Positions 1 through 64,000 of a stretch of 64,000 nt of DNA are shown here, in pieces. This DNA comes from Escherichia coli (GTDB lineage Bacteria > Pseudomonadota > Gammaproteobacteria > Enterobacterales > Enterobacteriaceae). A program made the translations under genes and the position numbers. The stretch is from the NCBI RefSeq assembly GCF_003334305.1, contig NZ_QOWS01000009.1, one strand, 5' to 3'. Under the pieces are notes generated by a model, which saw nothing but the letters and a program-made list of their open reading frames with translations, had not been told where the DNA came from and did not search any database. How positions within the stretch are numbered: position 1 is the stretch's first letter; every line of letters starts with the position of its first letter.

Positions 1-13767: not shown

Positions 13768-15212
13768 CGCTGGATACGCTTAATGTGATGCTGGCCGTCA
13801 GCGAAGAGGGATTGATCGAAGAGATGATCATCGCACTGCTGGCCTCACCGCAGCTGGCGGTCTTCTTTGAAAAATTCCCACGCCTGAAGGCGGCAATCAC
13901 TGATGATGTTCCCCGCTGGCGTGAAGCGCTGCGCAGTCGGCTGAAAGATGCCCGAGTCCCGCCGGAACTCACCGAAGAGGTGATGTGCTATCAGCAAAGC
14001 CAGCTCCTCTCCACGCCACAGTTTATTGTGCAGCTACCACAGATCCTGGACTTACTGCATCGTCTGAATTCTCCATGGGCAGAACAAGCCCGACAGTTGG
14101 TTGATGCTAACAGCACGATCACTTCAGCGTTACACACGCTTTTTCTCCAGCGTTGGCGTTTAAGTCTGATCGTGCAAGCAACGACGTTAAATCAACAGCT
14201 ATTAGAAGAAGAACGCGAACAACTGTTGAGTGAAGTTCAGGAACGCATGACGCTGAGCGGACAACTTGAACCGATTCTCGCAGATAACAATACTGCAGCT
14301 GGTCGTCTGTGGGATATGAGCGCCGGTCAGCTTAAACGTGGCGACTATCAGTTGATTGTGAAATACGGTGAATTTCTTAACGAACAGCCGGAACTGAAAC
14401 GCCTGGCAGAGCAGCTGGGGCGTTCTCGGGAAGCCAAATCAATACCGCGCAACGATGCGCAGATGGAAACCTTCCGCACCATGGTGCGCGAACCGGCGAC
14501 GGTTCCTGAGCAGGTTGATGGTCTGCAACAAAGCGATGATATTTTACGTCTTCTGCCGCCAGAACTGGCGACACTAGGGATAACGGAACTGGAGTATGAG
14601 TTTTACCGTCGGCTGGTGGAAAAACAGTTGCTCACCTATCGCCTGCACGGTGAGTCGTGGCGTGAAAAAGTGATCGAACGTCCGGTGGTACATAAAGATT
14701 ACGATGAACAGCCGCGCGGGCCGTTTATTGTCTGTGTGGATACTTCCGGCTCAATGGGCGGCTTTAATGAACAGTGTGCGAAAGCGTTCTGCCTGGCCTT
14801 GATGCGCATTGCTCTCGCAGAAAACCGGCGCTGCTATATTATGCTATTTTCCACCGAGATCGTCCGTTATGAGCTTTCAGGCCCACAAGGCATCGAACAA
14901 GCAATCCGTTTTTTAAGCCAGCAGTTTCGTGGCGGCACCGATCTTGCCAGTTGTTTTCGCGCCATTATGGAACGCTTGCAAAGCAGGGAATGGTTTGATG
15001 CCGATGCGGTGGTGATTTCTGATTTTATCGCTCAGCGGTTGCCTGACGACGTGACGAGTAAAGTGAAAGAGCTGCAGCGGGTACATCAGCATCGCTTTCA
15101 TGCCGTGGCGATGTCGGCACACGGCAAACCCGGCATCATGCGCATTTTCGATCATATCTGGCGCTTTGATACCGGGATGCGAAGCCGCCTGCTCAGACGC
15201 TGGCGGCGATAA
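13761..15212 (+). CDS. viaA: VWA-domain protein ViaA (483 aa), partner of RavA
   Basis: C-terminal VWA domain with MIDAS-like DTSGSM motif; start overlaps ravA stop by 7 nt. Confidence 0.9.
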
Positions 15213-15216
15213 ATTA

Positions 15217-16209
15217 TTACAGCAGAGAAGGGACGCTCTCGCGAACAGCAGCTGGCCATACTCCACACTGAACCTGGCCGATATGCGGCAGTTGCAGCAG
15301 CAGCATGGTCAAACGAGACTGGCCGATACCGCCGCCGATGGTCTGCGGCATTTCACCGCGCAGCAGCGCCTGATGCCATTCCAGCTGCAGACGATCTTCA
15401 TCACCGGTCAGCGCCAACTGATGCTTCAACGTGTCGGCATCCACGCGGATCCCCATGGAAGAAAGCTCAAACGCATCTTCCAGTACAGGGTTCCACACCA
15501 GAATATCGCCGTTCAGACCCGCATGACCCAGCTCTGACGGGGTGCTCCAGTCATCATAATCCGGTGCGCGCACGTCGTGGCGATGACCATCGCTCAGCTT
15601 GCCGCCAATCCCGACAAGGAATACCGCGCCAAGATCTTTCGCTATCGCCCGCTCACGCCCTTTGGCATCGAGATCCGGATAACGAGACAGTAACTCCTGG
15701 CTGTGTACGAAGTGGATCTGATCCGGCAGGAACGGTGCCAGGCCAAACTCTTCGCTAACCGCAGCTTCGGTTGCTTTAATTCCCGCCCAGATCGCCTCTA
15801 CCGTGCTTTTCAGAGTCGAGAATTGACGCTCACCGTCGCCCATTACGCGTTCCCAGTCCCACTGGTCAACATAGACCGAGTGCAACGGAGAAAGACGGTC
15901 TTCATCGGGGCGAAGGGCTTTCATGTGCGTGTACAGCCCTTCGCCCGCGCTGAAGTCGTGTTGCCCTAAGGTCTGACGTTTCCACTTCGCCAGTGAATGA
16001 ACCACTTCGAACTGGGCATCAGGCAGAACTTTCACTTTTACCTGCACCGCTTTTTCACAGCCCGACAAGTTATCCTGCGTGCCATCCCCCACACGGCTAA
16101 GAATCGGCGCCTGGACTTCGATCAGCCCCAGACGTTCTTCCAGTTGGCGAGAAAAGTGAGATTTCACGAAGCTAATTTGGCGTTGTTTGGCAATGTAAGC
16201 GGTTTTCAT
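15217..16209 (-). CDS. asnA: Aspartate-ammonia ligase / asparagine synthetase A (330 aa)
   Basis: [22 protein letters not shown]..., class II aaRS-like AsnA; divergent from asnC. Confidence 0.93.
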
Positions 16210-16360
16210 TTTTTATACTCCTGCGTCCTGTTGCTTATGATTAAGCAACAAAAACCGACACACATGCAATAATCATTCAATAAAAAGCCTAACACACTTT
16301 TGATTCATTAAAAAAGAAGGCTAAAATAGAATGAATCATCAATCTGCATAAGAAAATCCT

Positions 16361-16819
16361 ATGGAAAATTATCTGATCGACAATCTGGACCGTGGCATCC
16401 TGGAAGCATTAATGGGCAATGCGCGCACCGCTTACGCCGAACTGGCGAAACAATTTGGCGTCAGTCCGGGGACGATTCACGTTCGGGTAGAGAAAATGAA
16501 GCAGGCGGGGATCATTACCGGGGCGCGTATTGATGTCAGCCCGAAGCAGCTCGGTTATGACGTAGGCTGCTTTATCGGCATTATATTAAAGAGCGCCAAA
16601 GACTACCCTTCCGCGCTGGCAAAGCTGGAAAGCCTTGATGAAGTCACTGAAGCCTATTACACAACAGGCCACTACAGCATCTTTATAAAAGTAATGTGCC
16701 GTTCGATCGACGCTCTCCAGCATGTACTTATCAACAAGATCCAAACAATTGATGAAATTCAGTCCACCGAGACATTGATCGTCCTGCAAAACCCGATCAT
16801 GCGTACCATCAAGCCATAA
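16361..16819 (+). CDS. asnC: Lrp/AsnC-family transcriptional regulator AsnC (152 aa)
   Basis: ORF MENYLIDNLDRGILEALMGNARTAYAELAKQFGVSPGTIHVRVEKM. Confidence 0.93.
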   Translation: MENYLIDNLDRGILEALMGNARTAYAELAKQFGVSPGTIHVRVEKMKQAGIITGARIDVSPKQLGYDVGCFIGIILKSAKDYPSALAKLESLDEVTEAYYTTGHYSIFIKVMCRSIDALQHVLINKIQTIDEIQSTETLIVLQNPIMRTIKP

Positions 16820-16840
16820 TCGGCTTTTTTAATCCCATAC

Positions 16841-16880
16841 TTTTCCACAGGTAGATCCCAACGCGTTCACAGCGTACAAT
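16841..16880 (+). promoter_or_regulatory. mioC promoter region with DnaA box (TTTTCCACA 16841-16849) and -10 TACAAT (16875-16880)
   Basis: DnaA-box-like 9-mer and an adjacent GATC read directly upstream of mioC. Confidence 0.6.
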
Positions 16881-16908
16881 ACGCCACTCTTAATAAAGGT
16901 GGCGGTTT

Positions 16909-17352
16909 ATGGCAGATATCACTCTTATCAGCGGCAGCACCCTCGGCGGTGCCGAATATGTAGCAGAACACCTGGCTGAAAAGCTGGAAGAGGCGGGTTT
17001 TACCACCGAAACGCTGCACGGTCCGCTGTTGGAAGATTTATCTGCCTCGGGGATCTGGCTGATTATCAGCTCCACCCACGGTGCCGGAGATATTCCGGAC
17101 AACCTTTCTCCTTTCTATGAAGCATTGCAGGAACAGAAGCCCGATCTTTCTGCGGTCCGCTTTGGCGCAATCGGTATTGGTAGTCGTGAATATGACACCT
17201 TTTGTGGGGCTATCGATAAACTCGAGGCAGAACTCAAAAATTCCGGTGCAAAACAGACAGGCGAAACACTGAAGATCAACATTCTTGATCACGACATTCC
17301 GGAAGATCCGGCAGAAGAATGGCTGGGATCGTGGATTAATTTACTCAAATAA
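16909..17352 (+). CDS. mioC: Flavodoxin-like FMN-binding protein MioC (147 aa)
   Basis: ORF MADITLISGSTLGGAEYVAEHLAEKLEEAGF...; lies immediately next to oriC. Confidence 0.93.
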   Translation: MADITLISGSTLGGAEYVAEHLAEKLEEAGFTTETLHGPLLEDLSASGIWLIISSTHGAGDIPDNLSPFYEALQEQKPDLSAVRFGAIGIGSREYDTFCGAIDKLEAELKNSGAKQTGETLKINILDHDIPEDPAEEWLGSWINLLK

Positions 17353-17369
17353 GTATACAGATCGTGCGA

Positions 17370-17630
17370 TCTACTGTGGATAACTCTGTCAGGAAGCTTG
17401 GATCAACCGGTAGTTATCCAAGGAACAACGGTTGTTCAGTTTTTGAGTTGTGTATAACCCCTCATTCTGATCCCAGCTTATACGGTCCAGGATCACCGAT
17501 CATTCACAGTTAATGATCCTTTCCAGGTTGTTGATCTTAAAAGCCGGATCCTTGTTATCCACAGGGCAGTGCGATCCTAATAAGAGATCACAATAGAACA
17601 GATCTCTAAATAAATAGATCTTCTTTTTAA
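17370..17630. other. oriC: Chromosomal replication origin oriC: DnaA boxes R4 (17375-17383), R3 (17413-17421), R2 (17449-17457), R5M (17500-17508), R1 (17555-17563); AT-rich 13-mers R/M/L (17577-17620)
   Basis: TTATCCACA / TTATACACA 9-mers in canonical order and spacing, three GATCTnTTnTTTT-type 13-mers, dense GATC sites, position between mioC and mnmG. Confidence 0.93.
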
Positions 17631-17730
17631 TACCCAAGATCCCAGGTCTTTCTCAAGCCGACAAAGTTGAGTAGAATCCACGGCCCGGGCTTCAATCCAT
17701 TTTCATACCGCGTTATGCGAGGCAATCACC

Positions 17731-19620
17731 ATGTTTTATCCGGATCCTTTTGACGTCATCATCATTGGCGGGGGTCATGCAGGCACCGAGGCCGCGATGG
17801 CCGCGGCGCGTATGGGTCAACAGACTCTGCTTTTGACACACAATATCGACACTCTGGGGCAGATGAGCTGCAACCCGGCGATCGGCGGTATTGGGAAGGG
17901 ACATCTGGTAAAAGAAGTGGATGCACTCGGCGGTCTGATGGCGAAAGCGATCGATCAAGCGGGTATCCAGTTTAGGATACTAAACGCAAGCAAAGGACCG
18001 GCGGTTCGCGCTACCCGAGCTCAGGCGGATCGTGTGCTCTACCGTCAGGCGGTACGTACGGCGCTGGAGAACCAACCGAACCTGATGATCTTCCAGCAGG
18101 CGGTTGAAGATCTTATTGTCGAAAACGATCGCGTGGTCGGTGCTGTTACCCAAATGGGACTGAAGTTCCGTGCCAAAGCCGTCGTGCTCACCGTTGGGAC
18201 GTTCCTCGACGGTAAAATTCATATCGGTCTGGATAATTACAGCGGTGGCCGTGCTGGTGATCCGCCGTCCATTCCGCTTTCTCGCCGTTTGCGTGAACTG
18301 CCGCTGCGCGTTGGTCGTCTGAAAACCGGGACACCACCGCGTATTGATGCTCGAACTATCGACTTTAGTGTGCTGGCGCAACAGCATGGCGATAACCCAA
18401 TGCCGGTATTCTCGTTTATGGGCAATGCGTCCCAGCATCCCCAGCAGGTGCCGTGTTATATCACTCATACCAACGAGAAAACCCATGATGTGATCCGCAG
18501 TAACCTCGATCGTAGCCCAATGTATGCAGGGGTGATCGAAGGTGTCGGCCCACGCTACTGCCCGTCGATCGAAGACAAAGTCATGCGCTTCGCCGACAGA
18601 AATCAGCATCAGATCTTCCTTGAACCGGAAGGGCTGACTTCTAACGAAATTTATCCGAACGGTATCTCCACCAGCCTGCCGTTCGATGTGCAGATGCAAA
18701 TCGTCCGCTCTATGCAGGGGATGGAAAACGCGAAGATCGTGCGTCCGGGTTATGCCATTGAGTATGACTTCTTCGATCCTCGCGACCTGAAACCGACGCT
18801 GGAGAGCAAGTTTATCCAGGGGCTGTTCTTTGCTGGTCAGATTAACGGCACTACCGGTTACGAAGAAGCCGCTGCGCAAGGTTTGCTGGCCGGTCTTAAC
18901 GCTGCCCGTCTGTCTGCTGACAAAGAAGGTTGGGCTCCGGCGCGTTCTCAGGCCTATCTCGGCGTACTGGTTGATGACCTGTGCACTTTAGGAACCAAAG
19001 AACCGTATCGTATGTTTACTTCGCGCGCAGAATATCGTCTGATGCTGCGCGAAGATAATGCGGATCTGCGTTTGACTGAAATCGGTCGTGAACTGGGCCT
19101 GGTGGATGACGAACGTTGGGCGCGCTTTAACGAGAAACTTGAGAATATCGAGCGTGAGCGTCAGCGTCTGAAATCGACCTGGGTAACCCCGTCGGCGGAA
19201 GCTGCAGCCGAAGTGAATGCTCACCTGACTGCGCCGCTTTCCCGTGAAGCCAGTGGTGAAGATCTGCTGCGTCGTCCGGAAATGACTTATGAAAAATTAA
19301 CCACGCTGACGCCGTTTGCCCCTGCGTTGACAGACGAACAGGCGGCGGAACAGGTTGAGATTCAGGTTAAATACGAAGGTTATATCGCGCGCCAGCAAGA
19401 TGAGATCGAAAAGCAGCTGCGTAACGAGAACACCCTGCTACCAGCGACACTGGATTACCGCCAGGTATCCGGTCTTTCTAACGAAGTGATCGCCAAACTT
19501 AACGATCACAAACCGGCCTCTATCGGCCAGGCTTCACGTATTTCTGGCGTCACGCCTGCGGCCATCTCCATTCTGCTGGTGTGGCTGAAAAAACAGGGTA
19601 TGCTGCGTCGTAGCGCATAA
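17731..19620 (+). CDS. mnmG: tRNA uridine-5-carboxymethylaminomethyl modification enzyme MnmG/GidA (629 aa)
   Basis: FAD-binding N-terminus [22 protein letters not shown]; conserved position. Confidence 0.95.
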
Positions 19621-19683
19621 CGCATTAAAAATGCCTGGTAAGCACCCGCTTACCAGGCAACGCATCAAGAACAGGTAATCACC

Positions 19684-20307
19684 GTGCTCAACAAACTCTC
19701 CTTACTGCTGAAAGACGCAGGTATTTCGCTTACCGATCACCAGAAAAACCAGCTTATTGCCTACGTGAATATGCTGCATAAATGGAACAAAGCGTACAAC
19801 CTGACTTCGGTCCGCGATCCTAATGAGATGCTGGTACGCCATATTCTCGATAGCATTGTGGTGGCACCGTATCTGCAAGGTGAACGGTTTATCGATGTCG
19901 GCACCGGTCCTGGACTGCCTGGCATTCCACTCTCTATCGTGCGTCCTGAAGCCCATTTCACTCTGTTGGATAGCCTTGGTAAACGCGTGCGTTTCCTTCG
20001 TCAGGTGCAACATGAGCTTAAACTGGAGAATATTGAGCCAGTACAGAGCAGGGTAGAAGAGTTTCCTTCAGAGCCGCCATTTGATGGCGTAATTAGCCGC
20101 GCTTTTGCCTCTCTGAACGATATGGTGAGCTGGTGCCACCATCTTCCTGGTGAGCAAGGCCGTTTCTACGCGCTGAAAGGGCAAATGCCGGAAGATGAAA
20201 TCGCTTTGTTGCCCGAAGAATATCAGGTCGAATCAGTGGTTAAACTTCAGGTTCCAGCCCTGGATGGCGAACGTCATCTGGTGGTGATTAAAGCAAATAA
20301 AATTTAA
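19684..20307 (+). CDS. rsmG: 16S rRNA m7G527 methyltransferase RsmG/GidB (207 aa); GTG start
   Basis: SAM-binding motif [14 protein letters not shown]; co-transcribed position after mnmG. Confidence 0.93.
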
Positions 20308-20804
20308 TTTTTATCAAAAAAATCATAAAAAATTGACCGGTTAGACTGTTAACAACAACCAGGTTTTCTACTGATATAACTGGTTACATTTAACGCCACG
20401 TTCACTCTTTTGCATCAATAAGATAACGTGGCTTTTTTTGGTAAGCAGAAAATAAGTCATTAGTGAAAATATCAGTCTGCTAAAAATCGGCGCTAAGAAC
20501 CATCATTGGCTGTTAAAACATTATTAAAAATGTCAATGGGTGGTTTTTGTTGTGTAAATGTCATTTATTAAAACAGTATCTGTTTTTAGACTGAAATATC
20601 ATAAACTTGCAAAGGCATCATTTGCCAAGTAAATAAATATGCTGTGCGCGAACATGCGCAATATGTGATCTGAAGCACGCTTTATCACCAGTGTTTACGC
20701 GTTATTTACAGTTTTTCATGATCGAACAGGGTTAGCAGAAAAGTCGCAATTGTATGCACTGGAAAAATATTTAAACATTTATTCACCTTTTGGCTACTTA
20801 TTGT

Positions 20805-20832
20805 TTGAAATCACGGGGGCGCACCGTATAAT
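20805..20832 (+). promoter_or_regulatory. atp operon promoter (-35 TTGAAA 20805-20810, -10 TATAAT 20827-20832, 16-bp spacer)
   Basis: Near-consensus sigma70 hexamers read directly about 90 bp upstream of atpI. Confidence 0.6.
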
Positions 20833-20923
20833 TTGACCGCTTTTTGATGCTTGACTCTAAGCCTTAAAGAAAGTTTTATACGACACGCGGCATACCTCGA
20901 AGGGAGCAGGAGTGAAAAACGTG

Positions 20924-22128
<1,205 letters not shown>

Positions 22129-22156
22129 TTTACCAACACTACTACGTTTTAACTGA

Positions 22157-22431
<275 letters not shown>

Positions 22432-22475
22432 TAAAGAGCAATATCAGAACGTTAACTAAATAGAGGCATTGTGCT

Positions 22476-22946
22476 GTGAATCTTAACGCAACAATCCTCG
22501 GCCAGGCCATCGCGTTTGTCCTGTTCGTTCTGTTCTGCATGAAGTACGTATGGCCGCCATTAATGGCAGCCATCGAAAAACGTCAAAAAGAAATTGCTGA
22601 CGGCCTTGCTTCCGCAGAACGAGCACATAAGGACCTTGACCTTGCAAAGGCCAGCGCGACCGACCAGCTGAAAAAAGCGAAAGCGGAAGCCCAGGTAATC
22701 ATCGAGCAGGCGAACAAACGCCGCTCGCAGATTCTGGACGAAGCGAAAGCTGAGGCAGAACAGGAACGTACTAAAATCGTGGCCCAGGCGCAGGCAGAAA
22801 TTGAAGCCGAGCGTAAACGTGCCCGTGAAGAGCTGCGTAAGCAAGTTGCTATCCTGGCTGTTGCTGGCGCCGAGAAGATCATCGAACGTTCCGTGGATGA
22901 AGCTGCTAACAGCGACATCGTGGATAAACTTGTCGCTGAACTGTAA
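22476..22946 (+). CDS. atpF: F0F1 ATP synthase subunit b (156 aa), GTG start
   Basis: Single N-terminal TM segment followed by a charged coiled-coil region; operon order. Confidence 0.95.
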
Positions 22947-22960
22947 GGAGGGAGGGGCTG

Positions 22961-23494
22961 ATGTCTGAATTTATTACGGTAGCTCGCCCCTACGCCAAAG
23001 CAGCTTTTGACTTTGCCGTCGAACACCAAAGTGTAGAACGCTGGCAGGACATGCTGGCGTTTGCCGCCGAGGTAACCAAAAACGAACAAATGGCAGAGCT
23101 TCTCTCTGGCGCGCTTGCGCCAGAAACGCTCGCCGAGTCGTTTATCGCAGTTTGTGGTGAGCAACTGGACGAAAACGGTCAGAACCTGATTCGGGTAATG
23201 GCTGAAAATGGTCGTCTTAACGCGCTCCCGGATGTTCTGGAGCAGTTTATTCACCTTCGTGCCGTGAGTGAGGCTACCGCTGAGGTAGACGTCATTTCCG
23301 CTGCCGCACTGAGTGAACAACAGCTCGCGAAAATTTCTGCTGCGATGGAAAAACGTCTGTCACGCAAAGTTAAGCTGAATTGCAAAATCGATAAGTCTGT
23401 AATGGCAGGCGTTATCATCCGAGCGGGTGATATGGTCATTGATGGCAGCGTACGCGGTCGTCTTGAGCGCCTTGCAGACGTCTTGCAGTCTTAA
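22961..23494 (+). CDS. atpH: F0F1 ATP synthase subunit delta (177 aa)
   Basis: Sequence and operon order. Confidence 0.95.
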
Positions 23495-23506
23495 GGGGAC
23501 TGGAGC

Positions 23507-25048
23507 ATGCAACTGAATTCCACCGAAATCAGCGAACTGATCAAGCAGCGCATTGCTCAGTTCAATGTTGTGAGTGAAGCTCACAACGAAGGTACTATTG
23601 TTTCTGTAAGTGACGGTGTTATCCGCATTCACGGCCTGGCCGATTGTATGCAGGGTGAAATGATCTCCCTGCCGGGTAACCGTTACGCTATCGCACTGAA
23701 CCTCGAGCGCGACTCTGTAGGTGCGGTTGTTATGGGTCCGTACGCTGACCTTGCCGAAGGCATGAAAGTTAAGTGTACTGGCCGTATCCTGGAAGTTCCG
23801 GTTGGCCGTGGCCTGCTGGGCCGTGTGGTTAACACTCTGGGTGCACCAATCGACGGTAAAGGTCCGCTGGATCACGACGGCTTCTCTGCTGTAGAAGCAA
23901 TCGCTCCGGGCGTTATCGAACGTCAGTCCGTAGATCAGCCGGTACAGACCGGTTATAAAGCCGTTGACTCCATGATCCCAATCGGTCGTGGTCAGCGTGA
24001 ATTGATCATCGGTGACCGTCAGACAGGTAAAACCGCACTGGCTATCGATGCCATCATCAACCAGCGCGATTCCGGTATCAAATGTATCTATGTCGCTATC
24101 GGCCAGAAAGCGTCCACCATTTCTAACGTGGTACGTAAACTGGAAGAGCACGGCGCACTGGCTAACACCATCGTTGTGGTAGCAACCGCGTCTGAATCCG
24201 CTGCACTGCAATACCTGGCACCGTATGCCGGTTGCGCAATGGGCGAATACTTCCGTGACCGCGGTGAAGATGCGCTGATCATTTACGATGACCTGTCTAA
24301 ACAGGCTGTTGCTTACCGTCAGATCTCCCTGCTGCTCCGTCGTCCGCCAGGACGTGAAGCATTCCCGGGCGACGTTTTCTACCTCCACTCTCGTCTGCTG
24401 GAGCGTGCTGCACGTGTTAACGCCGAATACGTTGAAGCCTTCACCAAAGGTGAAGTGAAAGGGAAAACCGGTTCTCTGACCGCACTGCCGATTATCGAAA
24501 CTCAGGCGGGTGACGTTTCTGCGTTCGTTCCGACCAACGTAATCTCCATTACCGATGGTCAGATCTTCCTGGAAACCAACCTGTTCAACGCCGGTATTCG
24601 TCCTGCGGTTAACCCGGGTATTTCCGTATCCCGTGTTGGTGGTGCAGCACAGACCAAGATCATGAAAAAACTGTCCGGTGGTATCCGTACCGCTCTGGCA
24701 CAGTATCGTGAACTGGCAGCGTTCTCTCAGTTTGCATCCGACCTTGACGATGCAACACGTAAGCAGCTTGACCACGGTCAGAAAGTGACCGAACTGCTGA
24801 AACAGAAACAGTATGCGCCGATGTCCGTTGCGCAGCAGTCTCTGGTTCTGTTCGCAGCAGAACGTGGTTACCTGGCGGATGTTGAACTGTCGAAAATTGG
24901 CAGCTTCGAAGCCGCTCTGCTGGCTTACGTCGACCGTGATCACGCTCCGTTGATGCAAGAGATCAACCAGACCGGTGGCTACAACGACGAAATCGAAGGC
25001 AAGCTGAAAGGCATCCTCGATTCCTTCAAAGCAACCCAATCCTGGTAA
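23507..25048 (+). CDS. atpA: F0F1 ATP synthase subunit alpha (513 aa)
   Basis: Walker A GDRQTGKT; operon order. Confidence 0.97.
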
Positions 25049-25098
25049 CGTCTGGCGGCTTGCCTTAGGGCAGGCCGCAAGGCATTGAGGAGAAGCTC

Positions 25099-27371
<2,273 letters not shown>

Positions 27372-27391
27372 CGCCTTAATCGGAGGGTGAT

Positions 27392-27811
27392 ATGGCAATG
27401 ACTTACCACCTGGACGTCGTCAGCGCAGAGCAACAAATGTTCTCTGGTCTGGTCGAGAAAATCCAGGTAACGGGTAGCGAAGGTGAACTGGGGATCTACC
27501 CTGGCCACGCACCGCTGCTCACCGCCATTAAGCCTGGTATGATTCGCATCGTGAAACAGCACGGTCACGAAGAGTTTATCTATCTGTCTGGCGGCATTCT
27601 TGAAGTGCAGCCTGGCAACGTGACCGTTCTGGCCGACACCGCAATTCGCGGCCAGGATCTCGACGAAGCGCGAGCCATGGAAGCGAAACGTAAGGCTGAA
27701 GAGCACATTAGCAGCTCTCACGGCGACGTAGATTACGCTCAGGCGTCTGCGGAACTGGCCAAAGCGATCGCGCAGCTGCGCGTTATCGAGTTGACCAAAA
27801 AAGCGATGTAA
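27392..27811 (+). CDS. atpC: F0F1 ATP synthase subunit epsilon (139 aa)
   Basis: Sequence and operon order. Confidence 0.96.
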
Positions 27812-27829
27812 CACCGGCTTGAAAAGCAC

Positions 27830-27863
27830 AAAAGCCAGTCTGGAAACAGGCTGGCTTTTTTTT
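27830..27863 (+). terminator. Rho-independent terminator of the atp operon (AGCCAGTCTGGAAACAGGCTGGCT followed by T8)
   Basis: GC-rich hairpin plus U-tract directly after the atpC stop. Confidence 0.85.
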
Positions 27864-28161
27864 ACGCGTGATCCGTCCTGAAGAGCGTTCACATAGATCC
27901 TGCTGATATAAAACACCCCTGTTTTCCCGTTTATTCATTGATCGAAATAAGAGCAAAAACATCCACCTGACGCTTAAATGAAGGTACTGCCTTAATTTTC
28001 TGCAGACAAAAGGCGTGACGATGGTCGAAAATGGCACTTTCGTCAGCGGGGATAATCCGTTATTGAACAATTTATCCTCTGTCCATTTCACGATGAAAAA
28101 AATGTAGTTTTTTCAAGGTGAAGCGGTTTAAATTCGTTCTCAAATTACAGTCAGGACGCGT

Positions 28162-29532
28162 ATGTTGAATAATGCTATGAGCGTAGTGATCCTTGCCGCA
28201 GGCAAAGGCACGCGCATGTATTCCGATCTTCCGAAAGTGCTGCATACCCTTGCCGGGAAAGCGATGGTTCAGCATGTCATTGATGCTGCGAATGAATTAG
28301 GCGCAGCGCATGTTCACCTGGTGTACGGTCACGGCGGCGATCTGCTTAAACAGGCGCTGAAAGACGACAATCTTAACTGGGTGCTTCAGGCAGAGCAGCT
28401 GGGTACTGGTCATGCAATGCAGCAGGCCGCACCTTTCTTTGCCGATGATGAAGACATTTTAATGCTCTACGGCGACGTGCCGCTGATCTCTGTCGAAACA
28501 CTCCAGCGCCTGCGTGATGCTAAACCCCAGGGTGGCATTGGTCTGCTGACGGTGAAACTGGATGATCCGACCGGTTATGGACGTATCACCCGTGAAAACG
28601 GCAAAGTTACCGGCATTGTTGAGCACAAAGATGCCACCGACGAGCAGCGTCAGATTCAGGAGATCAACACCGGCATTCTGATCGCTAACGGCGCAGATAT
28701 GAAACGCTGGCTGGCGAAGCTGACCAACAATAATGCTCAGGGCGAATACTACATCACCGACATTATTGCGCTGGCGTATCAGGAAGGGCGTGAAATCGTC
28801 GCCGTTCATCCGCAACGTTTAAGCGAAGTAGAAGGCGTGAATAACCGCCTGCAACTCTCCCGTCTGGAGCGCGTTTACCAGTCCGAACAGGCTGAAAAAC
28901 TGCTGTTAGCAGGCGTTATGCTGCGCGATCCGGCGCGTTTTGATCTGCGCGGTACGCTTGCTCACGGGCGCGATATTGAAATTGATACTAACGTTATCAT
29001 CGAGGGCAACGTGACTCTCGGTCATCGCGTGAAAATCGGCACCGGTTGCGTGATTAAAAACAGCGTGATTGGCGATGATTGCGAAATTAGCCCATATACC
29101 ATCGTGGAAGACGCGAATCTGGCGGCGGCCTGTACCATTGGCCCGTTTGCTCGTCTGCGTCCTGGAGCTGAGTTGCTGGAAGGAGCACACGTCGGTAACT
29201 TCGTTGAGATGAAAAAAGCGCGTCTGGGTAAAGGCTCGAAAGCTGGTCATCTGACTTACCTTGGCGATGCGGAAATTGGCGATAACGTTAACATCGGCGC
29301 GGGAACCATTACCTGCAACTACGATGGTGCGAATAAATTTAAGACCATTATCGGCGACGATGTGTTTGTCGGTTCCGATACTCAGCTGGTGGCCCCGGTA
29401 ACAGTAGGCAAAGGCGCGACCATTGCTGCGGGTACTACTGTGACGCGTAATGTCGGCGAAAATGCATTAGCTATCAGCCGTGTGCCGCAGACTCAGAAAG
29501 AAGGCTGGCGTCGTCCGGTAAAGAAAAAGTGA
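28162..29532 (+). CDS. glmU: Bifunctional GlcNAc-1-P uridyltransferase / GlcN-1-P acetyltransferase GlmU (456 aa)
   Basis: N-terminal nucleotidyltransferase motif LAAGKGTRM and C-terminal hexapeptide repeats. Confidence 0.95.
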
Positions 29533-29693
29533 TTCTGGCCGGGTAATCCGGTCACATGGGATGAGGAGATAACATAATCTCCCTCCCACAAGCAGTAACT
29601 ATAAAAATAACCCCACTCTCTACAAGGCTCGGGGCGCCCGAAAAAACGGGCATACAGGTTGACCGACAACGATATAAATCGGAATCAAAAACT

Positions 29694-51885: not shown

Positions 51886-53223
51886 ATGAGTCAACAACAC
51901 ACAACCCAGGCTTCTGGCCAGGGGATGCTGGAACGCGTGTTTAAACTGCGCGAACATGGCACGACGGCACGGACCGAAGTGATCGCCGGTTTTACCACCT
52001 TCCTGACGATGGTTTACATCGTTTTTGTTAACCCGCAAATTCTTGGCGTTGCTGGCATGGATACCAGCGCCGTCTTCGTCACTACCTGTCTGATCGCTGC
52101 ATTCGGCAGTATTATGATGGGACTGTTTGCTAACCTGCCAGTTGCACTGGCACCCGCTATGGGCCTGAATGCGTTCTTCGCTTTTGTCGTTGTACAGGCG
52201 ATGGGCTTGCCGTGGCAGGTCGGGATGGGCGCAATCTTCTGGGGCGCGATAGGTCTGCTGTTACTGACGATTTTCCGCGTTCGCTACTGGATGATTGCCA
52301 ACATTCCGGTGAGTCTGCGTGTGGGTATTACCAGCGGTATCGGTCTGTTCATTGGCATGATGGGGCTGAAAAACGCAGGTGTGATTGTCGCTAACCCGGA
52401 AACGCTGGTGAGCATCGGTAATCTGACTTCTCACAGCGTACTTCTGGGTATCCTCGGCTTCTTCATCATTGCTATTCTGGCCTCGCGCAACATTCACGCA
52501 GCGGTGCTGGTTTCTATCGTGGTGACGACGCTGCTGGGCTGGATGCTGGGTGATGTGCACTACAATGGCATCGTTTCTGCGCCGCCGAGCGTAATGACAG
52601 TTGTGGGTCATGTAGATTTAGCCGGGTCGTTTAACCTCGGGCTGGCAGGGGTGATTTTCTCTTTCATGCTGGTCAACCTGTTTGACTCCTCCGGTACGCT
52701 GATTGGCGTGACCGATAAAGCAGGCCTGGCGGATGAGAAGGGTAAATTCCCGCGCATGAAGCAGGCGCTGTATGTCGACAGTATCTCTTCCGTGACCGGT
52801 TCGTTTATCGGTACTTCTTCCGTTACGGCTTATATTGAGTCCTCTTCCGGCGTATCGGTTGGCGGTCGTACCGGTCTGACGGCAGTGGTTGTTGGTCTGC
52901 TGTTCCTGCTGGTTATCTTTCTGTCGCCGCTGGCGGGGATGGTGCCAGGCTACGCTGCAGCTGGTGCGCTGATTTACGTTGGCGTGCTGATGACTTCCAG
53001 TCTGGCACGCGTGAACTGGCAGGATCTTACTGAATCTGTTCCGGCGTTTATTACCGCCGTGATGATGCCGTTCAGCTTCTCGATTACCGAAGGTATCGCG
53101 CTGGGCTTTATCTCCTACTGCGTGATGAAAATCGGTACCGGACGTCTGCGTGATCTAAGCCCGTGCGTAATCATCGTTGCGCTGCTGTTTATCCTGAAGA
53201 TTGTCTTTATCGACGCTCACTAA
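51886..53223 (+). CDS. adeP: Adenine permease AdeP/YieG (NCS2/AzgA family, 445 aa)
   Basis: Polytopic transporter ORF; conserved position. Confidence 0.9.
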   Translation: MSQQHTTQASGQGMLERVFKLREHGTTARTEVIAGFTTFLTMVYIVFVNPQILGVAGMDTSAVFVTTCLIAAFGSIMMGLFANLPVALAPAMGLNAFFAFVVVQAMGLPWQVGMGAIFWGAIGLLLLTIFRVRYWMIANIPVSLRVGITSGIGLFIGMMGLKNAGVIVANPETLVSIGNLTSHSVLLGILGFFIIAILASRNIHAAVLVSIVVTTLLGWMLGDVHYNGIVSAPPSVMTVVGHVDLAGSFNLGLAGVIFSFMLVNLFDSSGTLIGVTDKAGLADEKGKFPRMKQALYVDSISSVTGSFIGTSSVTAYIESSSGVSVGGRTGLTAVVVGLLFLLVIFLSPLAGMVPGYAAAGALIYVGVLMTSSLARVNWQDLTESVPAFITAVMMPFSFSITEGIALGFISYCVMKIGTGRLRDLSPCVIIVALLFILKIVFIDAH

Positions 53224-53243
53224 AATCGATAGCGCGTTAAAAA

Positions 53244-53275
53244 CCCGCCATGCATGATTGCTGGCGGGTTTTTTA
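53244..53275. terminator. Bidirectional Rho-independent terminator between convergent adeP and chrR
   Basis: Hairpin CCCGCCA...TGGCGGG flanked by an A-run upstream and T-run downstream. Confidence 0.8.
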
Positions 53276-53276
53276 T

Positions 53277-53843
53277 TTAGATCTTAACTCGCTGAATAAA
53301 CTCACCAAATGCGGTCAATTGCCCGGTCAGGTGGTCCAGCGTACCCTGATCAATCACTTCTCCGGTTTGCGGATCAACTTTGTTCTGAATCACGCCGCCC
53401 ATAAATTCCGGCTTGTTCATCACCATTGCATCGAGGAAAACCAGAATCTGGCGCAGGTGATACTGACAGCGCGCGCCGCCAATCACGCCCATTGAGCTGG
53501 TCTGAATCAACACCGGTTTACCGGCCAGCGGTTGATCCGGCAGGCGGGAAAGCCAGTCGATGGCATTTTTCAGCCCACCCGGTACCGAGTAGTTATATTC
53601 CGGCGTGACGATCACCACACCGTCAGCCTGACGGATCTGTTCCGCCAGAGCTTCAACCGTTGCTGGAAAACCTTCTTCCTGCTGTACCTCAGCGTCATAC
53701 AGGGGAATGTCGGCAATGGAAGGTAACGCATTGACTTCCATGCTCGCCGGAGCAATTTTCGGCAGGGTACGTGCAACCATGCCATTAAATGAGCCTTTGC
53801 GCAGGCTCCCCAGTAACGTAACCACCTGCAATTTTTCAGACAT
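53277..53843 (-). CDS. chrR: NAD(P)H-dependent FMN reductase / chromate reductase ChrR/YieF (188 aa)
   Basis: MSEKLQVVTLLGSLRKGSFN...; flavodoxin-like fold sequence. Confidence 0.92.
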   Translation of the reverse strand: MSEKLQVVTLLGSLRKGSFNGMVARTLPKIAPASMEVNALPSIADIPLYDAEVQQEEGFPATVEALAEQIRQADGVVIVTPEYNYSVPGGLKNAIDWLSRLPDQPLAGKPVLIQTSSMGVIGGARCQYHLRQILVFLDAMVMNKPEFMGGVIQNKVDPQTGEVIDQGTLDHLTGQLTAFGEFIQRVKI

Positions 53844-53864
53844 AATGACTCCTGTGGTTGTCTA

Positions 53865-54626
53865 TCAATTTGGCGAAAAAGACTTCACGGTAGAGAGCTG
53901 GGCAAAACGCATCATCCGGCTGGTAGGATTGTTGGCGCGGCTGTGAATATCCGGCAGGCTTTTCCAGCTGTGTTTGCCATCTAACTCCCAGACACTGAGC
54001 TTTTCAATCGCGGGCGTGACCGCCACGGACCACACTAGCACGTCCTCCGCGTCGCATAACGCTTCTACATGATTTACATGAGCACATTTCAGGCGTCCGG
54101 CAATGGGCAGCAGCTGCAGATCGCGCGGATCGTCATTCAAAACATCACCGGTTAGTTTTAGCACGCTTCGGCGCAGCGTGATGAGCTGCGCCCGCGCTTC
54201 GTTAGGATCGTTTTGTTTACTGATCCATAGCGATTCATTGCTGGAAAAGGTGTGGTTATCGGGCGCGTGTGGGCTATGAAACCCGCGCGTCGCACGCTGT
54301 AGTTCCATATCGAGGCCACATTCACCTTCGGTTGTTAACGCCACGCCAACCATATTCCCGGCATAGGAAATAGAAAACGAAGGCAAATTTTTATCACTGA
54401 AAACCGGTTTACCTTTCGGCAGGGTGACGATTTCCGGCAATTCGCCAATGCCATACAGCATGAACATCAGTTCTGCGAGTAAACCTCTGGACGCCAGAAA
54501 ACGGCTTTGACGATGAGGGGGAATGTTTCGGGCTTCTTGATGACACTGGGAGGGGAGACGAACAGAAATCAGATGTCCTTCCGTTAAAATCCCTCGGGCA
54601 AAGTGAGTCGCCATTTTTCGCTCCAT
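53865..54626 (-). CDS. yieE: Putative 4'-phosphopantetheinyl transferase YieE (ORF 253 aa; start may be a few codons internal)
   Basis: Conserved position; PPTase-like sequence. Confidence 0.8.
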   Translation of the reverse strand: MERKMATHFARGILTEGHLISVRLPSQCHQEARNIPPHRQSRFLASRGLLAELMFMLYGIGELPEIVTLPKGKPVFSDKNLPSFSISYAGNMVGVALTTEGECGLDMELQRATRGFHSPHAPDNHTFSSNESLWISKQNDPNEARAQLITLRRSVLKLTGDVLNDDPRDLQLLPIAGRLKCAHVNHVEALCDAEDVLVWSVAVTPAIEKLSVWELDGKHSWKSLPDIHSRANNPTSRMMRFAQLSTVKSFSPN

Positions 54627-54770
54627 GCTTAATGGTCCATTATGAATATAAGAGTAATCATTTACTGGAATGATGGACAGACTAAAGCGGCTAAAAGTTC
54701 GATTCAGACAAGCTTATTACAACTTTTTTACATTTTATTGTGAAATTGGGTCGCGTTTCATACGATTCGG

Positions 54771-55730
54771 TTATGCCATCGACGCGTAAAGGTTTTTAAT
54801 GGTTTCCCGTAACCAGACGATCTTCGGATTATGGCTGTTCCATTTATGCCACAGCAGGGTAAAAGGAACTTCCAGCTTTTTTTGCTGGCTTTCGTCAAAC
54901 GGGAGAGGAAGAGCAACCAACGGCAGTTGATGGAGTTGATTGTAGTACTGACAGTAGCGCGGCGCGGTCGCCAGTAGCAGATTGTCGGGTTGCGCTGCCA
55001 TAAACAGTGACTGCTCAAATTCCGGCAGGCTCATAGCAATCGTGCGTTCGCGCCCCAGCTCCTGTAACACATTGTCCAGCGCCCAGGTGTCGCTCTGTTC
55101 CCAGCAAATGCTGATATGCGGATAACGTAAAAAGGTGTCCAGATTCCACGTTTCATGCAGTGCCGGATGATCTTTGCGTAACCAGACGCAGGGTACATCA
55201 CTAAACAGCACTTCATAATCAATGGCTAACGGTAGCGAGCTTAACAGCTCCCGCGAGCGAGGATGGCTTTCGCGACCGGAAAAACCAATATCCACTTCAC
55301 CACGAGTAATGGCATCTAAGGAATCGTAATCCCAGTTACGTAGTTTGATGGTCGCCTGCGGGTAACGTTGGTAGATCCGTTTCGACAGCGCATTAAGCAT
55401 GATCATCATCAGCGGCGATTCCGCCGCCAACTCAAACTTCAGGCCGCGCGGTGTCTGGTGGTGCGGTTTATCCAGCAGCAGATTGCTCATTTGCATCCAT
55501 TCCGCCAGATTTTGCTCCATGCTGACCATTAGCGGTGTGGGCGACAGCCCCAGCGGTGAGTTCACAAAGAGCGGGTCGTCAAACCACGCTCTTAACTTTG
55601 CCAGCGACTTACTCACCGCTGAAGGGGTCACGTTCATCCGCTTCGCCGCTTTGGTCACGCTGCGCTCCTGCATCAGCAGTTGCAGACAGAGCAGCAGATT
55701 GAGATCAAGCGTGGTGATGGATTTCTTCAT
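54771..55730 (-). CDS. yidZ: LysR-family transcriptional regulator YidZ (319 aa)
   Basis: N-terminal LysR HTH ([25 protein letters not shown]). Confidence 0.88.
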
Positions 55731-56880
55731 GAGCGGCAACGGGGCGTCCAGGCGCGACGAACATAATCAGTAACAGGCTCACTATGCTACAGGCAATCAG
55801 AATCCCGATCAGCATATTCCATGCGCCGATACCAACCACCGCTGCCAGCCAAATCCACAGTGACGAACCGCAAACCTGCGCAATACCTAAGGTCGAGCTG
55901 GCTACGCCCGCGCGTAATGAAAATGGTCCTAACGCCTGACTCATCGCTACGCCAAAACCTACCGAGAAACCGGCGCAAATCAGCGTGATACCAAACAGAG
56001 AAACCGCATGGGAAGGTGAAACGGCAAGGGTGATCCCCGCCGCAAGGAATAACACCTGCGAGGTGATCATCAACGTACGTGGCTTAAAAATTCCCAGCGC
56101 AAATGGCGTGGAGAATGAAACGGTCATGCTGACGCCAGCGGTCAACGCCATAATGGTGGCGTATTCTCCGCGCTCAAAACCCATGATTTCCATCAGCAAT
56201 ACCGGCGATGTATTGACGAAAGTGAGGATCACCGAAACGCTGAGGGTGGTGATAACAACACGGCTGAGGAAAAACCGATTAAGCAGCGACTCGCTATTTT
56301 CTCGTGGTTTGTCCGAAGCAGCGGGGGACGCTGGGCGCGTTTCTTTTAAAATAAACAAAGATAACATCAGTACCGCGATGCCCATCATTGCCATCGTCCA
56401 GAACAGACTCTGCCAAGGGAATTTAAGCATAATCAGGTGTCCGAGCACCGGCGCTAACACCGGAATGATGCAGGTAATACCGTTGAGTAACGACAGCACT
56501 TTAGCCCGACGTCGATCATCCAGCGTGTCGCGCAAAATGGCGAACGCCACCACGTAACAACAGCCTGCGCCCAACCCCTGTAGAAAGCGCCCTGCAAGAA
56601 ATAACGTGCTGGTTTCAGCCAGTGAACAGAACACCGAAGCGATAATAAATAGCGCCGCGCCGGGGATGGCGACAGGCTTTCTCCCTGAACGATCGGCCAC
56701 TTTACCGGCAAATAACATCGCAGCTGCCATGCCCGCCAGATAAACGGAGAACGCAATATGCAACTGCGCTTCGCTGGCATTGAGATCGGCGGCGATGCGC
56801 GGTAAACCAACGAGGTACATATCAATCCCGGCGGGATAAAGTAAAACCAGGGCAAAACTACAAATTAAAAAGCGGGACAT
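55705..56880 (-). CDS. mdtL: MFS multidrug efflux transporter MdtL (391 aa)
   Basis: 12-[42 protein letters not shown]... Confidence 0.92.
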
Positions 56881-56976
56881 GGGCTAAAGCGTCCTGATAG
56901 TAAGGTGACGCAAAGCATACGTGGTGAAGGAGAATCAGGCGAGTTGCCATTTGGACATAAGTGATTTCCTGAGAGG

Positions 56977-57005
56977 CAAGAAGCCAGCGAATGGCTGGCT
57001 TCTTG
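56977..57005 (-). terminator. Hairpin downstream of tnaB (CAAGAAGCCAGC...GCTGGCTTCTTG); weak U-tract
   Basis: 12-bp inverted repeat 7 bp past the tnaB stop. Confidence 0.45.
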
Positions 57006-57011
57006 AAGGAT

Positions 57012-58259
57012 TTAGCCAAATTTAGGTAACACGTTAAAGACGTTGCCGAACCAGCACAAAATCACGGTTATACCAAAGAGAATGACAATCGCCGGAATAA
57101 GATTGCCGCCCCAGACCGTGAACATCTGATTGGGAAACTTCTTGCGAGCTTTGATTGCAAGCACTGCGGGAATAATGACCGCCCAGATGGTGGCGCACAG
57201 CCCGGCACCGCCGATCCCGTAAATAAAGCCGTTCGGGAAGATCAGATACAACAACGCAGGTGGCAGGAAGGTTAACAGCACGGTTTTGAAACGCCCGCCG
57301 TGGGAGTTATCAATCTTAAACAGGTCCGCCAGATAATCGAACAACCCCAGCGTGACACCAAAGAACGAACTGGCAACAGCTAAGTTAGAGAACACCAGCA
57401 GGCAAAACTCGATAATGCCGTGCTGTTTGGTGCCGAGGAACGATTTCACCAGCGAATCAACGTTGCCGCCTGAGGAGATTATCGCCTTAAAGCTTTCGCG
57501 CGGAATATTCCCCATCGTGCAATAGAGCCAGAAGAGATAAATCACCAGCGCCAGCAGCGAACCAAATACCACGCTTTTGATTAACTTATCTTTGCGTTTT
57601 CCATAGCAAATAATCAGGCTGGGAATATTGCCGTGGAAACCAAATGACGCCAGACACACCGGCAAAGCCATAAAGATATACGGGAAGTAAGACGTTCCCG
57701 CAGTGGTGCTGGTGGCATCGCGCAGGATGGAGTAATCGACCTGGAAGAAGAAAGAACCAAACACGATCACAAAGGAGATAATCTTCAGCCCGAGGAACAA
57801 TGAGGTAATGCGACTGGCGGCTAACGAACTTATCCACAATACGCTGGCAACGAAAATGGCTGTGCAGATCCCGACAATACGTGGATTAGCGTGATAGCCC
57901 AAATTCATTGATATCGTTTCACTAATGATCGCACCATTAGCAGAGATATAGGCATAAGTGAGGATATAGAGAACGAAGGCAACGGTAATACCGCTGATAA
58001 TGTTCCAGGTGTTACCGATTAAATCTTTGGTGATGGTGTTAAAACTGGAGCCGACAGGATAATTTAAATTTGCTTCTAATAACAATAACCCGGAATGAAG
58101 CATTGAAAACCAGGCAATGATAAGGATAAAGGCACCCCAGAAAAACCAGGCACCGGCAAGATCAACAGGTAAAGCAAACATACCTCCACCAATTACTGTA
58201 CCTGCTATAACCATAACACCCCAAAATGCAGAGTGCTTTTTTTCAGCTTGATCAGTCAT
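57012..58259 (-). CDS. tnaB: Low-affinity tryptophan permease TnaB (415 aa)
   Basis: Aromatic amino acid permease family; follows tnaA. Confidence 0.95.
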   Translation of the reverse strand: MTDQAEKKHSAFWGVMVIAGTVIGGGMFALPVDLAGAWFFWGAFILIIAWFSMLHSGLLLLEANLNYPVGSSFNTITKDLIGNTWNIISGITVAFVLYILTYAYISANGAIISETISMNLGYHANPRIVGICTAIFVASVLWISSLAASRITSLFLGLKIISFVIVFGSFFFQVDYSILRDATSTTAGTSYFPYIFMALPVCLASFGFHGNIPSLIICYGKRKDKLIKSVVFGSLLALVIYLFWLYCTMGNIPRESFKAIISSGGNVDSLVKSFLGTKQHGIIEFCLLVFSNLAVASSFFGVTLGLFDYLADLFKIDNSHGGRFKTVLLTFLPPALLYLIFPNGFIYGIGGAGLCATIWAVIIPAVLAIKARKKFPNQMFTVWGGNLIPAIVILFGITVILCWFGNVFNVLPKFG

Positions 58260-58349
58260 GATGCCACCTTTAGAGGAAGGCTATTTTTGTTATTGAGGAT
58301 GTAGGGTAAGAGAGTGGCTAACATCCTTATAGCCACTCTGTAGTATTAA

Positions 58350-59765
58350 TTAAACTTCTTTCAGTTTTGCGGTGAAGTGACGCAATACTTTTGGTTCGTA
58401 GGTAAAGGTTAATCCTTTAATATTCGCCGCGTTCTCTTTCACATGTTTAAAGGCTTCAATAATGAAGTCCATATGTGTTTGAGTATATGTTGCGCGCGGA
58501 ATGGTTAAACGCAGCAGTTCAGCCGGGCATGGCAGTTGTTTACCGGTTTTCGGATCGCGGCCTAACAGGAAAGAGCCAATTTCTACCGCACGGATACCGG
58601 CGACTTTATACAGCTCGCACGCCAGCGCCTGTGCCGGGAACTGGTCTGCCGGGATATGCGGCAGCAGTTTACCGGCATCAACGAATGCCGCGTGACCGCC
58701 CGCCTGCTGGCAGACAACGCCAATCTCTTCCAGACCATCGACCAGATACTGTACCTGCGCGATACGATAAGCCAGCCAGTCGAGATTCATGCCGTCATAC
58801 AGACCTACCGCCAGACGCTCCATCGCGCCGCCTTCCAGGCCGCCATATGTCGGGAACCCTTCCTGCACCACGCAAAGGGTTCTGCACTCGGTGTACACAT
58901 CAAAGAAGCTGTCGTCTTTCATGCACAGCAAGCCGCCCATCGGTACCATCGCATCTTTCTTGGCGGACATCGCCAGCATATCGGCATATTTGTAGGTTTC
59001 GCGGGTGATCTGCTCGATGGTCCAGTCTTTGTATTCTGCTTCACGCTGCTTGATGAAATAGGCGTTTTCAGCAAAGCGTGCGGAGTCCATTACCACCGGA
59101 ATATCGTATTTCTTCGCGATGCTGTACATCGCTTTTAAGTTTGCCAGTGAAACCGGCTGACCACCTGCAGAGTTACTGGTGATGGTTGCAACGATATACG
59201 GCACGTTATTCGGGCCAACTTCTTCAATACCGCGTTCTAATCCCTCAAGGTCAAAGTTACCTTTAAAGTCGTAACGCACGCCAGTATCGAAGGCTTCTTT
59301 GATATAGACGTTACGCACGGTACAGCCGTTAATCTGGCTATGGCCCTGCGTGGTATCAAAGAAATAGTTAGAGAATGCCACCATTTTGCTGCGATCCAGG
59401 CCTTTTTCCTGCTCGCGTTTTTTAATCAGTACCGGAATATAAATTTGCTCTGCGCCACGGCCCTGGTGAGTCGGAATGGTGTATTGATAACCAAAGATAT
59501 TTTTCACTGACTCGGCTAACGCATAGTAGCTGCGGCTGCCGCTGTAGGCTTCGTCGCCGCGCATCATCGCGGCCTGCATACTCTGCGTCACCGCCCCGGT
59601 GCCGCTGTCGGTCAGTAAATCGATAAACACATCTTCGCTATCCAGCAGGAATGGGTTCATACCGGATTTAATAATTGCCTCTTCACGATAAGCGCGAGTG
59701 GTACGTTTTACTGGCTCAATAACACGAATGCGGAACGGCTCAGGGAGATGTTTAAAGTTTTCCAT
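58350..59765 (-). CDS. tnaA: Tryptophanase (tryptophan indole-lyase) TnaA (471 aa)
   Basis: [32 protein letters not shown]...; start placed 5 codons inside the ORF-track ORF. Confidence 0.96.
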
Positions 59766-59985
59766 TACATAATCCTTCATTTATTTTAATTACAGTGATC
59801 CCTGTGAATATTACATCTGCAATATCCATTAATTCGCCATGTATATATACAAGCACCATCATTTACTAAAATAAGTAAATAAACGAGAGATGGCCTTTGC
59901 AAAAGGCAAAATTAAGATATAGCAAACTAATCGTTCACATTGAATCTAATCGGTTTGGCTCTGGTGATGGCTACAGAAGGGTAAA

Positions 59986-60060
59986 TTAAGGGCGGTGATC
60001 GACAATCTTATTATCGATATTGAACCATTTTGAGGTCACACATATATGTAAGATATTCAT
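59986..60060 (-). CDS. tnaC: tna operon leader peptide TnaC (24 aa, MNILHICVTSKWFNIDNKIVDHRP)
   Basis: Reverse complement of 59986-60060 translates to the 24-residue leader with Trp12 and C-terminal Pro24 followed by a stop. Absent from the ORF track because it is under 60 aa. Confidence 0.93.
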   Translation of the reverse strand: MNILHICVTSKWFNIDNKIVDHRP

Positions 60061-60135
60061 AATGCACTTATCCTCGAAAGACACGAGGCTACAGTATAAT
60101 ACTCAAGAATTTTGTCTATTCTAAAATTGTTTAAA

Positions 60136-60151
60136 TGTGAATCGAATCACA
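60136..60151. promoter_or_regulatory. CRP binding site of the tna promoter (TGTGAatcgaaTCACA, perfect half-sites)
   Basis: Perfect CRP consensus centred about 61 bp upstream of the predicted tna transcription start; minus-strand -10 region near 60093-60100. Confidence 0.8.
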
Positions 60152-60302
60152 ATCGTTCGGGGAGCAATATTAAATGCTTTTTTTTAAGATTATAAATTAC
60201 GTAAGAATTTTAATGTTTAAAAAAAGGGTTGAGGAATAACAGGAGTGCTAACAATGAAGCGAAGCCGCATCTGACAGTCAGAATACGGCTTCGTAAGCGC
60301 GG

Positions 60303-61667
60303 TTACTTACCAATACAGAAGCTGGAGAAAATCCGCCCCAGCAGGTCGTCTGAAGTAAATTCCCCGGTGATTTCGCTTAAGTTCTGCTGTGCCAGACGCA
60401 ACTCTTCCGCCAGCAGTTCACCTGCCCAGGCACCTAACAGTTGCGCTTTACCTTGCTGCAAATGCTCTGCCGCCTGTTCCAGCGCCTGTAGGTGGCGACG
60501 GCGCGCCAGGAAGCCGCCTTCCATGTTGGTGTCAAAGCCCATGCTCTGTTTGAGATGGTTACGCAGCACATCCACACCTTCACCAGTCCTTGCCGAGAGA
60601 CGAATTAACGCGTGACCGTTCACTTCACTCATTCCCAGCGTTTCGCCGGTGATATCGGCTTTATTGCGCACCACGGTGATCGGCAGTTTCGCTGGCAGAC
60701 GGGCGATAAATTCCGGCCAGATCTCTGCCGGATCAACGGCGTCTGTCGTGGTGCCATCGACCATAAACAGCACGCGGTCGGCCTGTTCAATTTCCTGCCA
60801 CGCGCGCTCGATACCAATACGTTCCACTTCGTCACTGGCTTCACGTAGCCCAGCGGTATCGATGATATGCAGCGGCATTCCGTCAATGTGGATATGCTCA
60901 CGCAGCACGTCACGTGTGGTTCCGGCGATATCAGTTACGATTGCTGCTTCACGGCCCGCCAGCGCGTTTAACAGGCTCGATTTACCGGCGTTAGGACGTC
61001 CGGCAATCACCACCTTCATCCCTTCGCGCAACAAACTACCCTGACGTGCTTCAGCACGCACTGCATCGAGATCGGCAATCACGTCATTAAGCTGGGCTTC
61101 AATTTTGCCGTCGGAGAGGAAATCGATCTCTTCATCAGGGAAATCAATTGCCGCTTCGACGTAAATGCGCAAGTGGGTGAGGGCTTCCACCAGATGGTTG
61201 ACCCGTGCGGAGAATGCGCCTTGCAGCGAGTTAAGTGCCGAACGGGCCGCCTGTTCCGAACTGGCGTCGATAAGATCGGCAATCGCCTCGGCCTGGGCTA
61301 AGTCGAGTTTATCGTTAAGAAACGCGCGTTCGGAAAACTCACCAGGGCGAGCAATCCGCAGGCCGGGAATGGTCAGAATGCGTTTTAACAGCAGGTCGAG
61401 GATCACCGGACCGCCATGACCTTGCAGTTCCAGCACATCTTCGCCGGTGAACGAGTTCGGGCCAGGGAACCATAGCGCAATCCCCTGATCGAGCACGCTG
61501 CCGTCGGCGTCTTTAAACGGAAGATAATCGGCGTAGCGCGGCTTAGGTAGTTTACCCAGCACGGTTTCGGCAACTTCACGGGCTTTGAAGCCGGAGATGC
61601 GCAGGATGCCAACGCCGCCACGTCCCGGAGGCGTGGCCTGGGCTACGATAGTGTCATTATCGCTCAT
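60303..61667 (-). CDS. mnmE: tRNA modification GTPase MnmE/TrmE (454 aa)
   Basis: G-domain motifs [10 protein letters not shown] and DTAG; C-terminal ...CIGK. Confidence 0.96.
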
Positions 61668-61772
61668 GATGTTCCTGTTGCTTTGTGTGGCGGATGCGCG
61701 GTGCTTATCCGCCCTACGAAAAGAAAAAAGGCGGTCAACTGACCGCCCTTATTTTAGCGAAAACTCACCGAA

Positions 61773-63419
61773 TCAGGATTTTTTCTTCTCGCGGCTATGC
61801 AGGCCACGTTTTTCCAGACCACGGTAAATCAGCTGCTGCTGAATAATGGTTACCAGGTTGCTGACGATATAGTACAGCACCAGACCTGACGGGAACCACA
61901 GGAAGAACACGGTGAAGATGACCGGCATAAAGGTCATGATCTTCTGCTGCATCGGGTCGGTCACTGTGGTCGGCGACATCTTCTGAATGAAGAACATCGT
62001 TACGCCCATCAGGATCGGCAGGATGTAGTACGGGTCCTGTGCCGACAGGTCGTGGATCCACAGTGCAAACGGTGCCTGACGCAGTTCAACGGAACCCATC
62101 AGCATGTAGTACAACGCCAGGAAGATTGGCATCTGGATCAGCAGCGGGAAGCAGCCGCCCAGCGGGTTAACCTTCTCAGCTTTGTACAGCGCCATCATTT
62201 CCTGGCTGATACGCTGTTTGTCATCGCCCAGACGCTCACGCATTGCCTGAATCTTCGGCTGCAGCATACGCATCTTCGCCATGGAGGTGTACTGCGCTTT
62301 GGTCAGCGGGTACATGATGCCACGAACGATAAAGGTGATGATGATAATGGAGAAGCCCCAGTTACCCACAAAGCTATGGATCCATTTCAGCAGTTTGAAC
62401 AGCGGCTGAGAGATGAACCACAACCAACCGTAATCAACGGTCAGATCCAGGTGCGGAGCAACAACTGCCATTTTGTCCTGGATTTCCGGGCCAACCCACA
62501 GGGTGCTGTTCATCGCGCCAGTCTGACCAGGCTGAACCAGTACCGGCTGAGATTTATAGCCGATAGCGGCGATGCCGTTACCCAGATTAGCGGTATAGAA
62601 GTTGTTGGTACCGTCGTTATGCGGGATCCACGCCGTCGCGAAATACTGTTGCAGCATTGCCACCCAACCACCTTTCGAAGAGATGTTCAGGTTTTCGTTA
62701 TCGGCAATGGTATCGAACTTGTATTTCTCGTACTTCTCGTCAGGCGTGGAGTACGCCGCGCCGCGGAAGGTGTGCAGTGCGAAGTTGCTGCTTCCGGTAT
62801 CGAGATGCGGTGGCAGAGTGATGGATTGCTTCAACTGACCAAAGGTGGAGATTTCCAGCGGTTTCTCGCCAGCGTTCTGCACGTTGTAGTTGACGTTGAC
62901 AGCGTAATCACCACGTTTCAGGACAAACGTTTTGGTAAACGTGTTGCCTGCCGCGTCGGTATACGTCATCGGCACCTGCAGTTCGTTTTGACCTTCAGCC
63001 AGCACATAAGCGTCTTTTTCAACGTTATACAGCGGACGCGGGCCGTTAGCCGGGTTATCCGGGCCATCACGACCGGTCAGACCGCTCTGTGCCTGATAAA
63101 TAAACTGCGGTGAAGTTTCCAGCAGCTGGAACGGCTGGGTAGAGTTCAGCTCTTTCGGGTAAGCAGGCAGCAGAGCTTGCTCAACATCACCACCACGGGT
63201 GTTGATGGTCAGATCAAGCACGTCGGTCTTAACCGAGATCAGTTTCCCCTGGCCACTGGCCGGTACGCCCTGGTCGGCGGCGCTACCCGCTGCGGTGGTC
63301 GTTGTCTGCGTGGTCTGTTGGGCCTGAGGTTGCGGGTTTTTATCCTGCTCCCAGGCTTGCCAGATCATGAAAGACACGAACAGCAAAGCGATGACTAAAA
63401 GATTGCGTTGCGAATCCAT
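61773..63419 (-). CDS. yidC: Membrane protein insertase YidC (548 aa)
   Basis: [26 protein letters not shown]...; Oxa1 family. Confidence 0.96.
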
Positions 63420-63421
63420 CG

Positions 63422-64000: not shown

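What the first reader, a model, noticed from the sequence alone, without database searches (positions are those of the whole stretch)
16841..16880. DnaA box in the mioC promoter adjacent to oriC
TTTTCCACA plus GATC directly upstream of the mioC -10 suggests DnaA and methylation-coupled control of transcription that reads into oriC.
Basis: partly seen in the sequence, partly recalled or inferred. Interest (0 to 1): 0.2.

Follow-up and report, generated by a model that had tools for sequence, protein, structure and literature searches.

The report
Known DnaA box in mioC promoter
This is the long-studied binding site for the replication initiator DnaA in the promoter of mioC, the gene next to the E. 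coli replication origin, so the finding is correct but already known.

Summary
The window is an E. coli chromosome segment ordered asnA-asnC-mioC-oriC-mnmG(gidA). The 40-mer is identical to K-12 MG1655.

Hansen and Atlung (2018) name TTTTCCACA as "the mioC (R5) box". A published dRNA-seq start site, which overlaps a RegulonDB entry, maps to window 16885-16887.

In 105 Enterobacterales sequences the aligned 9-mer fits the strict DnaA-box consensus in 87 and has one misfit in the other 18. GATC is kept in 103 and TACAAT in 102, while the flanks vary.

No terminator-like site separates mioC from oriC, and the literature states that mioC transcription reads into oriC.

The methylation part is not supported. 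The GATC sits inside the -35 hexamer. It is isolated, with neighbours 59 bp upstream and 198 bp downstream. [quoted passage not shown]

Verdict: real, functional, already known, low interest.

The parts
16841..16849 (+). High-affinity DnaA box TTTTCCACA. This is 'R5' in the mioC-promoter nomenclature of Hansen et al., not the R5/M site inside oriC. It lies at -46..-38 relative to the start site.
   Evidence: Sequence and strict consensus match. Identical to K-12. Named in PMC5835720. Strict consensus in 87 of 105 Enterobacterales and one misfit in the other 18.
16852..16857 (+). -35 hexamer TAGATC (3 of 6 matches to TTGACA), 17 bp from the -10. It contains the GATC at 16854-16857.
   Evidence: Sequence. 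The placement is inferred from the 17-bp spacer to TACAAT and from the mapped start site. GATC is kept in 103 of 105 species. The simple promoter scan missed it because that scan needs at least 4 of 6 matches.
16875..16880 (+). -10 hexamer TACAAT of the mioC promoter.
   Evidence: Sequence. Kept in 102 of 105 species, and the block CACAGCGTACAAT is nearly invariant.
16885..16887 (+). mioC transcription start site, giving a 22-24 nt leader before the ATG at 16909.
   Evidence: Romero et al. 2014 (PMC4681348) Table S2 lists RVS_(I)-3924502, range 3924500-3924502 in U00096.2, with 'Overlap with RegulonDB: YES'. I converted with +1977 to U00096.3 (offset from my own knowledge and the record lengths) and then with window = 3943364 - K-12 position.
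16829..16871 (+). 43-bp head-to-tail array of four 9-mers around R5: TTAATCCCA (16829-37, 2 misfits), R5, TAGATCCCA (16852-60, 4 misfits) and GCGTTCACA (16863-71, 3 misfits). Spacings are 3, 2 and 2 bp. These are candidates for the published low-affinity boxes (R7, R8, A) that cover the -35 hexamer and the spacer.
   Evidence: Misfit counts. PMC5835720 and PMC4585315 state that there are five verified boxes, with R5 and R6 high affinity and R7, R8 and A low affinity. Which 9-mer carries which name was not verified, because the figures are not held. The 43-bp, same-orientation geometry matches my recollection of the Hansen et al. 2007 abstract.
16728..16736 (+). Candidate distal DnaA box R6, TTATCAACA (1 misfit), inside the asnC coding sequence with 104 bp between it and R5.
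   Evidence: Present in 78 of 97 species. Synonymous third positions 16729-16741 show 0.81-0.96 majority against a gene-wide mean of 0.64. The identification with R6 rests on my recollection that R6 has one misfit and lies 104 bp upstream.
16909..17352 (+). mioC coding sequence (147 aa FMN-binding flavoprotein), transcribed towards oriC.
   Evidence: ORF. RefSeq annotation of matching E. coli genomes.
16361..16819 (+). asnC coding sequence. A weak terminator-like hairpin at 16811-16826 ends just upstream of the DnaA-box array.
17375..17620 (.). Minimal oriC, running from DnaA box R4 (17375-17383) through R2 (17449-17457) and R1 (17555-17563) to the left 13-mer. This is the target of mioC read-through transcription.
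   Evidence: Boxes. The K-12 oriC feature 3925744-3925975 maps to window 17389-17620. No terminator-like site lies between 17352 and oriC.

Best explanation
The 40 bp are the core of the E. coli mioC promoter (PmioC), including its principal DnaA operator.

Anatomy:
- RNA polymerase uses TAGATC (-35) and TACAAT (-10) and starts at 16885-16887.
- The consensus DnaA box TTTTCCACA sits 2 bp upstream of the -35 hexamer.
- This box heads a same-orientation array of weaker boxes that runs across the -35 hexamer and the spacer.

Mechanism:
- DnaA binds the strong box. DnaA-ATP then spreads cooperatively over the weak boxes, helped by a distal box about 104 bp upstream inside asnC. This occludes the promoter.
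- mioC transcription is therefore shut off when DnaA-ATP is high, just before initiation.
- It resumes after initiation, when DnaA is titrated and hydrolysed.
- When the promoter is active, transcripts run through mioC into oriC because there is no terminator between them.
- The same array acts as a DnaA-titrating site next to the origin.

Shown here: motif positions, identity to K-12, the start site via a published dataset, deep conservation, and absence of a terminator. Taken from the literature: DnaA binding, repression, titration and read-through. Inferred: the occlusion geometry.
For: - The window is E. coli with gene order asnA-asnC-mioC-oriC-mnmG.
- The 40-mer is identical to K-12.
- PMC5835720 names 'the mioC (R5) box TTTTCCACA'. 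It reports that repression of PmioC varies with the affinity of box variants, that there are five verified boxes, and that the region titrates about eight DnaA monomers.
- PMC4585315 states that DnaA-ATP represses PmioC before initiation by binding five boxes within or close to the promoter, only one of them strict consensus.
- PMC4446571 states that DnaA sites overlap the mioC promoter and that replication initiation de-represses it.
- A Class I start site overlapping RegulonDB maps to window 16885-16887.
- Phylogenetic footprint over 105 Enterobacterales sequences: strict box in 87 and one misfit in 18, GATC in 103, TACAAT in 102, with variable flanks.
- The candidate distal box shows raised synonymous-site conservation inside asnC.
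- No terminator-like site lies between mioC and oriC. Read-into-oriC is stated in PMC6606810 and PMC4621074.
Against: Nothing contradicts the identification. The limits are these.
- The primary footprinting and promoter-mapping papers (Lother 1985, Rokeach and Zyskind 1986, Bogan and Helmstetter 1996/1997, Hansen 2006/2007) are not held in the library. DnaA binding and repression therefore rest on reviews and later papers that cite them.
- The U00096.2 to U00096.3 offset (+1977) is from my own knowledge. It is cross-checked only by the asnA start site falling 23 nt before the asnA ATG.
It is biased towards genomes with a conserved origin.
- The physiological importance is doubtful. Blocking chromosomal mioC transcription does not affect replication initiation (PMC6606810, PMC4446571, PMC4621074).
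Confidence: 0.94

Rival explanations
1. Methylation-coupled control. The GATC in the -35 hexamer becomes hemimethylated after the fork passes. Through SeqA binding, or through methylation-sensitive binding of RNA polymerase or DnaA, this contributes to the cell-cycle timing of mioC transcription.
For: - The GATC lies inside the -35 hexamer and is kept in 103 of 105 Enterobacterales.
- SeqA ChIP-chip reports binding at the mioC gene and lists it among genes transiently repressed on replication (PMC2912659).
Against: - The GATC is isolated, 59 bp from the upstream GATC and 198 bp from the downstream one. From my own knowledge, SeqA needs closely spaced hemimethylated sites, as PMC5835720 also notes.
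- PMC4446571 assigns SeqA control to gidA and DnaA control to mioC.
- The invariance of the GATC is not specific. All of 16844-16860 is nearly invariant, as expected for overlapping -35, DnaA and MraZ constraints.
- The ChIP-chip signal spans kilobases. The GATC cluster at 17274-17327 plus oriC can explain it.
Confidence: 0.12
2. The conserved role of the box array is not control of oriC firing by transcription. Instead it provides (a) DnaA titration beside the origin and (b) coupling of MioC protein expression to the replication cycle. This does not exclude the best explanation. It differs only in which output selection acts on.
For: - The PmioC region titrates DnaA as efficiently as an inactivated oriC, about eight monomers (PMC5835720).
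- Chromosomal PmioC mutations do not change initiation timing or rate, but they lengthen cells. [quoted passage not shown]
- The promoter core is conserved across Enterobacterales together with mioC itself.
Against: - oriC minichromosomes do depend on mioC/gidA transcription.
- Strains with a crippled oriC need mioC or gidA for viability.
Confidence: 0.4
3. The conserved sequence around the box is chiefly an operator for MraZ, the division-cluster repressor, rather than for DnaA.
For: - PMC4446571 reports, citing Eraso et al. 2014, that MraZ binds a site overlapping the mioC-promoter DnaA box and that its overproduction lowers mioC transcription about 12-fold.
- The minus strand of 16829-16862 carries TGGGA...TGGA...TGGGA repeats (my own reading).
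Against: - The 9-mer fits the DnaA consensus strictly or with one misfit in all 105 species, alternating only between TTATCCACA and TTTTCCACA types.
- Box-swap experiments link DnaA affinity to repression.
- The Eraso paper is not held, so the MraZ site could not be placed.
Confidence: 0.1
4. The 9-mer is a chance match to a short degenerate consensus.
For: About 5.7 matches are expected per 64 kb. The observed 11 is reached in 3 of 100 shuffles.
Against: - Fixed position and orientation relative to the -35 hexamer, the -10 hexamer and the mioC ATG in 105 species down to 45% MioC identity.
- Experimental literature on DnaA binding and repression.
Confidence: 0.01

Closest known systems
E. coli K-12 mioC promoter (PmioC) with DnaA boxes R5, R6, R7, R8 and A (Hansen et al. 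2006/2007; reviewed in Hansen and Atlung 2018, PMC5835720)
   Same: The window's 40 bp are base-for-base the K-12 sequence. Gene order, box sequence TTTTCCACA, -10 hexamer and start site all coincide. This is the same element in another E. coli strain.
   Different: There are no differences in the core. Just upstream, the asnC stop region differs from K-12 at 16816 and 16818. This removes a GATC that K-12 and most Enterobacterales have.
dnaA promoter region (dnaA1p/dnaA2p), DnaA-autoregulated and sequestered
   Same: Both have a consensus DnaA box flanked by weaker boxes between or at promoter elements, and both are repressed preferentially by DnaA-ATP.
   Different: [quoted passage not shown] PmioC has a single isolated GATC and is reported as not sequestered.
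[quoted passage not shown]
   Same: It flanks the origin, and its transcription is cell-cycle regulated and linked to oriC topology.
   Different: It has no DnaA boxes, it reads away from oriC, and it is controlled by SeqA and sequestration rather than by DnaA.
oriC R-type DnaA boxes R1, R2 and R4
   Same: Same 9-mer family, TTWTNCACA.
   Different: R1 and R4 are TTATCCACA and serve origin unwinding. The mioC box is the TTTT type, for which only C at position 5 gives strong binding, and it acts as a transcriptional operator and titration site.

Membership tests
R-type DnaA box (TTWTNCACA) | 9-mer matches the strict consensus | tested here: met
   TTTTCCACA at 16841-16849 with 0 mismatches.
R-type DnaA box (TTWTNCACA) | Bound by DnaA protein with high affinity | not testable with these tools
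   Literature only. PMC5835720 reports gel-shift and in vivo titration for the mioC (R5) box TTTTCCACA.
R-type DnaA box (TTWTNCACA) | Conserved in position and orientation in related genomes | tested here: met
   Strict consensus in 87 of 105 sequences and one misfit in 18, always 13 nt (start to start) upstream of the -35 GATC.
E. coli mioC promoter (PmioC) | Lies upstream of mioC, between asnC and mioC, on the oriC-proximal side | tested here: met
   asnC 16361-16819, mioC 16909-17352 and oriC from 17375.
E. coli mioC promoter (PmioC) | Mapped transcription start downstream of the proposed -10 | tested here: met
   A published Class I start site overlapping RegulonDB converts to window 16885-16887, 5-7 nt after TACAAT. 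The conversion offset is from my own knowledge.
E. coli mioC promoter (PmioC) | Sequence identity with the characterised K-12 promoter | tested here: met
   The 40-mer is identical, and there are no differences between 16819 and 17030.
E. coli mioC promoter (PmioC) | Repressed by DnaA (DnaA-ATP) in vivo and in vitro | not testable with these tools
   Literature: PMC4585315, PMC5835720 and PMC4446571.
E. coli mioC promoter (PmioC) | Transcripts continue into oriC | tested here: inconclusive
   No terminator-like site between 17352 and oriC is consistent with read-through but is not proof. Read-through is stated in PMC6606810 and PMC4621074.
SeqA-sequestered / Dam-controlled promoter (dnaA and gidA type) | Two or more closely spaced GATC sites at the promoter | tested here: not met
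   A single GATC at 16854, with neighbours at 16795 (59 bp) and 17052 (198 bp).
SeqA-sequestered / Dam-controlled promoter (dnaA and gidA type) | GATC overlaps a promoter element | tested here: met
   The GATC occupies positions 3-6 of the -35 hexamer TAGATC.
SeqA-sequestered / Dam-controlled promoter (dnaA and gidA type) | Prolonged hemimethylation and transcriptional shut-off after replication | not testable with these tools
   The literature conflicts. PMC5835720 says 'not sequestered'. PMC2912659 reports SeqA ChIP-chip signal over the mioC gene.

The most novel reading that the evidence does not exclude
The GATC inside the -35 hexamer, kept in 103 of 105 Enterobacterales, could be a real methylation sensor. 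Its transient hemimethylation after fork passage would change the affinity of RNA polymerase, of DnaA at the overlapping weak box, or of MraZ. This would sharpen the post-initiation burst of mioC transcription independently of classical SeqA sequestration. My evidence does not exclude this, but the invariance of the GATC is no greater than that of the surrounding 17 bp.
Probability: 0.08. Interest if true: 0.3.

Novelty: already known. Interest (0 to 1): 0.08.

Why it matters
The finding matters little as a discovery. This DnaA box and its promoter have been studied since the 1980s as a model for DnaA as a transcription factor, for initiator titration, and for transcription that enters oriC. 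It also adds a small descriptive point: the promoter core (strong box, -35 hexamer with GATC, CACAGCGTACAAT) is almost invariant across more than 100 Enterobacterales species, even though mioC transcription is dispensable for chromosomal initiation in the laboratory. That contrast remains the open question about this locus.

Tried and rejected
- The simple sigma-70 scan did not report PmioC, because its -35 hexamer matches only 3 of 6 positions. This reflects the scan's threshold and is not evidence against the promoter.
- Single-motif statistics cannot by themselves separate the box from chance. I replaced them with conservation tests.
- The classic primary papers are not held: Bogan and Helmstetter 1996, Bates et al. 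1997, Thomason et al. 2015 and Eraso et al. 2014.
- Start-site look-ups in the Cappable-seq supplement and the Shigella M90T supplement found nothing. Romero et al. 2014 gave the start site.
- I first assumed the window was strain ST2350, which is 100% identical over 16200-17750. Over 49 kb it is only 99.57% identical, with 10 gaps. The frameshift annotated in that strain's ravA is absent here, since the window's ravA ORF is intact, so I dropped that note.
- I did not assign the published names R7, R8 and A to particular 9-mers, because the figure showing them is not held.

Full report
**What is there**

The sequence at 16841-16880 reads TTTTCCACAGGTAGATCCCAACGCGTTCACAGCGTACAAT. TTTTCCACA is at 16841-16849, GATC at 16854-16857 and TACAAT at 16875-16880. 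The ORFs around it are asnA (-, 15217-16209), asnC (+, 16361-16819), mioC (+, 16909-17352), mnmG/gidA (+, 17731-19620) and rsmG (+, 19684-20307). Between mioC and mnmG lie three consensus DnaA boxes at 17375, 17449 and 17555 and a dense run of GATC sites. That interval is oriC.

**Origin of the window**

Megablast of 16200-17750 hits 5425 of 5426 complete E. coli genomes, always on the chromosome, under asnC, mioC, mnmG and asnA. The window is therefore an E. coli origin region. It is 98.9% identical to K-12 MG1655 over that stretch (17 substitutions). The coordinate relation is window x = 3943364 - position in NC_000913.3.

**Is it more than chance?**

As a motif alone, no. TTWTNCACA occurs 11 times in 64 kb against 5.7 +/- 2.4 expected, and 3 of 100 shuffles reach 11. 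Conservation settles the question.

- Within E. coli, the 65 bp at 16826-16890 are present in 5425 of 5426 genomes, at >=99% identity in 4843.
I located mioC by tblastn and aligned the 130 nt upstream of its start codon from 104 species plus the window.
- At the aligned position of the box, 47 sequences have TTATCCACA, 40 have TTTTCCACA and the other 18 have a single misfit.
- GATC is kept in 103 of 105 sequences and TACAAT in 102 of 105.
- Positions 16844-16860 and 16868-16880 are mostly >=95% invariant (none below 80%). The 5' leader, the spacer 16861-16867 and the asnC-proximal intergenic sequence are only 20-70% conserved.
- The sample spans Escherichia, Citrobacter, Enterobacter, Klebsiella, Yersinia, Serratia, Rahnella, Pantoea, Erwinia, Pectobacterium, Dickeya and Sodalis, with MioC identity down to about 45%.
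- Caveat: the loci were chosen by a conserved oriC word, so the sample is biased towards genomes with a conserved origin.

TACAAT with a 17-bp spacer implies the -35 hexamer TAGATC (16852-16857, 3 of 6 matches). That weak match explains why the consensus scan, which needs 4 of 6, did not list the promoter.

Romero et al. 2014 (PMC4681348) mapped E. coli K-12 start sites by differential plus global RNA-seq against U00096.2. Their Table S2 lists a Class I reverse-strand start site at 3924500-3924502 marked 'Overlap with RegulonDB: YES'. I added the 1977-nt offset between U00096.2 and U00096.3. The offset is from my own knowledge. It equals the difference in record lengths, and it places the neighbouring forward start site 23 nt before the asnA ATG. 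The result is 3926477-3926479, which is window 16885-16887. That is 5-7 nt after TACAAT and 22-24 nt before the mioC ATG.

Relative to the start site at 16887, the box is at -46..-38, the GATC at -33..-30 and the -10 hexamer at -12..-7. The box and the GATC are thus at and just upstream of the -35 hexamer, not directly upstream of the -10.

**What the literature says**

- Hansen and Atlung, 'The DnaA Tale' (PMC5835720), name 'the mioC (R5) box TTTTCCACA'.
- They report that among TTTT-type boxes only C at position 5 binds well, and that replacing the box in PmioC plasmids changes DnaA titration and repression in step with affinity.
- They also report that five DnaA boxes in the region are experimentally verified, and that one promoter region titrates about eight DnaA monomers.
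- Frimodt-Moller et al. (PMC4585315) state that DnaA-ATP represses PmioC before initiation through five boxes within or close to the promoter. R5 and R6 are high affinity, R7, R8 and A are low affinity, and only one is strict consensus.
- Lies et al. (PMC4446571) show DnaA sites overlapping PmioC and describe de-repression at initiation.
- mioC transcription 'reads into oriC' (PMC6606810), and some transcripts cross it entirely (PMC4621074). Consistent with this, no terminator-like site lies between the mioC stop at 17352 and oriC.

Around R5 there is a same-orientation series of 9-mers: TTAATCCCA (16829-37, 2 misfits), R5, TAGATCCCA (16852-60, 4 misfits) and GCGTTCACA (16863-71, 3 misfits). 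The gaps are 3, 2 and 2 bp, giving 43 bp in all and covering the -35 hexamer and the spacer. This fits my recollection of Hansen et al. 2007 (four boxes, same orientation, 2-3 bp spacing, 43 bp), but I could not check the box names.

TTATCAACA at 16728-16736 (1 misfit) ends 104 bp before R5 starts, inside asnC. It occurs in 78 of 97 species. Its synonymous third positions are 0.81-0.96 conserved against a gene mean of 0.64. This supports a DNA-level constraint and fits the published distal box R6.

**Mechanism**

DnaA binds R5, and DnaA-ATP extends over the weak boxes across the -35 hexamer and spacer with help from R6. This excludes RNA polymerase. After initiation, DnaA is displaced and its ATP form drops, so the promoter fires and transcripts enter oriC. 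Binding, repression, titration and read-through come from the literature. The occlusion geometry is my inference from the positions.

**The methylation claim**

- The GATC at 16854 is isolated. The nearest GATCs are at 16795 (59 bp) and 17052 (198 bp), whereas in oriC spacings are mostly 7-33 bp.
- In this strain the asnC stop region (TAA, against TGA in K-12) has lost a further GATC that K-12 and most Enterobacterales have.
- Lies et al. assign SeqA control to gidA and DnaA control to mioC.
- Against this, a SeqA ChIP-chip study lists mioC among bound, transiently repressed genes (PMC2912659). Its signals span kilobases, however, and the 3' end of mioC carries a GATC cluster (17274-17327) contiguous with oriC.
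- The near-invariance of the -35 GATC is no greater than that of its neighbours. I therefore rate methylation coupling at this site as unproven and unlikely.

**Physiological weight**

Several papers report that abolishing chromosomal mioC transcription does not change initiation, although minichromosomes and crippled origins depend on it. PmioC mutants are about 35% longer. [quoted passage not shown] The conserved output of the operator may thus be DnaA titration or cell-cycle-timed MioC expression rather than control of origin firing. An MraZ site is reported to overlap the DnaA box, but I could not read that paper.

**Verdict**

The element is the K-12 mioC promoter R5 box, base for base. 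It is already known and of low interest.

Noticed in passing
window 16816-16821: The asnC stop region reads CCATAATCGG here and CCCTGATCGG in K-12 (differences at 16816 and 16818). The stop codon is TAA instead of TGA, and a GATC is lost that K-12 and most Enterobacterales have about 36 bp upstream of the -35 GATC. This strain's mioC promoter is therefore even poorer in GATC sites than K-12.
   Followed up: partly
window 17414-17422 and 17430: oriC DnaA box R3 reads TTATCCAAG here and TTATCCAAA in K-12, and a second oriC substitution lies at 17430 (G here, T in K-12). Frimodt-Moller et al. 2015 describe 10 of 59 E. coli strains with an R3 variant two misfits from consensus, which matches this one.
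   Followed up: partly
window 16726-16741: Inside the asnC coding sequence, the one-misfit DnaA box TTATCAACA and the adjacent GATC show raised synonymous-site conservation across 97 Enterobacterales (0.81-0.96 against a gene mean of 0.64). This indicates a DNA-level constraint embedded in a coding region and is probably the published distal box R6.
   Followed up: yes
window 17274-17330: Four GATC sites lie within 57 bp at the 3' end of mioC (17274, 17287, 17305, 17327) and continue into the oriC GATC cluster. They probably account for the SeqA ChIP signal reported over mioC, rather than the promoter GATC.
   Followed up: partly
window 17352-17380, minus strand: A promoter-like match, TCCACA-17-TATACT, overlaps DnaA box R4 and points from oriC into the 3' end of mioC (antisense). 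It is a consensus match only and might correspond to one of the origin-internal promoters described in the older literature.
   Followed up: no
window about 31800-36800: A long polar fimbria operon (lpfA-D, O113 type) sits between glmS and pstS. This is judged from the annotation of the 99.6%-identical strain ST2350, which aligns contiguously with the window. The operon is absent from K-12 at this position (my own knowledge).
   Followed up: no
window 1733-1741, 11064-11072, 16051-16059, 22040-22048, 27347-27355, 32761-32769, 57830-57838: Seven further strict-consensus DnaA boxes lie outside the mioC-oriC cluster. One is upstream of the 16S rRNA gene at the start of the window, and others are inside kup, asnA, atpB and atpD. 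The count is at chance level, and none was examined for conservation.
   Followed up: no
window 16833-16860, minus strand: TGGGA ... TGGA ... TGGGA repeats on the minus strand (TCCCA at 16833-16837 and 16856-16860 on the plus strand) flank and overlap the R5 box. They may be the MraZ operator reported to overlap the mioC DnaA box. The primary paper could not be read.
   Followed up: no

What the first reader, a model, noticed from the sequence alone, without database searches (positions are those of the whole stretch)
17370..17630. Chromosomal replication origin oriC inside the window
Canonical DnaA boxes R1-R5M, three AT-rich 13-mers and clustered GATC sites lie between mioC and mnmG. Any construct, deletion or assembly break here touches the origin. 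A possible single-base difference from the K-12 sequence near the 13-mer-proximal border (around 17636-17640) is a memory-based impression only.
Basis: partly seen in the sequence, partly recalled or inferred. Interest (0 to 1): 0.4.

Follow-up and report, generated by a model that had tools for sequence, protein, structure and literature searches.

The report
Ordinary E. coli chromosomal origin oriC
This stretch is the well-known chromosomal replication origin (oriC) of Escherichia coli, in its usual place between mioC and mnmG, and it differs from the K-12 laboratory strain by three single bases that also occur in many natural isolates.

Summary
The finding is correct and ordinary. The window is an E. 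coli chromosome segment in reverse orientation to MG1655, 99.975% identical to strain 41. The mioC–mnmG intergenic region (17353–17730) matches MG1655 at 375 of 378 bases. All classical oriC elements are present at K-12 spacing:
- AT-cluster
- L, M and R 13-mers
- DnaA boxes R1, R5M, R2, R3 and R4
- Fis core
- 11 GATC sites in the 245-bp minimal origin, against about 1.2 expected

The window's cumulative GC-skew minimum is at 17763, about 140 bp from the 13-mers. It lies at 17637 (classical position 6, C→T), outside the minimal origin. It destroys the BamHI site that defines position 1 but keeps the GATC.

- 17430, the degenerate centre of the Fis core.
- 17422, the ninth base of R3 (TTATCCAAA→TTATCCAAG), inside C3.

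All three are natural alleles. The 17637 context is exact in 387 of 5,426 complete genomes, and the 17422/17430 context in 1,101. R3/C3 variation among E. coli strains is already published. The feature is already known and of low interest.

The parts
16841..16849 (+). Consensus DnaA box (TTTTCCACA) upstream of mioC, in the mioC promoter region
   Evidence: Exact TTWTNCACA match. Its role in DnaA repression of the mioC promoter comes from the literature (PMC4585315).
16909..17352 (+). mioC coding sequence. Its transcription reads into oriC.
   Evidence: ORF. Annotated MioC in the near-identical strain 41 and in MG1655.
17375..17383 (-). DnaA box R4 (TTATCCACA), high affinity, right end of the minimal origin
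   Evidence: Identical to MG1655. 99% column conservation in 32 other Enterobacteriaceae.
17384..17427 (-). Right array of low-affinity DnaA-ATP sites (C1, I3, C2, C3). C3 contains the 17422 difference.
   Evidence: The sequence differs from MG1655 only at 17422. Site positions are inferred from the published rule of four 9-mers spaced by 2 bp between R4 and R2 (PMC6070618). They were not tested here.
17414..17422 (+). DnaA box R3, variant TTATCCAAG (K-12: TTATCCAAA). Overlaps C2 and C3.
   Evidence: Base 17422 is G here and A in MG1655. The exact surrounding 61-mer occurs in 1,101 of 5,426 genomes. R3/C3 variation was reported in 10 of 59 strains (PMC4585315).
17423..17437 (-). Fis core 15-mer (GAACAACCGTTGTTC), which fits GnnYAnnnnnTRnnC. 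Base 17430 is its degenerate centre.
   Evidence: Fit to the published Fis consensus was done by eye on the sequence. The consensus and the location between R2 and C3 come from PMC10380432 and PMC6070618. Position 213 is free across genera: G14/C11/A7.
17449..17457 (-). DnaA box R2 (TTATACACA), high affinity
   Evidence: Identical to MG1655.
17458..17499 (+). Left low-affinity DnaA-ATP sites (I2, I1, τ2) with three GATC sites
   Evidence: Identical to MG1655. The 41-nt segment from R5M onwards is exactly conserved in 36 genomes of about 12 genera. Site names come from the literature.
17500..17508 (+). DnaA box R5M (TCATTCACA)
   Evidence: Identical to MG1655.
17509..17554 (.). R1–R5M interval that holds the IHF binding site and τ1
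   Evidence: Identical to MG1655. IHF binding between R1 and R5M comes from the literature (PMC10325909 abstract). It was not tested here.
17555..17563 (+). DnaA box R1 (TTATCCACA), high affinity, next to the unwinding element
   Evidence: Identical to MG1655. 99% conserved across genera.
17577..17620 (-). Duplex unwinding element: 13-mers R (17577–17589), M (17592–17604) and L (17608–17620), each starting with GATC
   Evidence: Exact matches to GATCTCTTATTAG, GATCTGTTCTATT and GATCTATTTATTT. Conserved 88–100% across genera.
17621..17635 (-). AT-cluster flanking the L 13-mer, just outside the minimal origin
   Evidence: GGGTATTAAAAAGAA, identical to MG1655. 94% conserved across genera. Auxiliary role in unwinding and DnaB loading from PMC9198467.
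17637..17637 (.). Single-base difference from K-12 (A here, G in K-12 on this strand; classical oriC position 6, C→T). It destroys the BamHI site GGATCC and leaves GATC 17638–17641 intact.
   Evidence: The exact 61-mer context occurs in 387 of 5,423 matching genomes. C is found in 30 of 32 other Enterobacteriaceae, so T is the derived state.
17650..17677 (+). Promoter-like site (TTCTCA-16-TAGAAT) reading into mnmG (gidA) and away from oriC
   Evidence: a consensus match only. The segment is almost invariant across genera.
17731..19620 (+). mnmG (gidA) coding sequence
   Evidence: ORF. Annotated in strain 41 and MG1655.

Best explanation
The region 17375–17635 is the chromosomal replication origin oriC of an Escherichia coli isolate. 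It is orthologous to the experimentally defined K-12 origin and almost identical to it.

The mechanism below is established for K-12 and inferred here from near-identity:
1. DnaA stays bound to the high-affinity boxes R1, R2 and R4.
2. As DnaA-ATP accumulates, it fills the two arrays of low-affinity sites. The left array is R5M, τ2, I1 and I2. The right array is C1, I3, C2 and C3/R3.
3. Filling the right array displaces Fis from its site between R2 and C3. [quoted passage not shown]
4. The complex unwinds the M and R 13-mers, then the L 13-mer and the AT-cluster.
5. DnaB helicases are loaded in both directions.
6. The 11 GATC sites, once hemimethylated after firing, are sequestered by SeqA to block re-initiation.

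The three differences from K-12 are common natural alleles and most likely have little or no effect.
For: **Shown here**
- 375/378 identity to the MG1655 mioC–mnmG intergenic region, with no indels.
- All named elements sit at the K-12 positions.
- The flanking genes are mioC and mnmG.
- The region occurs in 5,425 of 5,426 complete E. coli genomes, always on the chromosome and never on a plasmid, with a median of one place per genome.
- The cumulative GC-skew minimum of the window is at 17763. Skew is negative to the left and positive to the right.
- GATC density is the maximum of the window.
- The 13-mers, R1, R2, R3/C2 core and R4 are 88–100% conserved in 32 genomes of other Enterobacteriaceae genera. 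Spacers are 61–78% conserved.
- The three variant bases occur in 7% and 20% of complete genomes.
- Strain ECONIH1 differs from the window only at 17637.

**From the literature**
- The mechanism (PMC6070618, PMC9198467, PMC10380432).
- Natural R3/C3 variation in 10 of 59 strains (PMC4585315).
Against: - Nothing contradicts the identification.
- Origin firing was not and cannot be shown with sequence tools.
- The GC-skew test covers only 64 kb, not the whole replicon.
- The variant R3 now has two mismatches to TTWTNCACA, so one of the five R boxes is not canonical.
Confidence: 0.97

Rival explanations
1. It is oriC, but the variant haplotype (C6T, A213C, T221C) measurably changes initiation. One route would be weaker DnaA binding at R3/C3. 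Another would be altered Fis affinity, shifting initiation timing or synchrony relative to K-12.
For: - T221C hits the ninth base of R3, inside C3. That position is T in 27 of 32 other Enterobacteriaceae.
- A213C raises the G+C of the centre of the Fis core.
Against: - The R3/Fis-region alleles are exact in 1,101 of 5,426 genomes.
- Position 213 is freely variable across genera and has three alleles within E. coli.
- The Fis consensus match is unchanged.
- Published work reports that chromosomal origins lacking R3, or the Fis site, still initiate (PMC4585315).
- Position 6 lies outside the minimal origin and outside the AT-cluster.
Confidence: 0.1
2. The single-base difference at 17637 is a sequencing or assembly error rather than a real allele.
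For: None beyond its being a single base in one window.
Against: The identical 61-mer is present in 387 independent complete genomes. The whole 25 kb around it is 100% identical in several unrelated assemblies.
Confidence: 0.01
3. The motif cluster is a chance or relic arrangement and the active origin lies elsewhere.
For: With one mismatch allowed, DnaA-box-like 9-mers are not uniquely dense here. A 250-bp stretch inside viaA has five.
Against: - Orthology to the experimentally defined origin.
- Conservation of every element across genera.
- GC-skew switch at the site.
- Single copy, chromosomal only, in all E. coli genomes.
- The viaA cluster has no exact box, no 13-mers and no GATC cluster.
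Confidence: 0.01

Closest known systems
Escherichia coli K-12 MG1655 oriC (NC_000913.3, annotated 3925744–3925975; classical minimal origin positions 23–267)
   Same: - Same flanking genes.
- Same length and spacing.
- Identical 13-mers, AT-cluster, R1, R5M, R2, R4 and left-half low-affinity sites.
- The same 11 GATC sites.
- 375/378 identical over the intergenic region.
   Different: Three substitutions:
- 17637: classical C6T, with loss of the BamHI site.
- 17430: classical A213C, centre of the Fis core.
- 17422: classical T221C, R3 ninth base, inside C3.
oriC of natural E. coli isolates such as strain 41, WL164, W and ECONIH1
   Same: - The 25 kb around oriC is 100% identical in strain 41 and WL164.
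- A 601-base stretch across it is 100% identical in E. coli W.
- ECONIH1 shares the 17422/17430 alleles.
   Different: ECONIH1 carries the K-12 base at 17637. Other isolates carry different spacer substitutions.
Enterobacterial oriC family (Citrobacter, Klebsiella, Enterobacter, Kluyvera, Kosakonia, E. albertii)
   Same: Same architecture, and the same GATC positions in 30–32 of 32 genomes for 11 of 14 sites. The 13-mers, R1, R2, the R3/C2 core and R4 are 88–100% conserved column by column.
   Different: Spacers diverge (61–78% conservation). These are other species' origins, not the same allele.

Membership tests
E. coli / enterobacterial oriC | Lies in the intergenic region between mioC and mnmG (gidA) | tested here: met
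   ORFs. Annotations of MG1655 and strain 41.
E. coli / enterobacterial oriC | Sequence orthology to the experimentally defined K-12 origin | tested here: met
   375/378 identical with no gaps.
E. coli / enterobacterial oriC | Three AT-rich 13-mers, each beginning with GATC, next to R1 (duplex unwinding element) | tested here: met
   Exact matches at 17577–17620. The segment is 73% A+T, in the top 1.1% of the window.
E. coli / enterobacterial oriC | High-affinity DnaA boxes R1, R2 and R4 matching TTWTNCACA at K-12 spacing and orientation | tested here: met
E. coli / enterobacterial oriC | Boxes R5M and R3 as in K-12 | tested here: inconclusive
   R5M is identical. R3 differs at its ninth base (TTATCCAAG), a variant found in about 20% of genomes and reported in 10 of 59 strains (PMC4585315). 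It is not a defining failure, because published work questions whether R3 or the overlapping C3 is the functional site.
E. coli / enterobacterial oriC | Cluster of 11 GATC (Dam/SeqA) sites in the 245-bp minimal origin | tested here: met
   11 sites between 17401 and 17620, all at K-12 positions.
E. coli / enterobacterial oriC | GC-skew sign change at the origin | tested here: met
   Cumulative minimum at 17763 within the 64-kb window. The whole replicon is not available.
E. coli / enterobacterial oriC | DnaA-dependent bidirectional initiation from this site | not testable with these tools
   Needs marker-frequency analysis or a minichromosome assay.

The most novel reading that the evidence does not exclude
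The haplotype carried here is a weakened R3/altered C3, a G+C-richer Fis core centre and loss of the position-6 C next to the AT-cluster. It might be a functional natural variant that shifts the DnaA-ATP threshold for Fis displacement, and so initiation timing, in a lineage making up about 7% of sequenced E. coli.
Probability: 0.07. Interest if true: 0.3.

Novelty: already known. Interest (0 to 1): 0.05.

Why it matters
There is no scientific novelty. E. coli oriC is one of the best-studied DNA elements, and variation among strains, including at R3/C3, is already published.

The practical points are these:
- **No annotation.** RefSeq/PGAP records carry no feature over this stretch. 'none' is listed under the matches, and the fetched stretches list no feature. 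Anyone editing, deleting or breaking an assembly at 17375–17635 would hit the origin without warning from the annotation.
- **BamHI site.** The site used historically to define and clone oriC is absent in this strain.
- **Replication direction.** Knowing the origin position fixes the direction of replication for the rest of the window. The + strand is the leading strand to the right of about 17.6 kb.

Tried and rejected
1. **Relaxed DnaA-box density.** I counted boxes with one mismatch allowed as a detector of the origin. It does not discriminate. A 250-bp stretch in viaA scores 5 against 4 at oriC. I relied instead on exact boxes, homology, GATC density and skew.
2. **Haplotype counts with 61-mer megablast queries.** Only the exact-match class is interpretable for the double-SNP query. 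Genomes differing at both 17422 and 17430 leave no 28-base word and drop out: 2,253 and 3,506 records matched, instead of about 5,425. I did not derive frequencies of the intermediate haplotypes from these numbers. A nine-strain panel was fetched instead.
4. **IHF consensus.** I could not place WATCAANNNNTTR on the R1–R5M interval by eye, so I give the interval only.
5. **Sequencing error at 17637.** Considered and rejected.
6. **Linkage of 17637 with the other two alleles.** Not counted directly. Only 2 of 30 evenly spaced ranks were 100% identical over 378 nt. That is compatible with most of the 387 genomes carrying all three alleles.

Full report
**What the window is.** A 601-base stretch around the finding matches 5,425 of 5,426 complete E. 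coli genomes. The matches are always chromosomal and never on a plasmid, with a median of one place per genome. A 25-kb stretch around it is 100% identical to strains 41 and WL164. The whole 64 kb is 99.975% identical to strain 41, with 14 mismatches and 2 gaps. Against MG1655 the window is colinear in reverse orientation: window 1–64000 corresponds to about 3,943,363 down to 3,884,495. Identity is 98.6–99.6%, apart from one 5.4-kb insertion and one short deletion. The gene order is yieP–mdtD–rbs–kup–ravA–viaA–asnA–asnC–mioC–[oriC]–mnmG–rsmG–atp–glmUS–….

**Checking the observation.** The ORF list shows a 147-aa ORF at 16909–17352 and a 629-aa ORF at 17731–19620, both on the + strand. They are annotated as mioC and mnmG in the near-identical genome and in MG1655. 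Classical oriC position p maps to window coordinate 17643 − p. The elements are:

| Element | Window coordinates |
|---|---|
| AT-cluster | 17621–17635 |
| 13-mer L | 17608–17620 |
| 13-mer M | 17592–17604 |
| 13-mer R | 17577–17589 |
| R1 | 17555–17563 |
| R5M | 17500–17508 |
| R2 | 17449–17457 |
| R3 | 17414–17422 |
| R4 | 17375–17383 |

**Is it more than chance?**
- There are 11 GATC sites in the 245-bp minimal origin against a window background of 5.0 per kb, about 1.2 expected. This is the densest 245-bp stretch of the window.
- TTATNCACA occurs 7 times in the window against 2.28 ± 1.46 in shuffles. Three of the 7 lie here.
- The unwinding segment is 73% A+T in a 50% A+T window.
- Allowing one mismatch in the DnaA box does not single out the origin. 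The strict boxes and the homology carry the argument.

**Alignment to K-12.** The 378-nt intergenic region aligns to MG1655 without gaps and with three substitutions.
- **17637.** A here, G in K-12 on this strand. It converts GGATCC to GGATCT, so the BamHI site that defines position 1 of the classical numbering is lost. The GATC at 17638–17641 remains. The base lies outside the minimal origin and one base beyond the AT-cluster.
- **17430.** Classical A213C. This is the eighth, degenerate position of a 15-mer that fits the Fis consensus GnnYAnnnnnTRnnC, and that fit is unchanged. The consensus, and the placement of the Fis site between R2 and C3, come from PMC10380432 and PMC6070618.
- **17422.** Classical T221C. 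This is the ninth base of R3 (TTATCCAAA→TTATCCAAG). By the published 2-bp spacing rule it falls inside the overlapping low-affinity site C3 (PMC6070618). That placement is inferred.

**How common are these alleles?**
- The exact 61-mer around 17637 is present in 387 of 5,423 matching genomes. Nearly all the others, MG1655 included, differ by one base.
- The exact 61-mer spanning 17422 and 17430 is present in 1,101 genomes. The K-12 version is present in 1,141.
- In a panel of nine strains taken at even steps down the similarity ranking, 16 of the 378 sites vary. Position 17430 has three alleles, and the K-12 base is in the minority. 17422-G occurs in two of the nine. 17637-A occurs in none. 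ECONIH1 differs from the window only at 17637.
- A published comparison of 59 E. coli genomes found the same picture. Binding sites were largely conserved and changes lay mainly in spacers. R3/C3 deviated from MG1655 in 10 of 59 strains in a way that worsens R3 but not C3 (PMC4585315).

**Comparison across genera.** A 41-nt pattern covering R5M, I1 and I2 is exactly conserved in 36 species-representative genomes. These include Citrobacter, Klebsiella, Enterobacter, Kluyvera, Kosakonia, Pluralibacter, Yokenella, Cedecea and E. albertii. I aligned 32 non-E. coli sequences with enough flank and scored column conservation:

| Element | Conservation |
|---|---|
| R 13-mer | 100% |
| M 13-mer | 94% |
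| L 13-mer | 88% |
| AT-cluster | 94% |
| R1 | 99% |
| R2 | 97% |
| R3 | 95% |
| R4 | 99% |
| Spacers | 61–78% |

The pattern region itself is invariant by construction and is not counted. Of the 14 GATC sites, 11 are conserved in at least 30 of 32 genomes. This polarises the three differences:
- Position 6 is C in 30 of 32, so the window's T is derived.
- Position 221 is T in 27 of 32, so the window's C is derived.
- Position 213 is unconstrained (G14, C11, A7).

**GC skew.** The cumulative skew of the + strand falls from base 1 to a minimum at 17763 and rises to about 48 kb. The sign change is therefore about 140 bp from the 13-mers, as expected for bidirectional replication from this site. 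Only the window could be tested.

**Mechanism.** The sequence is essentially the K-12 origin, so the K-12 mechanism is inferred:
1. DnaA is held at R1, R2 and R4.
2. DnaA-ATP progressively fills the two low-affinity arrays.
3. [quoted passage not shown]
4. The M and R 13-mers unwind first, then the L 13-mer and the AT-cluster.
5. DnaB is loaded.
6. SeqA sequesters the hemimethylated GATC sites.

This comes from PMC6070618, PMC9198467 and PMC10380432. mioC transcription enters the origin from the left of the window. A promoter-like site at 17650–17677 reads away from it into mnmG. None of these steps was tested here.

**Verdict.** The observation and the interpretation are both correct. The element is the known E. 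coli oriC, carrying a natural haplotype shared by several hundred sequenced isolates. Whether that haplotype has a small effect on initiation timing is open. It is unlikely to be large, given its frequency and the published tolerance of the chromosome to loss of R3 or the Fis site (PMC4585315).

Noticed in passing
window 31525–36947: A 5.4-kb low-GC segment (about 46% G+C) replaces the 205-bp glmS–pstS intergenic region of K-12, starting right after the glmS stop. In strain 41 it is annotated as the long polar fimbria operon lpfABCD-O113. This is a known accessory island.
   Followed up: partly
window about 40022–40029: About 84 bp present in MG1655 between pstB and pstA are absent from the window: the intergenic region is 183 bp in K-12 and 91 bp here. 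This may be loss or gain of a repetitive extragenic element. It was not examined.
   Followed up: no
window 48000–64000: The cumulative GC skew stops rising and stays flat. In this stretch most genes (yieH, cbrBC, yieEF, yidZ, mdtL, tnaCAB, mnmE, yidC, rnpA) lie on the − strand, so they are transcribed head-on to replication from oriC. The window ends at rnpA, just short of rpmH and dnaA.
   Followed up: partly
window 14615–14855 (inside viaA): Five DnaA-box-like 9-mers, each with one mismatch to TTWTNCACA, lie within 250 bp. This is the densest such cluster in the window. A rough Poisson estimate gives about 0.03 after correcting for the number of windows. There is no exact box, no GATC cluster and no AT-rich repeats, so it is probably chance.
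   Followed up: partly
window 17389–17620 versus 17375–17383: The MG1655 RefSeq 'origin_of_replication' feature (3925744–3925975, 232 bp) maps to window 17389–17620 and so leaves out DnaA box R4. The PGAP-annotated genomes carry no feature at all over the origin.
   Followed up: partly
window 17640–17730; loci L004–L039: The segment upstream of mnmG (GAAGCCCGGGCCGTGGATTCTACTCAACTTT in K-12 orientation) is nearly invariant across about 12 genera. It is more conserved than most of oriC's spacers and overlaps the promoter-like site at 17650–17677.
   Followed up: no
L024 (CACSKA010000004.1); H3 (NZ_CP026085.1): An assembly labelled Chryseobacterium sp. 18061 carries an enterobacterial oriC almost identical to that of Citrobacter sp. 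18056 from the same study. A 4.83-Mb record labelled E. coli DH5alpha carries the window's non-K-12 oriC haplotype. Both labels look wrong.
   Followed up: no
window 1–1556: The window starts inside a 16S rRNA gene on the − strand (rrsC of the rrnC operon in K-12 terms). A consensus DnaA box, TTATGCACA, lies at 1733–1741 between it and yieP.
   Followed up: no
L043 (E. coli EC488), equivalent to window 17620: One natural isolate has a substitution in the first base of the L 13-mer that destroys its GATC site. This matches a published note that a few strains lose a GATC in the unwinding element (PMC4585315).
   Followed up: no

What the first reader, a model, noticed from the sequence alone, without database searches (positions are those of the whole stretch)
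20308..20923. Unusually long AT-rich untranslated region between rsmG and atpI
About 600 bp with no ORF of 60 aa or more precedes the atp operon. It contains the candidate atp promoter and several short palindromes. Its length leaves room for an unannotated small RNA or small protein, though I see no convincing candidate.
Basis: inference. Interest (0 to 1): 0.2.

Follow-up and report, generated by a model that had tools for sequence, protein, structure and literature searches.

The report
Control region upstream of atp operon
This 616-base gap in E. coli is the non-coding control region of the ATP synthase operon, not a hidden gene, and it is ordinary apart from a length and internal spacing that are unusually fixed among enteric bacteria.

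Summary
It is a 616-bp gap at 35.6% G+C between rsmG and atpI of E. coli, unannotated in MG1655 and present in 5425 of 5426 complete E. coli genomes.

The suggestion of a hidden small RNA or small protein is not supported. No ORF of 8 or more codons is conserved outside the promoter. There is no conserved RNA structure on either strand, no Rfam match, and atpIp1 is the only promoter conserved in 46 taxa.

The gap is a composite:
- the rsmG 3' UTR with a terminator-like hairpin;
- an AT-rich upstream region reported as H-NS-bound, which carries an ArcA box (20510-20527) and a CRP site (20664-20679), both already found by published ChIP or SELEX;
- the promoter TTGAAA-16-TATAAT;
- an 85-nt leader.

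The part I did not find described is the fixed spacing. The gap is 612-621 bp in about 60 Enterobacteriaceae species, while the neighbouring 63-bp gap varies from 53 to 116 bp. The CRP site lies 163 bp from the -10 in 45 of 46 taxa. Several invariant blocks have no assigned factor.

Verdict: known regulatory DNA, low to moderate interest.

The parts
20308..20439 (+). rsmG 3' untranslated region. It ends in a terminator-like hairpin (arms 20392-20402 and 20425-20435) followed by a run of seven T at 20433-20439. A second inverted repeat lies at 20348-62/20380-94.
   Evidence: The hairpin region folds at -15 kcal/mol, z -2.6. The whole 3' UTR folds at -33.6 kcal/mol, z -4.9. The inverted repeats were found. 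A hairpin plus T-run occurs at the equivalent of about 20410 or about 20434 in 24 of 46 taxa, with different stem sequences. The first 138 nt fold better than shuffles in many taxa: median z -1.64, against -0.53 for the next 138 nt. No 3' end is listed here in the Term-seq tables searched, so termination at this point is inferred.
20382..20427 (.). Block A. It holds the near-invariant palindrome GGTTA-CATT-TAAC, then TTCAC / ..TC / ATAAC, giving an 'AC' every 11 bp. In most taxa it reads as an ArcA-like direct-repeat box on the minus strand.
   Evidence: TTAAC at 20390-94 is conserved in at least 87% of 46 taxa. The ArcA matrix gives a median of 11.2 bits on the minus strand at 20390-20407, with 8 bits or more in 34 of 46 taxa; E. 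coli itself is weak, 10.0 bits at 20401-18. No binding data resolve this site.
20452..20486 (.). Block B: ATAAGTCA..GAAAATATCAG..GCTAAAAA. The core GAAAATAT at 20465-20472 is invariant in both families. No factor is assigned.
   Evidence: Conservation comes; pairwise identity of the core is 0.95. There is no conserved match to the IHF, Fis, Lrp, Fur, FNR or CpxR consensus. The block is not repeated elsewhere in the window beyond chance.
20510..20527 (+). ArcA box CTGTTAAAACATTATTAA, made of two TGTTA-type direct repeats 11 bp apart. Its centre is 320.5 bp upstream of the inferred transcription start.
   Evidence: Park et al. 2013 (PMC3798270, Tables S1, S3, S4) list an ArcA binding region 'atpI' with exactly this box. 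Their ChIP-seq and ChIP-chip peaks convert to window positions about 20561 and 20592. A matrix built from 114 other ArcA boxes scores it 13.2 bits in E. coli, with a median of 15.5 bits over taxa and 8 bits or more in 41 of 46.
20530..20547 (.). Block C2: ATGTCAAT-N5-GGTTTT. ATGTCAAT and GTTTT are invariant. On the minus strand it reads TTGACA. No factor is assigned.
   Evidence: TTGACA-N15-TAACAT on the minus strand scores as promoter-like in 31 of 46 taxa. However, the spacer is 15 bp and E. coli has TAACAG, so it is probably not a promoter. It occurs only once in the window.
20565..20579 (.). Block D: TTATTAAAACAGTAT. In E. coli it is a direct repeat of part of the ArcA box, 55 bp downstream of it.
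   Evidence: Direct repeats D1 (TTAAAACATTAT / TTAAAACAGTAT) and D2 (AAATGTCA, two copies) were found. The sequence GTTTTAAAAA.AGT is moderately conserved. It lies under the published ArcA ChIP-seq peak.
20611..20652 (.). The least conserved spacer. Its sequence is close to random among genera but its length is fixed.
   Evidence: Pairwise identity is 0.38 against 0.27 expected at random, yet the spacer is 42 bp in 41 of 41 Enterobacteriaceae. An IS91-family element sits at about 20631 in E. coli UMNF18.
20664..20683 (.). CRP site TGTGATCTGAAGCACG (20664-20679, centre 20671.5, which is -167.5 from the inferred start). Invariant flank extends it to GCACGCTTT.
   Evidence: The site is present with 3 or fewer mismatches to TGTGA-N6-TCACA in 46 of 46 taxa. 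Haycocks et al. 2015 (PMC4287617) list this exact 16-mer under a CRP ChIP-seq peak assigned to atpI in ETEC. Shimada et al. 2011 (PMC3105977) found atpI as a CRP SELEX target and measured lower promoter activity in a crp mutant. The distance to the -10 is 163 bp in 45 of 46 taxa. It is 164, 162 and 171 bp in three more distant Enterobacterales contigs.
20705..20716 (.). Block F: TTTACAGTTTTT in E. coli and ATTTGCAGTTTT in most taxa. No factor is assigned.
   Evidence: No conserved -10 lies at a usable distance.
20760..20800 (.). Promoter-proximal upstream element, almost invariant. It holds the imperfect palindrome 20760-20785, which contains GAAAAATATTTAAAC (a Fis-consensus-like 15-mer centred at -70), followed by TTCACCTTTTGGCTACTTA.
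   Evidence: Pairwise identity is 0.90 over 20762-20838. The Fis pattern GNNYAWWWWWTRNNC, with 1 mismatch allowed, starts at 20762 in 30 of 46 taxa. The palindrome was found. AATTGTTCACCTTTT..CTA is kept even in contigs whose RsmG is only 64-67% identical. Fis or UP-element function is my reading of the sequence, not a tested result.
20805..20832 (+). Main atp promoter (atpIp1): -35 TTGAAA at 20805-10, a 16-bp spacer, and -10 TATAAT at 20827-32. The inferred start is G at 20839.
   Evidence: It matches 11 of 12 consensus positions. It is the only promoter-like site conserved in 46 of 46 taxa, median score 10.8. Position 20839 is 7 nt after the -10. It equals the classical '73 bp before the old uncI GTG', with that GTG at 20912; the classical figure is from my memory of 1980s mapping and was not re-read here.
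20839..20923 (+). atpI 5' leader of 85 nt, with the Shine-Dalgarno sequence AGGAG at 20908-20912.
   Evidence: Pairwise identity is 0.90 among 41 Enterobacteriaceae. The fold is not better than shuffles, z +1.56. There is no conserved consensus structure. The upstream in-frame GTG at 20912 is not kept in other genera.

Best explanation
The gap is non-coding control DNA made of four parts.

(1) 20308 to about 20439 is the 3' end of the rsmG transcript. It is a structured 3' UTR that ends in E. coli in a hairpin followed by a T-run.

(2) About 20440-20760 is an AT-rich far-upstream regulatory region of the atp operon, reported to be bound by H-NS. It carries an ArcA box about 320 bp upstream of the start and a CRP site 167.5 bp upstream. 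It also carries several invariant blocks whose binding factors are unknown.

(3) 20760-20838 is the strong sigma-70 promoter atpIp1, with an A/T-rich UP-like or Fis-like element at -78 to -53.

(4) 20839-20923 is the 85-nt atpI leader.

Proposed mechanism:
- RNA polymerase starts at about 20839.
- cAMP-CRP bound at -167.5 raises promoter activity. That position is exactly 12 helical turns from the classical -41.5 position and about 10 turns from -61.5, so CRP lies on the same face of the helix as a classical activating site.
- CRP therefore probably acts through a bent or wrapped upstream DNA path, which would explain why distance is conserved but sequence is not.
- ArcA-P and H-NS occupy the more distal AT-rich part and modulate or dampen expression when respiration is low.

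What is shown: the sequence anatomy, its conservation and spacing, and, from the literature, in vivo binding of CRP and ArcA and lower promoter activity in a crp mutant.

What is inferred: the start site, termination at the hairpin, the Fis/UP role, and the wrapping or looping mechanism.
For: Identity of the locus.

No gene is hidden in the gap:
- No conserved small ORF.
- No conserved RNA structure on either strand.
- No Rfam match.
- Only one conserved promoter.

Conservation has the pattern of protein-binding DNA. Invariant blocks of 5-20 bp are separated by spacers of near-random sequence and fixed length.

Gap length:
- 612-621 bp in about 60 Enterobacteriaceae species, with one at 597.
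- In the same taxa the mnmG-rsmG gap ranges from 53 to 116 bp and atpE-atpF from 34 to 69 bp.

CRP:
- A 16-mer matching the consensus is present in 46 of 46 taxa.
- It lies 163 bp from the -10 in 45 of 46 taxa, and 162-164 bp in two more distant lineages whose intervening sequence is unrelated.
- The same 16-mer lies under a CRP ChIP-seq peak in ETEC.
- atpI is a CRP SELEX target with reduced promoter activity in a crp mutant.

ArcA:
- The published ChIP-chip and ChIP-seq region and box are exactly at 20510-27.
- An independent matrix scores it 13.2 bits in E. coli and a median of 15.5 bits across taxa.

H-NS: the gap is listed as H-NS-bound in two ChIP studies, as compiled in PMC3661553.

Terminator: hairpin plus T-run in E. 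coli, and analogous hairpins with different sequences in 24 of 46 taxa.
Against: - A CRP site at -167.5 is far outside the positions from which CRP is known to activate directly (-41.5 to about -93).
- atpI is absent from Park et al.'s tables of ArcA-dependent or ArcA-regulated operons. ArcA binding may therefore have no effect under their conditions.
- The gap tolerates large insertions. A natural IS91-family insertion sits at about 20631 in one strain, and engineered 7-kb cassettes have been placed in it in E. coli and Salmonella. The distal part is not needed for viability.
- One distant lineage has the CRP site 171 bp from the -10, off phase by +8 bp, and another lacks it.
- I could not obtain any transcription-start map for the gap. 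An E. coli-specific extra transcript is not excluded, and short extracellular RNAs with 5' ends at 20436/20437 have been reported.
- Fis or UP-element function, and the identity of the factors for blocks A, B, C2, D and F, are untested.
Confidence: 0.75

Rival explanations
1. The gap encodes an unannotated small RNA. This could be an independent gene or an RNA derived from the rsmG 3' UTR, and the invariant blocks would be its functional sequence.
For: - Ozoline's group lists the gap as a 'promoter island'.
- The same group reports abundant short extracellular RNAs with 5' ends at MG1655 3922927/8 on the minus strand, which is window 20436/20437.
- The E. coli rsmG 3' UTR folds much better than shuffles, z -4.9, and 15 of 41 taxa have z below -2.
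Against: - No conserved promoter other than atpIp1 on either strand.
- Consensus folding energy is 0 across 20308-20640 on both strands, with no covariation.
- No Rfam hit.
- No 3' end inside the gap in the Term-seq tables searched.
- Nothing is annotated in MG1655 RefSeq, which does carry recent small RNAs such as RbsZ nearby.
- The reported 5' ends fall inside the T-run after a hairpin, which is an unlikely start site.
- The two best-conserved blocks are already explained as ArcA and CRP sites.
Confidence: 0.1
2. The CRP site serves a second, CRP-dependent atp promoter 40-70 bp downstream of it. This would give a long-leader atp mRNA, and the fixed distance to atpIp1 would be incidental.
For: - Class I or class II geometry would put a start at about 20713-20745.
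- E. coli has weak candidates there, TTTACG-17-CATGAT and TTTACA-16-CAGGGT.
- Block F (TTTGCA in most taxa) resembles a -35 element.
Against: - No -10-like hexamer with the essential A2 and T6 is conserved at the required distance.
- No plus-strand position in 20680-20760 reaches a median score above 3.
- In distant lineages the sequence after the CRP site is unrelated, yet the distance to atpIp1 is kept at 162-164 bp. That points to atpIp1 as the partner.
Confidence: 0.1
3. The gap encodes a small protein.
For: There are about 20 ORFs of 8-30 codons in the gap.
Against: - Outside the promoter block, the best ORF is intact in only 9 of 61 species.
- Substitution rates are equal at the three codon positions.
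- The two ORFs of 8-9 codons that look 'conserved' lie on the minus strand. One is inside the -35/spacer region and the other is inside the invariant leader. They are conserved because that DNA is.
Confidence: 0.03
4. The distal, strictly spaced blocks are not atp regulators. They would be a chromosome-level cis element near oriC, 2.7 kb away, such as a nucleoid-protein scaffold, a topological barrier between the gid and atp transcription units, or a replication-linked site.
For: - The pattern of blocks and fixed spacers resembles that known for oriC (from memory).
- The blocks lie 300-450 bp from the promoter, and ArcA binding had no reported effect on atp expression.
- H-NS binding is reported.
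- The spacing from block A to the -10 varies by only 435-439 bp in Enterobacteriaceae.
Against: - There is no cluster of DnaA boxes, only a single 8-of-9 match at 20779.
- There is only one conserved GATC, and it is part of the CRP site.
- The distal blocks are not kept in more distant Enterobacterales that keep the same gene order.
- Insertions are tolerated.
Confidence: 0.05
5. Apart from the promoter, the gap is neutral AT-rich filler, for example what was left when the parAB genes found between gidB and atpI in other gamma-proteobacteria were lost.
For: - The gap is widely used as a 'neutral' integration site.
- A parAB pair lying between gidB and atpI in other orders is my recollection and was not tested here.
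Against: - The length is fixed to within a few bp over about 60 species, while neighbouring gaps vary two-fold.
- Blocks are invariant across two families.
- Only about 7 indel events occur over 520 bp in 46 taxa.
Confidence: 0.02

Closest known systems
Upstream-bound CRP at the E. coli guaB promoter (site near -117.5, with UP element and Fis sites; Husnain, Busby and Thomas 2009, recalled from memory, not re-read)
   Same: A strong, growth-rate-controlled housekeeping promoter with an A/T-rich upstream element. A CRP site lies far beyond the classical class I positions, and its effect depends on helical phase.
   Different: Here the site is still further away, at -167.5. The published effect is activation, whereas at guaB it is down-regulation. 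Phase dependence is inferred only from evolutionary constancy of the distance and has not been tested.
rrnB P1-type promoters (UP element plus Fis site I at -71)
   Same: A near-consensus core promoter is preceded by an invariant A/T-rich block. The 15-mer GAAAAATATTTAAAC fits the Fis pattern and is centred at -70.
   Different: No Fis binding data were obtained. The spacer is 16 bp and the discriminator is not G+C-rich. The conserved region extends 450 bp upstream rather than about 150.
ArcA boxes with direct repeats (Park et al. 2013, PMC3798270)
   Same: It is one of the 128 boxes used for their logo, with two TGTTA-type repeats 11 bp apart under a ChIP peak.
   Different: It lies about 320 bp from the start site. 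Most repressing ArcA sites overlap the promoter. No ArcA-dependent change in atp expression was reported.
'Promoter islands' of Panyukov and Ozoline 2013 (PMC3661553)
   Same: The rsmG-proximal 340 bp of this gap is one of their 78 islands and is marked as H-NS-bound.
   Different: Most islands sit in horizontally acquired DNA. This one is core DNA conserved in register across two families. My simple consensus scan finds no excess of promoter-like sites: 1 found against 2.3 expected.
oriC of enteric bacteria (conserved protein-binding blocks separated by spacers of fixed length and free sequence; Zyskind et al. 1983, from memory)
   Same: The same evolutionary signature is seen: invariant short blocks and indel-free variable spacers.
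   Different: There is no cluster of DnaA boxes, no AT-rich 13-mers and no cluster of GATC sites. No replication function is suggested.

Membership tests
Sigma-70 promoter (atpIp1) | -35 and -10 hexamers close to TTGACA and TATAAT with a 16-18 bp spacer | tested here: met
   TTGAAA-16-TATAAT matches 11 of 12 positions. It is conserved in 46 of 46 taxa.
Sigma-70 promoter (atpIp1) | Mapped transcription start | not testable with these tools
   No start-site table could be read. Position 20839 is inferred from the -10 and from my memory of 1980s mapping.
CRP binding site | Match to TGTGA-N6-TCACA | tested here: met
   TGTGATCTGAAGCACG matches 8 of the 10 specified positions. A match with 3 or fewer mismatches is present in 46 of 46 taxa.
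CRP binding site | Occupied by CRP in vivo or in vitro | not testable with these tools
   Literature only: a ChIP-seq peak with this 16-mer in ETEC, and a genomic SELEX hit with reduced promoter activity in a crp mutant.
CRP class I / class II activation | Site centred at -41.5 (class II), or at -61.5, -71.5, -82.5 or -92.5 (class I) | tested here: not met
   The centre at 20671.5 is -167.5 from the inferred start. It is on the same helical face, 12.0 turns from -41.5, but far outside the classical range.
ArcA box | Two or more TGTTA-like direct repeats 11 bp apart, scoring within the range of known boxes | tested here: met
   It scores 13.2 bits with a matrix built from 114 other boxes (training minimum 9.7, tenth percentile 11.8). 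The median across taxa is 15.5 bits.
ArcA regulon member | ArcA-dependent change in expression of the downstream operon | not testable with these tools
   In the literature, atpI appears in Tables S1, S3 and S4 (binding) but not in S5-S8 (expression) of Park et al. 2013.
Intrinsic terminator (of rsmG) | G+C-containing hairpin directly followed by a T-run | tested here: met
   An 8-bp stem GCCACGTT/AACGTGGC is followed by TTTTTTT, at -15 kcal/mol. The consensus scanner missed it because the loop is 22 nt.
Intrinsic terminator (of rsmG) | RNA 3' end at the T-run | tested here: inconclusive
   No 3' end in the gap appears in the Term-seq tables searched. rsmG may be too weakly expressed to be listed.
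Small regulatory RNA gene | Own promoter and terminator, with conserved sequence or structure as RNA | tested here: not met
   There is no conserved second promoter, no consensus structure or covariation, and no Rfam match.
Small protein gene | ORF with start, frame and stop conserved, and codon-position bias in substitutions | tested here: not met
Promoter island (Ozoline group) | Very high density of predicted overlapping promoters | tested here: inconclusive
   It is listed as an island in PMC3661553. Their predictor was not available. A simple hexamer scan finds 1 site against 2.3 expected.
H-NS-bound region | AT-rich DNA occupied by H-NS in ChIP | not testable with these tools
   G+C of 20308-20760 is 33.8%. 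Binding is taken from the compilation in PMC3661553, where the letter K marks the Kahramanoglou and Oshima data. The primary tables are not held.

The most novel reading that the evidence does not exclude
The 450 bp upstream of the atp promoter may form one phase-locked nucleoprotein assembly. In it, CRP at -167.5, ArcA at about -320 and one or more still unidentified factors would be held at fixed distances. The unidentified factors would bind the invariant blocks GAAAATAT, ATGTCAAT-N5-GGTTTT and GGTTACATTTAACC. The assembly would wrap or loop DNA onto RNA polymerase, so that spacer length rather than spacer sequence is what selection preserves. If so, the 'neutral' atpI-gidB integration site used in many engineered strains would disrupt a conserved regulatory device for ATP synthase expression.
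Probability: 0.3. Interest if true: 0.45.

Novelty: already known. Interest (0 to 1): 0.25.

Why it matters
The practical result is negative and useful. One of the longest unannotated gaps in the E. coli chromosome does not hide a conserved small RNA or small protein. It is the control region of the ATP synthase operon, and its two best-conserved distal blocks are CRP and ArcA sites already in the literature.

Two points could matter beyond that.

First, spacing is very strictly conserved. The CRP site stays 163 bp from the -10 across two families, and about 162-164 bp in lineages where the intervening sequence is unrelated. That is a clean natural case for asking how an activator works from 16 helical turns upstream.

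Second, this gap is a popular 'safe' chromosomal integration site. The conservation suggests that insertions there separate conserved regulatory sites from the atp promoter, which may subtly change energy metabolism in engineered strains.

Tried and rejected
Data I could not reach:
- Transcription-start maps. Thomason 2015 is not held. The Ettwiller 2016 GTF was cut when stored. The Kim 2012 supplements had no hit. No Conway 2014 supplements are held.
- Fis and H-NS primary tables (Kahramanoglou 2011) are not held.
- Weaver 2019 small-protein data are not held under the DOI I tried.
- The Kuhlman and Cox insertion coordinate could not be found.

Searches that did not help:
- The search for homologous proteins with AtpI returned only close relatives, so it gave no wider sampling.
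- The representative search plus contig look-ups did give four more distant loci.
- McCloskey 2018 mentions atpI only as a failed knockout.

Hypotheses considered and dropped:
- Conserved small ORFs.
- Conserved RNA structure.
- A conserved minus-strand promoter, TTGACA-N15-TAACAT. The spacer is too short and the -10 is broken in E. coli.
- Periodicity of 10-11 bp in the conservation profile. It was not significant: 118 of 2000 shuffles reached the observed power. AA/TT phasing showed no 10.5-bp signal.
- Conserved IHF, Lrp, Fur, OmpR, PhoP, CpxR and PdhR consensus matches. None were found.
- Single matches inside the invariant promoter block: a NarL heptamer, an FNR-like site and a DnaA-box-like site. 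They cannot be told from chance.
- ArgR binding. The published weak ChIP-chip signal was not confirmed by ChIP-exo.
Full report
**What is there**

The window is the oriC region of Escherichia coli. On the plus strand it reads:
- mnmG, 17731-19620;
- rsmG, 19684-20307;
- a gap, 20308-20923;
- atpI, with its ATG at 20924;
- atpB.

The same 616-bp gap in MG1655 (NC_000913.3 3922441-3923056) carries no annotated feature. It is the longest of 47 gaps in the surrounding 50 kb. It is 35.6% G+C, against 49-52% in the flanking genes. It is present at 95% identity or more in 5425 of 5426 complete E. coli genomes.

The longest ORF contained in the gap is 30 aa. The single sigma-70 consensus match is TTGAAA-16-TATAAT at 20805-20832. 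Three inverted repeats exist.

**Comparative data**

A scan of one genome per species with RsmG gave 80 loci. Of these, 65 contained both rsmG and atpI. Three results stand out.

1. Gap length. It is 612-621 bp in 59 Enterobacteriaceae species of many genera, including Escherichia, Citrobacter, Kluyvera, Enterobacter, Klebsiella, Raoultella, Kosakonia, Pluralibacter, Cedecea, Siccibacter and Atlantibacter. One species has 597 bp. Five Erwiniaceae have 711-825 bp. In the same taxa the neighbouring mnmG-rsmG gap, 63 bp in E. coli, ranges from 53 to 116 bp. The atpE-atpF gap, 61 bp in E. coli, ranges from 34 to 69 bp.

2. Identity. Identity to E. coli is 59-79% outside the genus. It is very uneven along the gap:
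   - 20760-20923 is about 90% identical.
   - The upstream 450 bp has a median of 56% identity to E. coli.
   - Four-fold degenerate sites of rsmG show 44%.

3. Pattern. The upstream part consists of short invariant blocks separated by spacers. The spacer sequence is close to random but the spacer length is fixed. For example, 20611-20652 has pairwise identity 0.38 against 0.27 expected, and is 42 bp in 41 of 41 species. Only about seven indel events occur over 520 bp in 46 taxa. The Erwiniaceae differ mainly by one insertion of 10 bp, with the extra length lying next to rsmG.

**Is it a gene?**

No ORF of 8 or more codons outside the promoter block keeps its start, frame and stop in more than 9 of 61 species. 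Substitutions are spread equally over the three codon positions.

Sliding-window RNAalifold on 41 non-redundant sequences gives a consensus energy of 0 on both strands from 20308 to 20640. The only 'helix' found is the TGTG....CACG palindrome of the CRP site. A single run over the whole 20308-20445 also gives 0. Rfam gives only chance-level hits.

A position-weight scan for sigma-70 promoters in all 46 taxa finds one conserved promoter, atpIp1. A promoter-like TTGACA-N15-TAACAT on the minus strand is present in 31 of 46 taxa. It has a 15-bp spacer and a broken -10 in E. coli, and it coincides with the ArcA box and the neighbouring block.

I conclude that the gap holds no conserved small-RNA gene and no small-protein gene.

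**What the conserved blocks are**

From the sequence alone I read 20664-20679 (TGTGATCTGAAGCACG) as a CRP site. I read the repeated GTTAA motifs with 11-bp spacing as ArcA-type direct repeats (notes). The literature confirms both.
- CRP, in vivo: Haycocks et al. 2015 list exactly this 16-mer under a CRP ChIP-seq peak assigned to atpI in ETEC.
- CRP, in vitro and function: Shimada et al. 2011 found atpI by genomic SELEX and report lower promoter activity in a crp mutant.
- ArcA: Park et al. 2013 list an ArcA binding region 'atpI' from both ChIP-chip and ChIP-seq. Its box ctgttaaaacattattaa converts to window 20510-20527.

I built a matrix from 114 of their other boxes. It scores this site 13.2 bits in E. 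coli, with a median of 15.5 bits across taxa and 8 bits or more in 41 of 46. It also finds a second ArcA-like box on the minus strand at 20390-20407 in 34 of 46 taxa. Chance expectation is 1.65 hits of 8 bits or more per gap. atpI is not among their ArcA-dependent operons.

The rsmG-proximal 340 bp is one of the 78 'promoter islands' of Panyukov and Ozoline and is marked there as H-NS-bound.

The blocks GAAAATAT (20465-72), ATGTCAAT-N5-GGTTTT (20530-47), GGTTACATTTAAC (20382-94), 20565-79 and 20705-16 match no consensus I could test. They remain unassigned.

**Geometry**

With the start taken as G at 20839, the CRP centre is at -167.5 and the ArcA box centre at -320.5. Position 20839 is 7 nt after the -10. 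It also agrees with my memory of the classical mapping, 73 bp before the old GTG start at 20912.

The distance from TGTGA to the -10 is 163 bp in 45 of 46 taxa. The distance from the ArcA box to the CRP site is 152 bp in 37 of 46 taxa, and 163-164 bp in Erwiniaceae, roughly one helical turn more.

Four more distant Enterobacterales contigs were reached through a representative search with AtpI. Their RsmG is 62-67% identical to that of E. coli. They keep the gidA-gidB-atpI order, with gaps of 364, 506, 488 and 202 bp. Three of them keep a CRP-like site 164, 162 and 171 bp from the -10, although the sequence in between is unrelated. The distal blocks are not kept.

Position -167.5 is exactly 12 turns of 10.5 bp from -41.5. 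A distance that is conserved while the sequence is free argues that CRP works together with atpIp1 through a defined DNA path, by bending or wrapping. This step is inference.

**The two ends of the gap**

The first 130 nt are the rsmG 3' UTR. In E. coli they fold at -33.6 kcal/mol, z -4.9, and end in an 8-bp hairpin followed by seven T. Analogous hairpins with T-runs, built from different sequences, occur at the equivalent of about 20410 or about 20434 in 24 of 46 taxa. Across taxa the first 138 nt fold better than shuffles more often than the next 138 nt do.

Short extracellular RNAs reported by the Ozoline group have their 5' ends at window 20436/20437, inside the T-run. I cannot say whether they are processing products or starts.

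The last 85 nt are the atpI leader. It is 90% identical among genera, but its fold is no better than shuffles and it has no consensus structure.

**Evidence that the distal part is dispensable in the laboratory**

- One E. coli strain, UMNF18, carries a 1.8-kb IS91-family insertion at about 20631, in the least conserved spacer.
- Cassettes of 7 kb have been placed in this gap in E. coli.
- A supercoil sensor has been placed in it in Salmonella.
- It was chosen as an insertion locus because of its size.

**Verdict**

The finding is real but ordinary. It is the known control region of the atp operon plus the 3' end of rsmG. The hidden-gene idea is not supported.

What I did not find described is the strict conservation of length and spacing over about 450 bp upstream of the promoter, together with several invariant blocks that have no assigned factor. 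This is worth a modest follow-up, also because the gap is used as a 'neutral' integration site.

Noticed in passing
window 20977 (MG1655 3922387, minus strand), 53 nt inside atpI: Published Term-seq tables list a very abundant RNA 3' end here, with scores of about 92,000 and 135,000, and it is not marked as Rho-dependent. With a start at about 20839 this implies a fragment of about 139 nt made of the leader plus the first 18 codons of atpI. It could be a processing product; RNase E cleavage in uncI is known from my memory. The fold of 20839-20985 is unremarkable.
   Followed up: partly
window about 19626, minus strand (MG1655 3923737/8, plus strand), at the mnmG-rsmG hairpin CCTGGTAAGCACCCGCTTACCAGG: The same tables list an antisense 3' end here. 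Some transcript therefore runs antisense through rsmG and stops at what looks like a bidirectional terminator. Its start could lie in the gap, where E. coli has minus-strand promoter-like sites: TTGGCA-19-TATGAT with its -10 at 20603-20598, and another with its -10 starting at 20327. These sites are not conserved in other genera.
   Followed up: no
window about 20631; L083 3825-5652: E. coli UMNF18 has an insertion of about 1.8 kb in the least conserved spacer of the gap. It carries an IS91-family transposase and a hypothetical ORF. It separates the ArcA box and the distal blocks from the CRP site and the promoter.
   Followed up: yes
L086, L087/L088, L089, L091: These are unnamed metagenome contigs of more distant Enterobacterales, with RsmG 62-67% identical to E. 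coli. They keep the gidA-gidB-atpI order, with gaps of 364, 506, 488 and 202 bp. L089 is only 25% G+C in the gap and has its CRP-like site 8 bp further from the -10. L091 has no such site.
   Followed up: partly
L084 (ENA ERZ27235562 k119_4941): The 190 bp upstream of atpI look like the E. coli promoter region with every C written as G. This is probably a sequencing or assembly artefact, and I excluded the contig.
   Followed up: no
window 20510-20537, minus strand: A perfect -35 hexamer TTGACA (20536 to 20531) and TAACAT (20515 to 20510; TAACAG in E. coli) are conserved 15 bp apart in 31 of 46 taxa. They are probably not a promoter. They could still bind RNA polymerase, in line with the 'promoter island' description.
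   Followed up: partly
window 20593-20594 and 20637 in the alignment: In the alignment the five Erwiniaceae differ from Enterobacteriaceae inside the conserved region by insertions of 8 and 2 bp. A second alignment places these as a single 10-bp insertion after 20594. The total of 10 bp is about one helical turn, so the helical phase between the distal blocks and the CRP site is kept.
   Followed up: partly
window 17389-17620: oriC lies 2.7 kb upstream of the gap. This follows from converting the MG1655 annotation to window coordinates.
   Followed up: no

Follow-up and report, generated by a model that had tools for sequence, protein, structure and literature searches.

The glmU-glmS intercistronic region of an Escherichia coli contig as the GlmZ-targeted leader of glmS

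The glmUS locus and its leader

The window (the whole 64-kb stretch of DNA that was analysed) is E. coli chromosome and carries, in order, a 16S rRNA gene (15-1556, minus strand), the atp operon, glmU, glmS and an lpf fimbrial operon. The glmU and glmS genes form a co-oriented pair, by their open reading frames as well as by annotation, and the spacer between the glmU TGA and the glmS ATG is 161 nt long (29533-29693); an earlier reading made from the letters alone (here the sequence-only reading) had described a 160-bp spacer upstream of glmS, which is correct in its placement and one nucleotide short in its length. No terminator-like site was found in the spacer (29533-29693), and it holds only a single, weak promoter-like match, at background frequency, which fits co-transcription of the two genes. 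The features of the locus and of the leader (all on the plus strand) are:

28162-29532, plus: glmU coding sequence, a 456-aa open reading frame, named glmU by RefSeq in an E. coli genome of 100% identity; upstream cistron of the glmUS operon
29530-29532, plus: glmU stop codon (UGA/TGA), read from the sequence; the published RNase E processing site (PMC4152352, PMC3439879, PMC2267818)
29536-29554, plus: stem-loop 1 (UGGCCGG / CCGGUCA, loop GUAAU), from the minimum free energy (MFE) fold
29557-29588, plus: stem-loop 2 (UGGGAUGAGGAGAU ... AUCUCCCUCCCA), from the MFE fold
29591-29599, plus: (ARN)3 motif 1, AGCAGUAAC, candidate Hfq distal-face site, from a motif scan; putative coordinate assignment
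29603-29611, plus: (ARN)3 motif 2, AAAAAUAAC, candidate Hfq site in a conserved A-rich block, from the same scan; putative coordinate assignment
29611-29634, plus: nearly invariant element CCCCACUCUCUACAAGGCUCGGGG, from conservation among leaders, with a predicted CCCC/GGGG hairpin (16-nt loop)
29636-29651, plus: hairpin 3 (GCCCG-AAAAAA-CGGGC), from folds
29681-29684, plus: Shine-Dalgarno (SD) core GGAA (-13 to -10), from the sequence; the GGA-type core is conserved, with columns 29682 and 29684 at 1.00
29694-31523, plus: glmS coding sequence (glutamine--fructose-6-phosphate aminotransferase), a 609-aa open reading frame with its ATG at 29694, annotated as glmS in the 100% identical genome

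Of 5426 complete E. coli genomes, 5425 have the spacer, once each and at 95-100% identity. Compared with K-12 MG1655 it has two differences, both in the loop of stem-loop 1 (G and U here, C and C in K-12), and from 29555 to the ATG the two leaders do not differ. The element is therefore present, as the sequence-only reading stated: the spacer is intact, and its GlmZ-binding residues, SD sequence, (ARN)3 motifs and hairpins are identical to those of K-12. The E. coli and E. albertii leaders sampled vary only within their first 65 nt and in the A-run of a hairpin loop, apart from a few single-base differences elsewhere in E. albertii; none of this variation touches the GlmZ-binding residues. The glmU stop codon itself varies in the alignment, being UGA here, in K-12 and in ET245, and UAA in UTI89, EC6868, EV36, Combat11I9 and E. 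albertii.

Two features of the surroundings may be recorded here. Directly after glmS, from window position 31825 onward (plus strand), lies an operon for a long polar fimbria (lpfA/B/C/D, O113 type, as annotated in the identical genome); K-12 has pstS at this place. The spacer between atpC and glmU contains a full-length match (187.7 bits; 27921-28078, minus strand) to the Rfam small RNA family STnc410, antisense to the promoter side of glmUS.

Folded in its entirety, the leader is strongly structured (z = -3.46). The stem of stem-loop 1 is kept in E. albertii through changes on both arms, and stem-loop 2 has counterparts with different stems in other Enterobacteriaceae leaders, as judged by eye (GGGGAU/AUCCCC, GGUAAU/AUUACC); it has been suggested that two adjacent stem-loops may aid recognition by RNase E (PMC4152352). 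Hfq is reported to bind two (ARN)3 motifs in the glmS leader (PMC4152352, PMC3439879), the second of which, ARN-2, is essential for regulation (PMC3439879). The motif scan found exactly two such runs, the published number, and the one at 29603-29611, with coordinates assigned here, is probably the ARN-2 of the literature.

Pairing with GlmZ and its conservation

The glmZ gene was not found in the window: an Rfam search of the 64 kb at gathering score matched 16S rRNA and STnc410 only. Across 5426 complete E. coli genomes, however, GlmZ shows an identity of 99% or more in 5425, so that the K-12 RNA is a fair proxy for that of the present strain, in which, given this species-wide conservation, glmZ is very likely present. 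The K-12 sequence (207 nt; L002:633-839; Rfam RF00083, 218 bits) was accordingly used as the query, in a windowed duplex search with correction for accessibility; a whole-molecule RNAduplex comparison of GlmZ with the leader returned a meaningless 165-nt "duplex" and was discarded.

The accessibility-corrected search gave one dominant site, spanning -40 to -22 relative to the glmS start codon, with a hybrid energy of about -19 kcal/mol (-19.2) and composed of two half-sites:

29654-29660, plus: GlmZ half-site 1, ACAGGUU (-40 to -34), predicted by the scan to pair with GlmZ 163-169 (GACCUGU); contains G-36, at 29658
29665-29672, plus: GlmZ half-site 2, GACAACGA (-29 to -22), predicted by the same scan to pair with GlmZ 150-157 (UUGUUGUC); contains C-27, at 29667

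This is, residue for residue, the pairing of Urban and Vogel (2008), who found that the glmS changes C-27G and G-36C abolish activation and that G155C and C165G in GlmZ restore it (PMC2267818); the GlmZ pairing region is given as -41 to -19 in a later review (Göpel et al., 2014; PMC4152352). Complementarity to GlmZ, which the sequence-only reading proposed looking for within 29600-29700, is thus found there and on the published residues, with the qualification that its energy does not set it apart from chance: when the target is shuffled with dinucleotides preserved, 90 of 1000 sequences do as well (-19.2 kcal/mol), and stronger complements of the same GlmZ segment are numerous in the 64-kb window. 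Pairing prediction by itself therefore neither confirms nor refutes the interaction, and the comparative and published evidence is decisive.

The strongest of the other sites in the window lies inside tnaA (58787-58808, minus strand), where a 13-nt exact complement, AGGUCUGUAUGAC, to GlmZ 153-165 is part of a duplex of -29.3 kcal/mol in full, stronger than that at glmS. For a match like this 13-nt complement the expectation is about 0.03 per 64 kb; no account of GlmZ binding tnaA directly was found in the literature, and the complementarity has probably arisen by chance.

When one genome per species was scanned, 80 glmS loci were obtained. The non-endosymbiont Enterobacterales among them number 50; in each, glmU and glmS are separated by a spacer of 106-448 nt, and 46 of these 50 leaders carry a CAGGU(Y)...GACA(A/U)C site about 40-57 nt upstream of the ATG. 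In Gilliamella, Aeromonas and the other outgroups there is no GlmZ site; in these the spacer measures 2-85 nt, or the gene preceding glmS is another one. The majority fraction per column averages 0.86 for half-site 1 and 0.82 for half-site 2, with higher values for the CAGGU core of the former (0.95-1.0) and the GACA of the latter (0.88-0.95).

RNAalifold, applied to a MAFFT alignment of 42 leaders, recovered only the invariant CCCC/GGGG stem, as indels misalign the variable hairpins; these were instead assessed by folding anchored segments of each sequence. Hairpin 3 is predicted in 39 of the 42 leaders, with up to 19 distinct arm pairs (four of them from mis-cut segments that run into the GlmZ site), a diversity indicating that the stem has been kept through compensatory changes. 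Such changes are abundant in both hairpins that flank the GlmZ site. The second of these, which separates the GlmZ site from the SD sequence, is stable and covarying and is found in most Enterobacterales leaders (loci L004-L052; corresponding to 29673-29680 of the window). In E. coli, E. albertii and a Kluyvera this hairpin is missing and the GlmZ site lies about 10 nt nearer the AUG; the leader of the model organism E. coli is thus the atypical, shortened form.

GlmZ orthologues for comparison came from two sources. A metagenome scan anchored on the conserved AACGUUGAGUGA block yielded 24, of which 12 were tested in Rfam (137-209 bits); all those mapped adjoin hemY, as in E. coli, and the cluster names of the adjacent HemY proteins assigned them to Serratia, Chania, Yersinia, Proteus, Providencia and Morganella. 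A search for distant glmZ loci through HemY homologues returned only relatives of at least 87% identity, all Enterobacteriaceae, and contributed a GlmZ from Klebsiella michiganensis and the only GlmZ and leader from one and the same genome, that of Enterobacter sp. Bisph1 (L128, L024); all other matching of leader to GlmZ is at the level of the genus. The K. michiganensis gene (L129:2770-3105, 336 nt) has an ERIC-like repeat inside its third stem-loop, and still scores 194 bits against RF00083.

Two leader positions vary together with GlmZ. Leader -40 and GlmZ 169 form an A:U pair in Escherichia and Bisph1. In Serratia, Yersinia and Morganellaceae the pair is U:A, and here the metagenome pattern required an A at GlmZ 169, so that the taxa that appeared are informative and the base is not; K. 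michiganensis GlmZ has U at 169. In the leaders, -40 is A in 25 of 27 of Enterobacteriaceae type and U in 20 of 24 others. At the adjacent pair, leader -41 and GlmZ 170, E. coli has a U.U mismatch, Serratia A:U and Yersinia thracica U:A, and the Photorhabdus leader set against Morganellaceae GlmZ also gives A:U. In a cross-hybridisation matrix, the Serratia and Y. thracica leaders pair best with the GlmZ of their own genus; the E. coli leader does not pair best with its own. These comparisons, which rest on genus-level matching and one same-genome pair, indicate that the leader site co-evolves with GlmZ across Enterobacterales, at -40/169 and -41/170.

Half-site 2 follows another course. Its GACAAC becomes G(A/G)CAUC in Serratia and Yersinia, with no compensation in GlmZ. 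It had seemed possible that the change from GACAAC to GACAUC in Yersiniaceae and Pectobacteriaceae is offset by one from GUUGUC to GAUGUC in GlmZ, an idea rejected because Serratia and Yersinia GlmZ keep GUUGUC; a separate metagenome scan for GAUGUC-type variants returned none, with a pattern that was too strict on spacing. The GlmZ sequences of Proteus, Providencia and Morganella (L109, L112, L114, L123, L124, L126) lack the UGUUGUC half-site altogether and carry GACCUGAUUGU in its stead. This sequence is complementary to 11 nt of the Photorhabdus leader, and with the preceding UA (UAGACCUGAUUGU) to 13 nt of Pectobacteriaceae leaders, a family from which no GlmZ was recovered. The replacement suggests that the architecture of the duplex has shifted between families.

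Proposed mechanism, alternatives and related systems

The MFE fold of -62 to +20 contains a structure over the ribosome-binding site, in agreement with the published stem, which sequesters the SD sequence and has the GlmZ site as its left arm (PMC4152352, PMC2267818):

29659-29688, plus: inhibitory hairpin, from the MFE fold, in which UUGACCGA (29659-29666) pairs with UCGG (29679-29682) and UCAA (29685-29688)

An outer helix in the same fold, GCAUA (29650-29654) with UAUGU (29693-29697), lies over the start codon. The inhibitory hairpin taken alone is no more stable than those of shuffled sequences (z = -0.9). With the GlmZ-paired residues forced single-stranded, the AUG has a modelled probability of 0.68 of being unpaired, compared with 0.38 otherwise, and opening 29679-29696 costs 1.2 instead of 4.5 kcal/mol in the ensemble model. 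The SD sequence is predicted to be mostly unpaired already (0.71, ViennaRNA), so that the part masked in the model is mainly the AUG and its flanks. The modelled effect of GlmZ occupancy on the ribosome site is thus modest, which fits the basal glmS translation reported in the absence of GlmZ (PMC4152352).

On this evidence the region is, with a probability of about 0.96, the E. coli glmU-glmS intercistronic region acting as the 161-nt 5′ leader of monocistronic glmS mRNA and as a target of the Hfq-dependent small RNA GlmZ. RNase E, which is reported to cleave at the glmU stop codon (PMC4152352, PMC3439879, PMC2267818), would release a glmS mRNA with its 5′ end at 29533 (-161). In the free leader, 29659-29666 and its flanks would pair with the SD and start-codon region (29679-29697), as in the fold obtained here and the published one, and so limit initiation. 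Full-length GlmZ, encoded some 70 kb away and outside the window, would then pair through its residues 163-169 and 150-157 with 29654-29660 and 29665-29672; this step rests on the prediction made here, on the published compensatory mutagenesis of an identical sequence and on the covariation described above. Hfq, bound at the upstream (ARN)3 motifs (29591-29611, with coordinates assigned here to sites known from the literature), would assist. Displacement of the inhibitory arm should leave the ribosome-binding site free, raising GlmS synthesis and stabilising the mRNA. GlmZ is itself under the control of RapZ and GlmY (PMC4152352, PMC3439879), and such an anti-antisense activation would close a glucosamine-6-phosphate feedback loop through these two. 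That GlmZ pairs here to activate glmS translation, as the sequence-only reading held, is borne out by the identity of this leader to the one tested, by the published compensatory mutations, by conservation and by covariation.

Other readings of the spacer are possible in principle. It might be a passive intercistronic gap whose complementarity to GlmZ is due to chance and has no regulatory role, and the numbers obtained from this sequence by itself would allow that: the hybrid energy is within the shuffle distribution, stronger complementary sites occur elsewhere in the window, as inside tnaA, and the inhibitory hairpin is not significantly stable. A chance match, however, would not be expected to keep its place with respect to the start codon in 46 of 50 non-endosymbiont Enterobacterales leaders, to be absent from the outgroups and to show base changes at -40 and -41 matched by changes in GlmZ, and the published mutagenesis of the identical sequence (PMC2267818) already refutes it; we regard a passive gap as very improbable. 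A cis-acting metabolite sensor, such as a riboswitch resembling the glmS ribozyme of Gram-positive bacteria, would likewise precede this gene, and might account for the strong structure of the whole leader. The spacer has no match to the glmS ribozyme (RF00234) or to any other Rfam family, however, either in the search of the window at gathering score or in that of 29480-29760 at E-values up to 10, and E. coli is described as being without the ribozyme (PMC2267818), leaving this reading with a negligible share of the probability. Nor is there much to be said for a small protein encoded by the 58-codon open reading frame on the minus strand (29493-29669). It does appear in a mechanical list of open reading frames, but it begins with TTG, overlaps the 3′ end of glmU and the structured leader, and is broken by a 1-nt indel in UTI89 and EV36; the pattern of conservation in the leader, with its indels and compensatory changes, is that of RNA hairpins and not of a reading frame. 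We give such a protein next to no credence.

An internal promoter, operating besides processing, differs from these in being compatible with the GlmZ-targeted leader. The A/T-rich block and the CCCCAC that follows it (29600-29616) might serve as a -10 element and start site, and a TATAAAAAT-like or ATAATAAT block is conserved just upstream of CCCCACUCUCUACAAGGCUCGGGG in all Enterobacterales; there is also the one promoter-like match in the spacer, at 29551-29578. That match, however, scores 9/12 and lies off the conserved block, promoter-like matches in general are at background frequency (4 found, 5.0 expected), and no recognisable -35 was seen upstream of the block. [quoted passage not shown]

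The GlmZ-targeted leader is at the same locus, and of the same 161-nt length, as the glmUS region and glmS 5′ UTR studied in E. coli K-12 (Kalamorz, 2007; Urban and Vogel, 2008; Salim, 2012; Göpel et al., 2014), from which it has no functional difference; it is the reference locus itself and not a relative of it. Among other systems it resembles the control of rpoS by DsrA, RprA and ArcZ, in which an Hfq-dependent small RNA likewise binds the 5′ arm of a hairpin in the leader, one that blocks the ribosome-binding site, and in which upstream (ARN)n sites for Hfq are also required (PMC3439879, PMC2267818). It differs from these in that the glmS target is a downstream operon cistron released by RNase E processing, in that GlmZ activity is set by regulated decay (RapZ, with GlmY as a decoy) and not by transcription, and in that the pairing is bipartite, with 7 and 8 bp and internal loops of 4 nt in the leader and 5 nt in GlmZ. 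The glmS ribozyme (RF00234) of Gram-positive bacteria places the same enzyme under the control of glucosamine-6-phosphate, again through the glmS 5′ leader; it is, however, cis-acting and self-cleaving, and as the E. coli leader has no match to it in sequence or structure, the two mechanisms are unrelated.

The product of GlmS, glucosamine-6-phosphate, is the first committed precursor of both peptidoglycan and lipopolysaccharide, and the circuit formed by GlmY, GlmZ and RapZ on the glmS leader, a textbook case of small RNA activation of a downstream cistron, lets enterobacteria overcome GlmS inhibitors. The GlmZ-activated leader found here is an ordinary instance of this already known system, and its being intact in one more genome adds nothing new. 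Of possible use to those who study the circuit are the remodelling of the GlmZ-glmS duplex by lineage, the hairpin missing in E. coli and present in most of its relatives, and the strongly conserved leader element CCCCACUCUCUACAAGGCUCGGGG.

A nearly invariant element next to the second Hfq motif

The element CCCCACUCUCUACAAGGCUCGGGG (29611-29634) lies directly 3′ of the second (ARN)3 motif. It is present, in single copy per genome, in all 51 Enterobacterales leaders with a long spacer, and absent from the outgroups. Its columns have a mean majority fraction of 0.96, higher than in either half of the GlmZ site (0.86 and 0.82), and to judge from this pattern of conservation it is clearly under selection. 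It matches no Rfam family and has no convincing complementarity to GlmZ; it is neither mentioned nor given a function in the texts (figures aside) of PMC4152352, PMC3439879 and PMC2267818, and a literal search of the papers for its sequence gave no match.

A kissing interaction between the loop of GlmZ stem-loop 1 (GCCUU) and the AAGGC of CCCCACUCUCUACAAGGCUCGGGG was considered and rejected, the GlmZ loop not being conserved in Proteus, Morganella and Chania. The most economical guess is that CCCCACUCUCUACAAGGCUCGGGG is part of an Hfq platform together with ARN-2. That it should be a functional module of the leader in its own right, either a site for a conserved trans-acting factor or a structural platform with the essential second (ARN)3 site, is a tentative suggestion, and on balance a doubtful one; it is prompted by conservation across six enterobacterial families that exceeds that of the GlmZ site and is not explained by GlmZ pairing.

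The spacing between CCCCACUCUCUACAAGGCUCGGGG and the GlmZ site is variable. In five glmS leaders (L008, L009, L012, L021, L027) an ERIC-like repeat of about 125-130 nt is inserted after hairpin 3 and ahead of the GlmZ site, which puts some 125 extra nucleotides between the element and the site in these five species.

The first 14 nt of glmS itself (ATGTGTGGAATTGT, 29694-29707, plus strand) are invariant in 42 Enterobacterales, synonymous positions included, and variable in the outgroups. This suggests a constraint at the RNA level, which might reflect, for example, pairing with the leader or a role in initiation.

What the first reader, a model, noticed from the sequence alone, without database searches (positions are those of the whole stretch)
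53240..53276. Compact bidirectional terminator between adeP and chrR
A single GC hairpin flanked by an A-run on one side and a T-run on the other sits in the 53-bp gap between convergent genes and should terminate both transcripts.
Basis: seen in the sequence. Interest (0 to 1): 0.15.

Follow-up and report, generated by a model that had tools for sequence, protein, structure and literature searches.

The report
Two-way transcription terminator between adeP and chrR
The short gap between two E. coli genes that face each other holds one GC-rich hairpin with an A-run on one side and a T-run on the other, an ordinary two-way transcription stop signal whose RNA ends on both strands already appear in published mapping tables.

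Summary

**Anatomy.** The window is E. coli. adeP (+, stop 53221-53223) and chrR/yieF (-, stop 53277-53279) converge on a 53-bp gap. The gap holds A5 (53239-43), a 7-bp GC stem (53244-50 / 53262-68), a bulged T, an inner 3-bp stem, a 4-nt loop and T6 (53269-74).

**Folding.** The 37-mer folds at -21.7 kcal/mol on the + strand and -21.0 on the - strand (z -5.4 and -6.1). No other 37-nt stretch of the 64 kb folds as well on both strands.

**Published RNA ends.** The K-12 gap is identical. K-12 tables place the adeP RNA end at window 53274/53276 and the yieF RNA end at 53235. Both lie 6-9 nt past the GC stem, so the two transcripts overlap by about 42 nt.

**Conservation.** The element is single-copy in about 5,418 of 5,426 E. 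coli genomes. A divergent strain rebuilt the hairpin tip but kept the stem and both runs. In 64 other Enterobacteriaceae the gap usually holds some terminator hairpin, from unrelated sequence families. The adeP direction is kept in 51 of 64 and the chrR direction in 27 of 64.

**Limits.** The two directions were mapped in separate datasets. Independence from Rho and from polymerase collisions is untested.

The parts
53221..53223 (+). adeP stop codon (TAA). It lies 20 nt upstream of the GC stem.
53239..53243 (.). A5 run. On the - strand it is transcribed as the U5 tract that follows the hairpin in the chrR/yieF transcript. On the + strand it can pair with the U-run and lengthen the stem.
53244..53268 (.). 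GC-rich hairpin. It comprises a 7-bp stem (CCCGCCA / TGGCGGG), a bulged T at 53251, an inner 3-bp stem (GCA / TGC) and the loop TGAT. The hairpin alone folds at -17.2 kcal/mol on + and -16.3 on -.
53269..53278 (+). U-tract of the adeP-sense terminator (T6, A, T3). Published adeP 3' ends map to 53274 and 53276. Its last bases overlap the chrR stop codon.
53233..53242 (-). Published Term-seq peak for the yieF/chrR 3' end, with the dominant position at 53235 (K-12 3895253-3895262, dominant 3895260). This is 9 nt past the GC stem.
53277..53279 (-). chrR/yieF stop codon (TAA on the - strand). It lies only 8 nt upstream of the GC stem in the chrR sense.

Best explanation
This is a single shared, two-way intrinsic (hairpin plus U-tract) transcription terminator.

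RNA polymerase leaving adeP transcribes the GC hairpin and then U6AUUU. Polymerase leaving the yieE-chrR unit on the other strand transcribes the complementary hairpin and then U5, encoded by the A5 run. In each direction the hairpin forms in the nascent RNA while the weak rU:dA hybrid sits in the polymerase, and the transcript is released 6-9 nt past the stem.

The two mRNAs therefore end with about 42 nt of mutually complementary 3' UTR, and neither runs into the other gene's coding sequence. The same hairpin then protects both 3' ends from exonucleases.

What is shown: the structure, its statistical strength, its position, its conservation, and in vivo RNA 3' ends at the expected places on both strands. 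What is inferred: that release is factor-independent, and how efficient it is in each direction.
For: - **Fold strength.** Both strands fold strongly, at -21.7 and -21.0 kcal/mol with z -5.4 and -6.1. It is the best two-strand hairpin in the 64 kb.
- **Canonical layout.** A GC stem is followed immediately by a U-run on both strands. The terminator scores are +41.1 for the adeP sense and +13.5 for the chrR sense.
- **In vivo adeP 3' end.** It is classed 'Primary' at window 53274 and 53276 in two RNAtag-seq datasets from MG1655. The authors list the same hairpin at -23 kcal/mol.
- **In vivo yieF 3' end.** It is classed 'Primary' at window 53235 in the Dar and Sorek Term-seq data. R=1, meaning no read starts in the 67 nt downstream, with p about 0 in all three replicates.
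- **Applicability of K-12 data.** The K-12 gap is identical to the window's.
- **Population conservation.** The element is present once per genome in 5,418 of 5,426 complete E. coli genomes. The sampled variants change the loop, the tip, or the length of the T-run, never the 6-bp GC core.
- **Divergent strain.** Strain 2017-02-2CC has a rebuilt tip (GCG/CGC in place of GCA/TGC) but keeps CCCGCC/GGCGGG, A7 and T6.
- **Other genera.** Of 64 other Enterobacteriaceae with the same convergent pair, 52 have a terminator-like hairpin in the gap. The hairpins come from several unrelated sequence families, and 24 are single two-way hairpins. This is the position-conserved, sequence-replaced pattern expected of a functional terminator.
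- **Not something else known.** No promoter-like site was found in 52000-54500, and no Rfam family reaches its threshold.
Against: - **No single dataset shows both ends.** Neither held table that covers this part of the genome lists the partner gene's 3' end. The RNAtag-seq rows shown around the adeP end list no yieF end, and the Term-seq sheet lists no adeP end. This is probably due to low expression: the adeP signal of 0.6-0.67 reflects one library below the read threshold.
- **Weaker chrR side.** Its U-tract is short (U5 then AACG) and its score is lower. In Citrobacter relatives with the homologous stem there is no A-run at all, so the chrR direction is not universally maintained (27 of 64).
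- **Possible ribosome interference (inference).** The chrR stop codon is only 8 nt from the GC stem. A ribosome sitting on the stop codon would cover the 5' half of the hairpin and could reduce termination when translation is tightly coupled.
- **Mapping ambiguity.** 3'-end mapping cannot distinguish termination from exonuclease trimming back to a hairpin. No in vitro transcription or Rho-inhibition result for this site was available.
Confidence: 0.85

Rival explanations
1. The element is an asymmetric terminator. It is an efficient intrinsic terminator only for adeP. The chrR/yieE-yieF transcript is stopped mainly by something else at or near the same place, either head-on collision with polymerases coming from adeP, with the hairpin acting as a pause site (the model of Ju et al. 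2019 and Wang et al. 2022), or Rho acting on the untranslated antisense-adeP RNA.
For: - The chrR-sense U-tract is shorter (U5AACG, score 13.5 against 41.1).
- Across 64 related species the adeP-sense terminator is kept in 51 and the chrR-sense one in only 27. Citrobacter homologues of the same stem lack the A-run.
- The chrR stop codon is 8 nt from the stem.
- A published model proposes that hairpins in the overlap region of convergent E. coli gene pairs position polymerase collisions that complete termination.
Against: - The yieF 3' end in Term-seq is sharp, with R=1 in three replicates. It lies 9 nt past the stem, just beyond the U5 run, which is where intrinsic release is expected.
- adeP is weakly expressed in LB (CDS coverage about 0.3), so collisions from that side should be rare.
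- The 5-nt U-run and -16.3 kcal/mol hairpin are, from general knowledge of E. coli terminators, within the range of working ones.
Confidence: 0.1
2. The mapped 3' ends are processing products. Transcription actually ends further downstream, for example by Rho within the antisense of the partner gene. Exonucleases then trim the RNA back to the stable hairpin, which would act as an RNA-stability element rather than a terminator.
For: - If the A:U extension of the stem is counted, the mapped ends lie only 1-4 nt beyond the extended helix (53274/53276 against helix end 53273; 53235 against helix end 53239). This is also where trimming would stop.
- From my own recollection, not checked against the text here, Dar and Sorek 2018 report that Rho-dependent transcripts are commonly trimmed back to stable hairpins.
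Against: - Canonical U-tracts directly abut the GC stem on both strands, and the scores are positive.
- The A- and T-runs are conserved or even lengthened in divergent Escherichia. Trimming alone would not require that.
- No read starts occur in the 67 nt downstream of the yieF end (R=1).
Confidence: 0.04
3. The inverted repeat acts at the DNA level, as a binding site for a dimeric protein or as a member of a repeat family such as REP, and not as an RNA hairpin.
For: It is a near-perfect 12-bp inverted repeat (A5CCCGCCA / TGGCGGGT5).
Against: - It is single-copy per genome and unlike the REP sequence seen elsewhere in the window at 40032-40068.
- Other genera replace it with unrelated hairpins that share only terminator features.
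- RNA 3' ends map to it.
Confidence: 0.01

Closest known systems
Bidirectional intrinsic (Rho-independent) terminators between convergent E. coli genes. From general knowledge, the classic example is the tonB-P14 terminator, and many more have been predicted or measured since.
   Same: One GC-rich stem-loop is flanked by an A-run upstream and a T-run downstream, so each strand's transcript ends in hairpin plus U-tract. It sits in a short gap between convergent stop codons, and RNA 3' ends map in or just beyond the U-tracts on both strands.
   Different: Nothing of substance differs. The stem has one bulged base and a small inner helix, and the two U-tracts differ in strength (U6AUUU against U5AACG).
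Overlapping bidirectional termination sites defined by SEnd-seq (Ju, Li and Liu 2019; mechanism in Wang et al. 2022, bioRxiv 10.1101/2022.10.23.513370)
   Same: It involves a convergent gene pair. The transcripts' 3' ends overlap by about 42 nt, and the overlap region encodes a stem-loop.
   Different: Wang et al. describe that class as not resembling intrinsic terminators and as relying on polymerase collisions. This site has canonical U-tracts on both strands and needs no such mechanism. Whether it is on their list could not be checked, because the paper is not held.
The neighbouring yieK/cbrC convergent gap in the same window (hairpin 49830-49857)
   Same: It is a single shared GC hairpin in a 61-bp convergent gap, and the same tables list a published cbrC 'Primary' 3' end just past it.
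   Different: The hairpin sequence is unrelated, and it lacks clean A and T runs. The yieK side reads UGUUCUCAUUAUUU.

Membership tests
Intrinsic (Rho-independent) terminator | A GC-rich stem-loop forms in the nascent RNA, with a stem of about 5-14 bp and a short loop. | tested here: met
   A 7-bp GC-rich stem, a bulge, a 3-bp inner stem and a 4-nt loop. It folds at -17.2 (+) and -16.3 (-) kcal/mol.
Intrinsic (Rho-independent) terminator | A U-rich tract lies immediately 3' of the stem. | tested here: met
   adeP sense UUUUUUAUUU and chrR sense UUUUUAACG (the weaker of the two).
Intrinsic (Rho-independent) terminator | It lies at the end of a transcription unit, downstream of a stop codon. | tested here: met
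   The stem is 20 nt after the adeP stop and 8 nt after the chrR stop. It is the only non-coding DNA between the two genes.
Intrinsic (Rho-independent) terminator | In vivo RNA 3' ends lie in or just after the U-tract. | tested here: met
   Published tables in PMC10687069 give adeP at window 53274/53276 and yieF at window 53235. The K-12 sequence is identical.
Intrinsic (Rho-independent) terminator | Release occurs with RNA polymerase alone, independent of Rho and other factors. | not testable with these tools
   This needs in vitro transcription or bicyclomycin data for this site. Dar and Sorek's own tables are not held.
Bidirectional terminator (single shared hairpin) | The same hairpin meets terminator criteria on both strands, with an A-run upstream mirroring the T-run downstream. 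| tested here: met
   My scan finds the same 25-nt hairpin (53244-53268) as a terminator on both strands, flanked by A5 and T6.
Bidirectional terminator (single shared hairpin) | 3' ends of both convergent transcripts are observed in the same sample. | tested here: inconclusive
   Both ends are observed, but in different datasets. adeP appears in MG1655 RNAtag-seq and yieF in BW25113 Term-seq.
Collision-driven overlapping bidirectional terminator (Ju 2019 / Wang 2022) | Termination efficiency depends on convergent transcription, that is, on head-on polymerase collision. | not testable with these tools
   Only the anatomy matches, namely overlapping 3' ends over a stem-loop. The Ju et al. site list is not held.
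REP / BIME repeat | It is a multi-copy extragenic palindrome with the REP consensus. | tested here: not met
   It occurs at one place per genome (median 1) in 5,418 genomes. Its sequence is unlike the REP at 40032-40068.
Any curated RNA family (Rfam 15) | A match reaches the family's gathering score. | tested here: not met
   The best hits score 22 bits against thresholds of 55-60, and all are terminator-like tails of unrelated families.

The most novel reading that the evidence does not exclude
The 42-nt perfectly complementary 3' ends could couple the two genes rather than merely insulate them. One route is polymerase collisions at the hairpin, so that transcription of adeP raises termination of yieE-chrR and the reverse. 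Another is pairing of the two mRNAs' 3' UTRs into a duplex cut by RNase III. Either would link adenine uptake to quinone/chromate reductase expression.
Probability: 0.07. Interest if true: 0.35.

Novelty: already known. Interest (0 to 1): 0.08.

Why it matters
It matters little beyond annotation. It fixes the 3' boundaries of the adeP and yieE-chrR transcription units: 3' UTRs of about 51-53 nt and about 42 nt, with neither transcript running into the partner gene's coding sequence. It is also a clean, compact natural example of a two-way terminator.

The comparative result is a small textbook illustration of how terminators evolve. The position is kept while the hairpin is replaced by unrelated sequences, and the adeP direction is kept about twice as often as the chrR direction. 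It is not a new principle.

Tried and rejected
- **Built-in promoter/terminator scan.** It missed the site because its stem rule allows no bulge. I replaced it with direct folding, a window-wide sliding fold and my own hairpin-plus-U-tract scan.
- **Rfam at permissive E-values.** It returned only sub-threshold, terminator-like tails of unrelated families, so this lead was dropped.
- **Repeat or mobile-element idea.** A 67-nt search of 5,426 E. coli genomes gives one place per genome, so this was rejected.
- **Literature that gave nothing:**
  - The held supplements of Adams et al. 2021 contain no yieF, adeP or coordinate match.
  - The supplements of Dar and Sorek 2018 and of the nanopore paper are not held.
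  - Ju et al. 2019 is not held under its DOI or PMC id.
  - The SMRT-Cappable-seq supplement lists b3712 and b3713 only as rows of two bare numbers with no visible header and no coordinates, so I did not interpret it.
  - No paper mentions adeP, yieF and terminator together.
- **The 81-aa ORF at 53250..53495 (+), which starts inside the hairpin.** It is antisense to chrR, and I treated it as a chance ORF.
- **Formal covariation statistics.** I did not attempt them. Only five sequences are clearly homologous to this hairpin, and the other genera carry unrelated hairpins, so an alignment would be forced.

Full report
**What is there.** The window is Escherichia coli. adeP lies on the + strand at 51886..53223 and chrR/yieF on the - strand at 53277..53843.

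Base by base, the gap reads as follows:
- spacer AATCGATAGCGCGTT
- A5 (53239-53243)
- CCCGCCA (53244-53250)
- bulged T (53251)
- GCA (53252-53254)
- loop TGAT (53255-53258)
- TGC (53259-53261)
- TGGCGGG (53262-53268)
- T6 (53269-53274), then ATTTA, whose last three bases are the chrR stop codon

Otherwise it is accurate.

**Is it more than chance?** As RNA, 53240-53276 folds at -21.7 kcal/mol on the + strand and -21.0 on the - strand. The z-scores are -5.4 and -6.1 against dinucleotide shuffles, and none of 200 shuffles did as well. I folded every 37-nt stretch of the 64-kb window on both strands. Only 18 of 63,964 positions reach -21 or lower on both strands, and the best in the window is 53238-53274 (-23.0 / -22.6). 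The built-in terminator scan missed the hairpin only because its rules allow no bulge, so it sees a loop longer than 8 nt.

**Terminator anatomy on each strand.**

| | adeP sense (+) | chrR sense (-) |
|---|---|---|
| 25-nt hairpin energy | -17.2 kcal/mol | -16.3 kcal/mol |
| Tail after the stem | UUUUUUAUUUAGAUC | UUUUUAACGCGCUAU |
| d'Aubenton-Carafa-type score | +41.1 | +13.5 |

The score formula is from memory, and a positive value means terminator-like. Both directions therefore look like intrinsic terminators, with the adeP direction clearly the stronger. No sigma-70-like promoter was found in 52000-54500. No Rfam family comes near its threshold.

**Experimental evidence already published.** The K-12 MG1655 gap (NC_000913.3 3895219-3895271, between yieF b3713 and adeP b3714) is identical to the window's. 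K-12 data therefore apply, using window position = 3948495 minus K-12 position. The evidence comes from the supplementary tables of the TRS paper (PMC10687069). TRS is a method for determining transcript 3' ends from RNAtag-seq data, and the paper also re-analysed earlier Term-seq data.
- **adeP, dataset 1.** A minus-strand 3' end has its peak at 3895216-3895228, dominant 3895221 (window 53274). This is MG1655 RNAtag-seq in LB (sheet 'E. coli - Barsheshet').
- **adeP, dataset 2.** A 3' end classed 'Primary' has its peak at 3895217-3895226, dominant 3895219 (window 53276). It is listed with exactly this hairpin at -23 kcal/mol, in the authors' own data; by order of the sheets this is LB RNAtag-seq.
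- **yieF.** A plus-strand 3' end classed 'Primary' has its peak at 3895253-3895262, dominant 3895260 (window 53235). Its statistic is R=1 with adjusted p of 0 in all three replicates. [quoted passage not shown] The sheet header at part 11 was verified.

R equals 1 minus local read-through, measured over the 67 nt downstream. The adeP values of 0.6-0.67 reflect one of three libraries falling below the read threshold, not read-through.

The adeP end lies 6-8 nt past the GC stem and the yieF end 9 nt past it, which is where intrinsic release is expected. The two transcripts overlap by about 42 nt (53235-53276), and neither enters the other's coding sequence.

**Conservation within E. coli.** The 67-nt region occurs once per genome in 5,418 of 5,426 genomes, so it is not a repeat family. 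Sampled variants are:
- a G-to-A change at 53236, outside the hairpin
- a G-to-A change at 53260 in the inner stem, in B-type strains and EC16, which weakens the + fold to -17.5
- an A-to-T change in the loop
- one strain with T5 instead of T6

None of these touches the 6-bp GC core.

The most divergent genome, strain 2017-02-2CC, has a different hairpin tip: ACGCGCTACCGCA in place of ATGCATGATTGCT, with inner stem GCG/CGC in place of GCA/TGC. It keeps CCCGCC/GGCGGG, has A7 instead of A5, and keeps T6. E. albertii keeps the stem, A5 and T6, with changes in the tip. What is preserved is the terminator architecture, not the tip sequence.

**Conservation across Enterobacteriaceae.** A scan for ChrR relatives returned 80 loci from other species. 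In 64 of them adeP converges on chrR within 300 bp. Scoring each gap for a GC-closed hairpin followed by a U-run on either strand gave:

| Class | Number of species |
|---|---|
| One hairpin that qualifies on both strands | 24 |
| adeP sense only | 25 |
| Two separate hairpins | 2 |
| chrR sense only | 1 |
| None by my criteria | 12 |

The 12 gaps in the 'none' class mostly hold REP-like or CCCTCTCCC...GGGAGAGGG repeats.

The hairpins belong to several unrelated sequence families: CCCGCC..., GCCCGGC..., GGGCCAGC..., CGCCAG..., GCCGGC... and GCCCTTTTC...GAAAAGGGC. A terminator is therefore kept at this position while its sequence is replaced, and the adeP direction (51 of 64) is kept about twice as often as the chrR direction (27 of 64). 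Citrobacter gillenii and C. youngae carry a stem homologous to the E. coli one but without the A-run. For this hairpin lineage the two-way property appears to be an Escherichia trait.

**Context in the window.** The window has four convergent gene pairs. Two leave no room for a terminator: mdtD/rbsR overlap, and viaA/asnA are 4 bp apart. The other pair with a real gap, yieK/cbrC, also has a single shared hairpin at 49830-49857, with a published cbrC 3' end just past it. The architecture is routine.

**Mechanism and rivals.** The best-supported reading is a shared two-way intrinsic terminator (confidence 0.85). There are three rivals.
- **Asymmetric termination.** The chrR direction might depend partly on polymerase collisions or on Rho. 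Arguments for: the chrR U-tract is weaker, its stop codon is only 8 nt from the stem, and a published collision model exists for overlapping termination sites. Arguments against: the yieF 3' end is sharp with no read-through, and adeP expression is low.
- **Trimming.** The mapped ends might be exonuclease-trimmed products of termination further downstream. This cannot be excluded from 3'-end maps alone. It would not, however, explain conservation of both homopolymer runs.
- **DNA-level palindrome or REP function.** This is contradicted by the single-copy status and by replacement with unrelated hairpins in other genera.

**What I could not do.**
- The SEnd-seq list of bidirectional terminators (Ju et al. 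2019) is not held.
- The held supplements of Adams et al. 2021 contain no entry for these genes.
- Dar and Sorek's own tables and the nanopore study's tables are not held.
- The SMRT-Cappable-seq supplement lists b3712 and b3713 only as rows of two bare numbers with no visible header and no coordinates, so I did not interpret it.
- No single dataset I could read shows both 3' ends together.
- No in vitro or Rho-inhibition result for this site was available.

**Verdict.** This is a well-known kind of element, and this very instance is already present in published 3'-end tables with the same predicted hairpin. It is ordinary, so interest is low.

Noticed in passing
window 49817-49877 (hairpin 49830-49857): The neighbouring convergent pair yieK(+)/cbrC(-) also shares one GC hairpin (GGCCGGATGTATGAATTACGCTCCGGCC) in a 61-bp gap. 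A published cbrC 'Primary' 3' end (K-12 3898663) lies just past it. The yieK-side U-tract is poor.
   Followed up: partly
window 40032-40068: A REP-type palindrome (GCCGGATGCGGCGTGAACGCCTGATCCGGCCTAC) lies in the pstA-pstB gap. It was one of the ten strongest two-strand hairpins in the window.
   Followed up: no
window 19624-19660: A very stable hairpin (-22.4 kcal/mol on both strands; TGCCTGGTAAGC...GCTTACCAGGCA) lies in the 63-bp mnmG-rsmG gap, inside an operon, preceded by AAAAA but with no U-run after it.
   Followed up: no
window 41642-41678, 56970-57006 and 60259-60295: Strong hairpins lie just past phoU, tnaB and mnmE. Published 'Primary' 3' ends for these genes appear in the same TRS tables. 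For mnmE, the fold listed in the table matches the hairpin seen in the window.
   Followed up: partly
window 15909-15945, 23096-23132, 27005-27041 and 54161-54197: Four other strong two-strand hairpins lie inside coding sequences (asnA, atpH, atpD and yieE). They are probably incidental.
   Followed up: no
window about 31825-36807: An lpfA-D (O113-type long polar fimbriae) operon sits between glmS and pstS. In the K-12 3'-end tables glmS and phoU are only about 5 kb apart, which leaves room for the pst genes but not for a 5-kb lpf operon. The window therefore appears to come from a non-K-12 strain close to E2865, and K-12 coordinates map only locally.
   Followed up: no
loci L005, L008, L013, L014 and L026 (about 3068-3160; L005 about 2795-2860): In one Escherichia sp. 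and several Citrobacter, no adeP was found in the 2.5 kb downstream of chrR. The DNA just past chrR carries a different A/T-flanked hairpin (AAATAATCCAG...CTGGATTATTT or AAATAAACCAGA...TCTGGTTTATTT), which also looks like a two-way terminator.
   Followed up: no
loci L017, L023, L024, L028, L029, L037, L039, L043, L059 and others, adeP-chrR gap: In Enterobacter, Kluyvera, Leclercia, Pseudocitrobacter and relatives the gap is filled by a recurring repeat, CCCTCTCCC-(4-5 nt)-GGGAGAGGG followed by GGGGTGAGGG. It is sometimes duplicated, and is often preceded by a GCCCTTTTC...GAAAAGGGC hairpin.
   Followed up: no
loci L053, L058, L062, L063, L064, L068 and L073: In Buttiauxella, Siccibacter colletis, Shimwellia and Cedecea sulfonylureivorans, 1.3-2.3 kb of extra DNA separates chrR from adeP. 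The adeP end still carries its own hairpin.
   Followed up: no
window 53250-53495 (+): An 81-aa ORF starts at the ATG inside the terminator hairpin and runs antisense to chrR. I treated it as a chance ORF.
   Followed up: no

Follow-up and report, generated by a model that had tools for sequence, protein, structure and literature searches.

The Overlapping mdtL and yidZ Genes of Escherichia coli: Conservation, Context, and Possible Origin

The mdtL–yidZ Locus

The window (the whole 64,000-nucleotide stretch of E. coli DNA that was analyzed; RefSeq assembly GCF_003334305.1, contig NZ_QOWS01000009.1) carries mdtL and yidZ in tandem on the minus strand, with tnaCAB upstream of the pair and yieE–yieF downstream. 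The features discussed below have the following positions in the window.

55705..56880, minus strand: mdtL coding sequence, stop codon included, for an MFS multidrug efflux transporter of 391 aa (open reading frame list, RefSeq, and NCBIfam)
54771..55730, minus strand: yidZ coding sequence, stop codon included, for a LysR-type regulator of 319 aa (open reading frame list, RefSeq, Pfam, and NCBIfam)
55705..55730, minus strand: mdtL/yidZ overlap of 26 nt, out of frame (direct reading of the sequence)
55728..55730, minus strand: yidZ ATG start codon, followed by AAR AAR (MKK), conserved
55705..55707, minus strand: mdtL TGA stop codon, spanning yidZ codons Leu8 (CTT) and Asp9 (GAT)
55737..55739, minus strand: alternative in-frame TTG upstream of the yidZ ATG, which heads the mechanically called open reading frame and is probably unused
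55700..55760, minus strand: yidZ translation-initiation region, without a Shine-Dalgarno (SD) sequence, with unusually little RNA structure and an A-rich start (AUGAAGAAA)
56881..57011, minus strand: tnaB–mdtL intergenic region, a gap of 131 nt from the tnaB stop to the mdtL start and the presumed promoter site for mdtL and yidZ

A 2.3-kb query over the locus is 100% identical to E. coli strain A7, and the RefSeq boundaries of both genes are the same in A7 and in K-12 MG1655. In the K-12 chromosome (NC_000913.3), mdtL (b3710) occupies 3891615–3892790 and yidZ (b3711) 3892765–3893724, with the overlap at 3892765–3892790. Gene order, strand relation, protein lengths (391 and 319 aa), and the 26-nt overlap all agree with those in the window; the sole difference is that the window shows the locus in reverse orientation. 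Of 5426 complete E. coli genomes, 5424 carry the junction at an identity of at least 95%, and the 2.3-kb query likewise matched 5424 of them.

Each protein aligns with the curated model of its family over essentially its entire length. MdtL scored 716.8 bits against the MdtL family model NF007782 of NCBIfam (cutoff 417), with residues 1–391 aligned to profile positions 1–394 of 394, and YidZ scored 682.8 bits against the equivalog model NF007581 (cutoff 314), with residues 1–318 aligned to positions 1–318 of 319, so that each belongs to its family. In YidZ, Pfam identified an HTH_1 domain at residues 10–66 (E = 5.8e-14) and a LysR_substrate domain at residues 101–313 (E = 2.8e-15).

The overlap is genuine and already known, being present in RefSeq and in the curated K-12 record. 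A reading of the sequence alone had placed a 26-bp same-strand overlap of mdtL and yidZ at 55705–55730; these coordinates are exact, and the strand, which it left unstated, is minus. The first position of a yidZ codon is the second position of an mdtL codon. The shared bases read CAT GAA GAA ATC CAT CAC CAC GCT TGA (H E E I H H H A stop) in the mdtL frame and ATG AAG AAA TCC ATC ACC ACG CTT GA(T) (M K K S I T T L D) in the yidZ frame. A LysR regulator that lies downstream of its neighbor and overlaps it, rather than being divergently transcribed, is unusual.

The yidZ Start Codon

After residue 1 of yidZ, the next in-frame ATG, GTG, or TTG is that of Met20. Because the helix-turn-helix domain begins at residue 10, no yidZ start is possible past the mdtL stop. 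This is the arrangement that the sequence-only reading had named as the one contradicting an overlap, and inspection of the reading frames excludes it. The MKK start (ATG AAR AAR) is preserved in about 50 species and at every locus from Enterobacteriaceae, Hafnia, and Vibrio nereis. The upstream TTG at 55739 would, if used, lengthen the overlap to 35 nt; it does not occur in any genus other than Escherichia, nor in the Escherichia loci L004 and L005, and was rejected as the yidZ start. The TRAINSPOTTER N-terminomics supplements, in which an experimental yidZ start was sought, do not contain yidZ.

These observations bear on whether the overlap could be an annotation artifact, with the yidZ start called too early or the mdtL end lengthened by a sequencing error. 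Long overlaps are suspect in this respect, since all co-directional overlaps of at least 60 nt were mispredictions in the analysis of Palleja et al. (2008; PMC2478687). At 26 nt, the mdtL–yidZ overlap lies below that class. In the misannotated categories of the same study, the length of one partner departs from that of its orthologs; here, both proteins are full-length, aligning end to end with curated models, and the boundaries are conserved across genera. The position of HTH_1, the lack of any further in-frame start ahead of Met20, and the conservation of both the yidZ start and the mdtL stop, across genera as well as in 5424/5426 E. coli genomes, make an artifact a very remote prospect.

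Overlap Length across Species

A scan of species-representative genomes gave 51 loci, which were then analyzed by local tblastn and frame tracing. In essentially all 51, mdtL lies directly upstream of yidZ on the same strand, an arrangement conserved as far from Escherichia as Morganella and Vibrio. The overlap is retained in nearly all of them and takes one of three lengths.

8 nt: Morganella and Proteus
26 nt: Escherichia species, K. pneumoniae, and Vibrio nereis
32 nt: Salmonella, Citrobacter, Kluyvera, the Klebsiella oxytoca group, Raoultella, Enterobacter, Yokenella, Pseudocitrobacter, and Hafnia

The differences can be traced to individual bases. Morganella and Proteus read ATGAATAA and ATGCATAA at the junction, and the TAA at +6..+8 ends mdtL. 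At the same place the Enterobacteriaceae read ATGAAGAAA, which holds no stop, and in the 32-nt form mdtL ends at a TAA across yidZ Leu10–Asn11 (CTT AAT). The 26-nt form results from a change that is synonymous in yidZ, because CTT rather than CTC at Leu8 creates the earlier TGA across Leu8–Asp9; species with CTC do not have this TGA. The 8-, 26-, and 32-nt forms differ by single-base changes, two of which are synonymous in yidZ, and the 26-nt form recurs in three lineages by way of the CTC-to-CTT change.

The exceptions among the 51 loci are three frameshifted assemblies, with one or both genes affected, and one insertion. In Proteus hauseri (L049:2760–2790), mdtL is split by a frameshift, and in Citrobacter koseri NCTC10786 (L042) and Kluyvera genomosp. 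3 YDC799 (L048) mdtL and yidZ are both split; these may be real pseudogenes or assembly errors. In Enterobacteriaceae bacterium MGYG-HGUT-00110 (L013:1437–3036), the mdtL/yidZ junction is the exact site of a ∼1.48-kb insertion. The insert carries a minus-strand open reading frame of 382 aa, which has no match in NCBIfam, and is flanked by a direct repeat of ∼120 bp (85–91% identical) consisting of the mdtL 3′ end and the yidZ 5′ end. The junction is consequently present twice, and the insert keeps yidZ apart from the complete mdtL.

Variation in the Shared Bases

Per-position entropy was calculated over 46 distinct junctions from 46 species. In the 60 nt preceding the yidZ ATG (−60..−1), read in the mdtL frame, the mean entropies at codon positions 1, 2, and 3 are 1.0, 0.44, and 1.12. 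Within the overlap (+1..+24), read in the yidZ frame, the corresponding values are 0.40, 0.22, and 0.65, and the third position of mdtL codons is here the least variable (0.22). At the yidZ ATG, the periodicity therefore changes over from that of mdtL codons to that of yidZ codons. In the last 30 nt before the ATG, all mdtL codon positions vary, and this is the most variable part of the junction.

Since variation in the shared bases tracks the yidZ frame, the data support a view in which these bases evolve as yidZ and the MdtL tail (the last 8–10 residues) would be a tolerated passenger. By the same reading, the HEE near the MdtL C terminus would be nothing more than the YidZ MKK codons in a frame shifted back by one base. 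The entropy at yidZ wobble positions is lower within the overlap than downstream of it (0.65 versus 0.99), which leaves room for some extra constraint.

Translation Initiation at yidZ

The 20 nt 5′ of the yidZ ATG pair with the anti-SD sequence at −3.0 kcal/mol, by way of a GGA ∼17–19 nt upstream. Among the 45 genes within the 50 kb of K-12 around the locus, for which the median is −5.8 kcal/mol, this value ranks 40th, and pairing is similarly weak in almost every species. The start is also unusually free of structure. The 131-nt junction folds more weakly than 198 of 200 shuffled sequences (z = +2.29). Across 29 species, a 61-nt window centered on the yidZ ATG has a mean minimum free energy of −7.1 kcal/mol, compared with −15.3 kcal/mol for other windows of the same locus; its median percentile is 0.02, and in most species no other window of the locus folds more weakly. 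A real SD sequence is present at two loci, those of Proteus hauseri (L049) and Enterobacter sp. (L033), both at −6.5 kcal/mol, and it is these that lack this open-start signature (percentiles of 0.51 and 0.50).

Scharff and colleagues reportedly described SD-independent initiation at unstructured starts in 2011. Initiation of the same kind is treated by Saito et al. (2020; PMC7043885), and the yidZ start resembles such open starts in being SD-less and A-rich and in lying within the least-folded window. It differs in being located within an upstream coding sequence, so that elongating ribosomes also cross it. De novo initiation at this SD-less, unstructured, A-rich start is likelier than coupling as the source of YidZ.

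Termination-reinitiation would instead have ribosomes that end at the mdtL TGA move back 23 nt and restart at the yidZ AUG, tying YidZ output to that of MdtL. The conservation of the overlap is in keeping with this mechanism, as is the near-universal lack of an SD sequence at yidZ, a common trait of coupled downstream genes. The overlaps known for reinitiation, namely −4 (ATGA), −1 (TGATG), and −8 (NTGNNTGA) (Huber et al., 2019, PMC6728339; Huber et al., 2023, PMC10666635; PMC12548453), are likewise co-directional and out of frame with an SD-less downstream gene, and the Morganella and Proteus orthologs have the −8 form, an enriched spacing motif (PMC12548453). In these classes the stop and the start overlap or lie a few nucleotides apart (−4, −1, −8, or a very short gap), whereas the spacing is −26 in E. 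coli and −32 in most relatives, which falls outside the enriched classes and at a distance at which a reporter showed no coupling. According to the review (PMC12548453), raising the overlap from −4 to −25 nt strongly cut coupling, and none was left at −25, a result that comes from one synthetic reporter system in a field where the review notes inconsistencies between studies. Furthermore, the length toggles between 26 and 32 nt by synonymous changes, which argues that no particular spacing is kept, and an unstructured yidZ start can recruit ribosomes by itself. We consider reinitiation decidedly unlikely at this junction.

A second form of coupling depends on the unfolding of RNA structure that sequesters the downstream start. 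This is argued against because there is nothing at the yidZ start to unfold; in most species the start coincides with the weakest-folding window of the locus. Translational coupling of mdtL and yidZ is possible and not favored.

The relation of the two frames also raises the question of a programmed +1 frameshift in the overlap that would yield an MdtL–YidZ fusion protein. The yidZ frame is indeed +1 relative to that of mdtL and contains no stop codon in the 36 nt that precede the ATG. There is no conserved slippery or stimulatory sequence; rather, the junction varies most in the 30 nt leading up to the ATG, and the region is unusually unstructured. We know of no precedent for joining a membrane pump to a DNA-binding regulator in one protein, and the chance of such a product is negligible.

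A more speculative proposal is that an SD-less, structure-free yidZ start placed 23–29 nt inside the mdtL frame is itself a regulatory device, with ribosomes translating the mdtL tail either occluding the start or feeding it. We regard this as improbable. If it were true, YidZ levels would follow the extent of translation of the pump mRNA, and selection on this interplay would account for both the lower wobble variation in the overlap (0.65 versus 0.99) and the invariant AUGAAGAAA.

Transcription of the Pair

Because yidZ starts inside mdtL, no terminator can act between the two genes without truncating mdtL. A consensus scan of the gene strand found no promoter-like site within mdtL and no terminator-like site at the mdtL/yidZ junction; the lone promoter-like match on this strand lies just past the yidZ stop. 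The scan for promoters was strict and also missed the promoter of mdtL itself, with none called in the tnaB–mdtL gap, so its silence inside mdtL is weak evidence. Judged in silico as a candidate operon, the pair lies on the same strand with nothing promoter- or terminator-like between the genes. The default reading, and a likely one, is that mdtL and yidZ share a transcript that begins upstream of mdtL, with the promoter for both presumably located in the tnaB–mdtL gap (56881..57011). The sequence-only reading had taken the overlap to suggest co-transcription or coupling. Its first half follows naturally from the geometry, the conserved adjacency, and the lack of a predicted terminator or promoter at the junction; its second half, if meant as translational coupling, finds no specific support.

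Neither mdtL nor yidZ is mentioned in the SMRT-Cappable-seq supplements (PMC6131387), and a text search of the literature for mdtL–yidZ or yidY–yidZ returned Salmonella genomic-island papers alone.

It could also be that yidZ is driven mostly by a promoter of its own in the 3′ part of mdtL, and the overlap would then be uninformative on operon structure. Promoters within upstream genes are common in E. coli. The locus with the 1.48-kb insertion (L013) has an intact yidZ on the far side of the insert, and yidZ may thus survive without an adjoining complete mdtL. The same yidZ still carries an attached remnant of the mdtL tail, however; the tight arrangement of the two genes is conserved in about 50 species, and mdtL holds no sigma-70-like site on the gene strand. 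We therefore think it unlikely that yidZ relies mainly on a promoter of its own.

Regulator Binding near the Locus

YidZ has been studied by ChIP-exo and is a regulator with 118 binding sites (PMC8464067). When b3710 was looked up in the YidZ ChIP-exo list (Gao et al., 2021), no entry for mdtL was found, as judged by the order of occurrences. Because this list is without an mdtL site, there is no sign that YidZ acts as a dedicated regulator of mdtL.

Strong ChIP-exo peaks in the supplementary tables of Gao et al. (2021) fall at one site in the tnaB–mdtL gap, at 56960–56984, with signal/noise values of 64.8 and 101.8. These positions were converted from NC_000913.2 3889534–3889558 under an assumed offset of +1977. 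The site is occupied by YfeC and at least one other, unrelated factor; YidZ is not among them. It may be a shared hot spot or part of the mdtL promoter region.

Origin and Consequences of the Overlap

The junction is the one already annotated, between two co-oriented genes that share 26 nt. Taken together, we consider it moderately probable that this pair lies on one transcript, with an overlap that is a by-product of stop loss, an MdtL tail that is a passenger, and a YidZ that is initiated de novo. Up to and including the yidZ start, mdtL meets no stop codon; translation of MdtL would therefore continue into yidZ, and this would account for the overlap. The run-on would end at the first out-of-frame stop that yidZ codon choice happens to set, either the TGA across Leu8–Asp9 (26 nt) or the TAA across Leu10–Asn11 (32 nt). 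In Morganella and Proteus, the TAA inside ATGAATAA or ATGCATAA brings mdtL to an end after only 8 nt. Single-base changes would suffice to turn one overlap length into another, and the stop loss may have run in either direction, from 8 nt to 26 or 32 nt or the reverse. An overlap of 8–10 codons is probably what chance would give for a run-on to the next out-of-frame stop, and the overlap would have no special function of its own.

On this account, the two genes would be transcribed as a single unit from 5′ of mdtL. YidZ would be made at a low level suited to a regulator, by de novo initiation and not by ribosomes backing up 23 nt.

The process would resemble the loss or replacement of upstream stop codons treated by Fonseca et al. 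(2013; PMC3887535). The length of the mdtL–yidZ overlap is likewise set by the first out-of-frame stop in the downstream gene, and its 8-, 26-, and 32-nt forms interconvert by single-base changes. The comparative picture fits established ideas on the origin of co-directional overlaps and on the translation of SD-less genes.

The arrangement has practical consequences. Deletions or tags at the mdtL 3′ end hit the yidZ start, and edits within yidZ codons 1–9 change the tail of MdtL. Phenotypes ascribed to mdtL or yidZ, including those of the yidZ knockouts that define its regulon, should be checked for effects on the neighboring gene.

Other Features of the Window

The window contains another same-strand overlap, between rnpA (stop at 63643) and yidD (ATG at 63679), which spans 37 nt (63643–63679, minus strand) and is annotated in K-12 (3884816–3884852). 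Like the mdtL–yidZ overlap, it is conserved, annotated, and longer than usual; the genes are different ones.

Relative to K-12 MG1655 (L054), atpC lies ∼5.1 kb nearer to the mdtL/yidZ junction (compared window, ∼28000–55000), and it follows that the strain of the window is without ∼5 kb between yidZ and atpC. An Rfam hit (187.7 bits) to STnc410, an enterobacterial sRNA, lies at 27921–28078 on the minus strand, in the atpC–glmU gap and opposite in strand to both flanking genes.

An exact oriC 13-mer, GATCTNTTTATTT, is present at 17608–17620 on the minus strand. At least one match occurred in 42 of 100 shuffles, so a single match is not significant; it is consistent with a replication origin in the window. 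A complete 16S rRNA gene lies at 15–1556 on the minus strand (Rfam SSU_rRNA_bacteria, 1576.8 bits) and is presumably the start of the rrnC operon.

What the first reader, a model, noticed from the sequence alone, without database searches (positions are those of the whole stretch)
59766..59985. tnaC-tnaA spacer: candidate Rho-dependent attenuation region
Long untranslated, AT-rich spacer between the leader peptide and tnaA, with no intrinsic terminator hairpin. This fits the known Rho-dependent attenuation mechanism, with a rut site beginning near the tnaC stop.
Basis: established knowledge. Interest (0 to 1): 0.25.

Follow-up and report, generated by a model that had tools for sequence, protein, structure and literature searches.

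The report
E. coli tnaC–tnaA attenuator spacer
This is the well-studied untranslated gap between the tryptophanase leader peptide gene and tryptophanase in E. coli, where the Rho factor stops transcription unless tryptophan stalls a ribosome; it is ordinary, although this strain ends its leader peptide with UAA where K-12 has UGA.

Summary
The coordinates are exact. 59766..59985 is the 220-nt gap between tnaC (59986..60060) and tnaA (58350..59765), all on the minus strand. The window is E. coli: 100% identical to strain A7, and the spacer differs from K-12 by 12 substitutions and no indels. The spacer has no terminator-like site, no Rfam match and no conserved ORF. A C-rich, G-poor, unstructured tract straddles the tnaC stop (60000..59931; 40-nt C/G = 3.0). 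It is not rare by composition alone. However, the same C>G peak sits at the tnaC stop in 39-44 of 45 long-spacer and 19-20 of 20 short-spacer tna loci from other species.

Three refinements apply:
- Only the first quarter of the spacer is rut-like. The rest is G>C and significantly structured (z = -2.6).
- A hairpin just after the C-rich tract is conserved with compensatory changes across Enterobacterales.
- This allele's tnaC stop is UAA, not K-12's UGA. UAA is in about 32% of complete E. coli genomes and is the majority state across species.

Verdict: already known, low interest.

The parts
60136..60151 (-). CRP (CAP) binding site of the tna promoter, TGTGA-N6-TCACA
   Evidence: It is the only perfect match in the 64-kb window, against 0.08 expected by chance. 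It is identical in K-12. The catabolite-repression role comes from the literature (PMC10941005).
60096..60125 (-). Promoter-like -35/-10 pair (TTTAGA, 18 nt, TATTAT) upstream of tnaC
   Evidence: Found by the consensus scan, but the count is not above chance for the region (3 found, 2.5 expected). The -10 area carries 7 of the differences from K-12. The assignment as the tna promoter is by position only.
59986..60060 (-). tnaC leader peptide gene: 24 codons with W12, D16, I19 and P24, then stop TAA (59986..59988)
   Evidence: Translation. Annotated as tnaC in the identical strain A7. The peptide is identical to K-12; the stop is TAA here and TGA in K-12.
59998..60018 (-). Hairpin A inside tnaC (codons 15-21), 9-bp stem
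   Evidence: -6.8 kcal/mol, z = -2.8. 93.5% of cells pair across 27 Enterobacterales sequences, but there is little covariation because the stretch is coding. Two of the four synonymous differences from K-12 lie in the 5' arm and keep the pairs (U.G to C-G, C-G to U.G).
59986..59994 (-). boxA-like sequence CGCCCTTAA, overlapping codons 23-24 and the stop
   Evidence: Pattern match. The motif has no statistical weight of its own (2 matches in the window, 2.5 expected). Calling it boxA rests on my recollection of Konan & Yanofsky 2000, whose text I could not read; only its title is seen in reference lists.
59931..60000 (-). C-rich, G-poor, unstructured tract, the candidate rut site. It runs from the last 5 codons of tnaC through spacer nt 1-55.
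   Evidence: 40-nt windows give C/G 1.6-3.0 and 78-nt windows 1.6-1.9. MFE is -2.1 kcal/mol with z = +0.5. The C>G peak at -20..+20 around the stop is conserved in 44/45 and 39/45 long-spacer loci and in 19/20 and 20/20 short-spacer loci.
59921..59960 (-). Hairpin B, a conserved stem-loop just 3' of the C-rich core whose 5' arm overlaps its 3' end; inferred RNA polymerase pause or termination-zone element
   Evidence: A single stem-loop at spacer nt ~18-67 is found in all 25 Enterobacterales leaders. Inner-helix cells are 83.7% paired against 39-46% for slid controls, 7 of 8 pairs change on both sides, and 0 of 500 shuffles reach the score. In this allele it is remodelled by three substitutions at 59934, 59932 and 59928 and folds at -6.0 kcal/mol, against -8.2 in K-12. 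The function is inferred, not shown.
59893..59907 (-). Small hairpin C, GCCUUU-UGC-AAAGGC
   Evidence: -5.5 kcal/mol, z = -1.4. The tail CAUCUCUC is not a U-run, so it fails the terminator criteria.
59766..59985 (-). The whole tnaC-tnaA transcribed spacer, 220 nt
   Evidence: It differs from K-12 by 12 substitutions and no indels. The distal ~180 nt folds into a long irregular helix. The literature places transcription pause and Rho termination sites here (PMC10941005, PMC7186457), along with L4 binding (PMC7186457) and Spot 42 pairing (PMC5748587).
59773..59777 (-). tnaA Shine-Dalgarno sequence AAGGA, 7 nt before the ATG at 59765
   Evidence: Read from the sequence. It is one of the few blocks conserved across genera in alignment A2.

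Best explanation
This is the transcribed tnaC-tnaA spacer of the E. coli tryptophanase operon, read on the minus strand. It is the site of the classic Rho-dependent attenuator.

Proposed mechanism:
1. Transcription starts at the CRP-dependent promoter, and a ribosome translates the 24-codon tnaC.
2. With little tryptophan, the ribosome is released at the stop codon. This exposes a C-rich, G-poor, unstructured tract that begins about 14 nt before the stop and runs about 55 nt into the spacer (boxA-like sequence plus rut).
3. Rho loads there, translocates 5' to 3', and releases RNA polymerase paused further down the spacer, before tnaA.
4. With abundant tryptophan, TnaC-tRNA(Pro) is not cleaved. 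The ribosome stays on the stop codon, covers the 5' end of the tract, and Rho cannot load, so tnaA and tnaB are transcribed.

Shown here: the anatomy, the orthology, the absence of a terminator or ORF, and the conservation of the composition and structure pattern. Taken from the literature on K-12: Rho dependence, ribosome stalling and pause sites. Inferred: the conserved hairpin B just 3' of the C-rich tract is a pause or termination-zone element, and the structured distal spacer serves post-transcriptional control of tnaA.
For: The coordinates and genes are exact. RefSeq annotates tnaC and tnaA with the same 220-nt gap in the identical strain A7 and in K-12. The region is found in 5420 of 5426 complete E. 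coli genomes. The TnaC peptide is identical and the spacer is 94.5% identical to K-12 with no indels. A perfect CRP site lies upstream. There is no terminator-like site in the spacer and no Rfam family match. The C/G ratio peaks at 3.0 across the stop codon, and that tract is unstructured (z = +0.5). Across 65 tna loci from other species, C>G peaks exactly in the -20..+20 bins while the primary sequence is not conserved. Folding z-scores are lowest-structure around the stop (+0.56) and most structured at +10/+20 (-2.2/-2.6) in Enterobacterales, with the same pattern in short-spacer Pasteurellales-type loci. The mechanism as stated is given in PMC10941005, PMC12360218, PMC8429421 and PMC7186457.
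Against: Nothing in the sequence proves Rho action. The C>G bubble is not statistically unusual on composition alone: 0.6% of 40-nt windows and about 10% of leader shuffles reach it. The boxA-like motif is at chance frequency. Part of the C-richness upstream of the stop is forced by conserved His/Arg/Pro codons. This allele ends tnaC with UAA rather than the UGA used in essentially all mechanistic work. Since RF1 is reported to release TnaC efficiently (PMC8450073), the strength of tryptophan induction here may differ from K-12.
Confidence: 0.93

Rival explanations
1. The spacer works mainly as a structured 5' UTR for post-transcriptional control of tnaA, through ribosomal protein L4 binding, Spot 42 sRNA pairing and RNase E, and not as a termination region. 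This is compatible with the best explanation as an added layer. The confidence given is for these functions mattering in this allele, not for their replacing Rho attenuation.
For: The whole spacer folds better than shuffles (-50.2 kcal/mol, z = -2.62). L4 binds the 220-nt spacer RNA and lowers TnaA translation (PMC7186457). Spot 42 represses a tnaA'-'lacZ fusion carrying the intergenic region (PMC5748587).
Against: My scan for Spot 42 complementarity found its best duplex (-17.7 kcal/mol, at spacer nt 1-20) no better than 2 to 3 of 20 shuffled targets. The distal spacer is poorly conserved in sequence across genera. These functions do not explain the conserved C-rich unstructured tract at the stop codon.
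Confidence: 0.3
2. Attenuation by an intrinsic, Rho-independent terminator or by trp-type alternative hairpins, with hairpin B or hairpin C acting as the terminator.
For: Hairpin B is conserved with compensatory changes and its 3' arm is U-rich. Hairpin C (59893..59907) has three G-C pairs.
Against: Neither hairpin meets the terminator criteria. In E. coli, hairpin B is only -6 to -8 kcal/mol and AU-rich, and its U-rich stretch is inside the stem. Hairpin C is followed by CAUCUCUC, not a U-run. tnaC has a single Trp codon and no alternative anti-terminator pairing. The literature attributes termination to Rho.
Confidence: 0.02
3. The spacer encodes a small protein: the 36-codon ORF at 59752..59862 on the minus strand, overlapping the tnaA start.
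For: The ORF is open in four E. coli-type alleles: the window, K-12, L004 and L006.
Against: There is no Shine-Dalgarno sequence (upstream is TTATTTTAGTAA). Four of the five codon differences between the window and K-12 alleles are non-synonymous. The start is lost in E. whittamii, and no counterpart exists in other genera.
Confidence: 0.02

Closest known systems
E. coli K-12 tnaCAB leader (tnaC, boxA, rut and the 220-nt spacer), a Rho-dependent, tryptophan-induced antitermination system
   Same: Same locus and gene order (mnmE, tnaC, tnaA, tnaB), identical TnaC peptide, identical 220-nt spacer length, 94.5% spacer identity, the same CRP site, and a C-rich tract after the stop that is identical apart from one G-to-A change at spacer nt 4 (59982) up to spacer nt 51.
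   Different: The tnaC stop is UAA, not UGA. There is one G-to-A change at spacer nt 4. Three clustered substitutions remodel the inner helix of hairpin B. Four synonymous changes fall in tnaC codons 15-18. Seven changes fall around the -10 region.
Proteus vulgaris-type and Pasteurellaceae-type tna leaders (TnaC with extra residues after the conserved Pro, and a short spacer of about 90-120 nt)
   Same: They share the W-x3-D-x7-P leader peptide, a C-rich G-poor tract straddling the stop (19/20 and 20/20 loci), and a hairpin about 20-70 nt after the stop.
   Different: The spacer is half as long. Stalling there would be at an elongation step when residues follow the Pro. The primary sequence is unrelated.
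speFL-speF ornithine-sensing leader and other uORF-controlled Rho attenuators (mgtL-mgtA, corL-corA)
   Same: The logic is the same: a ribosome position on a short upstream ORF decides whether Rho can reach a rut site in the leader (PMC12360218).
   Different: The sensor peptides and ligands differ. SpeFL blocks RF1 (PMC8429421). In mgtA and corA, translation promotes rather than prevents Rho access.

Membership tests
tnaCAB Rho-dependent attenuator (E. coli type) | Leader ORF encoding TnaC with W12, D16, I19 and P24, with the stop codon directly after the Pro | tested here: met
   MNILHICVTSKWFNIDNKIVDHRP followed by a stop. The protein is identical to WP_001364348.1, annotated as tnaC.
tnaCAB Rho-dependent attenuator (E. 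coli type) | Position: downstream of a CRP-dependent promoter and upstream of tnaA-tnaB | tested here: met
   CRP consensus site at 60136..60151. tnaA lies at 58350..59765. tnaB follows tnaA in the identical strain A7.
tnaCAB Rho-dependent attenuator (E. coli type) | Long untranslated spacer (about 220 nt) between tnaC and tnaA | tested here: met
   220 nt, the same as K-12. There is no credible ORF.
tnaCAB Rho-dependent attenuator (E. coli type) | C-rich, G-poor, unstructured rut tract immediately adjacent to the tnaC stop | tested here: met
   C/G reaches 3.0 at 60000..59961. The tract is unstructured. The feature is positionally conserved in related loci. It is not significant on composition alone.
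tnaCAB Rho-dependent attenuator (E. coli type) | boxA-like sequence overlapping the end of tnaC | tested here: inconclusive
   CGCCCTTAA is present at 59986..59994, but such a motif is expected 2.5 times in the window by chance. Its definition is recalled from a paper I could not read.
tnaCAB Rho-dependent attenuator (E. coli type) | No intrinsic terminator in the leader | tested here: met
   No terminator-like site lies between 59766 and 60060.
tnaCAB Rho-dependent attenuator (E. coli type) | Termination in the spacer depends on Rho | not testable with these tools
   This is known only from K-12 experiments cited in PMC10941005 and PMC12360218.
tnaCAB Rho-dependent attenuator (E. coli type) | Tryptophan-dependent block of peptidyl-tRNA cleavage at the tnaC stop codon | not testable with these tools
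   The residues needed (W12, D16, I19, P24) are all present. The biochemistry was done on the K-12 allele.
K-12 allele of tnaC specifically (RF2-only termination) | UGA stop codon, read only by RF2 | tested here: not met
   The stop is TAA. The exact TAA haplotype is in 1720 of 5390 E. coli genomes and the K-12 TGA haplotype in 3124.

The most novel reading that the evidence does not exclude
The UGA stop codon of K-12 tnaC, on which the 'TnaC preferentially blocks RF2' model was built, is a derived minority state. This window, about a third of complete E. coli genomes, and 28 of 38 species-level tna loci whose TnaC ends in Pro-stop use UAA; 8 use UAG and only 2 use UGA. If RF1 really releases TnaC efficiently, natural UAA and UAG alleles should have a different (lower basal, higher threshold) tryptophan response, or TnaC must also block RF1 in vivo. 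Separately, the covarying hairpin B just after the C-rich tract may be an uncatalogued, functionally required part of the attenuator, acting as a pause or termination determinant.
Probability: 0.35. Interest if true: 0.35.

Novelty: already known. Interest (0 to 1): 0.12.

Why it matters
As a finding it only re-identifies a textbook regulatory region, so it matters little. Two by-products have modest value. First, natural tnaC alleles mostly end in UAA or UAG, so conclusions about release-factor specificity drawn from the K-12 UGA allele may not generalise. tnaC-based tryptophan biosensors copied from non-K-12 strains may also behave differently. Second, the tna leader has a conserved architecture: an unstructured C-rich tract at the stop, then a covarying hairpin. 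No Rfam family captures this, and it could guide searches for similar peptide-controlled Rho attenuators.

Tried and rejected
- Rfam at permissive E-value over 58000..61000 gave only a chance hit (CcsR1, E = 6, plus strand inside tnaA).
- RNAalifold on MAFFT alignments of the hairpin region predicted no consensus structure. The variable loop and outer-helix lengths put the arms out of register. I therefore named the inner helix by hand and counted pairs. The outer helix could not be scored on that alignment.
- Full-length Spot 42 duplex folding gave meaningless long duplexes. The windowed scan gave a best site no better than shuffles, so I could not locate the published 15-nt pairing tract.
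- Three attempts to read primary tna papers failed because the ids are not held: PMC94583 (Konan & Yanofsky 2000) and PMC6916493 (Emmanuel et al. 2019), both taken from reference lists, and PMC219411, my guessed id for Gong & Yanofsky 2003. The exact published rut, boxA and pause coordinates are therefore not quoted.
- I considered arguing that the 47-nt substitution-free stretch between the two E. coli alleles shows selection. I rejected this because, by my own estimate without a tool run, a gap of that size is expected among 17 differences in 295 nt.
- Hairpin A inside tnaC pairs in 93.5% of cells but shows almost no covariation because it is coding. That is inconclusive.
- A search for genome-wide bicyclomycin data mentioning tnaA found nothing useful.

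Full report
**Observation**

tnaA occupies 58350..59765 on the minus strand, with its start ATG at 59765; the listed ORF begins five codons upstream. tnaC occupies 59986..60060 on the minus strand and encodes MNILHICVTSKWFNIDNKIVDHRP. mnmE ends at 60303. The gap 59766..59985 is 220 nt and 67% A+T.

The window is E. coli. A 611-nt stretch around the leader is 100% identical to strain A7 and matches 5420 of 5426 complete genomes. RefSeq annotates tnaC and tnaA with the same 220-nt gap in A7 and in K-12 MG1655.

- No terminator-like site lies in the spacer or in tnaC. The only two sites in 59500..60400 are inside mnmE.
- No Rfam family matches, even at a permissive E-value.
- The one sizeable sense-strand ORF (36 codons, 59752..59862) has no Shine-Dalgarno sequence. 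Four of its five codon differences from K-12 are non-synonymous, it loses its start in E. whittamii, and it has no counterpart in other genera.

Neither refutation criterion is met.

**C-over-G scan**

On the transcript strand the C-rich, G-poor bubble is confined to 60000..59931. That is the last five codons of tnaC plus spacer nt 1-55.

- The best 40-nt window (60000..59961) has C15/G5.
- 78-nt windows over this part have C/G 1.6-1.9.
- From about 59890 to 59753 the ratio inverts to 0.35-0.53.

So the spacer as a whole (C34, G38) is not C>G; only its first quarter is rut-like. On composition alone the bubble is unremarkable. About 0.6% of all 40-nt windows in the 64 kb reach it, and 481 of 5000 shuffles of the 295-nt leader reach the same C-minus-G excess. 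The boxA-like CGCCCTTAA at 59986..59994 is likewise at chance frequency. The case therefore rests on orthology and comparison, not on the scan.

**Comparison with K-12**

From the tnaC start to tnaA there are 17 substitutions and no indels: 5 in tnaC and 12 in the spacer, giving 94.5% spacer identity.

- The peptide is identical.
- The C-rich tract after the stop is unchanged from spacer nt 5 to nt 51, and carries one G-to-A change at spacer nt 4.
- A perfect CRP site (60136..60151) is the only one in the window and is identical in K-12.

The differences that might matter are:

- The tnaC stop is TAA, not TGA.
- Three clustered changes at 59934, 59932 and 59928 fall in a hairpin.
- Four synonymous changes fall in codons 15-18.
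- Seven changes fall around the -10 region.

**Comparison with other species**

A scan of one genome per species with TnaA returned 80 loci. A tnaC-like ORF (W-x3-D-x7-P) lies upstream in 63 of them. The primary sequence of the spacer is not conserved across genera, apart from the end of tnaC and the tnaA ribosome-binding site. Composition and structure are conserved.

- C exceeds G in the 20 nt before the stop in 44 of 45 long-spacer loci and in the 20 nt after it in 39 of 45. The figures are 19 of 20 and 20 of 20 in short-spacer loci. Other bins hover near half.
- Part of the upstream excess is forced by conserved His/Arg/Pro codons. The downstream bin is non-coding.
- Sliding-window folding of 21 Enterobacterales leaders shows the least structure around the stop (mean z +0.56) and the most at +10/+20 (z -2.2/-2.6, 17 of 21 below -1.5).
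- The same pattern appears in the short-spacer Pasteurellales-type loci. It is weak in Vibrio and Aeromonas.

**Hairpin B**

Each of 25 Enterobacterales leaders has a single stem-loop of 28-46 nt at spacer nt ~18-67, with energies of -6 to -16 kcal/mol and very different sequences.

On a sequence-based alignment of these segments, the inner helix is paired in 83.7% of cells, against 39-46% when partners are slid by 1 to 3 columns. Seven of its eight pairs show changes on both sides, and no shuffle out of 500 reaches the covariation score. One caveat applies: the segments were trimmed to predicted hairpin boundaries.

In this window the hairpin is at 59960..59921. The three substitutions relative to K-12 replace the inner helix by a different one (-6.0 against -8.2 kcal/mol).

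Held papers say that intrinsic RNA polymerase pause sites in the spacer synchronise transcription with tnaC translation and serve as Rho termination sites (PMC10941005, PMC7186457). I infer that hairpin B belongs to that pause and termination zone. This is not shown.

The full spacer folds to -50.2 kcal/mol (z = -2.62), with the first ~38 nt essentially unpaired. That agrees with the 'highly paired' structure reported in PMC7186457.

**Mechanism**

As given by the literature on K-12 (PMC10941005, PMC12360218, PMC8429421), release of the ribosome at the tnaC stop exposes the adjacent rut site. Rho then loads and terminates at pause sites in the spacer. Tryptophan bound in the exit tunnel with TnaC blocks release-factor cleavage, so the stalled ribosome masks the site and transcription continues into tnaA.

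All sequence prerequisites are present here. Rho dependence and stalling cannot be tested with these tools.

The spacer also carries reported secondary functions: L4 binding that lowers TnaA translation (PMC7186457) and Spot 42 pairing (PMC5748587). My own scan for Spot 42 complementarity did not rise above shuffled controls.

**The stop codon**

The exact 72-nt haplotype of this window (TAA, plus A at spacer nt 4) is in 1720 of 5390 E. coli genomes. The K-12 haplotype (TGA, plus G) is in 3124. Three sampled minor haplotypes carry TGA.

Outside E. coli proper, E. whittamii and a divergent 'E. coli' E69 have TAA. Among 38 species-level loci whose TnaC ends Pro-stop, the counts are 28 TAA, 8 TAG and 2 TGA.

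K-12's UGA therefore looks derived and is the minority state across species, though it is the commoner allele among complete E. coli genomes. Structural work notes that RF1 releases TnaC efficiently whereas RF2 is blocked (PMC8450073). Natural UAA and UAG alleles should then either respond differently to tryptophan or show that TnaC also restrains RF1 in vivo. I could not read Emmanuel et al. 2019 or Konan & Yanofsky 1999, which may already address this.

**Verdict**

This is the known tna attenuator, in the UAA allele that about a third of complete E. coli genomes carry. Novelty: already known. Interest is low.

The refinements are:

- The feature lies on the minus strand.
- The rut-like tract is limited to the first quarter of the spacer.
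- A covarying hairpin follows that tract.
- The natural stop-codon distribution is a minor lead.

Noticed in passing
window 59986..59988 (minus strand): The tnaC stop codon is TAA, whereas K-12 has TGA. The TAA haplotype is in about 32% of complete E. coli genomes. Across species-level tna loci with Pro-stop the counts are TAA 28, TAG 8 and TGA 2. This is relevant to the RF2-specific stalling model.
   Followed up: partly
window 59921..59960 (minus strand); L004-L068 at spacer nt ~18-67: A stem-loop just after the C-rich tract is conserved with compensatory changes in all 25 Enterobacterales tna leaders examined. No Rfam family covers it. In this allele it is remodelled by three clustered substitutions.
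   Followed up: partly
window 59998..60018 (minus strand): A 9-bp hairpin sits inside tnaC (codons 15-21). Two of the four synonymous differences from K-12 lie in its 5' arm and keep the pairs. Pairing is 93.5% across 27 sequences but covariation is minimal because of coding constraint.
   Followed up: partly
window 60094..60110 (minus strand): Seven substitutions relative to K-12 cluster in 17 nt around the -10 region of the tna promoter (TATTATACT here, TGTAATAAT in K-12). The CRP site just upstream is identical. The effect on promoter strength or start site is unknown.
   Followed up: no
L087 (E. coli O157:H7 MB41-1) 23..2192; junction corresponds to window ~60153: In about 790 E. coli genomes, homology to the window stops just upstream of the CRP site. 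In O157:H7 a frameshifted ShET2/EspL2-family type III effector gene lies between that point and mnmE. This suggests an island inserted right next to the tna promoter.
   Followed up: partly
window 59725..59745 (minus strand), tnaA codons ~7-13: The bin 20-39 nt into tnaA is strongly C>G (mean C 7.6, G 2.9) in 45 of 45 long-spacer and 20 of 20 short-spacer loci. This probably reflects the conserved HLPEPFR codons, but it is a second rut-like tract at the start of the gene.
   Followed up: no
window 15..1556 (minus strand) and 27921..28078 (minus strand): A 16S rRNA gene lies at the start of the window and the enterobacterial sRNA STnc410 at 27921..28078. There are no tRNA genes in the window. 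The rest (bgl, tna, mnmE, yidC, rnpA) is ordinary E. coli core genome.
   Followed up: no
E. coli genome collection: At least one complete genome carries 7 copies of the tnaC-spacer segment ('places per genome: highest 7'). I did not identify which one, or whether it is an engineered strain.
   Followed up: no

What the first reader, a model, noticed from the sequence alone, without database searches (positions are those of the whole stretch)
59986..60060. tnaC ribosome-arresting leader peptide missed by the ORF track
A 24-codon ORF on the minus strand encodes MNILHICVTSKWFNIDNKIVDHRP with the critical Trp12 and Pro24-stop arrangement used for tryptophan-sensed ribosome stalling. It is followed by a spacer of about 220 bp before tnaA, where Rho-dependent termination would occur.
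Basis: partly seen in the sequence, partly recalled or inferred. Interest (0 to 1): 0.4.

Follow-up and report, generated by a model that had tools for sequence, protein, structure and literature searches.

The report
E. coli tnaC tryptophan-sensing leader peptide

Summary
The reverse complement of 59986-60060 translates to MNILHICVTSKWFNIDNKIVDHRP plus a stop, with Trp12, Asp16 and Pro24 next to the stop. The peptide is identical to the chain named "Tryptophanase operon leader peptide" in PDB 6i0y. It passes the curated thresholds of NCBIfam TIGR02616 and Pfam PF08053. It lies exactly 220 nt upstream of tnaA, which is followed by tnaB. The window is Escherichia coli, 100% identical over 46 kb to strain A7, where RefSeq already annotates tnaC at this place. 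Across four divergent E. coli alleles, all five polymorphic coding sites are synonymous. A C-rich, G-poor tract spans the stop codon, and the spacer holds no intrinsic terminator. A perfect CAP palindrome lies upstream. All of this matches the published mechanism: tryptophan-dependent stalling at the tnaC stop hides the Rho loading site. The finding is already known, so interest is low. One detail is worth noting. The stop codon here is TAA, not the TGA of K-12. TAA occurs in at least 1,762 of 5,426 complete E. coli genomes. UAA can be read by RF1 as well as RF2, and TnaC is reported to block RF2 better than RF1, so this allele may change basal or induced expression. That was not tested here.

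The parts
60136..60151 (.). Perfect CAP/CRP-type palindrome TGTGA-N6-TCACA upstream of tnaC; catabolite control of the tna promoter
   Evidence: It is the only match in the 64 kb window, against 0.08 expected. It is invariant in 4 divergent alleles. Catabolite repression of the operon is stated in PMC8429421. That CRP binds this site is inferred.
60096..60125 (-). Sigma-70 promoter-like site (TTTAGA, 18 nt, TATTAT) for the tna transcript
   Evidence: Consensus scan, 9 of 12 matches. The number of such sites found in the region equals what shuffles give, so this is weak evidence on its own. The G at 60084 lies 319 nt before the tnaA ATG, which matches the 319-nt leader I recall for K-12 (memory, not checked here).
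60071..60075 (-). Shine-Dalgarno-like GAGGA, with 10 nt between it and the tnaC ATG
   Evidence: Read directly from the sequence. It supports ATG 60060 as the start rather than the in-frame GTG at 60084. RefSeq uses the same start.
59986..60060 (-). tnaC, 24 codons plus a TAA stop: MNILHICVTSKWFNIDNKIVDHRP
   Evidence: All 5 polymorphic coding sites among 4 alleles are synonymous.
60025..60027 (-). Trp12 codon (TGG), the only Trp codon in tnaC
   Evidence: Trp12 is strictly conserved and contacts 23S rRNA residue pseudouridine 746 (PMC8429421).
60013..60015 (-). Asp16 codon (GAT here, GAC in K-12)
   Evidence: Asp16 is conserved and bridges U2609 and Lys18 (PMC8429421, PMC8450073).
59986..59991 (-). 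[quoted passage not shown]
   Evidence: Mechanism from PMC8429421 and PMC8450073.
59986..59994 (-). boxA-like CGCCCTTAA overlapping Arg23, Pro24 and the stop codon
   Evidence: The sequence is. That the tna leader has a boxA element rests on the title of Konan and Yanofsky 2000 as cited in PMC8429421. Its exact position is from memory.
59945..60004 (-). C-rich, G-poor tract spanning the tnaC stop codon: the Rho utilisation (rut) region
   Evidence: 40-nt windows starting between 60014 and 59984 hold 11-15 C against 4-6 G, whereas windows elsewhere in the leader hold about as many C as G or fewer (C minus G at most 5). The first 50 nt of the spacer have 1 polymorphic site in 4 alleles, against 24 of 120 in the middle. 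The rut site is placed immediately after the tnaC stop in PMC8429421 and PMC10941005.
59766..59985 (-). 220-nt tnaC-tnaA spacer, where Rho-dependent termination occurs; its last 50 nt carry the tnaA translation start signals
   Evidence: Length. No terminator-like hairpin with a T run. The last 50 nt are invariant in 4 alleles.
58350..59765 (-). tnaA, tryptophanase, 471 aa, starting MENFKH
   Evidence: TIGR02617 at 1010 bits against a cut-off of 825.8. RefSeq WP_001295247.1. The mechanical ORF runs 5 codons further upstream, to 59780.
57012..58259 (-). tnaB, low-affinity tryptophan permease, 415 aa
   Evidence: NF007235 at 926.7 bits against a cut-off of 497. RefSeq annotation.

Best explanation
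This is tnaC, the cis-acting leader peptide gene of the E. coli tnaCAB (tryptophanase) operon. Transcription starts from a CRP-dependent promoter about 24 nt upstream of the tnaC ATG. A ribosome translates the 24 codons. When free tryptophan is low, a release factor cleaves TnaC-tRNA(Pro) at the stop codon and the ribosome leaves. This exposes the C-rich rut/boxA region that spans and follows the stop codon. Rho loads there and terminates transcription within the 220-nt spacer, before tnaA. When free tryptophan is high, the nascent peptide (Trp12, Asp16, Pro24) and the exit tunnel together bind one L-Trp. The peptidyl-transferase centre is then held in a state where the release factor cannot hydrolyse the peptidyl-tRNA. 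The stalled ribosome covers the rut site, Rho cannot load, and RNA polymerase reads through into tnaA and tnaB. Shown here: the identity of the peptide, the gene order, the spacer length, the composition of the rut region, the absence of an intrinsic terminator, and purifying selection on the peptide. Taken from published experiments on the identical peptide: the stalling, the tryptophan binding and the dependence on Rho. Inferred: that the TAA allele in this window behaves qualitatively like the TGA allele of K-12.
For: Translation. NCBIfam TIGR02616 equivalog at 44.3 bits against 23.55, with tnaA and tnaB equivalogs directly downstream. Pfam PF08053 E = 1.1e-19. 24/24 identity to PDB 6i0y chain 7, and a 20-residue match to 4uy8 chain 7. 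100% identity to E. coli A7, where tnaC (WP_001364348.1) is annotated. The same protein accession is annotated in every other strain whose annotation was fetched. All 5 polymorphic coding sites are synonymous third positions, P about 2e-4 to 3e-3 under random substitution. There is a C>G tract at the stop codon. The first and last 50 nt of the spacer are conserved and the middle is variable. No terminator-like sites. The leader fold has z = -1.56, and 6 of 100 shuffles fold as well. The CAP palindrome is unique in the window. Mechanism: PMC8429421, PMC8450073, PMC10941005.
Against: Nothing contradicts the identification. The only departure from the reference system is the TAA stop codon. The published structures and most of the biochemistry used UGA and RF2, and RF1 is reported to release TnaC efficiently (PMC8450073, discussion; PMC12407103). 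The size of the tryptophan response of this allele is therefore not established by anything done here. Rfam has no family for this leader, which is expected for a peptide-based sensor. The promoter scan by itself is no better than chance.
Confidence: 0.97

Rival explanations
1. A chance short ORF in the mnmE-tnaA intergenic region that is not translated and has no regulatory role.
For: Short ORFs are abundant: 120 ORFs of at least 20 aa overlap this 9 kb stretch. The promoter-like hits are no more frequent than in shuffles.
Against: The ORF matches curated family models and is identical to a peptide solved inside the stalled ribosome. Its polymorphism across alleles is synonymous only. It has a Shine-Dalgarno-like sequence and is annotated in thousands of genomes.
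Confidence: 0.005
2. A trpL-type attenuator. Ribosome speed over Trp codons would choose between alternative RNA hairpins, one of which is an intrinsic terminator, so tRNA(Trp) charging rather than free tryptophan would be sensed.
For: A leader peptide with a Trp codon upstream of a tryptophan-related operon looks superficially like trpL. The minimum-free-energy fold of the leader has some long-range pairing.
Against: There is one Trp codon only, at position 12 of 24, and none in tandem. No hairpin with a T-run terminator occurs anywhere in 59700-60320. The leader fold is not significantly more stable than shuffles (z = -1.56). The middle of the spacer, which would have to hold the hairpins, is the least conserved part, with 24 of 120 sites polymorphic. 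The operon is catabolic and is induced by tryptophan, not repressed (PMC8429421).
Confidence: 0.01
3. The same tnaC system, but the TAA allele is functionally distinct. Because UAA is read by RF1 as well as RF2, and RF1 releases TnaC efficiently, this allele would give weaker or higher-threshold tryptophan induction, or lower basal expression, than the K-12 TGA allele.
For: The stop is TAA here and TGA in K-12. At least 1,762 genomes carry TAA and at least 3,140 carry TGA, out of 5,426. TnaC works better against RF2 than RF1 (PMC8450073, PMC12407103 and PMC10314930, all citing Emmanuel et al. 2019). The same G-to-A change lies inside the boxA-like element.
Against: Nothing measured here shows any expression difference. 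From memory, Konan and Yanofsky (J Bacteriol 1999) found that engineered UAA or UAG stops remained tryptophan-inducible with a lower basal level; I could not read that paper here. An allele present in about a third of genomes may be nearly neutral.
Confidence: 0.35

Closest known systems
E. coli K-12 tnaC (tryptophanase operon leader peptide; Pfam PF08053, NCBIfam TIGR02616; PDB 4uy8, 6i0y)
   Same: Identical 24-residue peptide and the same RefSeq protein WP_001364348.1. Same position between mnmE and tnaA, the same 220-nt spacer, the same CAP palindrome and the same rut region.
   Different: Four synonymous changes in codons 15-18 and a TAA stop instead of TGA. About 5% nucleotide divergence over the 611-nt region, concentrated in the middle of the spacer and just upstream of the transcription start.
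Proteus vulgaris TnaC
   Same: A leader peptide of a tna operon that senses free tryptophan through the ribosome and controls Rho-dependent termination in a spacer (titles and text cited in PMC8429421 and PMC3082878).
   Different: [quoted passage not shown] Here Pro24 is directly followed by the stop codon.
SpeFL (ornithine-sensing arrest peptide) and MsrDL (macrolide-sensing)
   Same: Short leader peptides that, with a small molecule bound in the exit tunnel, block release-factor action at their own stop codon (PMC8429421, PMC10314930).
   Different: They have unrelated sequences and ligands. SpeFL blocks RF1. MsrDL uses a UAA stop and blocks both RF1 and RF2. TnaC preferentially blocks RF2 (PMC10314930, PMC12407103).
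trpL attenuator of the trp biosynthetic operon
   Same: A short leader ORF that couples translation to transcription termination upstream of tryptophan-related genes.
   Different: trpL senses charged tRNA(Trp) through tandem Trp codons and alternative hairpins that end in an intrinsic terminator (established knowledge). Here there is one Trp codon, no terminator hairpin and no significant structure, and termination depends on Rho.

Membership tests
TnaC tryptophanase leader peptide (Pfam PF08053 / NCBIfam TIGR02616) | Sequence match above the curated family thresholds | tested here: met
   TIGR02616 at 44.3 bits against a cut-off of 23.55, E = 1.1e-11. PF08053 at 69.6 bits, E = 1.1e-19, covering model positions 1-24 of 24.
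TnaC tryptophanase leader peptide (Pfam PF08053 / NCBIfam TIGR02616) | Conserved Trp12 and Asp16, with Pro24 eight residues after the Asp | tested here: met
   W12, D16 and P24 are present, with codons at 60027-60025, 60015-60013 and 59991-59989. Their roles are described in PMC8429421 and PMC8450073.
TnaC tryptophanase leader peptide (Pfam PF08053 / NCBIfam TIGR02616) | Pro24 codon directly followed by a stop codon (E. coli type, termination arrest) | tested here: met
   CCT TAA at 59991-59986.
TnaC tryptophanase leader peptide (Pfam PF08053 / NCBIfam TIGR02616) | Encoded directly upstream of tnaA (and tnaB), on the same strand | tested here: met
   tnaA at 58350-59765 and tnaB at 57012-58259, both on the minus strand and both passing equivalog cut-offs. 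RefSeq gives the gene order mnmE-tnaC-tnaA-tnaB.
TnaC tryptophanase leader peptide (Pfam PF08053 / NCBIfam TIGR02616) | Untranslated spacer with a rut site next to the stop codon and no intrinsic terminator | tested here: met
   220-nt spacer, with 11-15 C against 4-6 G per 40 nt across the stop codon. Zero terminator-like sites. This is consistent in composition only; Rho binding itself was not tested.
TnaC tryptophanase leader peptide (Pfam PF08053 / NCBIfam TIGR02616) | Tryptophan-dependent ribosome stalling and Rho-dependent attenuation | not testable with these tools
   Established experimentally for the identical peptide (PDB 6i0y and 4uy8; PMC8429421, PMC8450073), but not for this nucleotide allele.
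K-12 reference allele of tnaC (nucleotide level; not a defining feature of the TnaC family) | UGA stop codon, read only by RF2 | tested here: not met
   The window has TAA and the K-12-type strain has TGA. At least 1,762 of 5,426 genomes carry TAA and at least 3,140 carry TGA.
trpL-type hairpin attenuator (considered and rejected) | Tandem regulatory codons, alternative hairpins and an intrinsic terminator | tested here: not met
   A single Trp codon, no terminator-like site, and a leader fold of z = -1.56.

The most novel reading that the evidence does not exclude
The TAA stop of this tnaC allele is shared by roughly a third of complete E. coli genomes and is tightly linked to an A five bases downstream. 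It may be a natural regulatory variant. It would open the stalled complex to RF1 and alter the boxA-like element, and so shift the basal level or the tryptophan threshold of tryptophanase, and hence indole production, between E. coli lineages.
Probability: 0.3. Interest if true: 0.3.

Novelty: already known. Interest (0 to 1): 0.07.

Why it matters
TnaC is the textbook case of a nascent peptide that turns the ribosome into a small-molecule sensor, and it controls indole production in E. coli. Finding it here only confirms that a sequence-only reader can recognise a 24-codon regulatory ORF that size-limited ORF tracks drop. The one point with some biological content is the common TAA/TGA stop-codon polymorphism. 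If release-factor choice matters in vivo as the in vitro work suggests, it could explain strain-to-strain differences in indole signalling. That would be a modest, directly testable result.

Tried and rejected
I scanned 59000-61000 against Rfam at E up to 1 and found nothing; there is no RNA family for this leader. The promoter scan gave 3 sites, the same number as shuffles give, so it is uninformative by itself. The terminator scan found none. The whole-leader RNA fold was not significantly more stable than shuffles, so I rejected a hairpin attenuator. I tried to read the primary papers on stop-codon identity and on boxA/rut: Konan and Yanofsky 1997 (PMC178893) and 2000 (PMC94583), and Emmanuel et al. 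2019 (PMC6916493, also by DOI). None is held, so those results are cited only through papers that cite them, or are marked as memory. A literature search for the natural UAA allele together with indole and strains found no paper. I deliberately did not run the large protein-database or genome-collection scans for cross-species TnaC homologues. Identity to a curated, structurally solved family was already established, and the cost was not justified. I checked + strand ORFs overlapping tnaC (for example 60020..60124, 34 aa; 59897..59989, 30 aa), and nothing supports them.

Full report
**Observation.** The minus strand of window 59986-60060 reads ATGAATATCTTACATATATGTGTGACCTCAAAATGGTTCAATATCGATAATAAGATTGTCGATCACCGCCCTTAA. 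It translates to MNILHICVTSKWFNIDNKIVDHRP followed by a stop. Trp12 is TGG at 60027-60025, Asp16 is GAT at 60015-60013, Pro24 is CCT at 59991-59989, and the stop is TAA at 59988-59986. The next gene downstream begins with ATG at 59765 ([10 protein letters not shown]...), so the untranslated spacer is exactly 220 nt, 59985-59766.

A 24-codon ORF alone means nothing. The mechanical ORF list gives 120 ORFs of at least 20 aa in the surrounding 9 kb. It also lists this one in an extended form that starts at an in-frame GTG at 60084. The ATG at 60060 is preferred for three reasons. A GAGGA precedes it, with 10 nt in between. The Pfam model covers residues 9-32 of the extended form and nothing before them. 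RefSeq uses the same start.

**Identity.** The peptide scores 44.3 bits against NCBIfam TIGR02616 (tnaC_leader, equivalog, cut-off 23.55). The two genes downstream pass the equivalog cut-offs for tryptophanase TnaA (1010 bits against 825.8) and the low-affinity tryptophan permease TnaB (926.7 against 497). The gene upstream is mnmE. Pfam PF08053 (Tna_leader) matches over its full length with E = 1.1e-19. The Protein Data Bank holds a chain of exactly this sequence, 6i0y chain 7, named "Tryptophanase operon leader peptide", and a 20-residue version in 4uy8.

The 611 bases around the ORF are 100% identical to E. coli strain A7, and 5,420 of 5,426 complete E. coli genomes have a match. The whole of window 17731-64000 is identical, without one mismatch, to A7 positions 4789791-4836060. 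In that record, tnaC (WP_001364348.1), tnaA and tnaB are annotated at the corresponding positions. The gene is therefore not missing from public annotation.

**Evidence of constraint.** I aligned the window with three divergent E. coli alleles: a K-12-type O16:H48 strain, PSUO2 and LD67-1. All four encode the same peptide. The 72 coding bases hold five polymorphic sites, all at third codon positions (codons 13, 15, 16, 17 and 18) and all synonymous. If substitutions fell at random, the chance of that is about 2e-4 counting all changes, or 3e-3 counting transitions only.

The non-coding parts show an informative pattern:
- The first 50 nt of the spacer have one polymorphic site.
- The middle 120 nt have 24.
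- The last 50 nt, before the tnaA start, have none.

So the peptide, the stretch just after the stop codon and the tnaA initiation region are constrained. The middle of the spacer is free to vary.

**Anatomy and mechanism.** A perfect CAP-type palindrome TGTGA-N6-TCACA lies at 60136-60151. It is the only one in the 64-kb window, against 0.08 expected by chance. It is followed by a promoter-like pair of hexamers at 60125-60096 (weak evidence on its own). The G at 60084 lies 319 nt before the tnaA ATG, which equals the leader length I recall for K-12 (memory, not verified here).

In 40-nt windows, C outnumbers G by 11-15 to 4-6 from about 60014 to 59945, that is, across the last tnaC codons, the stop codon and the first 40 nt of the spacer. 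Windows elsewhere in the leader hold about as many C as G, or fewer. This is the composition expected of a Rho utilisation site, and it is where the literature places the tna rut site, immediately after the tnaC stop (PMC8429421, PMC10941005).

There is no hairpin with a T-run terminator anywhere in 59700-60320. The 319-nt leader does not fold significantly better than shuffled sequence (z = -1.56; 6 of 100 shuffles fold as well). Together with the single Trp codon, this rules out a trpL-type hairpin attenuator.

The published mechanism, worked out on the identical peptide, runs as follows. At low tryptophan the ribosome terminates at the tnaC stop and leaves. Rho then loads on the exposed rut site and terminates transcription in the spacer. 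At high tryptophan the nascent peptide and the exit tunnel bind one L-Trp, release-factor hydrolysis of TnaC-tRNA(Pro) is blocked, the stalled ribosome hides the rut site, and tnaA and tnaB are transcribed (PMC8429421, PMC8450073, PMC10941005). Identity and anatomy are shown here. The stalling and the dependence on Rho are taken from those papers.

**The one departure from the reference.** The stop codon here is TAA, whereas the K-12-type allele has TGA. Exact 35-mer searches centred on the stop codon gave these counts among 5,426 complete E. coli genomes:

| Stop codon | Base 5 nt downstream | Genomes |
|---|---|---|
| TAA | A | 1,726 |
| TAA | G | 36 |
| TGA | G | 3,139 |
| TGA | A | 1 |

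TAA is thus a common natural allele, found in at least 1,762 genomes, and it is tightly linked to the downstream base. About 500 further genomes have other changes within the 35-mer and were not classified.

This is of some interest because UGA is read only by RF2, while UAA is read by RF1 and RF2. TnaC is reported to inhibit RF2 preferentially. Su et al. remark that release of TnaC "is efficiently catalysed by RF1" (PMC8450073). Two other papers summarise the same result of Emmanuel et al. 2019 (PMC12407103, PMC10314930). The G-to-A change also falls inside the boxA-like CGCCCTT(G/A)A element. I could not read the primary papers. From memory, engineered UAA and UAG stops remained inducible with a lower basal level. 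Whether the natural TAA allele changes the response is therefore open. A search of the held literature found nothing on it.

**Comparison with known systems and verdict.** This is a member of the TnaC family. Every defining feature that can be tested in sequence is met, and the peptide is identical to the experimentally studied one. It differs from the K-12 reference only by synonymous changes and the stop codon. It differs from Proteus vulgaris TnaC, which has two codons after the Pro and arrests elongation (PMC3082878). It also differs from SpeFL and MsrDL, which are unrelated peptides that block release factors with other ligands (PMC8429421, PMC10314930). The finding is correct, already known and of low interest. 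The most novel reading the evidence leaves open is that the TAA allele is a natural tuning variant of indole regulation. I give that about 0.3 probability, and modest interest if true.

Noticed in passing
window 59986-59988 (stop codon) and 59982: The tnaC stop codon is TAA here and TGA in K-12. In 5,426 complete E. coli genomes, at least 1,762 carry TAA and at least 3,140 carry TGA. The stop-codon base is almost perfectly linked to an A/G site five bases downstream (TAA+A 1,726, TAA+G 36, TGA+G 3,139, TGA+A 1). UAA admits RF1, which TnaC is reported to block poorly.
   Followed up: partly
window 59816-59935 (middle of the tnaC-tnaA spacer): This 120-nt stretch is polymorphic at 24 sites among just four E. 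coli alleles. The 50 nt on either side have 1 and 0 polymorphic sites. The diversity is unusually high for E. coli and could reflect relaxed constraint or old, recombining haplotypes.
   Followed up: partly
window about 60151-60302; locus L006 1023-3192: In about 790 genomes the match to the window does not reach 80% of the 611-nt query. The two such hits listed with a partial match (H18, H19) break off just upstream of the CAP palindrome. In the one I examined, cattle strain 109, a frameshifted ShET2/EspL2-family type III effector gene sits between mnmE and tnaC. The conserved tna regulatory module thus starts at the CAP site.
   Followed up: partly
E. coli genome collection (not in the window): One genome carries 7 separate places matching the tna leader with the TAA allele. 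Six genomes have no match at all, and strain AH62 matches only 53 nt inside tnaA. These could be amplifications and deletions of the tna leader. The genome with 7 places was not identified.
   Followed up: no
window about 17380-17560: This looks like the chromosomal replication origin oriC, just beyond the end of mnmG. It has consensus DnaA boxes TTATCCACA at 17383 (-) and 17555 (+). The two 500-nt bins from 17001 to 18000 each hold 12 GATC sites, against a window mean of 2.5.
   Followed up: partly
window 15-1556 (-): A complete 16S ribosomal RNA gene (Rfam RF00177, 1576.8 bits). No tRNA genes were found anywhere in the window.
   Followed up: no
window 27921-28078 (-): A full-length match to the enterobacterial sRNA STnc410 (RF02060, 187.7 bits) in the atpC-glmU intergenic region.
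   Followed up: no
window about 31825-36807 (+): The long polar fimbriae operon lpfABCD-O113 lies between pstS and glmS, as annotated in strain A7. From memory this is an accessory island that K-12 lacks at this site.
   Followed up: no
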